This document shows, piece by piece, positions 1-64,000 of a stretch of DNA of 64,000 bases (its first letter is position 1; every line of letters starts with the position of its first letter). Made by a program: the position numbers and the translations under genes. The DNA is from Sarea resinae (lineage: Eukaryota), in NCBI GenBank assembly GCA_026026165.1, contig JAPEUD010000004.1, positions 124,001 through 188,000 of the forward strand, read 5' to 3'. The notes below the pieces were generated by a model. It was given only the letters and a program-made list of their open reading frames with translations. It had not been told where the DNA came from and ran no database searches.

Positions 1-470
1 AAGCCTTGATGTGGGAATCTTGAAAATCTGTGTCCGTCATTTTATATCTTAGGATATCAACATTAATATCAAAGCTGGACACCGTATTGCTTATGTCAAA
101 TTTGCCTATAAATACTTCCTTTAATAGAGTTTAGTACCAGGTGTTGATTTGCCTCTATTTTGATTGAGCTTGCTATTGAATTATTGCCCTGACGCTCCCC
201 GGGATGAGCTACGACTGTATTCGATTGTTTGTTGACAGCGTCGTGACATGGCACAGAGCACAGAATAACATAGACGTACTACTGCACCTTCTCCTCGCTT
301 GAAAGATCGCCGATGATTGATTCGCGCAAATGTCAACATCAGACTCTAAGTCCACGTAGCCTCGATGACTGTAAGGCACGTGCTCTATTCATGCTCACTA
401 GCATTGGGGGCTCTCCAAAATCCAGAATCCATTCAACTCCAGGTCTAGACGCTTGACGGGATCCGAGATC

Positions 471-1176
471 ATGAATTCGCTACATTCGCCAGTGGTCAGA
501 GCCACCATTCAGGCTGCTGGTCTTAGCGCCATCTCAGCTTTTCTAGCACAAGCTATCACAGCACACAAACAAGAGGTACAATCCAATCAAGCAATCGCCA
601 ATTCTGCTATGGACACTGATTTACCTGGCGAACCACATGCAGGCCACTTTGCAAGTTGAATTGACTCCCATGTTGCATTTCGTTCTCTTCAATGTCTTGA
701 GCACACCGCCAAATTTCTTCTGGCAGCGATTCCTTGAAGAAAGCTTTCCCGGAGACTGCCTGGTACCAGTCAGAAAGGGTAACGGCGCCGAGGAGAAGAC
801 CGTGACGGAAAGACGTCTTGATTGGCCTAATACCCTGAAAAAGTTGTTGTTGGATCAGACGGTGGGAACGACTGTTAATACAATTCTCTTCATTGCCGGT
901 CTGGGTTCTATCAAAGGCATGAACTTGGAGCAGATAGTCGGTGCAATTGGCCAGGTATGATTCCCTCACTAGTTGAAGCTCTCTTCTTCCAATCCAAAAT
1001 GAAATTAAGGCGGCCATTGCTAGGACTTTTGGCCTATGATAAGAGCAGGCCTCAAGCTTTGGCCGATGGTCTCGGTAATCTCGTTCACTGTTGTGCCAGT
1101 GGAGCAAAGACTCGTCTTTGGCAGCCTTGTTGGCGTTGGATGGGGGGTCTTTTTAAGCTTGGCGGTTGCGGGATAG
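471..1176 (+). CDS. Mpv17/PMP22 family membrane protein (3 exons: 471-575, 643-954, 1024-1176)
   Basis: Spliced translation gives TPPNFFWQRFLEESFP, KKLLLDQTVG and DFWPMIRAGLKLWPMVSVISFTVVPVEQRLVFGSLVGVGWGVFLSL, typical of the family; GT-AG introns; TAG at 1174-1176. Confidence 0.85.
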
Positions 1177-3784
1177 CCGGGGGTAGCACGGAGCTGGTCT
1201 GGGGGAGTATCTTCTTATCAACGATTCTAGATGCTCGTGCATAGGTGGTCATGGGCACCATACACTCAAGATATTTAAATCGATGTCCAGTCTGCCTATT
1301 CGGGCATTCCTACTGCTAAAGCGCACCTTTGCATTGTAGGGGTTGCCCGCTTAGCAAATTGATGCACTGCCCCTTCCAACAACCCCGAGGAGTGGGGGAG
1401 AAGGAGAAGCTGTCCCAGGCACCGCCCTGACAAGTGGAACGAGCCGGACAAATCGTCCCAGCACGAAGCCACGAAACAAACTGCCAATATATATAATCAT
1501 ATATCGCACTTGCAGCAGTCGGCCTTGCAAACAATCGACAGACAGCACAGCCTACTTATTTCGAGGTTGCTTCCTGCCGTGTGTGAGCTTTTCACTGGGC
1601 AAGCACATTTCCTAGAGCGCTCGGCCTCTGGGACTCTGCCTTCGGCTCGCCTGCTTATCAGCGACAGATTGGGTAACGCCGCCATTTTATCGTCCCTTGG
1701 GCGGCTTAGCAGCGGTCGGGGCTGTCAGCCCTACCTCAAGGTAGGCACCAAGCTTAATTACGTATACCTTACTTTACTGTATGACGTACACTTTAGATGA
1801 CAAAAGAGCGTGCTGATGGCGAGGTGCCCTCCCAAACTTCATCATCGAGCAAAATATTATTAATTACCATAATGACTAATATCACACCGCATGGTCTTAT
1901 GATTGGTGCTGTGGGAAATGTTATGGAGATTATCACGTTCCCACATGACAATGGAAGACGCGAGGACGGAAAGCACCATCGCATTGCGCGATCCGCTCGG
2001 AGCCGACTGAATCTCACTGTTTTGATGTTCTGAAGGCGCAGAGAAGTCGCCAATCATACGCACTGGCCGGATCATGTCCGGGGTCCCTCATGGTAGAGCG
2101 AGGGTGAGAGCCTAGGCCATCCGTGGAATGGACGGGATGTTGCCTCGTGTCGCTCGGAAGGATTAGTTTATCCGGTTGTATGTACCTCCAGCTCCAGCTC
2201 CAGGCTTCATGTTCGAATGTTCCTCGGAACAGTCATCTCTCATCCACAACAGTAATCTCCAGCCATCTCCATTGTTCTACATCTCGAGCGGACAGTCATT
2301 GCGCCCATAACCGTTTCTATCTGCTACAATAGTGCCGACCTTAGGTGCTACACTACTAATAGGTAGCCAGATGAGGTGTACGCAGTACGTTAACCTCCCG
2401 GTGCCTGCAGCCCGAGGGCGTAGGGCGTGCGGCTCCCGTTGATCCTCACACAATCCCCTGCGTCACACGTTATGTCATTGGGTCACTGGGTCTTTGGCGC
2501 TTACCAGTAGCCGGGAACTGTTCCGAGACGGGGAACACTAACTGCTGACATCTCACTCCGTGACGATTTACTTCTTCAGTTGGTATATTGACCCTGCCAC
2601 CAACAACCTCATATGATCAGGGCAAGCGGCCGCCGATACTGGTCCCGCCTACAGATGATTTCATCATGCCATCTCTGAGAGCCCAAATGCCTCCCTGGCC
2701 GGCACCCCTTCTTGCTCAGCTGTCGGTTTAGTGGCGATAAAGCCGACAGAATTCCTAGACACTCTCTCTAGCTAGTCGAACATCATGTCTGCCTACCTTC
2801 CCCTTGCTCTTCTCCAGGCTGCGTGTACGCCGATGCCGAACAACAAGTCAATACGATATCCTTGCTTTCGCAGCTTTGGCCAGGCTAGCAAAATTCCGTG
2901 AGTACGTCTCCTCTCACCTCATTCGGTGGATCCGGAGTCATGCCAGTAATGCGTGGAACTTCGAGCTGCACATTCTCGAGAAGATTGCCCCGTCACCGAT
3001 TGCAAGTCAATATCGAATGTTGTAATGCTCACAAATACCCGGATTCCTTTCTTCTCCTCTAGACCTTCAAGTTGCGCAGCTGAATGATTTTGCTTTATTT
3101 ATCATCGTGGTGCTTACTGTGCTGACATGGAGCAACAAGTCCGCGTGCTTGCTTACATTTTGACTCGCATCGATGGCTCCTTCCAGAATGAATAATGACT
3201 ATTCTTGCGGCTGTGCTTTCCTCACCCGCGGCAAAATGGATGTTCATATTATGTTCTGTACGTGCGTTAAGAAGGATTCAGAATCTCTCAAATTCATCTG
3301 CATCTCAGCTGGAGTATATGTGTCTCGAGCCGTTATCACCACCCTACGTCAAAAGCTGTTGGCCATTCAAGAGAGAAAAAACCCCTCACCCTGAGCCTCT
3401 AAGCCTGGACTCAATCATTTGCATGATCATCAAGGAATCCTATTGGTGTTTAATGTATGGTGGTGGATATCAACGTGGAGTCTCATCACTATTCAGCTTT
3501 GACTAAGTTGCGCGGGGGCTATCAGAGTCCCATTGTGATTATCAGAGAGCACTGAGTCTGGCAGTCTCCGGGAAACAGTATTTGAATTCAGACAGTGTGC
3601 ACAGATTGGAATCTTGGATAAGCACCCAATATCAGCATCATACCTTCAGCATTGTCCTGAATTTCTTCATGCGACCCGCGTCACTCCAACCCATATAGGT
3701 CAAACCTCCTATCACGCTTCACAACGTTATTTAGAAGGGCGGAGGCAGTAAAGGACGACTGCATTAATTAAAGAGTCTATCAGC

Positions 3785-4630
3785 ATGTCCAACTACTCGT
3801 CATCGTCGCAAGGCCCACCATACGGAAATCCCGGACCTCATAATTACATAACTCCGGCGATGCTTGCGGATCCTCGATCTATAAGTCAGGTAAGCTCCGA
3901 AACAATTCTCGTTTGCTCTCCCTTCTTTTCCGACGAGCTTTCAAGACTCCGAGGCATCATTGCCGTTATATACGTAGCTTGGTGTTGTCCATGGAGAAAT
4001 AAGAATCAATTCATTCCCACGTTGTTCGAGGCTACTTCTATATTTTCTGGGTTCTACTTTGCTTCAATGAGTATACTGACAGATTTGATGCAAGAGCGAG
4101 AAGCTCCAACTTATAGATACGCTTCGCTCTCGCCGAACAAATACCCTCACTGAACTACGTCGAATTGAGAGGATCCTCGCGTATTTTCAAGAACGAAATG
4201 TCATCGACGCACTGCAAACAGCTTGGACTCACTATGTGAACTCGAACAACCTCATCAGCGAATTACGAGGCTTGACCAGGAACTATCCGTTTAGCTCGGA
4301 ATGTCTTGACGAGGCCAAGTGGAAAGTTATTGAAGACCCTGCAAGCCTACGAAGCTGGAATTATTGCTGGTTGGTGCTAGTCAAGGTTCAGAATGAGTGA
4401 AGCTCTCATGCAGTGGCTTTGAACAGCCGTTAGATGCTGACTCCTGAAAAAGTTCACTGATAGAGAAGCACGCTCGCATCCAAGCGGCAAAGCCGGCCAT
4501 GTGGGGAGACCATTCTCCTACCCCCGCCGCTGTCAATCAACTTGCCAATGCTTTCATCGCCGAATGGACTTGGGCGCTACACCAATTACTGAGGCATTGG
4601 GAGACACCACCTACATTTGGCAGCAGGTAG
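3785..4630 (+). CDS. Hypothetical fungal protein (3 exons), function unknown
   Basis: ATG 3785, donor GTAAGC 3890; exon 2 reads SEKLQLIDTLRSRRTNTLTELRRIERIL...NYPFSSECLDEAKW...RSWNYCWLVLVK; exon 3 ends AFIAEWTWALHQLLRHWETPPTFGSR* (TAG 4628-4630). Largely missed by the ORF track. Confidence 0.75.
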
Positions 4631-6382
4631 TGGAGGTGGACATGATTTTGAGCGTGCTTGTTGCGGGCGAGGCGTATACTCTTACTGCTGTAAGACGGCA
4701 TTTCGATAATATTTGTAGAGATCGTATCGCATTATAACAGCTCCTCTCGATCTTGATAATGTCCTTAAGGCAGAATAGAGCGCACATTAAATGGTTTCCA
4801 TACCATAGATTGCACGGCTGAGCCACTATCAGTCATGCTTTAGAGATTTGTTAAGAAGACGATGGGTGCCTACTACGAGTACAAGGATCAAAATCCGTCA
4901 AAGATGTTAGGTAAGCCTGATTTGTAAGTGAGCGGAAGTATTCATTGCCACGCGCTGTTGTGGTGTACTGTAGTATTGAAGGTACTTCTACGAGTAGATG
5001 GCAGGTACCGCGGTAGCTTGCGTGAAGGTGGAGGAATCTCGATGTTTACCCGATCGGGATGATTACATAAGGTACGTCATCCGTCGAGTCGAGAGAGGAC
5101 GGCTTGGGCCCTTGAGTCCTGTTTTCATCTCCACTAGGCGTCAACCACGGATCACGTCTTACAAGCTCATCTAGAGGGCACGGACTAAGCTCTTAGAACC
5201 CGCATCGAGCATGAAGATCAGTGTCTCGATGACGGGCGCTTGTCGCGAACGGCCGCGCAATCGTCAATGCATGATGGGCTGTGATTTCATTTCAGCATTG
5301 CGACAGCAACAGCGGTCAGACCTACCTGGGCCTTACGCAAGCCCAGTGACGGCGCTGTTGGCGAGCTGGATTTCGATCAGAATGATGCGACGTCGACCGC
5401 CTTCCATCGAGACTCACGGAAGATTATCATGGAGACAGGTGGTGGCGTCTGCTGGGATAGACCGCTGAAGGGTTCAGCCAGCAGCGATATACGTAAGGGT
5501 GTCGTGAATCCATTACCTGTTCGGTCGCCAGACAACCTGGAAGCAAATCTTCTTTTCCCTCGAGGCGCGGAGCGAGTGGCATCCGAAGACAGTCTGATCT
5601 CGACACAAAAGGGAACGAGGCTGTCGTCTTCCGATCATCATTGGCTCCCGAGGTCGTCCTTGTTCTGATCTCGACCCAAAGGTATGCGCTAAAACGATCG
5701 TCGCCCGATCAGGCCTCGGTGGCTTGCGCGCTAACTTTAAGGTTGATTACTCCCCGCCCTCGATCCAAACTCCCCCTCTTCCCCTGTGGATCTTCTGTGG
5801 ATCATCTGTGGACTTTCACTCACGCACCTGCTCACAGCACCTGCTCACAGACACTTCACTTGCATGGATGCTTCACGTGGGTCGACACCATTCCCGAAGA
5901 AGATCGATGCAAAGCCCAAGGAAAATCATGGCCAGAGGAGAAAGTCTCTCTTCCGGGTCTTGGTAGACCCGATCGCTTGCCTCTACTGCTCCCATCATGC
6001 TCAAGCCCCTCGGTTCACACTCTATCCGGGAGCTTGTTGCCACTACCTCTCCGCGTCTCGAGTGGATTCCAGCACCCGATCTAACAACGACGTCAGGTCT
6101 GGATGCAAACAGCACCCAGGATGCGCAGCTCCAATGATGATGCGACCTTTTTGTGCGGAGTTGGCTTCCGTTCCCATGAAGGGCGTCTGAGCCTCACGGT
6201 CCTTGGCACGGTTCAGTCTGCTACATATAACAGATGGTTCCCATCGGTTCTGCTTGCGGGTTGCGTTCAAATCCTGAAATTCTCTATTCCAATTTGAATT
6301 GTCTCCTCTCAACGCGCGAAGGACTTTTTACGCCCAGATTCCGATCGTGCCGCCTTTTGTTCATCATATTCGCTCAGTCACA

Positions 6383-7598
6383 ATGAAGCTCCTCCTACTA
6401 CTCGCTGCATCCGCTGGGCTCAGTTCGGCAGCTGTTCTCAAGCAGATCAGGGATGAGAGCCCTGCGCCTTCCCGTATGCTCAGACGGCAATATGTTGCTC
6501 CGACCACAAACCTGACTGATGGTAAGACATCTATTGCTACGAGGACTTGAATCTTATTAACCCCGTGCCTTTTCTATAGGCGACATTCTCAACTATGCTT
6601 TGACTCTGGAGCACCTCGGTAAGAGAGACTCAAGTTGCGTCAATTGAAATTGTTGTTTGGCTCATTATCGCCAGAGGATACGTTCTACCGCACAGGATTG
6701 GCCAACTTCACCGAAGCCGACTTCACTAAAGCTGGATATAATGGCTCTTTCTACAATAATCTCAAGATGATCTCATCGGATGAAACCACTCACGTCAGCT
6801 TCCTAACTTCAGCTCTCAAGGGTCAGTCATTTCTCTTCACAGCTTTGTGCCGTAGCTAATATGCATACAGCTGCCAATGTCACCCCAGTTGCCGCATGCA
6901 ACTACTCATTTCCTGTCACCGATCCCAAGACTTTCCTGGCCACTGCTAGCGCGCTTGAAGGTATTTTCTATTCAATGGCAAGGATAGAGCTCGTGGCTTA
7001 CATCAACACTAGGCGTCGGCGTTTCGGCCTACTTGGGTGCGGCAGCAGATATCATGAACAAGACATACCTTACTGCTGCAGCTTCTATCCTCACGACCGA
7101 ATCGCGCCACTCGGCATACATTCGTGCGCAGCTAGATGAGAGTCCATTCGCTTCGCCTTTCGATGTTCCTCTTGATCCTGATGAAGTTTATACATTGGCT
7201 GCCGCCTTTATCAAATCTTGCCCTATGTCGAATCCGGCACTGCCCGTCAAGGCCTTCCCATCGCTTACCTACAAGAACACTTCCTCCTCGCCTGCCTTGA
7301 GTAACTCCACAGCAACGTTCATGACCAACGCTTCCTCATCGGCAAATGGAACGGTCTACGGTGCCTTCATCACTGTGACTGGACCCATCATTGTTCCGGC
7401 CCAGGCTGTCAGTGGTGGCTTCAGTCTGATGGTCCCCGCGAATGTCAGCGGTCAGAGCTACGTGGTCCTTACGGATTCGAATATGACAGTCAGCGACGAT
7501 ACCATCACGGCTGGCCCAGCCATCATCGAGGTAAACAATCCTTCTAGCCCAAAAACTTCTTGGTCGCATAATAACATCATGGGCAGGTTAACGACTAA
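6383..7598 (+). CDS. rds1: Secreted Rds1-like ferritin-fold (Ferritin_2) stress protein, multi-exon
   Basis: Signal peptide [16 protein letters not shown]; spliced motifs [48 protein letters not shown]; last intron 7531-7586 then VND*. Confidence 0.85.
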
Positions 7599-8483
7599 GG
7601 AGCACGAAACGTCCCGACCGGCCCAATCTCTAATCTAATACTTTCTGTATGCACGGCTTCGCACGCATATCATTCCCTAGCTTCTTGAATGGCAGCTGTC
7701 AATTTGCTTCGACGTTGGTTGCGGGCTTATCAAATATGTATCGCGAATCCACGAAAGCTTAATGTAGTCGGTATAGGCAATGGAAATTAAGTACCATAGC
7801 TTTATTGAGCAATTACGGAACCCTATCATGATCCTTTTGCCTCTCGAGCGAAGGTGGTATGGCAATCTACGATGCCAGTATCCGTCATGCATTGTGATCG
7901 TGAAGTGCGGAGTACGCAGTAGATGGAGGCTTCGCCCAGCCAATGATCGGTAAGATATCGTGCGGGGAAGGTCGCTGAGGCGCTGAAGGCCTCGAGACGC
8001 TGGAAATGGGTCGAGGCGAACATCCAGGACGGTACCAAGTGCCGACCCACGGGATTTGCGGTAGTCGATGGCGTAGTCGATGATCATTGGCGAACTACTC
8101 CGGAGTATCTGAACTGCGTGAGCTACCTCGGCGATCTTCCCCAGATGACCTGCACACCTCAGGTAGCCACAATGATTCGCCAAGAACAGCAGCGAGCGTC
8201 TGCAATTCATCAAAACACCTGCCTGACCCTGGCGAACCCAGGCGTACGGCATGGACGACGTGGTAGGCCGGGGAGATGCCGTCTCTACCTGCTTTGCAGA
8301 TGCCGTTGCGGCACATCTTTCGGATGATACGTGCATCTGAATTGGTCTCCAAGGCGGCTTGCTTAGGGAGATTGATGCCCGTGGATCTTGGCCCATTTGC
8401 TTTTCTCGTCAGCCTTCGATTTTCTTGCTCGTATATGTCTGTATCAAACCATTGAAAAATCCCCAGAGCAGTTCGTCATCACA

Positions 8484-10962
8484 ATGGCACTTGGTAAGGA
8501 CACATTCCTAATTTTCTCGTGCTCCATTTGATTAACATCATCCGACGAGTAGCGACGGCCACCATTGCAGGAACCACCGCAGTAGCAGCATACCTGGACG
8601 CAAGATTGCACCTGAGCAAAGATGTCCAAATCATCAGGAATGCTCGCAAGACGACAAAAAACTATCAGAAGGCGGGTCTGTTGCCTTTACAGTCGTTCGT
8701 TGGCTCCTTCTGCAATGCTCCGATGGCTGAGTTGAGAGTACTGCGCAGTCAAAGCAGGAAAGCAATCACTTTGGTATCTCTTCGAAGAGCAAGCCAAACG
8801 TATCCCTTCGGAACCGAGCATATGGTCTCGGGCAGGCTGCTACACCTGGCGCGAAACCTATGCTCAAGCCTGTCGATATGCTCAGCACTTTCTATCCCTT
8901 GGCGTTCGCCGGGGAGACTTGGTAGCTCTTTGCCTGCAGAATTGTCCCGAGTTTGTCTTTGCATGGCTAGGCCTTTGGGCAATCGGGAGTGCTCCGGCTA
9001 TGATCAATTGCAACCTCGCAGGAGATGCTCTGGTCCACTGCCTCAAAGTATCTCGAGCAAAGGTACTAATGCTAGATGCAGAAGATGAGTTGAAAGGGCG
9101 AGCGGAAAATGTCAGGGAGAGGATTGAGGGGGGGTTGAATATGACTATGGTCATCCTGACAGATTCATTGAAAAGCGACATCAGCAATCTGGAGCCTAGC
9201 ACGCCGGACCAAGCGCTCTCGGCCAACATGTCCGGCGACTCTCCAATGGGGCTGTTCTATACCAGGTAAGGAAACACTCTGCTCTTTGGAGGCTGAGATA
9301 GGAAATTCTCATCATGACAGCGGAACGACCGGCCTGTCAAAAGCCTGTGTGTTCCCCATGGCTCAAGGCTGGTTCCTGGGTGGATACCGGATCGAATCTG
9401 TCCGTATAAAGCCAGGTCCAAACGGCGATCGATGGTACAATTGCATGCCTATGTACCATGGCACGGGTGGGACGGTCTCAGTTACCTGCTTGACCGTCGG
9501 TGTCACACTCTGCATTGGCAAGAGATTCAGCACGACGAGATTCTGGGACGATATCAGAGACTCGAGAGCTACTGCGTTCGTATATGTAGGAGAGACCGCG
9601 AGGTATCTACTTGCGGCACCGCCGAGTCCGAAGGACAAAGAGCACGATGTCAGGTTGATGTTTGGTAATGGCTTAAGGCCCGATGTATGGACGAGATTCC
9701 AGGAGAGGTTTGATGTGCCTGAAGTTGCAGAATTCTTCAATAGCACCGAAGGTGTCTTTGGATTATTGAACTATACTCGAGGTAAGTCTCTCACTCTTCC
9801 CCCTTGCCCCTTTACACTCGAACAACACCGGACCTATCTCCTACCGGTAGTTTCGAGATGAGTAGTCCCGCCCCAGAAGCTAATTTTCATTCAGGAGAAT
9901 ACTTGGCCACAGCAGTCGGTCACCACGGCTATCTCTTTCGCCAGCACTTCAACGACATTTACGTTCCCGTCAAGACTGACCTCCTCACCGGCGAAATTCT
10001 CCGAGATCCCAGCACGGGTTTTGCTAAACGCTCAAGCTACGAAGAAGGCGGCGAGATCTTCGTCGCCATCCCCGACGAAAAAGCTTTTCAGGGGTAAGTA
10101 TATTCAATCTTACCGGCATGTCACCATTTTCGACCTCGGCTTTCCCACCCTGACTGAAATTGTTCCTTCTTCGCCCGTACTAATGCGGCTCAGATACTTC
10201 AACGCCCCTGCCACAGCCACAGCCCAAAAGTTCGCCCGCGACGTCTTCCGCAAAGGCGACCTCTACTACCGCACAGGCGACGCCCTACGGCGTACACCCG
10301 ATGGCCGTTGGTTCTTCCTCGATCGCCTTGGCGATACGTTCCGCTGGAAGGGCCACAACGTTTCGACGGCCGAGGTGGCCGAATGTCTCGGACGTTTCGC
10401 AGGCATTGTCGAAGCTAATGTATATGGCGTCGAAGTGCCCGGGCATGATGGACGAGCCGGGTGCGCAGCATTATTCTTGAGTCCGGGACAGTGGAAGGGG
10501 GAGTGGTCGGGATTGCTAAGGTGGGGTTATTGTTCTTCTCTTCTCAAGCTTTTTTTGTCTCTCGTCTAAGGGGCGCGGATGCTTTTGCTGGTGTTGGCAT
10601 GGCTTTGCTAATGATTACGATTTTCCTCGCGGATGGACAGGCACGCGCGCGATCATCTCCCTGGCTACGCCGTCCCAGTTTTCCTGCGCGTCATAGACCA
10701 AACCACCTCCTTCTCCTCCTCACGACTCCATCTCAACGGAAACAACAAGCAGATCAAGGGCCCGCTAAGGGCGCAAGGTGTCGATCCCGCGAAAGTGGAT
10801 AAAGGGGACCGGATCATGTGGTTGAGACCTGGGGGGGATGGCAAAAAGAAGGGGAAAGAGAAAGATGGGGTGCGGGCAGGTAACAATGGGGGCTACGTCG
10901 ACTTTACGCCTGCGGACTGGGAGGGTCTCGTGAACGGTGGGGTGGAAAATGCGAGATTGTAG
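8484..10962 (+). CDS. Fatty-acid transport protein / very-long-chain acyl-CoA synthetase (Fat1/CefD1-like), C-terminal PTS1-like ARL
   Basis: AMP-binding YTSGTTGLSKA across an intron, YVGETARYL, FGNGLRPDVW, EFFNSTEG, FATP signature GDLYYRTGDALR...FLDRLGDTFRWKGHNVSTAEV. Confidence 0.92.
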
Positions 10963-11806
10963 CTGACTGGACGCTTGCGCGATCGAGGCCGTCGTGGCAG
11001 AAATTTGTCGCCCTCGTCCTCGTCCTCGTCGTCGGCGTCATAGAGTGGCATATTATGACGGAAAGCAACGGCATAGCACACGATGAACAGGCAAAGAACA
11101 TGATTTTATAATTTCACAAGTCCCGTGCAAAGGAATCTATAATCTATCTCCTGTCAGATCAAATCAGATGTACGTCGTATTACTTAAACGTTCAAACATG
11201 AAAGTGAGGAGATAGTAGGGGCCGCGGCCGCCTTGTTTAGCTGTTGCTGGAAATTGCGGGGAACATATATATCACATACGGAACACACTCTTCCATCTTC
11301 TTCCGATGGGAGCTAGGAGACCAAAAAGGCCGGGAACTTGTAAACTGGTCCTCATATTAATCCACGCATTGTGCTTTCTAATATTTGGTTTGATTCCACA
11401 AAGATTTGGGGTTTGAACTTTACTATTTCATGAATTCATAACATTTCTCTCTCGCTGTCGCTACACCCAGATTGTTTTTTCTATATCTGTACACGCATCC
11501 ATGTATGGAGACGATGGGGGCTATTTCTTGGATCGAATTCGCCGGCCCGCCAGCGTGTTGCGGATGTCTGGTAGGGGCCTGCATGCTTGTTCTTCCCTTG
11601 TCGCCTTCATCCTCATCGTCATTATCATCACCGGCTTCTGCGTGCTTCGGGTCCTCGGGGGCGTTGCGTCAGCAGCAGTTATTTTCGCTGTCTGCCGGCT
11701 CCACTGGCTATGCCCATCTCGCTCTTTTTACCGAACAACGAATCGACTGCCGCGAAAAGCATTTGATGCCGTCCCGCTTCTCAACATCACGCTCTCTCTC
11801 ACGCCC

Positions 11807-12965
11807 TCACGCCCGACTCAGAATCCACATGAATACAAATTGCACGACGTATGAGTACAGGAACAGAAACTGGGTTCTCCGATTGCGCTGCGCGCGCGCG
11901 ACGGTATGCATACTGCCGCGGGTGCCGTCGTTGCTGTTCTCGGGCAGGAGCACGTACTTCAAGGACCGCAGCAGGAAGAAGGCGGTCGCGAGGAAGGTGT
12001 AGCCGAAGACGGTCCAGCCGATCCAGCCGCCCGTGCCGCGGCCGCCCGACAGCACCTCCGAGACCACGAGCGTGACGATGATGCCGACGAACTTGTAGCC
12101 TGAGTAGGCGACTAGGTCCAGCAGTTGCGACTCGTTGCTGATGGAGAGCAGGTAGCAGCCCAATTTGAGGGCGAGGATCTCGAAGATGACGATCGCGAAG
12201 GCGGTTGTTGCCGTGAGGCCGAGGAGCTCGGGGTGGAAGGCTCCGCGTAGGCCGGCGAGAAGCGTGGAGAGGAGGATGTAGGTCACGAATGCCATTACTT
12301 TTATGAGGTTAGCTGAGCAATCCCACGCGTGCAAGTAATGACTTATTGCCGATGTATAAGGGAAGGGAGGTGTAGGGGGGGCAGCTAAATTACCTGGAAT
12401 ATACATGTCCGGGCTATTGATGTCTTCGCGCGGAGGGAGGAAATAGCCTTCTTGGCCTCCAGGAGAGAGGCGCTGGGCACGCGACCAGGGCTTGTGCCGC
12501 CAAGGGAAGAGGACGAGAGCGAGCTTGGAGAGGACGTAGGAGTTTGAGACGTTGAAGTAATGTTTCAGGGCGCTCACGTTGACGTAGCGATTGAACTGGA
12601 ATTGGAAGTGAGGTTAGATCCTGGTTGATAGCTTCGATTGGTTTTCGGGAGACACGTACGTTCTGCTCCATGTAGTCATGGCCAGCCATCATCGCGCTCT
12701 TGCCCACTTGGAACCCCATCTGTGCCGTCTGGTCATTCATGATATTCCCGAATGCTGGGTGCATGTGGGCGCTGGAGCTGCCCGCTGCGCCGGTGCCGGC
12801 GGCGGCGGCACCCTGTGGCTGATAGGGATTGCCATAGCTGGCTTGCTGCTGATGCAGAGGGGCCGGTGGTGGGGGTGAGCGCATCATGGGCACTGTAGAG
12901 ACATGCTGGGGGACGGGGTGGTGGAGGGGAGGAGATTGCGCCGGGGCGTAGGACGGCCGTTGCAT
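11807..12965 (-). CDS. YIF1: Yif1/Hrf1 ER-Golgi transport membrane protein
   Basis: LKHYFNVSNSYVLSKLALVLFPWRHKPW, PPREDINSPDMYIP, DLVAYSGYKFVG, FFLLRSLKYVLLP; two introns. Confidence 0.93.
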
Positions 12966-13322
12966 TGCGAAGGGGAGGGAGGGAGATCTGGGAGGCTGGA
13001 GGCAGAAAAGGAGGTGCAAGGAGACGACGGCCGAGGAGAGGCTATTGTAGGTGCATCCACGGAGCAGCTTCGCGAGGATGATATGAAGAGAATGGAGGAT
13101 CAGGGAGGTTGCGGTGATGCGTATGTGTACTTCGACGTACTCTGTATGTATGGGAAATGTGTCGCCGCGTGGTCGAGATGATAGGTCTGCCCCGGCATTT
13201 GCCGCTATCTACTTCGTACTGTACTCTCTCGCGCTGCCACAACTCTTTCACGACTCAATGTCCTGTATCGGTATCCTCGCACCGCATTCGCAAATCTCCC
13301 CTCACTCTTTGCCAGTCCCAAC

Positions 13323-15424
13323 ATGTTGGACAGCTTCGAGATCCTGACGACCTCGGGGGTGGTGCTCTGGTCGAGGTCCTATGCGCCGGTCAGCGCAAAC
13401 GTCATCAACGGCCTGATCAACGATGTCTTCATCGAGGAACGAGTTACGCCGGGAGCGAATGCGGCGGGCGATACTTCAGCGGCCAGAAACCCCCCTTATA
13501 AGAAGGATCAGTATACGCTGCGGTGGACGACGGCGAAAGATCTCGGCTTGATATTCGTGGTACGTTTCTATTACAGCCAAAGACGTCCTCGACGAGCTCC
13601 TCACACTCTTTCCTACCTCTCTAGGCAGTGTATCAGTCCTTACTGCACCTGTCTTGGATCGATAAACTCCTCGATCATATTCGGACCATTTTTGTCGATC
13701 TCTACAAGGACCAGTTGCAAAAGCCTCACACAAGCATGGTCGAATGCCATTTCGATGGGTACTTCGACCAGCAGATGCGCGAGCTGGAGGACACTCCAAG
13801 TGGCCCTGCTCCACGCATTGCTCTCGAGGCTGTTGAGCCTGCTCCTACGAGCCAAGATGATTTGTCCGAGGCGCCGCCTCCAATCCCTGGCTTGCTAAAA
13901 GGTTCGTTGCTCCGGCGCCCCGGTCAATGCCTTGCCGCTGATTTATTCCTCACAGCGCAACCTAAAAAGGTAAATGGAAACATTCCCTCGTCGGAAAGTA
14001 CGCCCGTAACGACGCCGGACAATTCCCGCCCTGCCTCACCTGCCGTAAGCCACCTAATTGCGGCGAAAAGCGCCCCTGGAGGACGTACATCTCGCCGCGC
14101 CCGGAAGGCTGCCATTACTTCAGCTCATCCATCTTCTGGGGATGAATCACCGGCTAGGAGACCGAAAAGCGCCAAGTCTAACTCTAAAAGGATGCGACGG
14201 TGGGACGCAGATGGACTCGCCGATGAAGATGATGAAACTCCTCTGGATTATTCTGCTCCCGCTGATGGCGCTCATAAAGAAGATGTGGACGACGGCACCA
14301 GACCCAGTACGATGGAGGCAGTGACGCAGGAGTCGTGGGGAAGGAAGACCGGAAAAGGAGAATTCGTACTTAAGGATTTGGACGAAGAAGTTCATTCGAT
14401 CCTGTCGTCTGCAGATGCGAAGAAAACGAGTAGCGGCACCACCGGCGGTGTCGTTGGATCCAGCTTAGGAGCCATTGGAGGGCTATTCAGGAATGTGGTT
14501 GGCGGAAAGACGCTCACGAAGCAGGATCTGGAGAAGTCTATGAAAGGCATGGAGGAGCATCTCTTGAAAAAGAATGTTGCACGAGAAGCAGCAATCAGAC
14601 TATGTGAAGGCGTCGAGCGAGAGCTCATCGGCGTCAAGACTGGCAGTTTCCAAAGCGTCGAAACGACCATCCGCACAGCAATGGAGAATTCACTCCGTAA
14701 AATCCTCACCCCAACCTCCTCCCTCGACCTGCTCCGTGAGATCCACTCGGTCACTTCACCGTCCTCCCTCACCATGACCGCAAAACCTCGCCCCTACGTC
14801 ATCTCCATCGTCGGCGTCAATGGCGTGGGCAAATCCACAAACCTCTCCAAGATCGCCTTCTTTCTCCTTCAAAACAAATTCAAGGTCCTCATCGCCGCGT
14901 GCGACACCTTTCGCTCGGGCGCCGTCGAGCAACTCCGCGTGCATGCTCGCAATCTCAAGGAACTCTCCGCCCGTGAGGGCGGCCAGATCGAGCTCTACGA
15001 GAAAGGATACGGCAAGGACGCCGCGAACATCGCAAAGGACGCTGTCTCGTTCGCGGCAGCCGAGAAATTTGACGTCGTGCTCATCGACACGGCGGGTCGA
15101 CGCCACAACGACCAGCGCCTGATGAGCTCGTTGGAGAAATTCGCAAAATTCGCCCAGCCGGACAAGATCCTGATGGTTGGCGAGGCGCTCGTCGGCACGG
15201 ATTCCGTGCAGCAGGCGCGCAACTTCAACGCCGCGTTTGGCGCGGGCAGGAGTCTGGATGGCTTCATCATCAGCAAGTGTGATACCGTTGGTGATATGGT
15301 GGGTACGCTTGTCAGTATGGTGCATGCTACTGGGATACCCGTGTTGTTTTTGGGCACGGGGCAGCATTATAGCGATTTAAGGACACTGAATATCGGATGG
15401 GCGGTTAGGCTTCTGATGAGCTGA
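13323..15424 (+). CDS. SRP101: Signal recognition particle receptor alpha subunit
   Basis: N-terminal longin-type MLDSFEILTTSGVVLW; GTPase motifs GVNGVGKSTNLSK, DTFRSGAVEQL, DTAGR, SKCD, GTGQHYSDL. Confidence 0.96.
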
Positions 15425-15920
15425 AAAGTTGATTTGGACGGGGCCTTCTAGCTGCTTTGCCTGAGCTGCACCTCTTTTTATATTGGGCGATATGATACGG
15501 CCAAATGATTACCAATGAGATATACTACGAGGCAATTATGCCCTCGATATCACTGATTTCCTTTCCTCCCTTGCCATTTGTAGATCCCATTTGTAGATCC
15601 GGAAATATGATGCAATGTGGATTAATGATAAGATCAGGTCTGGGGCATCATGTATTATTTATATCAAATACTTGAGCGTGAACCCCGTTGGACCAGCGAC
15701 TGGCAAGACCTAAGAATCATAAGTCACTCAAATATCGAACATCTTCAGTTCAAAGACACATTCGCACGACAGAGTAAAGATCACTGGAGTTCATAATACA
15801 GGAGCAGGTAGAGCTGCACCGCGTTGATCTAGGATACATGCAACGTGTAGACGCGAGAGGCTATGGACAGAATCCCATGCCCGTGGGACAGGGCGCGAAT
15901 GAGAAGATTTGCAAGCTCGT

Positions 15921-16654
15921 CTACAGAATGGAAAGGTCGCCGAATTTTTCCTGGTGGAAGAGTGTGAGCATGCGAGACAAGGAGAGAAGGAAGGGAGATG
16001 GTGGGCGTACCTTGTATCCTGGCACTGACCAGCGACCCTTGGATACGAGCTGTGAGGTGCGCTCGTCGATGTCGGGACGGGCGGCAGCGACTTCGTCCTA
16101 TGTGAAGAACAGTTATTAGTATATGGCTCGTTGTGCGTAGAGGCTGCCTTGATAGATTGATAGCCGGAGGATTCGATACGCACCACAGTGAGATCCTCGA
16201 ACGGCCTGGCCTCCTCGATGTTTTTCAGCGTCTTCTCCAGATCCTGCAACTCAAGATCGACCTTGCCCTTCGTCTCTTCGGCATTCTTCACCGCCTGGGC
16301 CTCGAATGCCTCGATCGCCTTGATTTGCCGACCCACGTCGTACGTTGCGGGCTTGAAGCTCTTGAAGTGGTTCTCAATCTCGTCGATGACGGACTGGTTC
16401 TTCAGGATGGAGCGGTAGTGGGCGAAGTTGACCTCTTGCGGTGCATCGGCGAGCACCTGCAACTTGCGGCGGGCGTCATCGTTGCGCTTCTTGAAGTTTT
16501 GAAGGGCGGTGGCTGTCTGGCCCTTCAGGCCGAGCGAGGTGCCGATTCTCGCCCAGTCGATTTTCAGGGCTGCGCTTCGCTATTGGCCATCAATTGGTTA
16601 GATACGGGATGGATTGAGGATGTGCGATGATGAGGAGCTTACTCCGACGGCCAT
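15921..16654 (-). CDS. ATP7: Mitochondrial ATP synthase subunit d
   Basis: [45 protein letters not shown]-terminus [10 protein letters not shown]; three introns. Confidence 0.95.
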
Positions 16655-16760
16655 TTTGAATGATTCTGGAGGATGTTGTGGAGAGGGGAGAGCGGAGAGG
16701 GTTGGATTTCTGGATGCTGCAATTTGATGATTGAGGTAGTTGGGATGCTCGGGAACGGTA

Positions 16761-16795
16761 ATTGGCCGGTCACGTGGAGCAGCATTGCTTAGTCA
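16761..16795. promoter_or_regulatory. Candidate CCAAT box, E-box and AP-1-like site in the ATP7/ALDH divergent promoter
   Basis: ATTGG 16761-16765, CACGTG 16771-16776, GCTTAGTCA 16787-16795 within 35 bp, about 110-140 bp upstream of the ATP7 ATG. Confidence 0.35.
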
Positions 16796-17315
16796 GCGCG
16801 ACGGCTCTTGATCCCTTGGCCGGGCGGGACACCTCGATCGGATTGAATCCACCGATATATCGTCTTGCTGGAGTCCATTATGGGTCGAATTACATCTCCG
16901 GTGAAATGAAAATTGAACCTCTCACGTCTTCTTTTCTAGTCCCAACTAATGCATCGAGAGTAAAGAATGACTGCCTGCCTGGACAGTGCCAGTTTCTCTG
17001 CCGGCAAATGGTATATTGACGTGATTTCAGAAAGCAAGGAATCCTCAATTGGCATTTCTGCCTGGCTGATTGCTCCAGACATGCGTTCAAGATGCGGAAA
17101 TATTTGATTGTACACTTGAGCATCAATATCAAAGCCGCCAGAAACAACCTGTAGATGCTCACCAATGTCCCAAAAAGGTAAGAGGGGAGCTCGCATGTAT
17201 GCCATATCGGTACAAAGTACCCCCATCCGCACCACAAATCAGCACATTCCCAAAGCTCTCTAAAGCCTCAGGGAGCTTTCCCAGAGCTGGCATCTCCGTT
17301 CAGCAGAAACGGTCA

Positions 17316-19371
17316 ATGATGGAGTTCGTCAATCAGGTCTACGCCGACCTCCACGAGGTTGTCAGTCATCTCGTCTCCGAAGCTTTCTCCGATTTCTCGT
17401 TCTGGGAAGCTACAGGTGCTTGCTTGTTGTCGCTGGTCGTGGGTCTGGCGATATCTTATTATGTTAGCGATAGCCACGAGACTGCCGTGGATTATAGGGT
17501 GGCAGTGCCCGAACAATGCAATCCTGCGTGGAAAGGACAGGTCCTGGAAAATCCCGAATTGAAGGTCTGCCGGTTTATCAATTGCTCTTATACAACAACA
17601 TTGACTGACCATGTCATTTCTCAGGTGTCTGGGTCAAGCGCAATCCAATGCTACTGCCCTGCCACTGGCCAGCTACTTGGACGAGTCAATCCCGCCACCC
17701 CTGATGGCATTGATAGAGCCATTGCAAAAGCGCAAGAAGCACAGGTCAAATGGGCAAAGACAGAGTTCTGGCAGCGGAGAAAGGTGTTACAGACACTCTT
17801 GAAGTTTGTCCGTGGCTTTCACTTATAAAATGCACTGGCTGACGGAGGCCAGGTACATTCTCGAGAACCAGGAAACGATATCGACCGCAGCTTGTCTCGA
17901 CTCTGGCAAGACCCGCATTGATTCGTCCTTCGGAGAGATTCTGGTCACGGTGGAGAAGCTGAAATGGACGATCAAGCATGGAGAAAAGGCACTGAAAGCG
18001 GAGAGAAGGCCCACGAATTTCTTGATGATGTACAAAGTAAATGAGGTGCAATGGGAGCCACTGGGCGTGGTATCGTCTTGTGTGAGCTGGAAGTATGTTC
18101 TTTCCCATCTTTGACTTGAAACGATGGAAAACTAACTGGAGCACAGCTATCCTGTACGCGTGTCACCCTCGTATTCTGACGACAAGATCTAATCCCAAGA
18201 CTAACAGTTCCACAACCTCCTCGGCCCCATGATCTCCGCCATTTTCTCAGGCAATGGCATTGTAGTTAAAGGCTCTGAAGCAACCGCCTGGTCCTCAACC
18301 TACTTCACTGATATCGTCCGCGGTGCCCTCGCCTCATGTGGCCACTCCCCGAATCTCGTCCAATCTATCATCTGTTGGCCAAACGTAGCACCCCATCTAA
18401 CATCCCACCCGGGGATCTCGCATCTGACTTTCATCGGCTCCCGGCCCGTCGCTCATGCCGTCTGCAGCTCGGCCGCCAAATCCCTCACGCCCGTTTGCGT
18501 CGAACTCGGTGGCAAAGACGCAGCTCTTGTCCTCGACGACGTCCGCAACCTCAAGAAAGTCGCCTCCATCCTAATGCGTGGCGTCTTCCAGTCCGCAGGC
18601 CAGAATTGCATTGGCATCGAACGCGTCATCGCTTGCCCCGCCGTCTACGACGCCCTAATTGCGCACCTTGAACCCCGCATCCGCTCCCTGCGCATCGGCT
18701 CTGCGCTTGATGATCCCGAACACGTCGACGTCGGCGCCACTATCTCCCCGGCTCAATTCACCCGCCTCGAATCCCTCATCGCTGCCGCTGTTGACGCGGG
18801 CGCGAGACTTCTCGTTGGCGGCTCCCGCTACGCTCATCCTAAATACCCTCAGGGCCACTATTTCTCTCCTACGCTCCTGGTAGACGTGACGCCCGACATG
18901 AAAATCGCGCAGGAAGAGCTCTTTGCGCCCATATTCGTCGTCATGCGCGCCCAGAACGTCACTGATGCAATTCGTATCGCCAACAGCACCGAGTACGGGC
19001 TCGGCGCCAGCGTCTTCGGCAAGAACCGTCAAGATCTCGATCGAGCCGTTGCAGAGTTGAAAACAGGTATGGTGTCCGTCAACGACTTCGCGGTATACTA
19101 CGCCGTGCAGCTGCCATTTGGCGGCGTCAATGGCTCCGGGTACGGTCGTTTTGCTGCCGAGGAGGGCCTTAGGGGTCTGTGCAATACGAAGGCCGTCTGT
19201 CGTGATCGTTGGCCTGGACTGCTTTCGACGTCGATTCCGCCGCCACTCGATTATCCAATCAAGAGCGCCAAGAAGGGCTGGGAGATGTGTTGTGGGATTG
19301 TGGAGTTGGGGTATGGGGAGACGCTTCAAAGACGTGCAGGGGGGCTGTGGAGGCTCATCAAGAATGGGTAA
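17316..19371 (+). CDS. MSC7: Membrane-anchored aldehyde dehydrogenase, Msc7-like
   Basis: N-terminal hydrophobic anchor; EPLGVVSSCVSWNYPFHN (via micro-exon), FIGSRPVA, VELGGKD, FQSAGQNCIG, QEELFAP, PFGGVNGSGYGR. Confidence 0.9.
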
Positions 19372-19840
19372 GCCGCCCCTTGTGTGATGAGAATGACATG
19401 GGAGAGGGCTTGAGGCTAGAGAAGTAGGCGCAGTGCCAGGGAGAGGGTATAGAAAAGTAATGTATCTTGATAACTAAGATTGCTCTTGCTCTCTGAGGTG
19501 ACAATGGCTCGCTCTCTGAGGTCACAATGGCTTGGCAACATGTATGCATATGTAGGATAGAGATTTACCCGTCCCAAATGGTAACATCGTCTCGCATGCT
19601 TCCACAAGGCATGTATAACATAGATCTTCACATTACAAAGCATATATGTCGGTGATGAGTTGTCAGTATACGCTGCTTTTGAACTTAGATTCATTTTCAG
19701 TGTCTACATGTCCGCCTCGCTCCACAGACGGGCAAGCAGCGACCTGCAAACGGATTTCGCAGCTTACAGCTGCCGCTGCTACTACGACCCCGACCAGCAA
19801 CGCTCAATTCCGCTCTTCCTAGACAAAATTGGGGGTGAGC

Positions 19841-20628
19841 CTATATGCTAAGTGCCATGATGGAATTGACGATATCGTTGTCGTTCTCCTTGAGGGCCTT
19901 GACAGCCTTCTTCCGGCTGACGCTGGCCTGCGCCATAACGAGCTCGATGTCCTTGGCCTCAAGTCCGGAGTCGTCAACTTCCTCGTCGTCGTCCTCTTCC
20001 TCGACGGCCTTGGCCTCGGAAGTGTCGATGGCTTTGCCCTTGGCGTCGCCGTGGTCGTGGTCGTGGCTGTGGTCGTGGCCGGCGTGGTCGTGGGCACCGG
20101 CTTGTTCGGCGGCTGCGAGCTGCTGGGCTGCGGAGGCTTGGGCTTGGGAGTTCAGGTCTTCGATCTTGGCTTCACCGAAGATGCTAGGGAATTGTCAGGT
20201 TACTGGTTTCGGGGGTATGGAAGGGTTGTGGGAGGCATGGAGGACATACATCCAGGTGTTGCTTGAGGGGGACTTGTAAACATCGGGCTGGTTGATGACG
20301 AAGAGGATCTGCAAGAGAAGATAAAGTATTAATGCAATGAATCACTGGTAAAGCAATTCTTGTGCCCAAGAGGAGAAGATAAACTCACGTTCTTGGGCCG
20401 GCGCAGCGTAACTCTGGTAATACCAGGGACATGCTTCAAGCCGAGCTTGGAAATGGCCTTTCGTGCCTTCTTCTCATTGCGCGAGTGGACGGCTACGGAC
20501 GCACCGGCGGGGATACCGGCCTCGCCTTCGCCGGCCTCAACCTCGGAGTCGGAGCTGCTGTCTGCCTCCTCGACCTCGACCTTCTTGGTGGGCTCGTCGG
20601 GGAGCTCTTCGATGCGTGGGTTCGACAT
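19841..20628 (-). CDS. EGD2: Nascent polypeptide-associated complex subunit alpha
   Basis: [50 protein letters not shown]-like end [18 protein letters not shown]. Confidence 0.96.
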
Positions 20629-20989
20629 GATGTCTGATAGGGAACCTTTTCCGTAGAGCTTCTGGGCCAGAGCAGTTAGCAATGATTCCCGACCTGCATT
20701 CCGTCCTTTTGCGGGCGTCATCGCTGCTGCTGTGGCAGGGACGTAGTCTAGAACAAAATATCGTGTGGTGATATGTTGGGTGAGGTGGGCAGATGTGGAA
20801 GATCGTGTATGATTGCGCAGGTAGGTGGAATGGTATGTTCTCACTCACAAATTCACAGAGAGCGCAATTGGGAAGGAACAGCAACTTACTTGAATATGGG
20901 GCACGTAGAGGTGATGAATATAAGCGTTGAGCGCGAAAGCTTGAGCGAGCCAGATCCGTGAATTGAGGGCCTGCGTGGTGGTGAGCTTG

Positions 20990-20997
20990 TGTGACTG
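20990..20997 (-). promoter_or_regulatory. Homol D-like box upstream of EGD2
   Basis: TGTGACTG on + equals CAGTCACA on -, about 100 bp upstream of the putative 5'UTR intron donor. Confidence 0.5.
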
Positions 20998-21555
20998 TTT
21001 AGCGAGATGACTAAGCTCCTGCCTGATGCATTTGCAGGCTCAGTCAGTGAAATGGGCATTCATTTAGAAGACGATGGCAGTGGATTTATTTGATTTATTC
21101 TGGAGAATCAATTGAATTAATAATGATGAAATCTTACAGCATCAGTCGAAATGATTGGGGAAGTAATGTTCTGATGACCGCCGTTCTCGGTCTACACCAC
21201 ACTCAAACGTGTGCTGAGAGTCGCCATCGAACAAGACCCTAGACTACGCATTTGCCCAGGCAATTTTTGAGAACGCATATGTCCATCGCGAAAGCAACCG
21301 ATCTCGCCCTGACGAGAGTTGGACAGAACCTACGAGTCCTGGACCCGCCGATATGACACAGATTGCGTAACGTGGTTTTGGTTCCCTCCGACCACAGAGA
21401 TCTCGAGATGATAATAATGAATCGGAGAACCGTCAAATTTAGGTCATAGCGCTTGAATTCTAAGCGTACAAAGCATCTGACCACGAAATAGTTTGCCAGT
21501 GAACCTCCACCCACGCCGTTTCTTTTCTCCTTCGCAACTATTCTCGAATCCCAAT

Positions 21556-22201
21556 CTATGCCGCAGCGCGAACCTTTGCGAACGATTTTCGGACCTCGAA
21601 ACGTGCCTATGTTAAAAACAACAATGTCAGTAACCTTTCCTCTGATCTGCAAGTCCTTGTTCTGGGCCTGATGGCAGCACCAAACGCCTCGGCGCGCAAA
21701 ATGCCGATAGCCAGCCACTCGAAAGAATAAGGTAAAACCTACCTGCTTCCTCAACTTCATGACCTTGAATCTCTCGAAGTCGGTCAACTTCCGTCTCCGT
21801 TGCTTCAGGTCTCTGGTCTTCGCCCACGAACTCGACTCCCACTTCTTCTCAACCTCGGCCTTTTCCCATGCCTTCCTCGTAGGTCCGTTTCCTGCAGCGC
21901 GGGGGAGCTTGTCGATGACAATCGGGGTGAGGACAACGTTCGAAAGAGCAGCGGAGTGACGCGGGACGACGGCCTCCTCCTTGGAAGCTGGACCGTCAAC
22001 GAGGACCTATGGGAATCTGTAAGTGCTTGCTAGAGGAGGATTTTCGGACTGCTGCCAATGTTGCTGAAGACGTACGCGCTTGTGGTCGATGATCTCGACA
22101 ATGGCAGCGAGCTTGCCGTCGAACTTGCCGCCCTTGAAAAGGACGACACGGCCGACCTCGACCAGTCTCCACTGGGATGCTTTGATGTCGGCGTCACCCA
22201 T
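21556..22201 (-). CDS. RPL14: 60S ribosomal protein L14 (eL14)
   Basis: [59 protein letters not shown]; two coding introns. Confidence 0.97.
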
Positions 22202-22720
22202 CGCGTCAGAGAATCTGTGGCGGACGATTAATTCTGTGTTCTTCTGGTGATGACCGGTCGAAAAGTTGTTACTGACCACTTCGATTATCTGGGGTGGTGA
22301 GGGGTTAGTTGTCGTCGTTGTCAGTTTGCTGGATGATTGACGTTACGATATTGAAGCCCTCGAATCGTGAGGTTCTGCCCTTGCGCTAAGCCGAAGCGAG
22401 GCGATTTGTGGGTGCGACTGCTATTTTCCAGGTCCTAGGGCTCGTCAATCATTCTGTTTTCATCATGTGATCATACAGTCACGGGATATGTTTAGTTGCA
22501 TTAGCTAAGCAGCATTCGCGACCTACCTAGTACCTTAGACGAGCCAAACATAAGGTGGACTTCGACTATCTTTCTTTTCCTACCTCACCTAATGAATATT
22601 TTCCTCGAGCTTGGAGGTCCGAACCCACAACTGCTATTGCATTCATGAGGCCCAGCATCACTAATGTCATATGATAGTGAGTACTACTCTTCTTGCTTCA
22701 GGCCCTCATCCTCGCATTCT

Positions 22721-22830
22721 CTCAAATGATGCTATAATTTGCGATTGACCTCGGCGCCCGTGAAACTCTCGCCGGAGTTTCTAGACGGACCTGGGGAGGT
22801 GATATTCACTTCTTACATATTCTGACTTCT
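22721..22830 (+). ncRNA. snR87: Intronic box C/D snoRNA, snR87/U16(SNORD16)-like, predicted 18S Am436-equivalent guide
   Basis: C-like box ATGATGC 22726-22732, guide TAATTTGCG complementary to conserved 18S CGCAAAUUA, D box CTGA 22822-22825; inside an intron GTGAGT(22677)..GCTAAC(22886)..AG. Confidence 0.8.
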
Positions 22831-23007
22831 CAACCAACAAATACATCTGTCCTGGCGTTCTTCCTCTGGCAGAAAGATCAAGATTGCTAACAGCGTCAAG
22901 TCTGATACAGAAACCCATGCTCATGTGCCGGGCAAGGCAATGTCTTCAACTGCTTTATGCTAACTGGTAAGCCTCTTCTCTCCTTCTTTCCACCTGCCAC
23001 TTTTCCT

Positions 23008-23098
23008 TGTCCGATGATTATAAAACATCACGCACTAGATAGTAAGTGATCTCTTCGGAGAGCTGATCATACCTGATACACCAAGATCACTGAGGACA
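23008..23098 (+). ncRNA. Intronic box C/D snoRNA, U24-like, predicted LSU Cm1437-equivalent guide
   Basis: Terminal stem TGTCC/GGACA, C-like box GATGATT 23013-23019, internal C(TTCG)G hairpin, guide CACCAAGATC just before D box CTGA 23090-23093; inside intron GTAAGC(22967)..ACTAAT..TAG(23168). Confidence 0.82.
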
Positions 23099-23633
23099 TC
23101 ATATGCATACATCATATTTCAAGCAATTCAGAAATTGTCATCATGTACTAATCATCTGTTTGCTTTAGATCCGTTCTAGGTGGAAGTTCGATTCCCGGTC
23201 GCTAGTAATTTAATTTGCTACTTGCCCCCTGTTTGTTTACATACCTGAACTTTGGTTCCATGCTTGGAGCGCGCATACTGAGTGTGCTATTCGTCTCGTC
23301 GAGCTGTAATCAAAACAATGACAAATTTTTCTATCCTATGGTCCCACCTTTTCAAGCTGCGGGCAGACACTAGTTTGCTGAGGGTTGACTACCGCAGTAT
23401 GTAAACATTGTGAATAGGAAAAAGCATACAAGTATTAGTTATTCGTATTTATTAACTTCATATTCCTGCAAGGAGCATTGAGATCCAGTATATCTGCTAC
23501 TTCGAAATATTCCATGCTGGATTAATCTTACTGTGGGAGCATTTCCTGGCTCATCGTAGTTCCATAGCAAATAGCACATCTTTCCGAGTTCGCCAGGTGT
23601 GAACAGATGAAGGATCTTCGCAAGCAACCGAAA

Positions 23634-24758
23634 TCAAGTCGCCGAGACGTCCGCGTTCGAAGATGGCGAAGCTAGCTTCCGTGACTGCCTGCTTTGATGG
23701 ACCCTCATTTCTTCTTTTAATTTCTCTCGCAGCCAGGTGCCGATATTCTGAGAGCCATCTTCATTCTTCGCCGCCCACGCCCAGAGCATGCTATCTCCTG
23801 CGTCGATAGTCGAGCGGAAATGATAAATAAGCATCTGCACAATTCTCCTGTCGCACCCGGCCTCGAGAACAGCCAGTCTCATTAGTGACGGCGCGCTCGC
23901 AAAGTCGAAATCATCGAGTAATATGAGGTCTCCCACAGTGTCTGCCCTACCCTCACGTATAGCATCTTCCAGCCCCTCTAACATCACCTCGCTGGCCGTC
24001 GTGTTTTCGAGATCTACCGTAGCTCCTCCTTGCACAAGTATCGAAAGAAATGTGACTTTATCGTCCGTCCAAGGACCGTGAAGCAGTTTTTCCGGAACAC
24101 AGCATCGAATGTAATATTCCTCATCGTTGACGGGAACGTGGCATACAGGCCAGTATGGCAACTCTGGCTCAGGATCAAAATAATACCCCGGATCATAATA
24201 ACATCCTGAATCATAATAAACTCCTGTCGTTGTTCTTCCTTGAGCTCTGGCTACTCTTTCCTCGTACAGCTGACCACATTTTCGGAGTAAGTCCCGGGTC
24301 ATCCATTTACACTGAAGAATTCTGGTCTGTAGATCTGTCCTAAGATAAATCTCGTCCAGGTCCCAGTCAACATCCTCTAGCCTCCCGGGAAATGCAAACA
24401 GCAAGAGCTTGATATAGAGATGTTCACTTGACAGTCTCGAAGCGAGGTGAGGTGACGCGAGTGGGAGGTCGAGATTGAGGGCGTGGAAAAAGATATCATG
24501 CAGCAACTCAGTCGGCAGCTGTTCGAGCAGAGACAGCCGAGGTTGGCGTCTTCGACGCTTTGGGGCGGAAGATTGAGATCGAGAAGTACGTGTAGTCGTA
24601 GAGCTCGAAGGTGTGTTCGAACGAGAGGTTTTGGTGGAGGGTGGTAAAGAGACTGTGAGAGAGCGCTCTTCAGAGTGTGAGGATTGAGATGGAGATTGAG
24701 GAATCCTGTCGTCCTTGCGTTTCCGCTTGCCCCGGACTCGAATTGGTGTGAGTGACAT
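23634..24758 (-). CDS. Hypothetical protein with basic NLS-like N-terminus and F-box-like segment
   Basis: Intronless 374-aa ORF; RVRGKRKRK, PKRRRR, LLEQLPTELLHDIFFHALNLDLPLASPHL. Confidence 0.75.
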   Translation of the reverse strand: MSLTPIRVRGKRKRKDDRIPQSPSQSSHSEERSLTVSLPPSTKTSRSNTPSSSTTTRTSRSQSSAPKRRRRQPRLSLLEQLPTELLHDIFFHALNLDLPLASPHLASRLSSEHLYIKLLLFAFPGRLEDVDWDLDEIYLRTDLQTRILQCKWMTRDLLRKCGQLYEERVARAQGRTTTGVYYDSGCYYDPGYYFDPEPELPYWPVCHVPVNDEEYYIRCCVPEKLLHGPWTDDKVTFLSILVQGGATVDLENTTASEVMLEGLEDAIREGRADTVGDLILLDDFDFASAPSLMRLAVLEAGCDRRIVQMLIYHFRSTIDAGDSMLWAWAAKNEDGSQNIGTWLREKLKEEMRVHQSRQSRKLASPSSNADVSAT

Positions 24759-26884
24759 GATATTTACAGACGATTGGACGGACTGAGATCATCTGCAAGA
24801 GGGTGAATGGCAAGATGAAGAGGCGGATTGAACCGGATTGAAGGTATGATGAGATGAGACGATCTGTGAGGGACGACGGTATGTAGTGGAATGAAAGAAA
24901 AGGAAGGTGATCAGGAACAAATGGACTAAGAGAGGTGCAAGACCTTGGGCACGCCTCCTCAAAAGAGATTCGGCGTGCGAGGATTGAGTTCAATTCATTT
25001 TGGGGAAATATTGTCAAGTGCAAACCCTCTCAATACTCACGAACATCGTGAAATTTACTTATCGAGTACCTCAGGTAAGGTAAGGTACTTTATCGAGTGA
25101 AGACCAGTGGTAACCGAAAGAGGTATGGCGCCTGATTTTCTTCAAGAGCAAAAGTGGCGTTTGCGGACGGATCAGCAGGTCAAGCCACAGCAGTACTCCG
25201 GAGTATAGCATCCATAGCACAGCCACAGCCCGTCTTAGCTGTCCGAGCAAGTCAAAAATAGAGTTTTCAGATGGCGCTTTTCCCTGAAGTCCCCTTTCGC
25301 AGCTGTCCAATTGGAATCATGCCCACGGCTTTCGCGCAAACGAATAATTGCACGGCTGATCAGGACTGTAGCCACCATTAGATGCGGTCGAATTGGTACC
25401 TTAGCTATGCTGGAAATCAATGAGCCCGGGTGCACAGTCTCTGGTGGGGAAATGACAGGATGTTTATGTCTTCTTTCCTGAGAGGAAAGCTGGTAGAACC
25501 GGCTTCGAAAACCGGTAACAGCTGCGACAGGACAGTGACAGGGTGGGCATCCCAAGACGACAGTAAAGTCGACCAACGGCAGGAAAATGGCATTCCTGAT
25601 CATCAGGATGACATGCAATTTCCGCACCCTGCGCATCATGTCTCACGAACCCCTGACGTCACACATCACCCACCGGCGATCGACTGGGTGGGGCCTCCAG
25701 TTGGAAAGCGCGAACCTGGCTGGCCTAGGTACCTTCCGGTGTAGTCGGACTACCGAACCGAACGAGGCAAAGGAGCAAGACAAGCTCGAGGAAGCGAAGA
25801 GAAGCGGCATTGGCATCCTTCTGCTCAGCGCAGATCGCGAGATACGAGGCCAGATTAGGATGGTGTGGAGAGGGGCTGGGCGGAAACGGGCCAGCAGTAA
25901 TGTCATCGTTCGTTCAGACGTTCAGAAACCCTCACAGCGACAGAGGATTCGAGAGGACTCGGCGCTCTGCACGCGCCACAGACTAAGGTACTGATATCAA
26001 CTGCCAACGTCCGGGCCCGCCAATGGCCTCTCAGACTCGACGCATTCCCTGAGAAAGCGCGCCACAGCTGTGGCGTTCTCCGCATCAACTCACCCCATCG
26101 CTACCGGAACAAGGAATGCGCCCACATAAAGTTCAGGGTTCGCTGCATCAATCCATTCAATCCATCCAGGTTCAGGGGGCGAGGTCGATAAATGGCTTGT
26201 CCAAGTTTTTGCCCACCCTTTCACGTCAAGCATCTTCAGTGCCCAAAGCGGATGGAGAGGCGTCCCCTTCATCGCAGTGGCCCCACCAATAAGGTCCTTG
26301 CCCGGGCCTGCTGTGCAGCGCGCCATGATGCAACCGGTGTCATTTTCTGGTCTCGCATGTATGGAATTAGCAGCAGTTGATCCTTTTTAGCCGTATTCTG
26401 CGCCTTAGCAGCTCGATTAGCATGAGAACGGCAGCGGCCCCCAGCAACGTACTAAGGCAGTGACAGGCATATGACTTCATCCCTCATATCCCCATGGTGC
26501 ATCATACCTTGATCGATCGGTTTGTTTCTGACTTGCGACACGAGAAGGGGTTGTACGGTGTCGAGCCAGTGGAGGTAGGATTCCCGTCAGGCTGGCTGAC
26601 TGACTGACGCAAATGCCAGTGAATGTTATGACTCGTAGCACACCCAGCCCCATTCATTATAAGTAGACACCCGTGTCCTCCCTCCCCGACGTCGCTCCCT
26701 CTCTTCTTCTGCAAGCAACAAAGCACATAAGCAATTCACGCCCCTTCCACTTACATACATAAATACGCCCAACGACTTTCCAACCGTCTCGTCTTCTGAT
26801 CATCATCGAAGACAACTAAGCAAAGGTCGACTTCAAAACCAACAAAACTCCCCAAACAAAACCACAACACAAACCTCATTCGAA

Positions 26885-27173
26885 ATGGGTGCCGTCGTCT
26901 CCTGCGTAAGTTCCCGGCTCTCCATCTTGCACTTGATAGGGCCTCGGTCTTCTCAACCATCGCCACTAACACACCACGCAGATCACAGCGGTCTTCCGCG
27001 CCATCGGCGCAGCCCTGATGGCCATTGTCAACGCCTGCGGCGCCATCATCATGGCCGTCGTGAACGGTGTTATCGCCGTCTTCGACATCATCATCGGCTG
27101 CCTCACCTGCAACTTTAGCGGACGGCGGAGACATCGCGTCGGCGGGCATAGAACGACGACTAGTACCATCTAG
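26885..27173 (+). CDS. Small (70 aa) membrane-associated microprotein
   Basis: ATG in AAATGG context, intron 26906-26981 (GTAAGT..ACTAAC..CAG); product MGAVVSCITAVFRAIGAALMAIVNACGAIIMAVVNGVIAVFDIIIGCLTCNFSGRRRHRVGGHRTTTSTI*; strong C-ending codon bias. Confidence 0.85.
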
Positions 27174-28513
27174 TTCGTCTCTTTTCGTGTCACGTCGCGC
27201 CGCATCTCGCGTCTGAATCTTCGTTCTTGCGCTGCTGTCAAATTTCTTCGCCCCCAAAGGGTGATTTGGAGGTGGTGGGGGGGGAGGCTGACGGCGTGGC
27301 ACATGACCAAAGAGAGCGTGCTGTGTGATTGAAGCAAGCAACGACAAAAAATGAATGAATGGGTGGACGGAAGGGAGACGAGATACGCGGGATCGGATGG
27401 ACGAGGTGTTTTACTACTTCTCGATGATACCAAATTTTAACTTTACTGCGACGGTCGGATACTGAGGAGGCGGAGGGACGGCACTGGGACTTCTGGGGAA
27501 GTTGTAATTGCGAATACCAAAGACCTTTTACTTCCACTTCAACACATTCATTCGTCTACCTCAATCGTGAAATGGTGATGACCAATACTGCAACGCCGTA
27601 TCTTCTAGACTCACCGTGATCTTCGAAAGCAGTGTGCTGTCTGTCTTGTTTACAGGTGCTGCTTTCTCGATACATCTTCATCCATCTACTACGGAGCCGG
27701 AATTCATGCGCTCATATGCCTACCTCTCAGTATCCAACCACCCAAAGAACGCAGGGAAAAAGTAAGCAAATAATATGGAAAGGGAAATGAATTAGTCTCA
27801 AGGTCAAGTTGTTGTAAAAATTCAAACATTCTATAGTATTAATATTAAATTACCGAAAACGGTCCGGGTCCTGTGTCGAGATGAAAGCTAACGAGCAGCT
27901 CAAGACGCTCAACCCCCTCCTCTCTCCATCTTTCGTTTCTCTCTTTCCTTGGCTTCTATTATAGTCTTGCAGTCGTCCGTACAGACAGATGAAGCCGAGG
28001 ACTACCACTCCGTGCCAACATTCTTCTGAGAGACCTGTGTCGTATCGTGCTCTTCATGGCCTCCCACCTCGGAAGCTCGTAAGACCTGGGATTCGTAGCT
28101 GTGCGTGGGTGCCCTTGAATGCGTGCGAGAGAAACGAGTCTCAAATCCTCCCGTCTCTGTTGCAGACTGTCTAAGACTGCTACGTGAGTTGCAAAAAAAA
28201 TGAGGGTTGAAAGTTCTGGACTCGCTGGCTCCATTGCTATGTATACTCATCTAAGTATGCACTTTCGTGAAGAGCGAGATTGGAGGCTTGAGTGAATGAG
28301 AGACGTTTAGTCTTAGCGAAATATGCGACGTGCAGCCGATGTGCTAAGATGGACTGGTTCTGTGGACGGACCTGGAAACCGGATACCTGGGTTTGTTGTA
28401 CGATGAGGCTATAAGCTGTGGGTTTGGAGGTGTAAAGGCCGAAGTGAATTTCATCTGGCAAGGGAACGCTCCCCTCCATCTTGGGCGTTATGAGGCCCAG
28501 ACACATCATCATT

Positions 28514-30098
28514 CTACACCTCGGCATCATCCTCATCCACCTCTTCATCCGCCTCTTCATCTTCGTCTTCCTCACTGGCCTCAGCCCTCTTCTGCCTCAA
28601 TTTCTTCGCCCTCTTCCTCTTCTTCTTCTTACTCTCCTCGCTGACCTCTTCATCAGCTCCACCCTTCCTCCTCCCTGATCGAGAAACCAAATGCTCTATT
28701 GGGCACCCCTTGTCCCAATCCTCGCTTCCCTCGCCAGTTGCGGCCCGACACCTTGGGCAACTTTTCCCATGCCGGATTAAAAGCTGGTGCAGCGCGTACT
28801 TAAGGTCGTCCGGCACGCGCACCTCGCAATGGCTGTACGTGGTGTTCCTCGTTGCCTTATCCGGTGGAACCCATTTCAACCATTTGCAGAGGCGGAAAAC
28901 GTGTGTATCGACGGCGAAGCTGGGGCGTTGCATACAGAAGAGCAGCACACAGGAGGCGGTCTTGGGCCCGATACCAGGATATTTAATAAGAGCTTTGAGA
29001 GCATCGTCTGAGGAGAGAGAATGTAGATAGTCGAGGGATAAGACGTGCTCGTCTGCGCGGGAGATCTCGGCTTGTTTTTCCGTGGCCGTTTCGTTTTGGG
29101 CGCCTTTAGGCTCATTGGAATTGGTTGTACCCGGATCTACGAGGGCATTTCGTCGAGCTATATTCTCCTGGTATACCATTTCGAGGATTTCCTTGATGCG
29201 TTTGCTTTTTGTCGCAGCGAGACCGCCGGATTCGATGGCTTTGAAGACCTCTTTTAAGTCGGCTCGTCTCACTTTGTCCCAATCTACACTGCCCTTTCCA
29301 ATGCCTTCCTGCAGTATGCCAAACTTGCTGACCAAACCGGCAAAGGCCCTGGAAGAGTTCGCTCCTGTGGTTGCGGCAGAGAGGAGGGTGCGGATCAAGG
29401 CGTCGAGGATGGAAGGAACTTCGCCGCAGCCGGAGACGGTCTGAGATGGCGCCGGAATAGTTGCTGGAGCTTTGACTTCGCCGTGAACTTTGGAAAGGAG
29501 TCTGGTGACTTCTTGACACTCTTCAGGGCTAGGATGTGGCCAGTCGGGATAGGGCGTCTCTCCTGGCGTAAGGCCGTAAGGATTCGCCTTTACCTTTCGA
29601 GGTTTCTTTGCTGGAGACTCCTCGGTTTGGGACACTGATCCCTCGACTTGGGAGGGAACTAGCACCTTGGCTGGAGAAGCTGCTTGTCTCGCCTTCGATC
29701 TACTGCCGTACGCAATCTCCTTTCCAGAGGGTGTTTGACTCGGTGTTGCAATTTTCCCGAGATTATGGGGTAGCTCGTTGATGTCTGGTTCTACTTTTAC
29801 ACCTGTTGCCCGCTTTCTTTTTCTTGTGTTCACGGATGTGACTGGTGTTCCTAATTACGTCTTAGTGATCACGCAGCTGAAGATCGTCTCACGACTTACG
29901 TCTATTCGGTGCTATGGCGCTTTTCGTCGGAGACGGGGTAGCAGGAGGACTTGAGAGCTGTTGCTCAGGCTTAATGGCCGGCTGAGCAAGGAAGGCTGCT
30001 TCTTTAGCGGCAGAAGCCCGAGTTACGCGGGTCGCCATTGTTGTGAAAGGGCGATTATAGAAGATTGATCTGACTGGACGTATGGGCAAGCGCTTCAT
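28514..30098 (-). CDS. HhH-GPD family base-excision DNA glycosylase (second in-frame ATG at 30038)
   Basis: LDALIRTLLSAAT, GGLAATKSKRIK, HhH LIKYPGIGPKTASCVLLF, FAVDTHVFRL, HGKSCPRC; one intron near 29851-29899. Confidence 0.9.
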
Positions 30099-31086
30099 AC
30101 GAAGGTATAATTTCAACCAGACGAAGGAGTCGGAAATAGATCCGAAGGGCAATGTTGGGGACGGTCGTCGATGTTTGTTCTCCTATTGTGTGCAGTACGT
30201 CGGTCTTAGACAGGGTGCGATTCAAGGATTTATCGTAGCGCCCTAGAGATCTGGAAAACTTGGATTAGTGTTTGCTGGTGAATGATAATTCCTAACACGA
30301 GACTGCAGTGCGAATGCATTCAATGACAACAAGAGATATGAATATTCGCGAGCCAAGTGGAATACCCAAAAATGTAGACGTCATAGGGGCGAATGGCAGC
30401 CGAACCCTTTGGCATTTCAGAACAATGGCGAAAGAGGAAGAACGACAACGCATGCATTCTTTCCAGATTCCAGTATTGCTTGCCGTGGTTTGCCATCGCT
30501 AAGGAGCATACCCTTCGACAAAACCGTGCAATGAAACCAAAAGCTGAACACCCGTTGTTATACATACTTCTCGTAGAACACCGGTCGCTACTCGTGGATC
30601 AGAGTAGAGAGCGTGAGGCTCCTTTCATGCCTCTTTCTCACCCGAAGGTCTTGAGAGAGAACAGTATAAGAACGCTTGAATACATCGCCGATTTGCTAGT
30701 TGAGATTATTGTTGATGGCATTTGCAAGGGAGAGCTCCATGTTTGCTAAGGGAGACTTGGTGTCGAAAGCTACTCGATCTACTCGGAGCACATCCTAGAT
30801 GCAAGGGGCGCAAGAACTTAGGTGCAAGTAGCGATCCGCCCAGAGATCGCCCAGAAATGACTTATAGACATGTTCCCATGTCTCGCAGCCAGCTATGGGC
30901 ACGGAGCTAAATCTAATCTAATCTAATCGACCCCACGAAATTGATCCTCATCCCTCTCGTCCACTTCATGAACTTCCACAAATTTGACAATAAACCCTCC
31001 GCGCTCTTGCCGTATCTCCTCCTCTCCCCTTTTCTCTCTCTATATCACAACTTTCCAGTCTATGCAAAATCTTTTTGGTCGGCAAC

Positions 31087-32804
31087 ATGCAATTGAAGTC
31101 CCTCCCCTCCCTCGAGTTGCCGCCAACGGTAAGCAAGTCCTACCACCATAGATCTACCGCCTATCTTGCAACGCCAGCCAGGCCATATATGCCCGCGATT
31201 GAAGGACTTAGTCGCTGACTTGCTATCTCAATCGTAATAGGCGGACTTCCATGTCCATCTCCGCCAAGGGGATATGATGGAGCTCATCACGCCGCTCATA
31301 AGAAGCGGCGGATGCGATACCGTATATGTCATGCCGAATCTCCAACCACCTATAACGCGAGTCGCGGATGCCCTTGCTTACCATGAGAAGCTGACTCGTC
31401 TGGCTCCCGGTGTGACGTTCTTGATGTCTCTCTTCCTACATCCTGGCCTGAACGCAGAAGTAATCGCCGAAGCTGCTCGGACGCATCTCATACGTGGGGT
31501 CGGTGCTCGCCCCTTTCCATACCATCACATGATGGCCTGGCATAGCCTGTCTTAAAGATTCTTGCATGCTGATTTGGACTAAAGGTCAAGCTCTATCCAG
31601 CAGGGGTATGATTCAAACATTCAAACCTCTAATCGAATGAAGGTGGACCAGACGCGGCTGATCGCTGGAGCAGGTCACCACCAACTCTCAAGGTGGAGTT
31701 CTGGATATAGAGCAATACTACCCTGTCTTCTCGGCAATGGAAGAGCACGGCTTAATCCTAAATCTCCACGGTGAAATGCAAAGCTCCCCTCCGGCTGCAT
31801 TTGCCAAGGCAGACGGACTACCAGCCGTAACGGTGCTCAACGCTGAGCCCATGTTCCTCCCTCAACTTCACAAACTACATGCCGCATTTCCCAAACTACG
31901 CATTGTCCTAGAACATGTGAGTACGAGGGAAGGTTTAGAAGCGGTGCGCCGATGCGGCCCAACGGTATGGTACCCAAGGATCCACTCTACGAAATTTGCC
32001 AGCTTCTCAGACACTGTCAAGCTAATCGATGTTGATCGTAGGTGGCTGGCACGATCACCGCGCACCATCTGTGGATGACGGTCGATGACTGGTGTGGAGA
32101 TGTTTTCAGCTTCTGCAAGCCCGTTGCCAAGGTATGCCTCTTTTTCTCTTGGTGGTCGTAGAAGCCGCACCCGGATCTCCCAAAATAAATCACATGAGTA
32201 TTGTTCTGGTCCAAGCGTAGTCACAAGCGACAGATAGCCGCACAGCGAGCTCCAGCGAGTCACTCTGCTAACTCTTCCGCCAGACGGCAGAGGATCGAGT
32301 AGCGCTAGTCCAAGCAGTGGTTGACGGCTCCGGGAAGTTCTTCTTCGGTAAGCTCCCATCCGATTCCTCCATCTGCCGTTTTCTTCCATTGCCGAATCAC
32401 ATCTAACAGACACCCCAACATAAGGATCCGACTCTGCGCCGCACCCCCTCCAATCCAAAAAGGGAGGCACAGGCGGCACAGCCGCGGGCTGCTTCACGCA
32501 ACCGTGGTGCACGGCCCTTGTACTGGGGGCGCTCGAAGAGGCCATCTCCCAAGGATGGATCCCGGAAGAAAAGGTCACTGTTGAAGCGATCTCGGGCTTT
32601 CTTTCCAGCAGCGGCCGCGCGTTCTACGGACTCGCGCCCTATCGTATGGCGGTGGAGTCTTCGGAGGGAGGGCGGAGGAAGATTAGACTCCAGAGGAAGG
32701 GCGAGAGGATCGGGGACGTTGTAAGGTCGCCCGATGGCAATATAGAGGTCGTGCCTTTTGGAAGGGGAAAGGAGGTCTTCTCATTGGAATGGGAGCGGTG
32801 TTAG
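31087..32804 (+). CDS. Dihydroorotase, homodimeric type (Ura4/PyrC-like), 7 exons
   Basis: Spliced motifs ADFHVHLRQG, VMPNLQPPI, VKLYPAGVTTNS, LNLHGE, VLEHVST, TITAHHL, FCKPVAK, FFFGSDSAPH; metal and catalytic residues all present. Confidence 0.92.
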
Positions 32805-33531
32805 ATAGAAGACAATGGGTATTCCTTCCATCCGTAGACATACATACAAACATAAACACACCTCTCCATGGCCAGATACGTTATCACTTGGTCGCCGTGA
32901 TTGATAAGATTGAGAGGCCCACCAGCAATTCGCACTATACAAATGCAAGATTCATTCATTTAATCTCATTCTCATTGACTAATCTCGTTTGTGTCATAAC
33001 CGTAATCATGATCATACTATGTACACCTTCCTTGAAGGCCGCACGCTAATATCTTCTCTTTTTATTCCATCCCGATCTATGCCCATAATCCAACCTGTGC
33101 CATATGATCTATACGCTCATATGCCATGATGCCATTCATTATACCATTATCATTATTTCCATTGGGTGTCGGCGGTGCAGATGCAGGTTTCCAGTGTATC
33201 GTTGTCCGGATCTGTGTGTAGGTAAAGGCTGAGCTGAGGCCTTCACGGTAAAGTGACCGTTCTGCCGGCGTCAAAGCCTGCCCCATTGTCTGCCTGCCCG
33301 AGCATGCCGCTTTTCCCATTCGTTGTTCCTTGCCTCTCTGCCATCTTTTGCAATAGCAGAAGAAATTGGTGATTGTGCTCCCATATTCCATCCATCCTTC
33401 AACCCAACAACCCAACCTTATGCCGTAGATAAACTTCGCTAGAGCGCAAGGGGTATAAAACCGACCGTATCCATGCACGACCACGGATATAACGCCTTTC
33501 ATGAACAGAACGCAACAAGACGCTCTCCAGG

Positions 33532-34981
33532 CTATGCTTTCGCAAATATCTTCTTATTAAGCCAGAGTCTCGAGACAACGTTACTGCACGTGCCAACAAT
33601 GACCATGAGACCACTGAACACAGAAGCTTGCCAATAGGTGCCAAAGTTCCGAATCATGGCCCCATTCATCGGCGTCCCTGTCAAGCCGGCTAGACTGCAG
33701 AACCCCATGCCCATTCCAAGATATGTCCCAATGTCCGAGGGTGAAGTAGCGCATTCGGCCACGCAGGGCGAATAGAGCGATACGACAGCTCCAGACATGA
33801 TGCCAAAGAATACGGCGAAGACCGTGATGCCTGCATTCGAGGTCGCGGCTATCCAGCAAAAGATCAGGATCGCGGAGGCGAGGTCGGTAAGGATCATCAT
33901 GTTGAAACGCCCAAAGCGGTCGGCAAGTGTCCCAGCAGTCGTGCGCCCCAAGAATGAACCTGCGTTGTAGATGGAGACTTCATAGAAGGCCATGTTAAGG
34001 CTCATACCATGGGCGACGCTGTAGGTCACCAGGTAGAAGATGGGCGTGTAGAGCCCCAACAATGTCGTGAAGAATCCGATGTTAGCAAAAACGTAGGGAA
34101 CGTTCTTCCACGCTGCCGGGAGTAGGATGTCTCTTCCCTTGCGGCGAGGTGCCCATTCAATGACCAGCGCACAAGTGGTGGCCAAGAGCGGGAGCATGAT
34201 GAATCCCACAATGCGGACGGTCCAGCCAAACCCTATAGTCGAGAAGTTGAGAAGTCGGTTGAGGACGATTGGCCAGATGACGCCGCCGATGGATGCACCG
34301 CTGGTGACTAAGCCCATAGCAAGAGCACGCCGTGTCGTAAAGTACTGGCCCGCAGCTGATACGACGGGAGTGAAGATCATGCCGCACGCAAACCCTCCCA
34401 GGATGCCCTGGGCGAGGATGAATTCGTACATCTTGCGGCACAGGCTAGTCATCATCACAGAGAAAACCATGGTGATGGAAGCTGGGATCAACACCGCCTT
34501 TGATTGAAAGATCAGTCAGCAAGACGGTCAGCTTAGGTGACACAGCAGGCTGCACTTACCCTTGCCCCATAGCGGTCGAACAAAGGACCACTGAGGAGAC
34601 CGCTGAGGAAGAGCAGACAGACCTGCAGCGATCCTATCCATGAGATGTTGCTTGGCGTCTCGCTGGACAGAAAGTTTCTCTGGTAATACTGCTGGTAGAC
34701 ACTGCCCAGGTGCAAGACACACGGTCAGCAACAAACACTCTCGATTTTCAAAGAGTAATGGTCCCGGCGGACAGGATGGATTACCCAAAGGATTGGATGT
34801 AACCGAAGGTGCACATCTGCGACATGGTCGCCCCAAGAACAACAGACCATGCTCTCAGCCCGCCATTAGGAGCTGCTTGGCCCTTCGCCGGCCGGGGAAT
34901 CGAATTCTGAGTCGAGTTTGGACTTCGGCCCTGCTCCAAGTCCTCCGACCTTTTTTCTTGCAGCGGGTCGCCGTTCTCCAT
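33532..34981 (-). CDS. MFS monocarboxylate-porter family transporter (Mch-like)
   Basis: PNGGLRAWSVVLG, SNISWIGSLQ, GPLFDRYG, FILAQGILGG, QYFTTRRALAMGLVTSGASIGGVIWP, LADRFGRFN; two introns. Confidence 0.92.
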
Positions 34982-36755
34982 CCTGCGCAGTCTCACCCAA
35001 TCGGAATGTGGCGGTGAAGAAACGACGAGCTGCTTTGAATCCGGTAAGGGAAACGAGACGGTCGGCTTCAATGGGACGGGCGGCAGAGCTCTACGACGTC
35101 GACAATACTCTTGATGGGGACAATTGCATGGCAATTCAATGGACACAGAAGTAATGGTAGAGACAAGTGTATTATAGCAACTAAGAACGAGAGATGCAAA
35201 GCACGGGCGAAAGGCAGGGCGGAAATCCGTGACGTTTCATACGCGGCAGTACTCGGACTTAAGCTGGCATCTGCGGAGAGCAGCAATGCAGGTAAAGGTC
35301 GCGGCAAGAGAGGGTACTTACCCACTGATTTGCAGTGCGTGAAGGAAGACCGACCCAAAGGAGGAACTCGAGGTCAATGAGAGAGGCACAGCATGGCACA
35401 GGGCACAGGGCACAGGGCACACCACGGGACGCAGAGCGAGCAGATGGATTGAGGGAGCGGTGGAGAGGTGAAAAGTGGATTCCACATGATATCGTGTCTG
35501 TTTCGTACTAGATGATTTGCGGGCCGTTGCGCTGGCATCCGCAGACGATCGGGGTGTGTCGTTGCTCTACTTGATCTAGTAGTCCTATGAGTAAGGTACT
35601 CGTCGTGGCTAGTCGCAGTTGAGCACTTGCTTGTACTCCGTAGCCGCCGAAGACCACCTGAGAAGGGGTACGAGGTACGATTCGTGCGTGGGAGGCAGTA
35701 CGGAGTACTCGTCCAGTCGATTACTCGGCCTGCCTTACTCTAGAGCAGGTCAAGTAGAGATTAGCAAAGGTCGGCAGGCAAGCATCAGCCACTACGGCAG
35801 CTTAGGTTGGACTATTGGACGGCCAGAATGGGATCGTCGTCCGAGATAGGAGTCTGAGCCCTAATCGTCATAACGTCCATCCCAATCGAGCGCGTAGGGA
35901 GATGATGGCTTCGTTAGTAGTGAGCTTGAGATGGGAGAAGCAAATGATGAACCCCATCGCGAGGGGGAGAAATGAAAGGGACAGGCCAACGCAGAATAGA
36001 GGGACGGCGTCGAGAGTATATCGGGAGAGAAACGTGGAATGGAAGAGCTTGGAACCCTTGGAATGATGCTCTAGCCGTAGAACGATCGGAGGGTCTATTC
36101 TTACCTCCAGGGCTCCCTGAGGAGTTCGGAGATACTCTGTGGTTGTAATAGTAATCTCCAGTCCATGGCATGGTCGCACAAGGCGACAGCGGCAGACTCG
36201 CGTGGAGATTAGATACCGCGATGGAAGACTTTCCGCCTTCCGAGGCCGAGCAGCGAGAGCTCATCTGTGAATTGCCGATCCATGCTGAAGTTGACGAGAC
36301 CGACATATCAGACTACATCAAGTACCTCCTTGACTGGGGTCCGTTCCGATCTTGCAAGTTCGAATTGTCAGAGGTTACGAAGATACCAATGTACCTGACC
36401 TAGGTACGAAGTACGAAGTATGCTGATGGGGACTCTCGCCATCTCTCGATTCCTCTGCATTAGAGTCTTCGAGGACCCTCGGGCTATATGCAATGGGCCC
36501 TACCAATAGCATACGGAGTATGCCAATTACTAGGTAAGTTCATCTACGATGTCGCAAAGGCTTGTCTAGGCTCGAATATAGGTGACGCATGTCCGATTGT
36601 TATGTTCGACGTGGGTGCCAGTTACTCTACCTACCTACCTGCCTGACCTACTAAGCCCGATCCAGGCACTGCGTCAGCCCTAGGAAGGATTCAATCGACC
36701 AAGTATGTAGCGTGTAACGGTGGCGGCAACAGCTGAAGCAGCTTAAGGTGGAGGC

Positions 36756-36790
36756 AGAGAGAGAGAGAGAGTGAGAGAGAGGGAGAGAGA
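36756..36790. repeat. Interrupted (GA)n microsatellite
   Basis: AGAGAGAGAGAGAGAGTGAGAGAGAGGGAGAGAGA. Confidence 0.9.
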
Positions 36791-37224
36791 GCTGTGCGAA
36801 GCCTACTCCTCTCCCTCTCCCCCTTCGAGTCTGACGCCTGGATTGTCGACTCGGATCATCATCATTGTACGGCTCCTCATTGCCCTTGAGAGCACTGGGA
36901 TTCCGAAAGGCCCGTCGAGCAGATCTGCAGCCATTCCCGCCAGCCGTTCGAACTACTCCGGAGTACGCAATGCGCCGTTCGGGCTATCCGACCAAGAGAT
37001 GACCTGTAATTTGAATGCACTACAAGCGCCAAAGTATGAAGTACGAAAAATGGCTACATATAGCTGTGTTAGACAGAAGTATGGAGGTGAGAAGGGTACT
37101 TTGTACGTGAAGAATCACCCCCCCGGCCTAGTCGATATGACCGACTCCACACACACGCAATACCCCCTTGCAACCGCCATGCAACGACCTTGCAACGACT
37201 AGGTGCTACTCCGTGCAATAATAT

Positions 37225-37245
37225 TGTGTGTGTGTGTGTGTGTGT
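37225..37245. repeat. (TG)10 microsatellite
   Basis: Perfect TG run. Confidence 0.9.
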
Positions 37246-38945
37246 AATTCCACTTGGCCCGCGGGAGCAGCCGAGCCGTCAAGGATGGCTTGAGATCGGG
37301 AAACCCCCACGTTGACTGTCCTTCTATTGTGATTTGCGCTGCGTCGTCGCCGTCGTCGCCGCCACGGGAGAATCGCAATTACTCTCTCTTTGCGTTGCTT
37401 CCTACCCGTGCACCTCGTTGCTTCTGGCGAAGATGACGGGATGAGGTCGTTTGTGAAGCTCGTTGTCGTGATGAAGTCGTGCTGTTCCGCCTCGAAGGCC
37501 GGCACAAGATGGCGCACGAGACGCAGCACAAAGATGCTACCTTCCCTGGAGGCTACACCCTGGATCCAACTCCATTGAATGGACGGAATAATCCCCAAAC
37601 ATCTCTTGAGTATCAACTAAGCGGCTTGGAGCGAGTCAAGAACGTCTACATTATCTGGTGGCGCCGACAATGGCAGCTTCCCTGTCTGGCCTTCCTTAAA
37701 CGAACATCTCGCTAAAGTGCAGAGCGGTGCACAAGGTTTACCGGTTCGTCAATTGTTGTCGTGATTTCCAAGGTTGCGTTCCAACAGTCAGGTAGGTTGA
37801 TAGGGCAGGCCAAGGAGATGGAAGATGGGCAACCAGCATGTGTTCTAACGGTCGACACCAAGTGGAGCTCATCAGTACGCTTCCAACAACGAAGCTTCTC
37901 TAACAACGAAGCTTCTAATGTCAACCTCTGCCAATATCCATGGTGGGATAGAAGGTGCTGATGGGTCCTGACTAAATACGGCGCCCCCCTCTCTAAAATG
38001 CAGACTCCGGTGCGATCGCATTCTAAGTGCTTACCTCGATTCGTATTGCCCTCAGATCACGGTGCTAATGGCATTTGACATCTTATCCCGTCGTTGAGCT
38101 GGGCCACTCCCGGCCGAGCTTTATGGCTTCCATCGGCCCCCCGCCGCACGGCCGCTGATATCAGGAGTCTGCTATTGCACCATCGAGACTGGGGAGACGC
38201 ATTAGCGGTCCCTGCATGACAGTTCGCTTCCATTCCTCTATATCTGCAAGAACTGTAGCGAAAATGGATGTTGCCCATTAGATCCCCTTTGGTCTCGCAA
38301 TTGATCATTGGCTAGGTAGTCTGGAACCGTGGTCTCTCCATGAGGTTTGATGGAAAGAGGGAGAAGGCGTGGACAAAGTTCATCGGGCGGTGCATGGTCA
38401 TGAATCGGCCCCTTGTTGGTTTCTAAGCTTCAGATGATAACCATCTCGTCTGCCTTATCCCCCGGTCCATCCACGCTGACATCAGTGTTGGTTGGACGGT
38501 TGCGGCCGCAACACAGTCAGCTCGTGGATCTGTGCGATCCATACCAACTCCATCACTGAATAAGCTGGAGCCTTACCTAAAACTCGCGTCACGCATCTTA
38601 AAACACGCCGAACGCCGTACGCTGTGAACAGATCGGTCACTTACCTCCCAGGCATGAGCGAGCCCGCAGTGAGATAAGACATGTAGCCAGCTTCATGCGG
38701 ATAAGGCCAGAGGCAGTATATCCATGGATGTGCTCGTGGTACAATCCATGATCGTGCTTGACCTGGGCTGCCAAGTAAGAGGCGTTAAGGCGTCAGCGAT
38801 GCTCGGGTAGGGCAAAGCATACAAAGGCATCGCCGCTGCTCAACTGCTCTGCCCTCGAGGCTATCTCTGTCTTTATAAGGCTCGACAGCTGTCATTACTG
38901 CCAATATCCTCATCGCTGCCTTTGACATTCCCTCTCTTCTACAGT

Positions 38946-41293
38946 ATGTCTGGCACAAACACTTCCAAGCCAACCAGACAAAGGGCTATGTGGGATGCAC
39001 AAGAAGATGAAACCCTCCGAAGGATAGTCTCTAGCTTCGGTGTGTGGTCTTTCCCTCGTATACCCATACTGAATCCGACTGATCGATCGATGCTCTAGCT
39101 GAGAGGGGAGAACAACTTGACTGGCATCGAATTGCTTCGTATCTACCGGGGCGTAACAATAAAGATTGCAGAAAAAGATGGCATTACAGTACCGGCGCCA
39201 AAGTCAACAAAGGCGCCTGGCAAGAAGACGAGGATGAACGATTACTGTGTGGTGTTGGGCAGTATGGGACCAGGTCTGCAGCCCGTTACAATGTGGCCTT
39301 GCACCCTTCCGCACAGCTAATAATTCCCGTGCAGATGGTTCTTGGTAGCACAAGTCGTGGCAAGCCGTAATGGAGATCGTATGCAACCCTTCTCATTTGC
39401 ACACCCGACGTATTGCCTCTATCGGAGAAGGCATCGGATGCTGTTTCTCACGAATTGCAGCATGAATTGACGTCGAATAGAATGTTCCAAACGCTGGCAT
39501 GACGCTTTGAACCCCGAGATCGATCGCAGCCCTTGGACTCCAGAAGAAGTAAGCATTCCTCTTTCTCATTGAGCGATCGGACCCTCTAAATCGATCCAAC
39601 TCCGGTGATGGCGTCTCTATGGGAGAGTGGGCCTTTTCATCCAATTCGACTTTGGAATATATTTCCAAGCACTACATAAAAGCCTGGTCAATACTGTCCG
39701 ATACCAACGCCAAATCATTTTGCTAATGCTCTTGAACGCTTTTCGATCTCGGTGGTCGAAATTTTGTTGCTTCTCATCATCGTACTAACGTGTTGTCATG
39801 TTGTAGGATCAAAAACTAGTAGCCGCAACCGAGCGACACGGCAAACTATGGAGGGTAATTGTGGATGATTACTTCCAGGGTCGAACTAGCCTCTCTGCAA
39901 AGAACAGGTCAGTCTCGAGCTCTTCACTATGTCACCTCTTCATTACCTGGGTAACGGAGACATTTCTAAAACACTCGGTTGTTCTGTTCAATGCTGATGA
40001 ATTCTGGATGCTAGATACGATCATCTCTTACGACTTTGTCGAAAGATGAAGAAAAAGGGCTACAGCGACTGGCCGCCTTATCTACCAAAAGACCTCTTGG
40101 ACAGGCAGCCATCCGTGTCAACAAGTCCGGACATCAGCCCCATTTCTCCCTCTCCGGCAACGTCTACGAAAGGGCGAAAAAAGAGTGTTTCTAGGTCTCA
40201 GCGACGATCTTGCCTGCCATCCTCCCCTGTCGATAGTGCCACGAAAATCACAAAGAGAATTAAAACTCACGGTAGCTCAATATCTTCGAGTCTTTCATTT
40301 GAAGATGCTATTCGTATCGAGCGTAAGGTACCTTCCAAACTTCCTGAACAAGACACGTGTGTCGGTATGCTCGATTGGCCTGGGTCAGATGTGAATCTAT
40401 TTCCCAGCTTAGGGGGCGCATCCGGCGTTGAGATTGCTGGCATGTCAGGACTCCACGGTCTCCCCTCACAATCGGGCCTCACAAGCTTGAGCACTACAGT
40501 ACCATCATCGTCCTACTCAGAAGACGAGTTCTCAACGGCCGACAGCATGTTCAACCTCGACAGCGGAGACACCCGCATGTTTAGCACGAAATCAAATGAT
40601 CACTCTGTTCATCAATCAGCTACGTCAGAAGGTGTGCTCGTACAAAAGGGCTTTTCGCTATGCGATTCACCTTTCATAAGCCCATCCTCGAGCTCTTCAC
40701 CGAGTCCATACATGAGCGTCGCTCCATTCCAGAGACCTATCTTAAGGTCTACTGTACCCTCTCAGTATAGAAACACACGCAACAGCACTGACAATAAAAT
40801 GGTTGCGCTTTCTTCACACGGACTAATCAGCCCCCCTGAGACTCCTTCGCTCCATCATCTAGAATCTACAGCAGCGACAGCGGTGCCCTCCACGCCCAAC
40901 CCAATGGCCTCGCCGCCTTTCTCGTTCCATACCGACGACACAATGATGGCTGATTTCTTTCCCGCCTCCTTCCGGCACTCCGACCAGAGTCATCCGCATC
41001 CGTTATACTCTACCCCAAGCATCTCGCCTGCTCCAACGAGCGACCTAAACCAAGCCGCTAAACCTACCACCAGCCCTACCTCTGCAGTACCCGCTGGATC
41101 CACGTCTCTTTTCGACCCAACCCTCACTCTCACGGCCGAAGCTCCAAACATGGACATTGATATGGACATGGAAATAAATGAGTCCAAGATCTGGGGCCTC
41201 GACCTTTTGCCTCCCACTAGCGAGCTGATTGGGAATCGCCGGCTCTACTCGACATGGCCGGACGCGTATTTGAATAACAGCGACCTCACCTGA
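38946..41293 (+). CDS. Three-repeat Myb/SANT transcription factor (Bas1-like architecture), 6 exons
   Basis: Spliced: [34 protein letters not shown] / [33 protein letters not shown] / [34 protein letters not shown], then a Ser/Pro-rich tail (ORF 40046-41293). Confidence 0.88.
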
Positions 41294-41862
41294 TCAGTAC
41301 CTTTGTTTTGTCGTCGAGCATTTTATTTCAACACACGCCCCGACCATCCCTCGTGTGGTCCACTTCCCTCCGTTCCTGCAACATTACACTTAGAGAACTC
41401 TTCAACATCAAGGCAGCCGGGGAAACAGCATGATTCTGGAAAAAAGGCTGCAGAGGCAGGACGGAAATAGATAAATTAGTAAAATTGAATGAAATGATCA
41501 ACCTCAATTGATTATTACGGAAAAGTTGCCAATCTCTTCTGACGGATATATCAAATGATCGATTCAAAAGCACAAATAGGATGAAGGTCAGGCCTTTTGC
41601 TAGAGTCTCGGATCGGAGCGCCTTTTTCCACTCTTTTCTGGCCTCGCTTGACAGAGACGTTCGACGATAAAAGTTGAGCTCGTGACTACGTTGAATGTCA
41701 GAACAACTGTCGGACTAACTGGTGGTCACTCTCTGCTCACGTAATTTTCGGTAGAGGTGAGACGAAAGTTGTATATGATTCATTATTTACTGAACATCTG
41801 AAGATTGCCAATAAGGAGAAGCAGCTCAACACGAGTTTTCACTGCAATCAGACGGATTCATA

Positions 41863-43203
41863 TCACTCCTCCAGCTTGCTAATGGTCGGATCCCAAGCAA
41901 TAGGCGCGTAGGCCCCAGTGTTCAGACTCTCCAAATCTTCCTTCGTGAGCTCGAAGTCGTATAACTTGGCATTCTCCTCGATACGGGCCTTCGTGACGGA
42001 CTTTGGGAGAGGCACGAAGCCCTTTAGGTAATTGTTAGCAACGGCCCTTTTGGCATGAGATACGAAATGCAGGAAGGTCCAACCTTTTGTAAACTCCAGC
42101 GCAAGAGGATCTGCGCAGGGGTCTTGCTGTGCTTCTTCGCCAGCTGCTTTAGGACCGGCTCGTCAAACCTCTGGCCTCGAATGACGGGACAATAGGCCTC
42201 GACAATTATCCCTCTCTTTTCACACCATTCGACAATTTCCGGCCTTGCGAGCCACGGATGTACCTCCCATTGGCCCACGCTGATTTCCCCGCCACTGCCC
42301 TTACCTTTCTTGGCTTCTTCTTCCTTGATATAGTTCTCCAGCTCTTGCAGATGATGTATCCCATAGTTTGATACACCTAAAGATCGAATCTTGCCTTCTT
42401 TCTGGGCCTCTACCATGGCCTTCCATGCTCCAATGCGGCCTTCAGGCCCTCCATATGGCGCATGGATGAGATACCTCAAAGGAACGTCAGACTTTCGTAG
42501 GTGTTCTGTGAGCTGGCAAACAAACGTACAGATCGACGTAGTCTAGGCCCGACTTTTTCAGCGTGTCTTGAATGCACTGCTTGGCGTAATCATAATTCAA
42601 CTTCTGCGCAAACACCTTCGAAGTGAAGAACAACTCGCTTCGGGGGATGCCCGATTTGGTGATGGCTTGGCCGCAGGGCTCCTCGTTAAGGTAGAAAACG
42701 GCAGAATCGATCTGAAAGCATGCTTCAGCTTTGTCTAGCCAGGACGAAGACTACTTTGCAAGACGTACATGCCGATATCCGACCTTCAACGCATGGCTGA
42801 CCACTTCTTGTGTCACATCTGATGGTCTAATACCAGGCAATTAGCAGGCAGATACTCGTTGTGGATGACTGGTTGCCTCTATACGTTTTATATACCTATT
42901 GAGGAAATCAGCAATTCATTGCCTATCACATAGATCAACGGGGCGTCAGAGATAGGACTCGCAAGCGATAATCAACGGAGAGCAATCAAAGCAAGGAGAA
43001 GTAGTTCAAGGTGGCACAAATTGGAGCAAGAGGGGAAAGGTTGGACATACACCATATCCCAACGCCGGAATCTCATAGCCAGAGTTCATCCGGTATTTGG
43101 TACCGATACTTAACGTACTCATGGCTGCTGCTGTTCGATTATTGCGGAATGGCTTCATACTGTATGAGAACTGCTTTGGAATGAGTCTTGAAAACAAGCT
43201 CAT
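41863..43203 (-). CDS. Aldo-keto reductase (second in-frame ATG at 43122)
   Basis: MNSGYEIPALGYGVY, GYRHIDSAVFY, RSELFFTSK, YVDLYLIHAP, IRSLGVSNY, AQILLRWSLQKGFVPLPKS. Confidence 0.92.
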
Positions 43204-44141
43204 TCCTTCTGCGGGCTCGGTGTTTATATGATGAGCTTGTTGCCAATCTGACCACTAGACGATCCCTCTCTATTATATCCGAGCGACACCTCGTCCCGCC
43301 CGCGCGGCGATAACTTTGCGGGCCCCCCAGAATCCTTTGTGTAAGCTGACTGTATTCGCGGAGAGAACCACACGATAAAAGTCATCTCGGACATGTCATC
43401 TCGGACATGATTAATCTCCGAATCATCAAGTCATCATGAGTCAGAGACCATTTGATCACATCTTTGGACGCTTGCCCTCTGGCGTCGTAATGCTGTACGT
43501 TACGTCTTGTTTTTCGAATTTAAGTTGGCAGCTCTTTCGGCTTTGTCTACGGGACCAAATGCTTTTACTATCCATACCTTGAGATAGGACATCTTTTATG
43601 CCTCAAGTTCCCGCTATGACTTTCGTTCCAAAATTCACCTACAATATACTTTACCCCGTAATATTACCGTTCTCTTGAATCTATCTATTTATTTCATCGC
43701 GCCTTCTCACTAGGACGTTAGTCCGCAAGGCCGAATAATCCAATTCTGTTAGGTCTCCCATAATGACTTGAAACTTCCTCAATATGTGTGCCTATTATCC
43801 AGAAAATGAGGACCACGCAAGATAAATACACCCTCGCAGCGCCTATCCCTGGTCTATAATATGAACAAATGCGACAAGCTATATAGAAAGCAAACCTCCC
43901 GTGAATAAACACACCTCGCGATATGTCTTATGAAAGGATGACAAGGATACCCCCAACCCTAGATCGCACCCATCGCTTCGTTACTCTCGAAGAACAGAAA
44001 TCTCGAGCCAGAGAGTCTGTTTTATGTCCCGTACATTCGCACTTCCTCCTTACCGGTCAAGCTTCCTCTAGGTTGAATATATCTCCCTTCTCCCTTTCGG
44101 CTCCTCTGGCTTTGCTGGCCCGAGCTAGTATTTCCGCTTGT

Positions 44142-44932
44142 TCATTCTGGCGAGGAAGTACCGTCCTGGTGATTAAGAAGCGTATACACGGGGGCATTAA
44201 GCTTATCGCGGCCCTTGAGAAAGCCTAGCTCGATGATGAATATGTGCCCAATAAGGACACCGCCTAGCTTCGAGACGAGTTGCTCGGCACAAGCTGCAGA
44301 GCCACCTGTGCAAGAGAGAAATGTCAGTCTTCTGATCTCCCGTGAGCATGCTTGTGATTGTGAAATTACGAGCGAACGGTGGAGACAGGGGCAAAGGAAG
44401 AGCGCAAAAGACTTACCAGTCGCAATGAGATCATCGACTACGAGGACCGTCTGTCCAGGCTTGATCGCGTCGCTCTGCATCTCAAACACATCTTCGCCAT
44501 ATTCCTTCTTGTATGTCGCAGTAACTGTTGGGCCTGGGAGTTTGCCTTTCTTCCTCAGCGGGACGAAGCTGGCGCCTAGGCGAAGCGCGAGGGTAGGTCC
44601 GAAGAGGAATCCCCGAGCCTCGAGACCGACAATGATGTCCGGCTTCTTGGCGCCTGTGGAGGAAGACAGAATGTGAAGCTCGAGGGCGCGAATGAGCTCG
44701 GCGTGGAGAGATGGGTTGGCAAAGATTGGGAGGATGTCTTCGAACAGGATGCCCGGCTGTGGGAAGTCTGGGAATCGGCGGAGGGCTCTGCGCAGGTCTA
44801 CCTTAAGACTGGAGAGTTCGGCGGTGCTGGAGGCAGAGGGGGCGGAGAATCCGGAGTTTTGGGCGGTGTGTGTGGCATCTGGGCGGTCAGACGGGGGATG
44901 CGACGAAGTGGATAGCGGGGGGTCGGGGTGTA

Positions 44933-44964
<32 letters not shown>

Positions 44965-44984
44965 GGAGGGGTTGAGGAGGTCAT
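44142..44984 (-). CDS. APT1: Adenine phosphoribosyltransferase with polyQ N-terminal extension
   Basis: FPDFPQPGILFEDILP, GLEARGFLFGP, LRKKGKLPGP, YKKEYGED, PRPP motif VLVVDDLIATGGS after removing intron 44306-44416. Confidence 0.95.
44934..44963 (-). repeat. (CAG)10 coding trinucleotide repeat in APT1
   Basis: Pure CTG run on + strand encoding Q10. Confidence 0.95.
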
Positions 44985-46161
44985 CGTGGAGAGGAAGAGA
45001 GAGTAGAAGAGGAAGAGGAGTCCGAGAAAGAAAAGAAATGTGGATGGTAGTGGTGGAGGAGGGGCTGGGGTGTCAAGGGAGTAGGTAAGGTAGGTAGGTA
45101 GGCAGGTAGATAGATGGGACTGGGAAAATTTCCTGCGGTGTTTGTTCAAGTGAGGTATAAGTTTAGGTGATAGACGAGTCGAGACGAGACGAGACGAGAC
45201 GAGCGAGCATGGCCCTCGAGACAAATGCTCGTTCTTGTTATATGACTACTATCATCTCTATGGTGGGTAAATCAAACAGTAGACTCATCAGGAAAAATCA
45301 TGGCGTCCTCCCGGATTGTTGAGAAGAGGCAGCTCCAGTCTAGAGGAATCTCACGTCGAGTCTGCTGGGTCGTGGTCGTGGCGGAAGAAGAAAAAGAAGA
45401 TTCGGTCGAAGTAGTGAGCGTATAGACTAGCATTGGGCAGAAGTAGATGCGTCGTCGGCGCAAGAGCATTCGCAGTAGCTGGTGCGATGGTGGACGGTGC
45501 GGTTACGATGGAAAGAGATTCATTGGTTGGGTGGAGGGGTAGCAAGGCCAAGAGTGGACATGGCGGGACATGGCGGGCAGGGAGGGGTCGTGGCCTGCAT
45601 AGAAGCGATGCGACTACTACGGTCTAGGGATCTGGCTCTGGACATGGCATGGACACGGCATGGACGTGGCGGGTAGAACAGGAAGACACGAGAATACTGT
45701 GAGGATGATCAGGGCAGGTGAGATGGGAAACTCCGAATGTGTTCGACTCCCGGTCGCTCTACTGGGCCGTCAGTCATGGGCAAGTGGGCGAGGTGGCAAG
45801 GCCGCCTTTCAAACAAGGGGAAAGGAGGCCATCGAGAACACAAAACTGCATCGCTTCGATGGCGTTCAGATGACAGTCGCGGAGACTCTGTCCCTGAGAG
45901 AAGCTCAGAGACTTCCGAGTCCTCTTTCATCGGTATTTCGATGGCCCAAGGTAGACTGCCTGAGGTGGGTATGGATCAACAGCGCTACATATGGCATTCT
46001 GCTTGGACCTTGCCACCTGACTGACCCTGGATATCACATTTGATCTCTGTTTCCCTACGGAGTTCCTGTATTTCCCAACACCGCAAACGGCTGACGGCGG
46101 CATTACATTCCATGCTTGCAGATGACAATGACATCGGACTGATACAGACCAACGATAAGAC

Positions 46162-46220
46162 GTGATAGTGATAGCGACAGTGATAGTGACAGTGATAGTG
46201 ACAGTGACAGTGACAGTGAC
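46162..46220. repeat. Hexamer tandem array (GTGAYA)n, about 10 units
   Basis: GTGATA GTGATA GCGACA GTGATA GTGACA GTGATA GTGACA GTGACA GTGACA GTGAC. Confidence 0.9.
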
Positions 46221-47519
46221 TGCAACTGTGACAGTCATGGCGGCATTATTATTTCCGATAGCGACAGACCCACCGAAAATTGTCAATGCACCTATTCATT
46301 GATCGAGATTGTTGTCACTACATACTCTCCCCATGGATCAAACAGCGAAATATAATATGCTCCGACCTATGCTTCGGAGGACAGGCCTGTCTAATTGTCT
46401 AAGACAGATATAATAGTGTGCATCCGTGCCCCTACAGCTCCTTACGAATACTATGGCAATGAGAATGGCAATCGCGTTATTTGTCCCGGTCATGGCTTAT
46501 CGCATAACGCCTCTTGCGCCTCCGTGCAGACAGCAGCAAGAACGGAAAGTCGCATTGGGATTGCCGCACTATAGGGCTCTTGACGCACCCGAAGGATGTG
46601 CAGAGACGTGGGGAGTCGTGGAGAAGAAGCCAAGGCGGTGAAGTAAAGTTCTCTCCCCTCTGTCCACAATATCCACAAGTCAACTCGAGAAGAACCTTCT
46701 CCACCACTGCACCACTCCACCACTGCACGACCTGGTACTTCGTACGAACTAATTACGAAGTACACTGATGCCATTTGCCGCGTGTCTTGGTCAGTTCCAA
46801 AGTCGACCATCCAGGTAAGGTATGTAAGATTCTCATGTAAGATCTTCATTGCCTGCACACCATGAATTGAGAATTGGATGGAAGAATGAGTGGATTCTAG
46901 AATCAGGAGATAGCAAGCCGGGTATCATGTGGAGCGGGGATCCCTAGAGACCTTGCGCTGAATAGAGAGTTGTCAAATATGACAATTGCTCCAGTAGGCA
47001 GAGCGACCGCCAATTCCCAACAGGTCGAAATACTCTGCAAGTAGAAGTCCCTGATCAACCAGATCATCTGAAGACTGGAAGAAGAGGAACATTTGATTCG
47101 GCAGTCCTAGAAACAATCATGATACGATTGCTGCAGTCCATGATGATATCCGCGCTGTTTACTCTGATGTGAGCTGCAACACACCTAATGGATGTCAGGA
47201 CATTCTTCTTCGTATTATCATGCCGCTTTATACGGCATCCAAAAGATTGAACAAACCATGAAGATGTCGCGGAATTCCCGTCGAACGTCTCAGAGGAAAA
47301 CCGATAACCGATAAGTAAGAGCCATCTAAGTCTTAATGACCAACCGTACGAGATTTGCAAAAAGTATCCAGACCCGTCTACCGTAGCATTTCGACTCCAG
47401 GGCTTCGTTTGCGAAAGAGTCAGACAATTAAGTGGATGCAAGAGCTCAAATTTCGGCCAGCTTGACTTGCGCATCACCAACACGTCCATTGCAAGGCTCA
47501 CTACGACTGGCCGAGCATC

Positions 47520-49466
47520 ATGGCGACCGATCTCACATCCGATATCCTGCACCTTCTCTCCTTGCAGGACTCAATCTTTTCCGTCGATGCCTTCCCCACC
47601 ACTCCCTCTTCAACGGTCAAGAGTTCACTCGACCGCTTGGCGTCGCGGGACATGATCACTTATGAGACAATCGACAGAGACGAAGTTATTCTTACCCCCG
47701 AGGGAGAGACAATTGCGGCTGAAGGAAGTCATGAAGCCAAAGTCTTCGAAGCCGTGCGCAAAGCTGTCGAGGGGCTGAAAATCGGGGACCTGCCGGTGGG
47801 TTGCTCTTCGGCTGCTTTCTTGGCTTCAATTACTTGAAGCTAATTCAGTCACACAGGGAATTGTGGGCAAGGAAAGTGCCAAGGTTGGTCAAGGCAAAGC
47901 GTTCAAGGAGGGATGGATCAAGAAAGACAAGGACCTTCTAAAAGCCAACGTACGTCGAGAAGAGTACCTCCGCCGAAAATAAACACTGATTTGGCCAGAC
48001 CGAATCAATCAATGATACTACTCGCGAGCAGCTACAACAAATAAAGGAAGCACGGACATACCCTGACACCAAGGTTGTCGCCGATCTGCGGAAGCGGAAA
48101 CTAGTGACGATGCAGAAGGTCATCAACTTTAATATCTCCAAAGGCACAAGATATGCCAGGGAGTTGGTGAAAGAAGAGACTGATTTAACTGCAGAGATGC
48201 TCGCTAGGTAATTCATATGGACGGTGAGAGAAGGATTCTTATACTGATCATATCTAGTGGATCATGGAAGAACCTCCCCTTCAAACCGTATAACTTCAAG
48301 GCAATGGGAGCACCTACGCCAAGTGGAGCCCTTCACCCGCGTAAGTACTCTCGCTGCAACCTACTGTCCGGAATCTCGCTGACCAGAATGCCTCATAGTC
48401 AACAAAGTGCGCGCCGAGTTCCGGCAGATCTTCTTTGAAATGGGTTTTGAGGAGATGCCCACGAATCGGTTAGAAGCAATATCAAGCAGAATTCCCCTGC
48501 TACAACTAACACTCTTCTTCCCAGCTTCGTCGAAACCGGCTTCTGGAACTTCGATGCCCTCTTCGTCCCCCAGCAACATCCTGCCCGAGACCTCCAAGAC
48601 ACGTTCTACATCTCCGACCCCCTATATGCCGACAAGCCTCGCGAGGACCCCACCCCGTCGCCAACGCTACCCAATAGCACAAGCACATCTACAAAGGCAG
48701 CCACCAGCAAGAAAATAGACTATGAGCAATACTGGAACAATGTCAAAGAAGTGCACGAAAAAGGCAAATTCGGTTCCATCGGCTACCGCTACCCTTTCAA
48801 GGACGCGGAGTCCCTCCGCCTCGTCCTCCGCACCCACACAACCGCTATATCAACCTATGTCCTCCACAAACTCGCCGCTGATCCCCGTCCGGCCCGCTAC
48901 TTTTCTATCGACCGCGTTTTCCGTAACGAAACTGTCGACGCTACCCATCTAGCAGAATTCCACCAAGTCGAAGGCGTCATCGCTGATTTCGGCCTTACGC
49001 TCGGCGGCCTCATCGGCTTCATGGAGACCTTCTTCGCCAAGATGGGTGTTCACAACCTTAGGTACAAGCCCGCCTATAACCCGTATACGGAGCCAAGTAT
49101 GGAAATCTTTGGGTACCACGCTGGCCTAGGCAAATGGGTCGAGATCGGCAACAGTGGCATGTTCAGGCCCGAGATGCTGGAGAGTATGGGTCTGCCCAAG
49201 GATATGCGCGTGTATGGGTGGGGTCTGAGTTTGGAGAGACCAACGATGATCAAGTAAGCTTACCTCTTCTATTCCGTTCCTTTGCTCTTCTCTGTTCTTC
49301 TCGCTCCCACCCCTCTCTTCTTGTTCGGTTTGTGAAGGGCGTACCTTGGTGACTGACCTCTTTCACCTTTAGATATGGCGTCAAAAACATCCGGGATCTT
49401 CTAGGCCATAAAGTAGACCTGAACTTCATAGAGAACAACCCTGCCGTCCGACTGGACAAGGATTAA
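47520..49466 (+). CDS. FRS2: Cytoplasmic phenylalanyl-tRNA synthetase alpha subunit
   Basis: [93 protein letters not shown]. Confidence 0.96.
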
Positions 49467-49927
49467 ATACCATCAAGATCTGAGAAAATAGAAATCTTCA
49501 ATCTGAAACATCCGTTCGTTCTCTTTATGGAAATGAAACATCACATCGTCACCCATGTCTACTATGTAGAGGAGTGTTGTATTAATTTTGTGCTTTGAGC
49601 GATCTAGGAAGCATCAATACGCTGCGTATCGTATCGCCTTTCAACGAGTTCATGCTCTAGAGGTTCTTTTGACCTCCTTGTACAGATTAATTTGCAAGGC
49701 CTTGTGAGAAGCAGAGGTATCAAACACGCCATACACTAAATCATTCTTGTTTTCTACGAATTCTTATCCTAGGTATGCACGGTGATTGGTAGACGTATGC
49801 TTCCAATAGTCTTTAGTAGCATTTAGATAGTGTAATCGAGATAGTAAGCAAAGCAAGCCGAGCACACAGAGGGCCTCGTTCTCCATAGACTTTACCCCCG
49901 AGACTGAATGAATATGAGTAAGTGCTT

Positions 49928-51097
49928 TCACAAGCTCACCCCAGACATCAGATGCACATTCACAGGCGTCAATGCCTCTCCGGTCTCGAAAAATGACAGG
50001 ATATTCTCCATGCCCAGCCTCTCGAACCCAACATGGCTTTCCACCGATGCCCCGCCGGTATGCGATAGCACCTCCACGTTCTCCAAGGCCACTAACTTGG
50101 GATTGACATTCGGCTCGTCGAAATGCACGTCTAGCCCTGCAGAAACCAGATGGCCACTCTCTAGCGCAGCCACGAGGGCATCCTCATCGATGAGTTTGCC
50201 GCGCGCCACGTTCACGAGTCGCGACCCGGGCTTCATCTTCGCGATGTGTGATGCCTCGAGCACCTTTGTGCCCTCAAAGGGTGTAGCCACGAGCACAGCA
50301 TCCGAGACCGCGAGCATGTCGTCCAGATGTTCGTAAAAGGTCGCGCCGCCTATGGAGGCTTCCTCGGCCGGCGAGCGGCGCACGCGGTCGTTGTAGACGA
50401 TGCGCATGTTTAGGGCTAGGTGGGCCTTTTGCGCAGTGCGGAAGCCGATGTTGCCTAGGCCTATGATGCCGAGGATGTGCCCGGCCGGGTTGTGCGTGTG
50501 TGATGCGAGGGTGCGGCAGGTTGTCGCAAAGCGGGTTGGGCTGAGAGAGCGGGCGGAGAGGGAGGAGAGGATCAGGAGGCGGAAGGCGGAGATCAGGAGG
50601 TAGATGGCTACGTCCGCGACAGATTCCGCGCAGGCAGGGGAGCCGTTGCAGTAGATGATCCCTTCAATGTCGGTCAGCTGAGAAGAGGCTTCCTTGCTTG
50701 TAAGGGATCATACCGCTCTCGGCCAACCGTTTGGTGTCGACCCAATCGAAGCCCGCGCCTGCGCTGACGGAGATCTTGACGGACCGAGGAAGCAGTGAGC
50801 TGGACGGAAGAAAGTCACGTTAGCCGGTTGCCCACGATATCAAACCAGAAGGGCCTGGAGGGGCATTTACATCAGCTCGTCGTCCCAATTGCCCATCTCG
50901 CCGCCGGTGTTCCAGAAGGGGCGATAGATGGCGACGAAGTCACCAAAGCGCTTCTCACGGAGAGCGGCGAGGAAATCTGGACGCGACAGGCTACCACTGC
51001 GCACGACCGTAAACTTGGAATTCAACTCCTCGTAGAGAGCGTGGTTCCATTTGATAGGATCTCCCAGATGGAGGACGATGGGTTTGGTGCCGGACAT
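49928..51097 (-). CDS. D-isomer-specific 2-hydroxyacid dehydrogenase (D-mandelate dehydrogenase/glyoxylate reductase-like)
   Basis: SAGAGFDWVD, Rossmann LGIIGLGNIG, MKPGSRLVNVARGKLIDE, AGLDVHFDEP, LSHTGG; two introns. Confidence 0.92.
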
Positions 51098-51861
51098 TGC
51101 ACAGAAGGGTTCAGAGATAGGATGAGAGTGTCAGGTATGGTTGATAGATGGATTGATTGATTTGAGTGAGTTGGATCGGATTGCGTCTGACGGGTCAGAT
51201 GCGAGGAGGTGAACTCGTGAAGCAATTGACAAGTGATGAGAGTATATTTCCTCGCCCGCCATGAATGAATGGTAAACGGTAGATGGTGAATGAGGTGTAC
51301 TGGACTGTCGATCTAACATCTAACCATCTAATCATCTAACCATCCACCCATCTGCCCCCCCCCTGCTCCTGCCGCCTGCGACTTGGTGGGCGTCATCCCG
51401 ACTGCCATGATGGCCAGGGATTCAAGTGACCGTCGGGCTTGTGTGGCGGAGAGGAAGATTCGGGCTTCCTGGTCAGACGCGATGCCGCCGATTACGGGCA
51501 GCGGAGGTGTTGACGGTTGGCGTTGTCGGCTCGGGAACGGAGATCGTCCAAGTCTCTACTCCATACAAATGGCGTCAGGCAGCCCAGGGCTAAGTAAGGT
51601 AGGCGTCACCAGCATTCGCGAATCTACTATCTAGGCCGGGGTCGACCTCCTACCCGACACCACGACTTCAAGCTCCCCTGAAGCTCGACCGCCGATGATT
51701 TCCATCGCCACGCCGTCTGCGTTTGCTGAGTGTCGCCATTCATGTCATGCATGATTGAAGGCTGCTCATAGACATTGCAGCGCACCAGGGCCGGCCGGGC
51801 CAAAGACCCTTTCTGCGCGAATGAAGGAGACTCACATGTCGACTGTGGGTTTCCTCCGGTG

Positions 51862-54800
51862 ATGCCCTCGACATGGCAGCGTTCTCGCGGGCAAGATTCT
51901 TCTGCAAGGTCCGGTGCACTGCTCCACTGGGCACCAACCCCCATATGGGTCTGCGTCGTGGTCCTTTTGCTATGGGCCTCCGTCGCTTGTGGCATGACGG
52001 ATGCCGAAATCGAGGGGTTGAGGTTCGTTCATCTTTGATGTGGCCGCTTTCCCACGGTCACGCTGACTAGGGCACTATAGGCAAGAAACCGTGGATATGT
52101 TCTTCCATGGCTACAACAATTACATGGACCATGCTTTCCCCGAGGATGAGCTACGACCAATAACTTGCAAACCTCTGTCGCGGGACCGAGAAAACCCCGC
52201 TCATGTCGAGCTAAACGATGTCCTGGGCAACTATTCGTTAACTCTCATCGACAGCCTTTCCACGCTTGCTATCATGGCCTCTTCCTCTTGGGACGCTCGC
52301 GGCAGGAACAAGGCGCTGGAGCAATTTCAAGAAGGAACGGCCTTACTTGTGGAGCACTATGGGGACGGTACAGAAGGATCGAATGGCCTGGGATCACGCG
52401 CTCGCGGCTTTGATGTTGATAGCAAGGTTCAAGTCTTCGAGACTGTCATTCGGGGCGTGGGGGGACTCCTCAGTGCACACCTTTTTGCCATAGGCGAGCT
52501 TCCCATAAGGGGTTACCGTCCATATTCTCAGGGAGAGGGGCGTTCTGGTTCGGAAGGGAGAGCGCCTGCCATTATCGAATGGCCGAATGGATTTCGATAT
52601 GATGGGCAGCTACTACGGCTTGCCTATGACCTTGGCAAACGATTACTTCCTGCGTTTCATACACCAACTGGCATGCCCTATCCCCGGGTTAATTTGCGGC
52701 ATGGCATTCCGTTCTATGCGAATTCGCCCCTCAATCTTGATGCCGAAAACGGCCAATGCAAGACCTCGACACGGACTCAAGAAGAGATCACAGAAACATG
52801 TAGTGCTGGTGCCGGTTCTCTTGTATTAGAATTTGCAACGTTGAGTAGGCTTACCGGCGATGATCGCTTCGAACGACTTGCGAAGCGGGCTTTTTGGGCG
52901 GTGCTAAGCAGAAGGAGCAATGCGGGGCTTGTAGGCTCCGGGATTGATGCGGAAACAGGTCATTGGATTGGGCCTTATACGGGTGTAAGTTCTCTTATTG
53001 CCCCTCACAGGTATTACCGCAGCTTGGCGCTTACTGGCCGATGAAGATTGGCGCTGGCATCGACAGCTTCTTTGAATATGCGTTGAAGTCTCATGTTCTC
53101 TTGTCTGGATTGGACAGTATCGAATCAAATAGTAGCAACCCTTTGGCCAGCACTACGGCAGACCCTCATATATCGTTTCCGGCTTGGGATGGCCCGGAGA
53201 TCTCATCCACCGCTTTTCTGGAAGCTTGGCATGATACACACTCTGCGATCAAAAGACATCTCTACCGTGGTCGGGAGTATCAGCACCCACATTACATCCA
53301 AGCCGACTTATCGACGGGGGCTATGCGAGCCTTCTGGCTTGACAGTTTGAGCGCCTACTATCCTGGGCTCTTGACTTTAGCTGGACAGCTGGATGAGGCC
53401 ATTGAAGCACATCTGCTCTATACGGCTTTATGGACTCGATTTTCTGCTTTACCCGAAAGATGGTCTACAGCTACGGGGAACATTGAAGGCGGCCTTGGCT
53501 GGTGGGGCGGACGCCCTGAATTTATCGAGTCGACTTGGTATCTTTTTAGGGCCACCAACGATCCTTGGTACTTACATGTCGGCGAAATGACTCTTAGAGA
53601 TATCAAACGCAGATGTTGGACCAAGTGCGGGTGGGCAGGATTGCAAGATGTCAGGACTGGCGAACATAAAGACCGCATGGAAAGCTTTTTCTTGGGTGAA
53701 ACCGCCAAATACCTATTTTTACTCTTTGATCCATCCCATCCTTTGAATACTTTGGATGCGCCATATGTCTTCACCACCGAGGGTCATCCACTCATCATTC
53801 CTCGTGCACGTCGAAAAGCCTCGCGAAAATACAAATCCTCTCGAGAAGGTGGCGATTCCATGGATACGATTAACGATGCCGTATGCGCTGTCCCATCGGC
53901 GCATCTGCCTTTCACCATCTCTGCTACGGCGGCCAGAGGCGACTTATTTCATGCCGGAAGTCTCGCCAGGCTTCATCTAATGCCCAACATCAGCACTCTC
54001 AATTCACCTCTGGTTGAGTATGCGATGGACCATCCGAGCATCTCCTTATCTGATCTACAATCGCCGACTAATTACACGTTCTTCCCGTGGACTCTGCCCC
54101 CTTATCTAATTCCGTCTAATGGCACGTGCTCCAAGATGTTCACTAAAACGACCTTTGACATATCGTTCCCTACCTTGTCCAGTACCATCCTAGGTCCTGG
54201 TAGTTTATCACGCATAGAGGATGGAATAGTCGTGACTTCAATGAGTGGGCTCAGACTTGGCATGATCCGAGAACTGTCTCTTGACCACGATCCTAACGGC
54301 GTCGAAGTATTTCGGATCTACGCCGTTTCTCATATCGCTCTAGGGAGAGACGAGAAGGTCTATGTTTCTCGAGACATAATGACCGGATTCAATTCCCTAG
54401 ATCCAAATTTTACCCGTCTTCGTGATCCCTCCTGGCTCGATCTTGTCGTCGACTTTTCGCCTCCGATCGAGGCAGATCAGAATGTCACAGCACCGGATTA
54501 TCCTTCTCTCAGTGACGATGAAGATTCAGGCGACACTCCAAATATCGTCTTCTCGGAAGATTACGACCCCGAAAGTGAAGGCGGCTCAGCTTCGAACATG
54601 CGCATCGCCATCAACGCTCTACTTCAGCACATATCCACTCTCCTGAGCGACTCTACCATCTCCGCATCCCCTGTCGACCACCTTCGCGAAGCCCTACCGG
54701 CGATCATTGCCACCGGAAACGGTGCAGCGCCTATGCCCGATGTCGAAGAGGCAGCTTACCCCTCTGACACCAGCGCCACCTTCCCCGTGCCTCTGCTCTG

Positions 54801-55215
54801 GAATACCATCTACATTAGCGATGATACCTGTACTGCCACACTACCAGCGCATATCCCCCGCACGCACCAGATCATTGTCATGAAACGCGGCGGCTGTTCC
54901 TTCAGCCGCAAGCTCCAAAACATCCCCAGCTACCCACCGTCCTCTGAAGCGCTGCAACTCGTGATTGTGGTGTCCTATCCCGAAATGGATGATCGTGGCC
55001 GGCTTCGACCCGAGGGCTGGCTGATTCAGCCGTTGCTCGAGGACCAGCAGACTTCCAAGTCAGGCATCCCACGCCGTAATCCTATTCCTCTAGTCATGAT
55101 GGGTGGTGGCGACGAGACGATAGACCTTTTCAAGCGTGTCAAAGCCTTAGGTTTTAGGAGGAGGTACCAAGTTTCGAGCCAGGGCATCCCTATCTCGAAC
55201 CTTGTTGTCCTTTAA
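51862..55215 (+). CDS. MNL1: GH47 EDEM/Mnl1(Htm1)-like ERAD alpha-mannosidase with C-terminal PA-like domain
   Basis: MFFHGYNNYMDHAFPEDELRP, SLTLIDSLSTL, VQVFETVIRGVGGLLSAH, IGAGIDSFFEY, RPEFIESTWY, DRMESFFLGETAKY, FTTEGHP, MKRGGCSFSRK; start codon less certain. Confidence 0.9.
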
Positions 55216-55586
55216 GCCGAAAGTTCAATTTCTCTTTATCGAAAAGCATTTCACGAGCAGACACCTCTCAAATACGAAAGTTTGGCAGAAGCCTTGAGTT
55301 CAGGTAGCGTTGTTATATTCTGACTGTACAGCTTTTGATTATATTTCTCTGTACAATTTTCTTGAGCGTACAGCCTTCGTCTACGTACGACCTAGCAGCA
55401 GAGTGTGAGGCGTACACTTGCGAAACACGAACAGAATGATACCCATATTGCTAAATCTGTACTGAGGCCCATGGAGCATGTAAGAAGGGAATTGATTCGG
55501 TTGCAATTTGGCGGTTTACTGGGTCGTCTAGTGCGAAAACTTGGGGTGGCTTGATAAGGTACTCAAGACAGTGTTATTCCAAGCAA

Positions 55587-55665
55587 GGCAAGATGGCCGA
55601 GTGGTTAAGGCGCTGGATCCAGGTTCCAGTGGGAAACCGCGTGGGTTCGAGTCCCACTCTTGTCA
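55587..55665 (+). tRNA. tRNA-Leu(CAG), intronless, with C at position 33
   Basis: Acceptor GGCAAGA/TCTTGTC+A73; D arm GCC GAGTGGTTAA GGC; anticodon stem CTGGA/TCCAG with loop TC-CAG-GT; variable arm TGG GAAA CCG; T arm GTGGG TTCGAGT CCCAC; T runs from 55671. Confidence 0.93.
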
Positions 55666-56391
55666 TTATCTTTTGCTCTTTCTTTTTTTAGTATTATCGC
55701 CTTTGAGCCGTGTGCCCTTCCAAGGACATTAATACTAAAAGAAAGATTCGCAGTTGCGTGCTATTTGGTGGATCGCCGTTGATGAGGTGTCTGAACTTCG
55801 CTGTGTAAAAAAGTCCGTGGACTTTTGGTCTCGCGTGCAGAAAGCGAGCAGTACGAAAGCTGGAACGTGAGCATGGGAGACTACCAGTACTCAGTACGCA
55901 GTACCGCATGTTGTGGCGGTGTAATCATCCGTACTTCACCTACCTAAACAGGCAAGGCGGATCAGTGGGATATTGCTCCGGCGGCCCCGCCAAATGGCGG
56001 CGCTGGAGCTGGTGCGGGTTCGACAGAATTGTAACCCGGTAGGAGGTACGTACGACTGATTTCGTGTGTTTGGTGACATGTAAGGGGAAATGGGCAAAGT
56101 CTACGAGTACATAGCTACGTAATGGAGCACCCGTTCATTGTCGTATCTCACGAATCACGTCTATTATCATCATCGACATCATCTTCATGTCTCGTGGCCG
56201 ACAACAACCTCTATGAACTTCGATCCAATTGCCTTTCTTTCTTCGTCTCTTCTCCTGAGAGCTATGCGAGCTTCTCTCCTCCTTGATATAGCCCGCAATT
56301 GCTGCTGAAGAACCCGCAGTATTCCGTGTTCTCTAGCTCGATCTAGCTCGACTTACCGCATGTTGTCGACGTGCGGCCTCCCGTTGCCGTG

Positions 56392-58329
56392 ATGATTCTC
56401 CCAACGGTGGGCCATAATGATCAATTGTCATCTCCTCGATTTTCGTGCTGGTTTGTGCTTTGTGTGATTACAGTCGTATTGTTGTTATCTGTCGATGCAT
56501 CCTTTGCGAGGCCGGAAGACGTCGCCAAACGGCGTCAGCTTGACACTTTAGAAGATGGGCCGGGACCTATCTACGACTCCGAATCCGATTCCGATACGTT
56601 TGCCTCTGCACAGCAACTCCCATTAGGCCAATTGGACAGTCATGATAGTGAAAGATCCCGCGCTGAATTAAAAGAGGCACATGGAGCGGAGAATGACGGT
56701 CATTTCGGTACCATCAGCACGCTGCCCGCCCTGGTCCGTGCCCTTGATGTGATGCAGTCACATTATTTCGAAATATGGCAGGGCTCATGGCCTGACGCGA
56801 TAGACTGGACTGCTGCAGTTCTAGGCACCTACGTTTCTGCAGCTCTGTTCACCCTGTCGACCACTCTCGAATATGTCGTGCCTTCCACCGCCAGTGGCGG
56901 TGTGAGCAGCCTCAATGCCGAAGCACAGGCTCACGAGAATCTCGTCAGCAGGCACTTTACACAACTAACGGCCTTTTACTTTGGTGAAAACGATTTTAGC
57001 CTTCGCAATCAAGCCTATGATGACATGCTATGGGTTGTGCTTGGCTGGCTTGAGAACATCAAGTTCATCAATCTCCACAATTCCCTGCATTACTCGAGTG
57101 CGGAGATGAAGTTGTATAATTCTTCCACGTGGTATGGTTCTCAATTTATATCCTCGTTTGCTCACCGTGCCCGGCTGTTCTACGATCTCGCCTCTCATGG
57201 CTGGGACACGTCTCTGTGCGGCGGCGGGATGGTATGGTCTCCGTACCTGACACCTTACAAGAACGCCATTACAAACGAGCTCTTCATTGCAGCTTCAATA
57301 AGCATGTACCTTCATTTCCCTGGCGACGATAATCCATCACCGTTCTCCACCGGACCGACCTCTGAGAGTCTGAAACCCGCAAAACCGCACGATCCGAAAT
57401 ATCTCAAAGCGGCCGTCGATGGCTATATGTGGCTCAGCACGAGCAACATGACCAACGATCGAGGTCTTTTCATCGACGGCTTTCATATCCATCGATGGGG
57501 CCGTAACGGTAGCACCGGCACTGGCAAGTGCGACGTCAGAAACGAGATGGTCTATACATACAACCAAGGCGTTTTACTTTCGGGTCTCAGGGGTTTGTGG
57601 GAAGGTACGGGCGCGAGGAGTTATCTAGAAGACGGCCATGCCCTCGTGCGTAACGTCATATCGGCGACGGCATGGAGTCTGGACGACGACGCCGACCCCG
57701 ACAAACAAAAAACAGACAAATGGGCAGGACTAGGCCGCAATGGCATTCTAGAAGAAGTCTGCGATGCCACCGGCTCGTGCTCACAAAACGCCCAGACATT
57801 CAAGGGTATATTTTTCCATCATCTCACACTCTTCTGTCATCCGTTGCCCGAATACTCCATCGATCTAGGAATTTCGCACGCTGCAGACAAGGATCTGATA
57901 AGATTACATGATCGAAGCTGCGCTGAGTACGCGCCGTGGGTCACACATAACGCGCAGGCCGCTTTGAAGACACAGGACCGGAATGGCGAATTTGGGACGT
58001 GGTGGGGCGCCCATGAGGGCCATGGCAAAAGCCAGCAAAAGGAAGATTCGGAGATGCCCAAGGGCAGCATCGATTATCGTAATCTAGGGGTCCCTGAAGA
58101 CTTGGAATGGAGGGTAGAAATGGACGATCGAGTGCGTTCGTCTGAGGATCTAATGGGCACGGCGATGGGGATCGATTCAGATTCTTCTTCTCCTTCACCT
58201 TCCGGTGCAAGTGTGGCCGAGGACTTGAATGATCGGGGCCGAGGCAGGACGGTCGAGACGCAGGGTGGCGGTGTTTCCGTCCTGCGAGCTATGTGGGAGA
58301 TTGCTGATTCTCGTGGCCGGGGTAGCTAA
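56392..58329 (+). CDS. Glycoside hydrolase family 76 protein
   Basis: N-terminal hydrophobic segment; AYDDMLWVVLGWL, WDTSLCGGGMVW, YKNAITNELF, YTYNQGVLLSGL, FKGIFFHHL. Confidence 0.9.
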   Translation: MILPTVGHNDQLSSPRFSCWFVLCVITVVLLLSVDASFARPEDVAKRRQLDTLEDGPGPIYDSESDSDTFASAQQLPLGQLDSHDSERSRAELKEAHGAENDGHFGTISTLPALVRALDVMQSHYFEIWQGSWPDAIDWTAAVLGTYVSAALFTLSTTLEYVVPSTASGGVSSLNAEAQAHENLVSRHFTQLTAFYFGENDFSLRNQAYDDMLWVVLGWLENIKFINLHNSLHYSSAEMKLYNSSTWYGSQFISSFAHRARLFYDLASHGWDTSLCGGGMVWSPYLTPYKNAITNELFIAASISMYLHFPGDDNPSPFSTGPTSESLKPAKPHDPKYLKAAVDGYMWLSTSNMTNDRGLFIDGFHIHRWGRNGSTGTGKCDVRNEMVYTYNQGVLLSGLRGLWEGTGARSYLEDGHALVRNVISATAWSLDDDADPDKQKTDKWAGLGRNGILEEVCDATGSCSQNAQTFKGIFFHHLTLFCHPLPEYSIDLGISHAADKDLIRLHDRSCAEYAPWVTHNAQAALKTQDRNGEFGTWWGAHEGHGKSQQKEDSEMPKGSIDYRNLGVPEDLEWRVEMDDRVRSSEDLMGTAMGIDSDSSSPSPSGASVAEDLNDRGRGRTVETQGGGVSVLRAMWEIADSRGRGS

Positions 58330-58752
58330 GTTGCTGGTTCGCTAAATGGGATTCTATATCCTATCGCACTTTCTTTTGCTTTTCTAGTCCCGACTTCTCT
58401 CGCTCTCTTGACTATTCGTCAATAGGCGGAGAGCGGGAGGGAGACTGAAAATCTTTCGCAATAGGGTTAGCTGGCTGGATTACGTTTGATTTGTTTCCGT
58501 TGGGGCCTTTCATGGAGTGTGATGTTTGGGAATATGGGCGACATTGTGTTTTTCCTTTGTTTTTGGCGACGATGTTCTCCATTCGATGATGTATGGCCGG
58601 TTATGGCAATGTGTGTATATATGTATGTGAAAACGAAGACTAGTACGAGAGAGGTCATCCTACACACCCTGACTTCAGTGACAGAGCTGGGCCTTTCAAA
58701 ATTACTGTTAGGGTCATTACAACCTCTGATTTAGTTATCACTACTACCTCAA

Positions 58753-59540
58753 TTAAGGCAACGCCACACACTCGATCTCAACCGGCACCCCCTTGGGCAG
58801 CTCCTTGACAGCAACACAGCTCCTCGCCGGCTTATTGGTAAAATGCTTCACATACTCGTCGTTCATGGCGGCAAAATCGCCCATGTCGGCCAGAAAGATG
58901 TTGACTTTGACCACCTTGTCGAGGTTGCTGCCGGCGGCCTCGAGCACGGCGCGGATGTTGGCAATCACGGCCGCCGTCTGCACGGCGATGGAGCCTCCCA
59001 CTGGCTGCGCTAGCGGCGAGAAGGGGATCTGTCCGGATACGTAGATGGCGTGCGGCGTGCGGATGGCTTGGGAGTAGGGTCCCGCGGCTGCATATTACGG
59101 CGGAAGGGAATGTTAGAGAAGAGTTTTGGTTTGGTAGGGGAGTACGTGCGAGGAAGCGGGGGTGCAGAGAAGACTCTAGAGGTGGACGCCGATCCCTAGA
59201 GCTTGACGGGAGATGCAAGCAAGTCCCCCATTGATCGCTACAGGACGGGGACAGGACAGGCAAAGAGCAAATCGCACGACTTACGCGGACAAGCCTTGTC
59301 GGTCGAGATGTGCTCGATACCCGGAACGGACGAAGCAGATGCCATGGTGCGTCTCTGCTGTTGATGCTGTCGTCGTTGCGAAGGCGCGGGGACGGCACTG
59401 AGTCGAGGGGATCCAGAAGATCCGAATGCGCGCTTGGGAGGTGCAAGAGCGAGACGGTGGATGGTGGGGAGGGACGAGGTTCGGGATGATAGCTGCTGCG
59501 AGGTCTTGGTGAGCAGGAGACTGAGCTTCGGCGTTGCCAT
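58753..59540 (-). CDS. MMF1: RidA/YjgF/YER057c imine deaminase (Mmf1-like); second in-frame ATG at 59345
   Basis: ACPPAGPYSQAI, IYVSGQIP, VVKVNIFLADMGDFAAMN, PARSCVAVKELPKGVPVEIECVA; Arg/Ser-rich presequence; one intron. Confidence 0.92.
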
Positions 59541-62284
59541 TGACGGATGGACGGACGACAGGCAGACGGGGGGCTTGGGCGAATGGGGGCTTTGAGGTTG
59601 ATGACGAGGAGGGATGAAGATGGAGACGGGGGAAGGTGATGGTGGTGATGATAATGATGCTCTTGATGAGTCAATGGATGGTGTGCATTGGGTAGAAGAA
59701 GTTCAATCTCACCAGAAGCTGGAACCAGGCTGGCTTACGTTAGAGCTTCTTTTTGGCGTGTAAGTGTTTGCTGTGTGTGTGTGACGACGGACGGCGTGAG
59801 TTTGGGGGCTTCTAGTACCAACGGAGGTTGAAAAGGTACGAGCGAAGTCGGAGTTCGATGCTTGCGATTGAAGCCAAGACCCAAGGTCGCTTTGTACAAA
59901 CAAGTACCTTGTCCCTGGATAGCGCCGGCATCTACCCGTGGCTCGCGTGCGCACGTTCTTCGCGGACCAAGAGCCTAAGATTGATCGATTGATGGATTGA
60001 TTGATGCTCTCCAAGGATTCCTGATAAAGAAGGGACCTTTGGAAGTGATTACTTTGTTCTGTGAATATAGTCATTATTCATTCGGACCTACAAATATGCC
60101 TCAGCGGACCTGTAGCATTGAGAGAGCCTCGTGGGCGATTTCAACTTCTTTTAATCTACCTTTCTCGGCCTTTGCCTCTGTTTACTGCCATAAATTCTTC
60201 TTTTTCGTCGCGCTCCAAGAACAATAAAGCGACATACCGGGATTGCAAAGCACGCAGCCGTAGGAACGATCGCAGCCTTTATGCACATAACATCTTGCAA
60301 GTCTTTTGTACAAATGGAAGAGGAAGAGATTTGGCATCGTTTAATAGCCCCCAATCTACTACCATCGCTGCCATCATCGTGACAAAGACCATATGGCCTT
60401 TTACCTTGCAAGCAAACTCTTCTTTCATCGCTATACAGAATCAGAGCCCTCATGCACGAAGCAGCGAACAGCCCAGCCTCTGCACCCTCATCATCTCACC
60501 TCTCTGCCACCTTTGCTCCACCGTGCCAATATTCCGATCCCAAAGGGATAAAAATAAAAATGAAAATCCACCTAGATAATAATAGGAAGACGGTCGAACG
60601 GACAAGAGGAGGTCTCGTAAGCCACATCGTCTCATCCAGGAAATGGGAACCCGCAGGGCTACAGAGGAAGATCTATCTATACCCGTTCATGCAGATGGCA
60701 TCCATGCGCGAGTGCGAGTGGTGCGTGTGCGTGGGCCGTGGGCCGCGTGCGCAATCCCCACAATCTATTTGTGGATCTCCATGTTGTGGCCGCCGAGCGA
60801 AGGGTACCTAGCTGAAGTAGGTAGGCATGTAGATGTGCTTCGGTAACAAGACCCCTTCCTATGGATGCTCTACAGCATCGGAACAGGGTCGAGGAGTAAG
60901 GTATTGATGCAAGGCGAGATGAGGTAAGGGAAGGTAAAGGACAGCACAGGTCAGCCCAGGTAAGCCCAGTAAGAAAGCAGTGTAAGGAGGTAGTGATGTA
61001 CGAAGTACGAAGTAGGTAGGTAGGTCATGTAGGTAGCCGCCCCGCCCGACCGTTCGCCCGGGCGCGGATATGGATTAACCCATAGCCTGTCATGGTCGCA
61101 CCAGCAGAGATGCCGCCGAGAGCCCGAAGGTCCGGATTTCACCTCGGGGTATCCTTAGTCGCAGCGGCGTGCATGCGAGCAGCCCTACCTACCACCGGGC
61201 AGTCTTGCTTGTTTCTTGTATTGGTCGTTTCCGTGATAAGGTGTGGGATCGAGTGATATAGATCAATGTCTCAGCGAGGACAGCCAAAAATGAAGATCTT
61301 ATGATGCATGCATGCATGCGCATCCGCCGGTGCTTGCATTTGATGTGCGAACGTGAAGCCTGCGCTTGTACCCTTGACATGTTCCAATCTAAGCCCCGCG
61401 ATATCCATGTGTGATTCTCCACCGCAATTCTGACTTACCCCATCTAACGAGCACCCATTGTATCAAGAATACAGTTGAGCGTAGGACCATCAAAGACGGA
61501 ATTAGACCCCATAGCAGATCTGGCTTCGGCTTCACGCCGGTCAAAGAGTAGTATTATGCCAATGATATGTGATGCCAACAGCAAAAAGTCAAAATCTCCT
61601 CTGTATGACATCATTGAACAAGGCAATAAAAACCAGAGTGTTTTTTGGGAAACAAAACCACCACGGGTAATTTAATCGTACACATGCCTAGCGGCTACGG
61701 CGCTGAAAGGCTATAGATGAAAAGTTACGCCAGTAGATCATAACGTAGAAAAGAGATCGGGCTATACAGCAGGCCGGAACAACAAGTGGTAAGCATACCA
61801 GAGTTCCAGTCCGCACGTAGAGCCATGCAAGTAGAGTTGTGTAATAGAAGTGATAGATGCAGAAATACAGAGCCAATACTTTGACTCAAGTTAGAAAAAT
61901 GAGGTGGTCGTTCAATCATACGCGCATTAGTCGCTGGTAGATGGAGATGCTTTCGGCAAAATCAGAAGTAGAAATCTCCCCTTAGATGAAACAAAGAATT
62001 GAAGTTGATGAGAAATTGATGAGAAATACGTTGTGACTTTCATAGATACGCCGGCGACCAAACGCCTGAAATGAGAAAAGAAGGAAGACACGCGCCCAAA
62101 AGTTGCTTGTTTATTGCTCATGATCGGAGAATGGCTGAAGAAACGAGCAGTAAAACTTTCAGATAGTAAAGCCGTAAAAACGTAAGCAAAAAGGAATTTA
62201 GTCCGAGATGAAAACAAATAGTCACTTCAATAATAGGAAGAAGTAGAGCCAGCTCGAGATTCAATGGGTGGGTGTTCGTGTCGG

Positions 62285-63566
62285 TCATACGTCCGGCACG
62301 GAAAAGTGGTCAGGGGAATCATGGTAAGATTCTTGACGGTCTTTAGTCGAGGTAGATGTTTCGGACTTCGCATCGTCTGGCACACCGTGTAGTTCTTCCC
62401 ATTTCCGGGCGCAGTACTTGGCGGGCCATTTCTCCACCGCACCAAAGTCGAGCATCTGTTGTTATCAGCTTTGGATCTCGTAGGGGTTGCGGCTCAGATT
62501 TACCTTCGCGCCGATTATGTCGAATTTGAATTTTTCCCAATACTCATGAGCTTGTTGGAGAGCTCGTATCTGTGTCCTTGATATCAGTATCGTGATCCAA
62601 GGATAAGCCAAGTATTGAGTCTCACATCAATTTCGGTCCATGTCCGCAATCTCTCGCGCAACCTCTTGTAGCGCATCTGCAGAGCAGGTACCTGAAATAC
62701 CTTTCCCAGCTCGACTTGAAACCTCAAAGCGATATCTTTCCAAGGCAGAAACTCTTCGTCTTTGAGCTTTAACAGCAACTTCTCTTCCTCGCTAAGCTCT
62801 ACCGAACTGGGATTCGACTCGGCTCGTTTTCTTCGTTTCGGCGGGCTGCTTGCGGATTCTTCATCATCGCGGTATCGTTTGAGATTGTTTATCTGTTCCA
62901 ACCCCGCTGGATGTGGTGCGATAGGCACAGGGACCCATTTCTTCGGGGCCGCGTGAGGATCAAGCTTGGAGACGCCAAATGTCCCATACATCTGTGGGGA
63001 CTCATGCCTTGCCGAAAGGTTTGGTGAGTTCTCGTAGGATGCTTCTTCGACAGCTTCATGCTGAATGCGTAGCGGATTCCCCGTATAGATGAGATCTTCG
63101 ACATTTCTGCTAAAGCTCTGGGGGCTGCTCCTGGGCTGCAGGTTTGGTGTGAATGACTGGTATGGAGATGATCCCGCAGTTGGACCTTGTGGGGTATTAT
63201 AGGCAGTAGAGGCCTGCGAAAGGGCAGGAGTCGGGTAAGTATAATTGTAGAGATGGTCGTAGGAGAGCTGAAGGGCACAATAATGTAAGTTTGACGTTCA
63301 CGGAGCGAGCGAGCGATGAGGAAAGAGCTGGTACGTCGAATCGTGAAGTGTCAAAGTCAAAAGTAGCAAGAATATTGGAGGGGTTGCCCTTCGGTCGGGT
63401 CCAGAGATGCGCGATTCGCGACAGGGCAAGCAAGACTTAGGCGACTCAGACTTAAACTTACCGGCGGTGAGCCCCAACCATCTCGCGAACACGCCGGCAT
63501 CCCCGCCATCTGATTCGGGTACAGTAGATCGGGCATTGGACCGAATACAGACTCGGTGGATGCCAT
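62285..63566 (-). CDS. Hypothetical nuclear protein with Myb/SANT-like helical domain, multi-exon
   Basis: PPKRRKR; EEEKLLLKLKDEEFLPWKDIALRFQ..VPALQMRYKRLRERLRTWTEID, spliced to IRALQQAHEYWEKFKFDIIGAK and MLDFGAVEKWPAKYCARKWEEL; first exon less certain. Confidence 0.75.
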
Positions 63567-64000
63567 ATTCCTCCTCCTGCTCCTATCCCGCAGAGTACCC
63601 GCCCCCGCCGATGATGTGGGAGCTGAAGGCGTAATGTTGCTCGTCGAACTGGTAAGACGGTGAGGAAAAATGGTGATGGTATTTTAACGATAGTGGCAGT
63701 GTTGATTGAACCGGACCGCGCGTGAAGATTGGACGATTTGGATCGTCGAGTCACAAGACGGGAGAAATGGTGAAGACGGTGGAGCACTTGTTCTATAATC
63801 CCTCGCAGCTCAGATGAAATGGAATGGGCTCCGTGAAAAGAAAAGCCAAAATACTGGATGGTAATTGCTGCACACTGTCTCGCTCTCTCTGGCCAACAAC
63901 CGTCGTGCAGAATGGGAGGGGGAGGGGCTGCTAAATAGCAGAGCAACCGATCGGTCGGGCTACCTTGGGCAAGATGATGGCTTGCAGGCCCTGAGCAGCA

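What the first reader, a model, noticed from the sequence alone, without database searches (positions are those of the whole stretch)
22590..23230. Hidden non-coding spliced host gene carrying two intronic C/D snoRNAs
This ORF-free gap has two well-formed introns (22677 to about 22900/22910, and 22967-23168), each holding one box C/D snoRNA about 55-60 nt upstream of the branch point. The exons lack a credible ORF. Seen: splice signals, boxes, guides. Established: filamentous fungi use non-coding intronic snoRNA hosts. Inference: this is a snR87 + U24-like host that protein-centred annotation would miss.
Basis: partly seen in the sequence, partly recalled or inferred. Interest (0 to 1): 0.75.

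Follow-up and report, generated by a model that had tools for sequence, protein, structure and literature searches.

The report
Conserved two-intron snoRNA host gene
Beside a ribosomal-protein gene lies a short non-coding gene whose two introns each release a small RNA that guides chemical marks onto ribosomal RNA; the arrangement is old and already described in fission yeast, and the one less familiar detail is that the second RNA seems to have taken over the job of a separate yeast guide RNA.

Summary
Confirmed, and mostly known. Introns 22677-22900/22910 and 22967-23168 each hold a box C/D snoRNA, 60 and 53 nt upstream of the branch point.

snoRNA 1 is Rfam Afu_514 (77.9 bits), equal to N. 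crassa CD10 and snR87. Its guides pair with this genome's 18S (yeast Am436 site) and 25S (14 bp).

One RNA contig lacks exactly the 202 nt of intron 2. The exons are unconserved and have no ORF over 37 codons. 43 of 55 related snR87 loci carry U24 downstream, and 29 of 31 testable ones face RPL14 head-to-head.

S. pombe cluster VI (snR85 + U24, intronic, non-coding host; PMC4138321) is the published counterpart. This scan already noted both the host and the double guide on other genomes. I did not find the snR65-type guide on U24 in print, but one key supplement was unreadable. Methylation is predicted, not shown.

The parts
22076..22201 (-). RPL14 (eL14) first coding exon; the gene is divergent from the host
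   Evidence: Pfam Ribosomal_L14e E 3.8e-29 on exon 21744-22006 and a weak KOW hit on this exon; intron 22007-22075 seen as a joint in both runs
22202..22676 (.). Shared spacer: RPL14 5' UTR, probable bidirectional promoter and host exon 1 (start site not mapped)
   Evidence: Head-to-head geometry in 29 of 31 related loci; the promoter is inferred; Homol-D-like words at 22413 and 22476 are not enriched in relatives
22677..22910 (+). Intron 1 (GTGAGT; branch point 22886-22891; acceptor AAG 22900 or CAG 22910)
   Evidence: donor and branch point kept at fixed distance in 43 and 41 of 44 loci; no spliced junction seen for it
22722..22827 (+). snoRNA 1 = snR87 / Afu_514 / Nc CD10 / S. pombe snR85; C box 22726, D' TTGA 22745, C' about 22800, D CTGA 22822
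   Evidence: Rfam RF01515 77.9 bits; sequences in supplements
22735..22743 (+). snoRNA 1 D' guide to 18S A434 (yeast Am436)
   Evidence: 9/0 bp with own 18S; register checked against yeast Cm414 and Am420
22808..22821 (+). snoRNA 1 D guide to a 25S U (N. crassa Um1039 in Liu, 25S-1042 in Canzler)
   Evidence: 14/0 bp with own 25S; published prediction
22911..22966 (+). Exon 2, non-coding (starts at 22901 if the AAG acceptor is used)
   Evidence: No blastn or tblastx hit in 116 related loci; length 30-518 nt and phases 17/19/15 in 51 loci
22967..23168 (+). Intron 2 (GTAAGC; branch point 23147-23152; TAG), 202 nt
   Evidence: RNA contig joint 22966 to 23174 with 5 letters between, a net loss of 202 nt
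23009..23097 (+). snoRNA 2: U24 paralogue with two guides; 4-bp terminal stem, C box 23014, D' GTGA 23046, UUCG stem-loop 23050-23061, C' 23063, D CTGA 23090
   Evidence: Alignment of 43 copies; all 4 terminal-stem pairs show changes on both sides
23035..23044 (+). snoRNA 2 D' guide to 25S U2347 (yeast numbering; the snR65 site)
   Evidence: 10/0 bp with own 25S, D'+5 lands on that U; register fits yeast Cm2337, Psi2340, Psi2349, Psi2351; kept in 52 of 56 related copies
23079..23088 (+). snoRNA 2 D guide to 25S C1437 (the U24 site)
   Evidence: 10/0 bp with own 25S; register fits Am1449 and Gm1450
23169..23333 (+). Exon 3, non-coding; 3' end not mapped (an RNA contig reaches 23333)
   Evidence: record 7; 23169-23450 has no hit in 116 related loci

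Best explanation
A short RNA polymerase II transcript starts in the spacer it shares with RPL14 and runs the other way. The spliceosome removes its two introns. The lariats are debranched and trimmed, and box C/D proteins protect two snoRNAs. These guide fibrillarin to four rRNA riboses by the D/D'+5 rule: 18S A436 and a Pezizomycotina 25S U (snoRNA 1), and 25S C1437 and 25S U2347 (snoRNA 2). The spliced exons have no product. The locus is the orthologue of S. pombe cluster VI. The ancestral U24 functions are split: this copy keeps C1437, a second gene (G000:C136, L067) keeps the A1449 guide, and this copy's D' guide now addresses the snR65 site. Shown here: sequence features, complementarity, conservation, one spliced contig for intron 2. 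Inferred: Pol II start, shared promoter, lariat processing, intron 1 splicing, all four methylations in this species.
For: Rfam Afu_514 at 77.9 bits. Four guides, each the best box-adjacent duplex among own rRNA, U2, U6 and 48 tRNA genes, each with one perfect site in rRNA. Intron 2 removed exactly in an RNA contig. Snoring-free control: branch points at fixed distance in 40 of 44 loci against 6 and 1 antisense. Only the two snoRNAs are conserved: 100 and 71 of 116 loci hit, against 0 of 116 for exons, intron flanks and spacer. U24 guide downstream in 43 of 55 distinct related snR87 loci (window removed). RPL14 divergent in 29 of 31 loci with U24 and 0 of 10 without. Afu-514 cloned 74 times at 105 nt beside AFUA_6G03830 = ribosomal protein L14. 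S. pombe snR85 and U24 are both intronic in cluster VI, whose transcripts are described as non-coding with start site and poly(A). No separate snR65 found in this genome.
Against: Splicing evidence is one low-depth contig (2.88) from a metatranscriptome, with 2 of 5 letters after the joint differing from the genome. No joint for intron 1 was shown; 18 joints were hidden. No small-RNA reads. snoRNA 2 is below all Rfam cut-offs. 4 of 56 related copies lack the D' guide. 12 of 55 related snR87 loci have no U24 nearby, so the cluster is not universal. Folding z-scores are not significant (-0.41, -1.43). No conserved promoter motif supports co-regulation with RPL14 (Homol-D core 8 of 26 against 5.1 shuffled). 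Related loci include near-identical strains, so the counts are not independent events.
Confidence: 0.9

Rival explanations
1. The host is real, but snoRNA 2 is a single-guide U24. The conserved 23035-23044 word is an accessory pairing or structural element and does not direct methylation of U2347.
For: The duplex is only 10 bp. The snR65 Rfam model does not hit it. D' is GTGA, not CTGA. A paper argues that most non-canonical eukaryotic C'/D' motifs do not bind Snu13 (PMC8413462 passages). Lost in 4 of 56 copies. No modification map for these fungi was found.
Against: The word sits exactly 1 nt before an NNGA box in all 53 copies that have it, and D'+5 lands on a nucleotide known to be methylated in yeast. 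Its target is about 900 nt from C1437 in yeast numbering, not beside it. No other candidate snR65 lies in the genome: 9 pattern hits, only this one with a C box.
Confidence: 0.15
2. Nested (stwintron-like) introns: each snoRNA intron sits inside an outer intron, whose branch points are the motifs at 22660 and 22959 just before the two donors.
For: Both donors in the window have a branch-point-like word within 20 nt upstream, and removing intron 2 would bring GCTAAC near TAG 23179. Nested and recursive splicing is described in fungal snoRNA clusters (PMC5033589, PMC3596301 passages).
Against: The motif is present in only 6 of 43 and 4 of 42 loci. No good outer donor was found. The one spliced contig keeps 22959-22966 and 23174-23179.
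Confidence: 0.04
3. The exons encode a short peptide, or form the spliced 5' UTR of a downstream gene.
For: A 37-codon ATG ORF lies in exon 3. In S. pombe, intronic snoRNAs also lie in UTR introns of coding genes.
Against: No exon conservation by blastn or tblastx in 116 loci, and exon 2 phases are even. The next long ORF (23634-24788) is on the opposite strand.
Confidence: 0.04
4. The two snoRNAs are transcribed separately or are exonic, and intron 1's signals are chance.
For: No intron 1 joint was shown; by my arithmetic the contig keeps 22906-22910. N. crassa U24 (CD50) is listed as intergenic.
Against: Donor and branch point flank snoRNA 1 at fixed distances in 43 and 41 of 44 loci. Keeping 22906-22910 also fits the AAG acceptor at 22900. 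Nc CD10 and S. pombe snR85 are both listed as intronic.
Confidence: 0.04

Closest known systems
S. pombe snoRNA cluster VI (snR85 + U24), Diao et al. 2014, PMC4138321
   Same: Two intronic C/D snoRNAs in a non-coding polycistronic host. snR85 has the same box C-proximal guide and D' as snoRNA 1. U24 has the same D guide (Cm1471 there). 5' RACE primers lie in snR85, which suggests the same order (my inference).
   Different: S. pombe U24 keeps a U24b-type D' guide (25S A1486); here D' addresses the snR65 site. S. pombe snR85 lacks the 25S D guide and was listed without a target. Whether cluster VI is next to rpl14 I could not check.
snR87 / Afu_514 (RF01515) / N. crassa CD10 (Canzler CD_10)
   Same: Rfam hit above gathering; the 18S-436 D' target and the Pezizomycotina 25S D target both match PMC5824354.
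   Different: Nothing of substance. The passages I saw list it as orphan and intergenic (A. fumigatus) or intronic (N. crassa), with no mention of a U24 partner.
U24 / snR24 / SNORD24 (RF00069); N. crassa CD50 and CD51
   Same: Guide for 25S C1437 next to box D, as in S. pombe U24. The U24 functions are split over two genes, as in S. pombe and N. crassa.
   Different: Only 24.6 bits against a gathering score of 41. The A1449/G1450 guide is absent and sits on L067. Nc CD50 carries the C1418 guide at D' and is listed as intergenic.
S. cerevisiae snR65 (RF01204)
   Same: Same predicted target nucleotide, 25S U2347.
   Different: No match to the Rfam model. It is one guide on a U24 body, so it works like snR65 without being shown to descend from it.
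UHG/gas5-type non-coding snoRNA hosts; N. crassa clusters I-V
   Same: One snoRNA per intron, short unconserved exons, no ORF.
   Different: A different snoRNA pair; not named among the clusters in the text I read (the cluster figure is not available).

Membership tests
Box C/D guide snoRNA (both RNAs) | Terminal C and D boxes, internal D'/C' | tested here: met
   snoRNA 2's C box is the variant ATGATT, kept in most of 43 aligned copies
Box C/D guide snoRNA (both RNAs) | 9-21 bp complementarity to rRNA ending 0-1 nt before D or D' | tested here: met
   9, 14, 10 and 10 bp with own rRNA; shuffle rates
Box C/D guide snoRNA (both RNAs) | Stable small RNA bound by fibrillarin that directs 2'-O-methylation | not testable with these tools
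   Only contigs were available; the A. fumigatus orthologue of snoRNA 1 was cloned
snR87 / Afu_514 / CD_10 | Rfam score above gathering | tested here: met
   RF01515 77.9 against 39; RF01216 snR87 itself only 19 against 37
snR87 / Afu_514 / CD_10 | D' guide to 18S A436 and Pezizomycotina D guide to 25S | tested here: met
U24 / SNORD24 | Rfam RF00069 score above gathering | tested here: not met
   24.6 against 41; no hit in 7 related loci that carry it
U24 / SNORD24 | D guide to 25S C1437 | tested here: met
   10/0 bp, register checked
U24 / SNORD24 | D' guide to 25S A1449/G1450 (yeast U24) | tested here: not met
   Absent from snoRNA 2; present on a separate locus L067. S. pombe and N. crassa also split it
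snR65 | Guide to 25S U2347 | tested here: met
snR65 | Sequence match to RF01204 | tested here: not met
   Not among hits to E 10; no hit over the cut-off in the genome, 60 of 1894 candidates scored
Non-coding intronic snoRNA host (UHG type) | snoRNAs inside spliced introns at a set distance from the branch point | tested here: met
   intron 2 spliced in one contig; intron 1 junction not seen
Non-coding intronic snoRNA host (UHG type) | Exons without a conserved ORF | tested here: met
Non-coding intronic snoRNA host (UHG type) | One capped, polyadenylated transcript covering both introns | not testable with these tools
   No raw reads; start and end not mapped
S. pombe cluster VI orthologue | Same two snoRNA families, both intronic, in one host | tested here: met
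S. pombe cluster VI orthologue | Shared flanking genes | not testable with these tools
   No S. pombe genome on hand; the paper's cluster figures are pictures or unreadable

The most novel reading that the evidence does not exclude
In a large part of the filamentous ascomycetes, after U24 split into two genes, the C1437-guiding copy replaced its idle D' guide with one for 25S U2347. It so became the missing snR65 of these fungi: an unrecorded guide swap, invisible to Rfam, held in an snR87-U24 host that has stayed head-to-head with RPL14 on one shared promoter, and was broken up in a group whose snR87 resembles that of Neurospora.
Probability: 0.4. Interest if true: 0.4.

Novelty: new member of a known kind. 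Interest (0 to 1): 0.27.

Why it matters
Mainly for annotation and snoRNA evolution. It supplies a gene model that protein-based pipelines miss and a snoRNA that Rfam does not call. It extends S. pombe cluster VI to filamentous fungi. It predicts which RNA methylates 25S U2347 in these fungi, a site where Um and pseudouridine guides are reported to compete in yeast (PMC5699541). One small deletion, possible in a model such as Aspergillus if its orthologue is confirmed, should remove two defined methylations. It does not open a new kind of system.

Tried and rejected
Nested or stwintron architecture: rejected, motif in 6 of 43 and 4 of 42 loci.

tRNA or snRNA target for snoRNA 2, prompted by a weak SNORD97 hit (E 4): no box-adjacent duplex better than the rRNA ones among U2, spliced U6 and 48 of 52 tRNA genes. 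U1, U4, U5 and 5S were not scanned. The tRNA part used some wrong orientations and was redone.

Homol-D co-regulation: not enriched, 8 of 26 against 5.1.

Canzler's double-guide family CD_35 (AM921920) as a match for snoRNA 2: it is Afu-191, with 5.8S and U2 targets.

One search used 23169 as the end of intron 2, one base too far; the ORF test was redone. The pattern was mistyped and found nothing; corrected.

RNA folding gave no significant z-score, and RNAalifold recovered only the terminal stem.

Run X2 (share 0.06) gave no cover of the host; not used as evidence.

C. thermophilum modification paper: no usable site list in the passages or the supplement search. T. rubrum supplements: no guide words found. 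Canzler's supplement could not be read.

Full report
Observation. The stretch lies between RPL14 (minus strand, ATG at 22201; Pfam Ribosomal_L14e) and an unrelated minus-strand ORF ending at 23634. Intron 1 runs from GTGAGT 22677 through branch point GCTAAC 22886 to AAG 22900 or CAG 22910. Intron 2 runs from GTAAGC 22967 through ACTAAT 23147 to TAG 23168. Box D to branch point is 60 and 53 nt. Rfam over the whole window gave two hits at gathering: a tRNA, and Afu_514 at 22722-22827 with 77.9 bits. The second RNA, 23009-23097, gave only SNORD24 at 24.6 bits, E 0.34, and SNORD97 at E 4.

Targets. I fetched this genome's rRNA, U2, U6 and 48 of 52 tRNA genes and scanned for duplexes ending at a D or D' box. 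snoRNA 1 pairs 9/0 with 18S (D'+5 = A434) and 14/0 with 25S (a U). snoRNA 2 pairs 10/0 at D with 25S (a C) and 10/0 at D' (GTGA 23046) with another 25S site (a U). Yeast numbers were fixed by register against the yeast modification table (PMC5699541, passages). A434 fits Am436 with Cm414 and Am420. The C fits Cm1437 with Am1449 and Gm1450. The U fits 2347 with Cm2337, Psi2340, Psi2349 and Psi2351. That table assigns 436 to snR87, 1437 to U24 and 2347 to snR65/snR9. Shuffled guides found a perfect rRNA match in 3.0%, 0.005%, 0.45% and 0.75% of 20,000 trials. The short guides therefore need the conservation evidence below.

Relatives. After collapsing identical snoRNA 1 copies and keeping loci with at least 700 nt downstream, 44 of 56 had the U24 guide plus box D within 1200 nt; that is 43 of 55 without the window. 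Of 57 snoRNA 2 copies picked by the D guide, 53 had the D' guide followed by one base and an NNGA box; 52 of 56 without the window. In 43 aligned copies all 4 terminal-stem pairs showed changes on both sides. With at least 1500 nt upstream as well, RPL14 was divergent in 29 of 31 loci with U24 and 0 of 10 without. The 12 loci without U24 show a donor and branch point around snR87 in the printout and resemble N. crassa CD10 near box C; that likeness is judged by eye. Among 44 loci, window included, donors lay before box C in 43 and 42, and branch points 42-72 nt after box D in 40 and 40, against 6 and 1 on the antisense strand. Only the snoRNAs are conserved: blastn hit 100 and 71 of 116 loci, and none for exons, intron flanks or spacer. 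Exon 2 was 30-518 nt with phases 17/19/15 in 51 loci. Many loci are near-identical strains, so these are not independent events, and their taxa are unknown to me.

Expression. Two runs held part of the region, both as contigs. In X1, a metatranscriptome, one 226-nt contig of depth 2.88 matches 23174-23333 with no difference and joins 22966 to 23174 with 5 letters between. The net loss is 202 nt, exactly intron 2; two of the five letters differ from the genome. Record length and bin depths imply that its other piece is 22906-22966. That fits either the AAG acceptor at 22900 or an unspliced intron 1; this is my arithmetic, and the piece was not listed. No intron 1 joint was shown, and 18 joints were hidden. 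Contigs cannot show mature small RNAs.

Own genome. Five hits of the U24 guide pattern and nine of the U2347 guide pattern exist; by inspection only this locus has the C/D context. RF01204 (snR65) has no hit over its cut-off, with 60 of 1894 candidates scored. A separate C/D-like locus with the A1449 guide lies at G000:C136 (L067). So U24's two jobs are split, as Liu et al. describe for N. crassa and S. pombe.

Mechanism. Most likely a Pol II transcript from the spacer shared with RPL14 is spliced twice, and the lariats are debranched and trimmed to two snoRNPs that methylate four riboses. The processing route is established knowledge (PMC5033589 passage, and recall), not tested here. The shared promoter is inferred from geometry only: Homol-D cores were in 8 of 26 spacers against 5.1 shuffled, and Diao et al. 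found Homol-D co-regulation only in fission yeasts. Rivals, with their odds, are listed separately; the main one is that the D' word does not guide methylation.

What is known. Joechl 2008 (PMC2377427; passages with Table 1): Afu-514, 74 clones, 105 nt, orphan, between Afu6g03830 and Afu6g03840. AFUA_6G03830 is ribosomal protein L14 (PMC6529585, one passage). Liu 2009 (PMC2780460; parts 1-4 of 6, supplement 1 whole, passages of supplement 4): CD10 is the same RNA and intronic; CD50 and CD51 are U24 and U24b; no snR65 is listed. Canzler 2018 (PMC5824354; outline, section 25, passages): snR87 = CD_10 with both targets; the main text has no 'U24', 'snR24', 'snR65' or '2347'; its supplement could not be read and may hold the double guide. 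Diao 2014 (PMC4138321; sections 6 and 8, passages, supplements 5 and 6 whole, passages of 2 and 8, files 3 and 9 unreadable): S. pombe cluster VI holds intronic U24 and intronic snR85, whose guide equals snoRNA 1's, and the clusters are described as non-coding polycistronic transcripts. Also seen, in passages only: PMC5033589, PMC3596301, PMC8413462, PMC3890542, PMC12723226, PMC5389607. Searches for the snR65-type guide on U24 (listings, plus the reads named) found no report of it; the library lacks most subscription papers.

Earlier notes of this scan, looked up after I had reached these readings, describe the same host and the same double guide on other genomes. They are unchecked AI notes and are not counted as evidence.

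Verdict. Real and well supported; a new member of a known kind. The host has a published counterpart and snoRNA 1 is a curated family. The residual interest is the probable takeover of the snR65 site by U24 and the stable linkage to RPL14. Interest 0.27; novel case probability 0.4, interest 0.4 if true.

Noticed in passing
window 21123-21174 (+): A third C/D-like motif pair (ATGATGA ... CTGA, 52 nt) between the NAC-alpha gene and RPL14, with a 9-bp 25S match next to box D. No Rfam support (best E 5.5), no hit in 116 related loci, no clear intron. An X1 contig covers 21120-21258 with 11 differences. Unresolved, probably chance.
   Followed up: partly
L067, G000:C136:54318: A separate U24b-like C/D snoRNA with the 25S A1449 guide and what looks like a decayed C1437 guide before box D; no Rfam hit at gathering.
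   Followed up: partly
L035:1501-1760 (G000:C72:136273 on): The U6 snRNA gene carries three spliceosomal-type introns; removing them leaves 104 nt. Introns in fungal U6 are known (recalled).
   Followed up: partly
G000:C72:231703-235078 (L002, L004): The 25S gene takes 3376 nt to cover model positions 24-1888, so it holds about 1500 nt of insertions, probably group I introns.
   Followed up: no
window 21606-21743 (-): RPL14 has a second intron and a short last exon near 21555-21605, seen as split pieces in run X2 and conserved in 10 related loci.
   Followed up: partly
window 55587-55665 (+): tRNA-Leu(CAG) gene without intron.
   Followed up: no
PMC4138321 supplement 5, S. pombe snR64: S. pombe snR64 holds a word complementary to the same 25S stretch as the U2347 guide, but not at D+5 spacing; probably an accessory pairing element (by eye).
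   Followed up: no
PMC3890542 Table 2, TRnc_3438: A T. rubrum small RNA annotated as SNORD97 may be a mislabelled orthologue of snoRNA 2, since snoRNA 2 hits SNORD97 weakly. Its sequence was not seen.
   Followed up: no
window 23634-24788 (-): A 384-codon stop-to-stop ORF with a low-complexity N-terminal part and no Pfam hit, converging on the host's 3' end.
   Followed up: no
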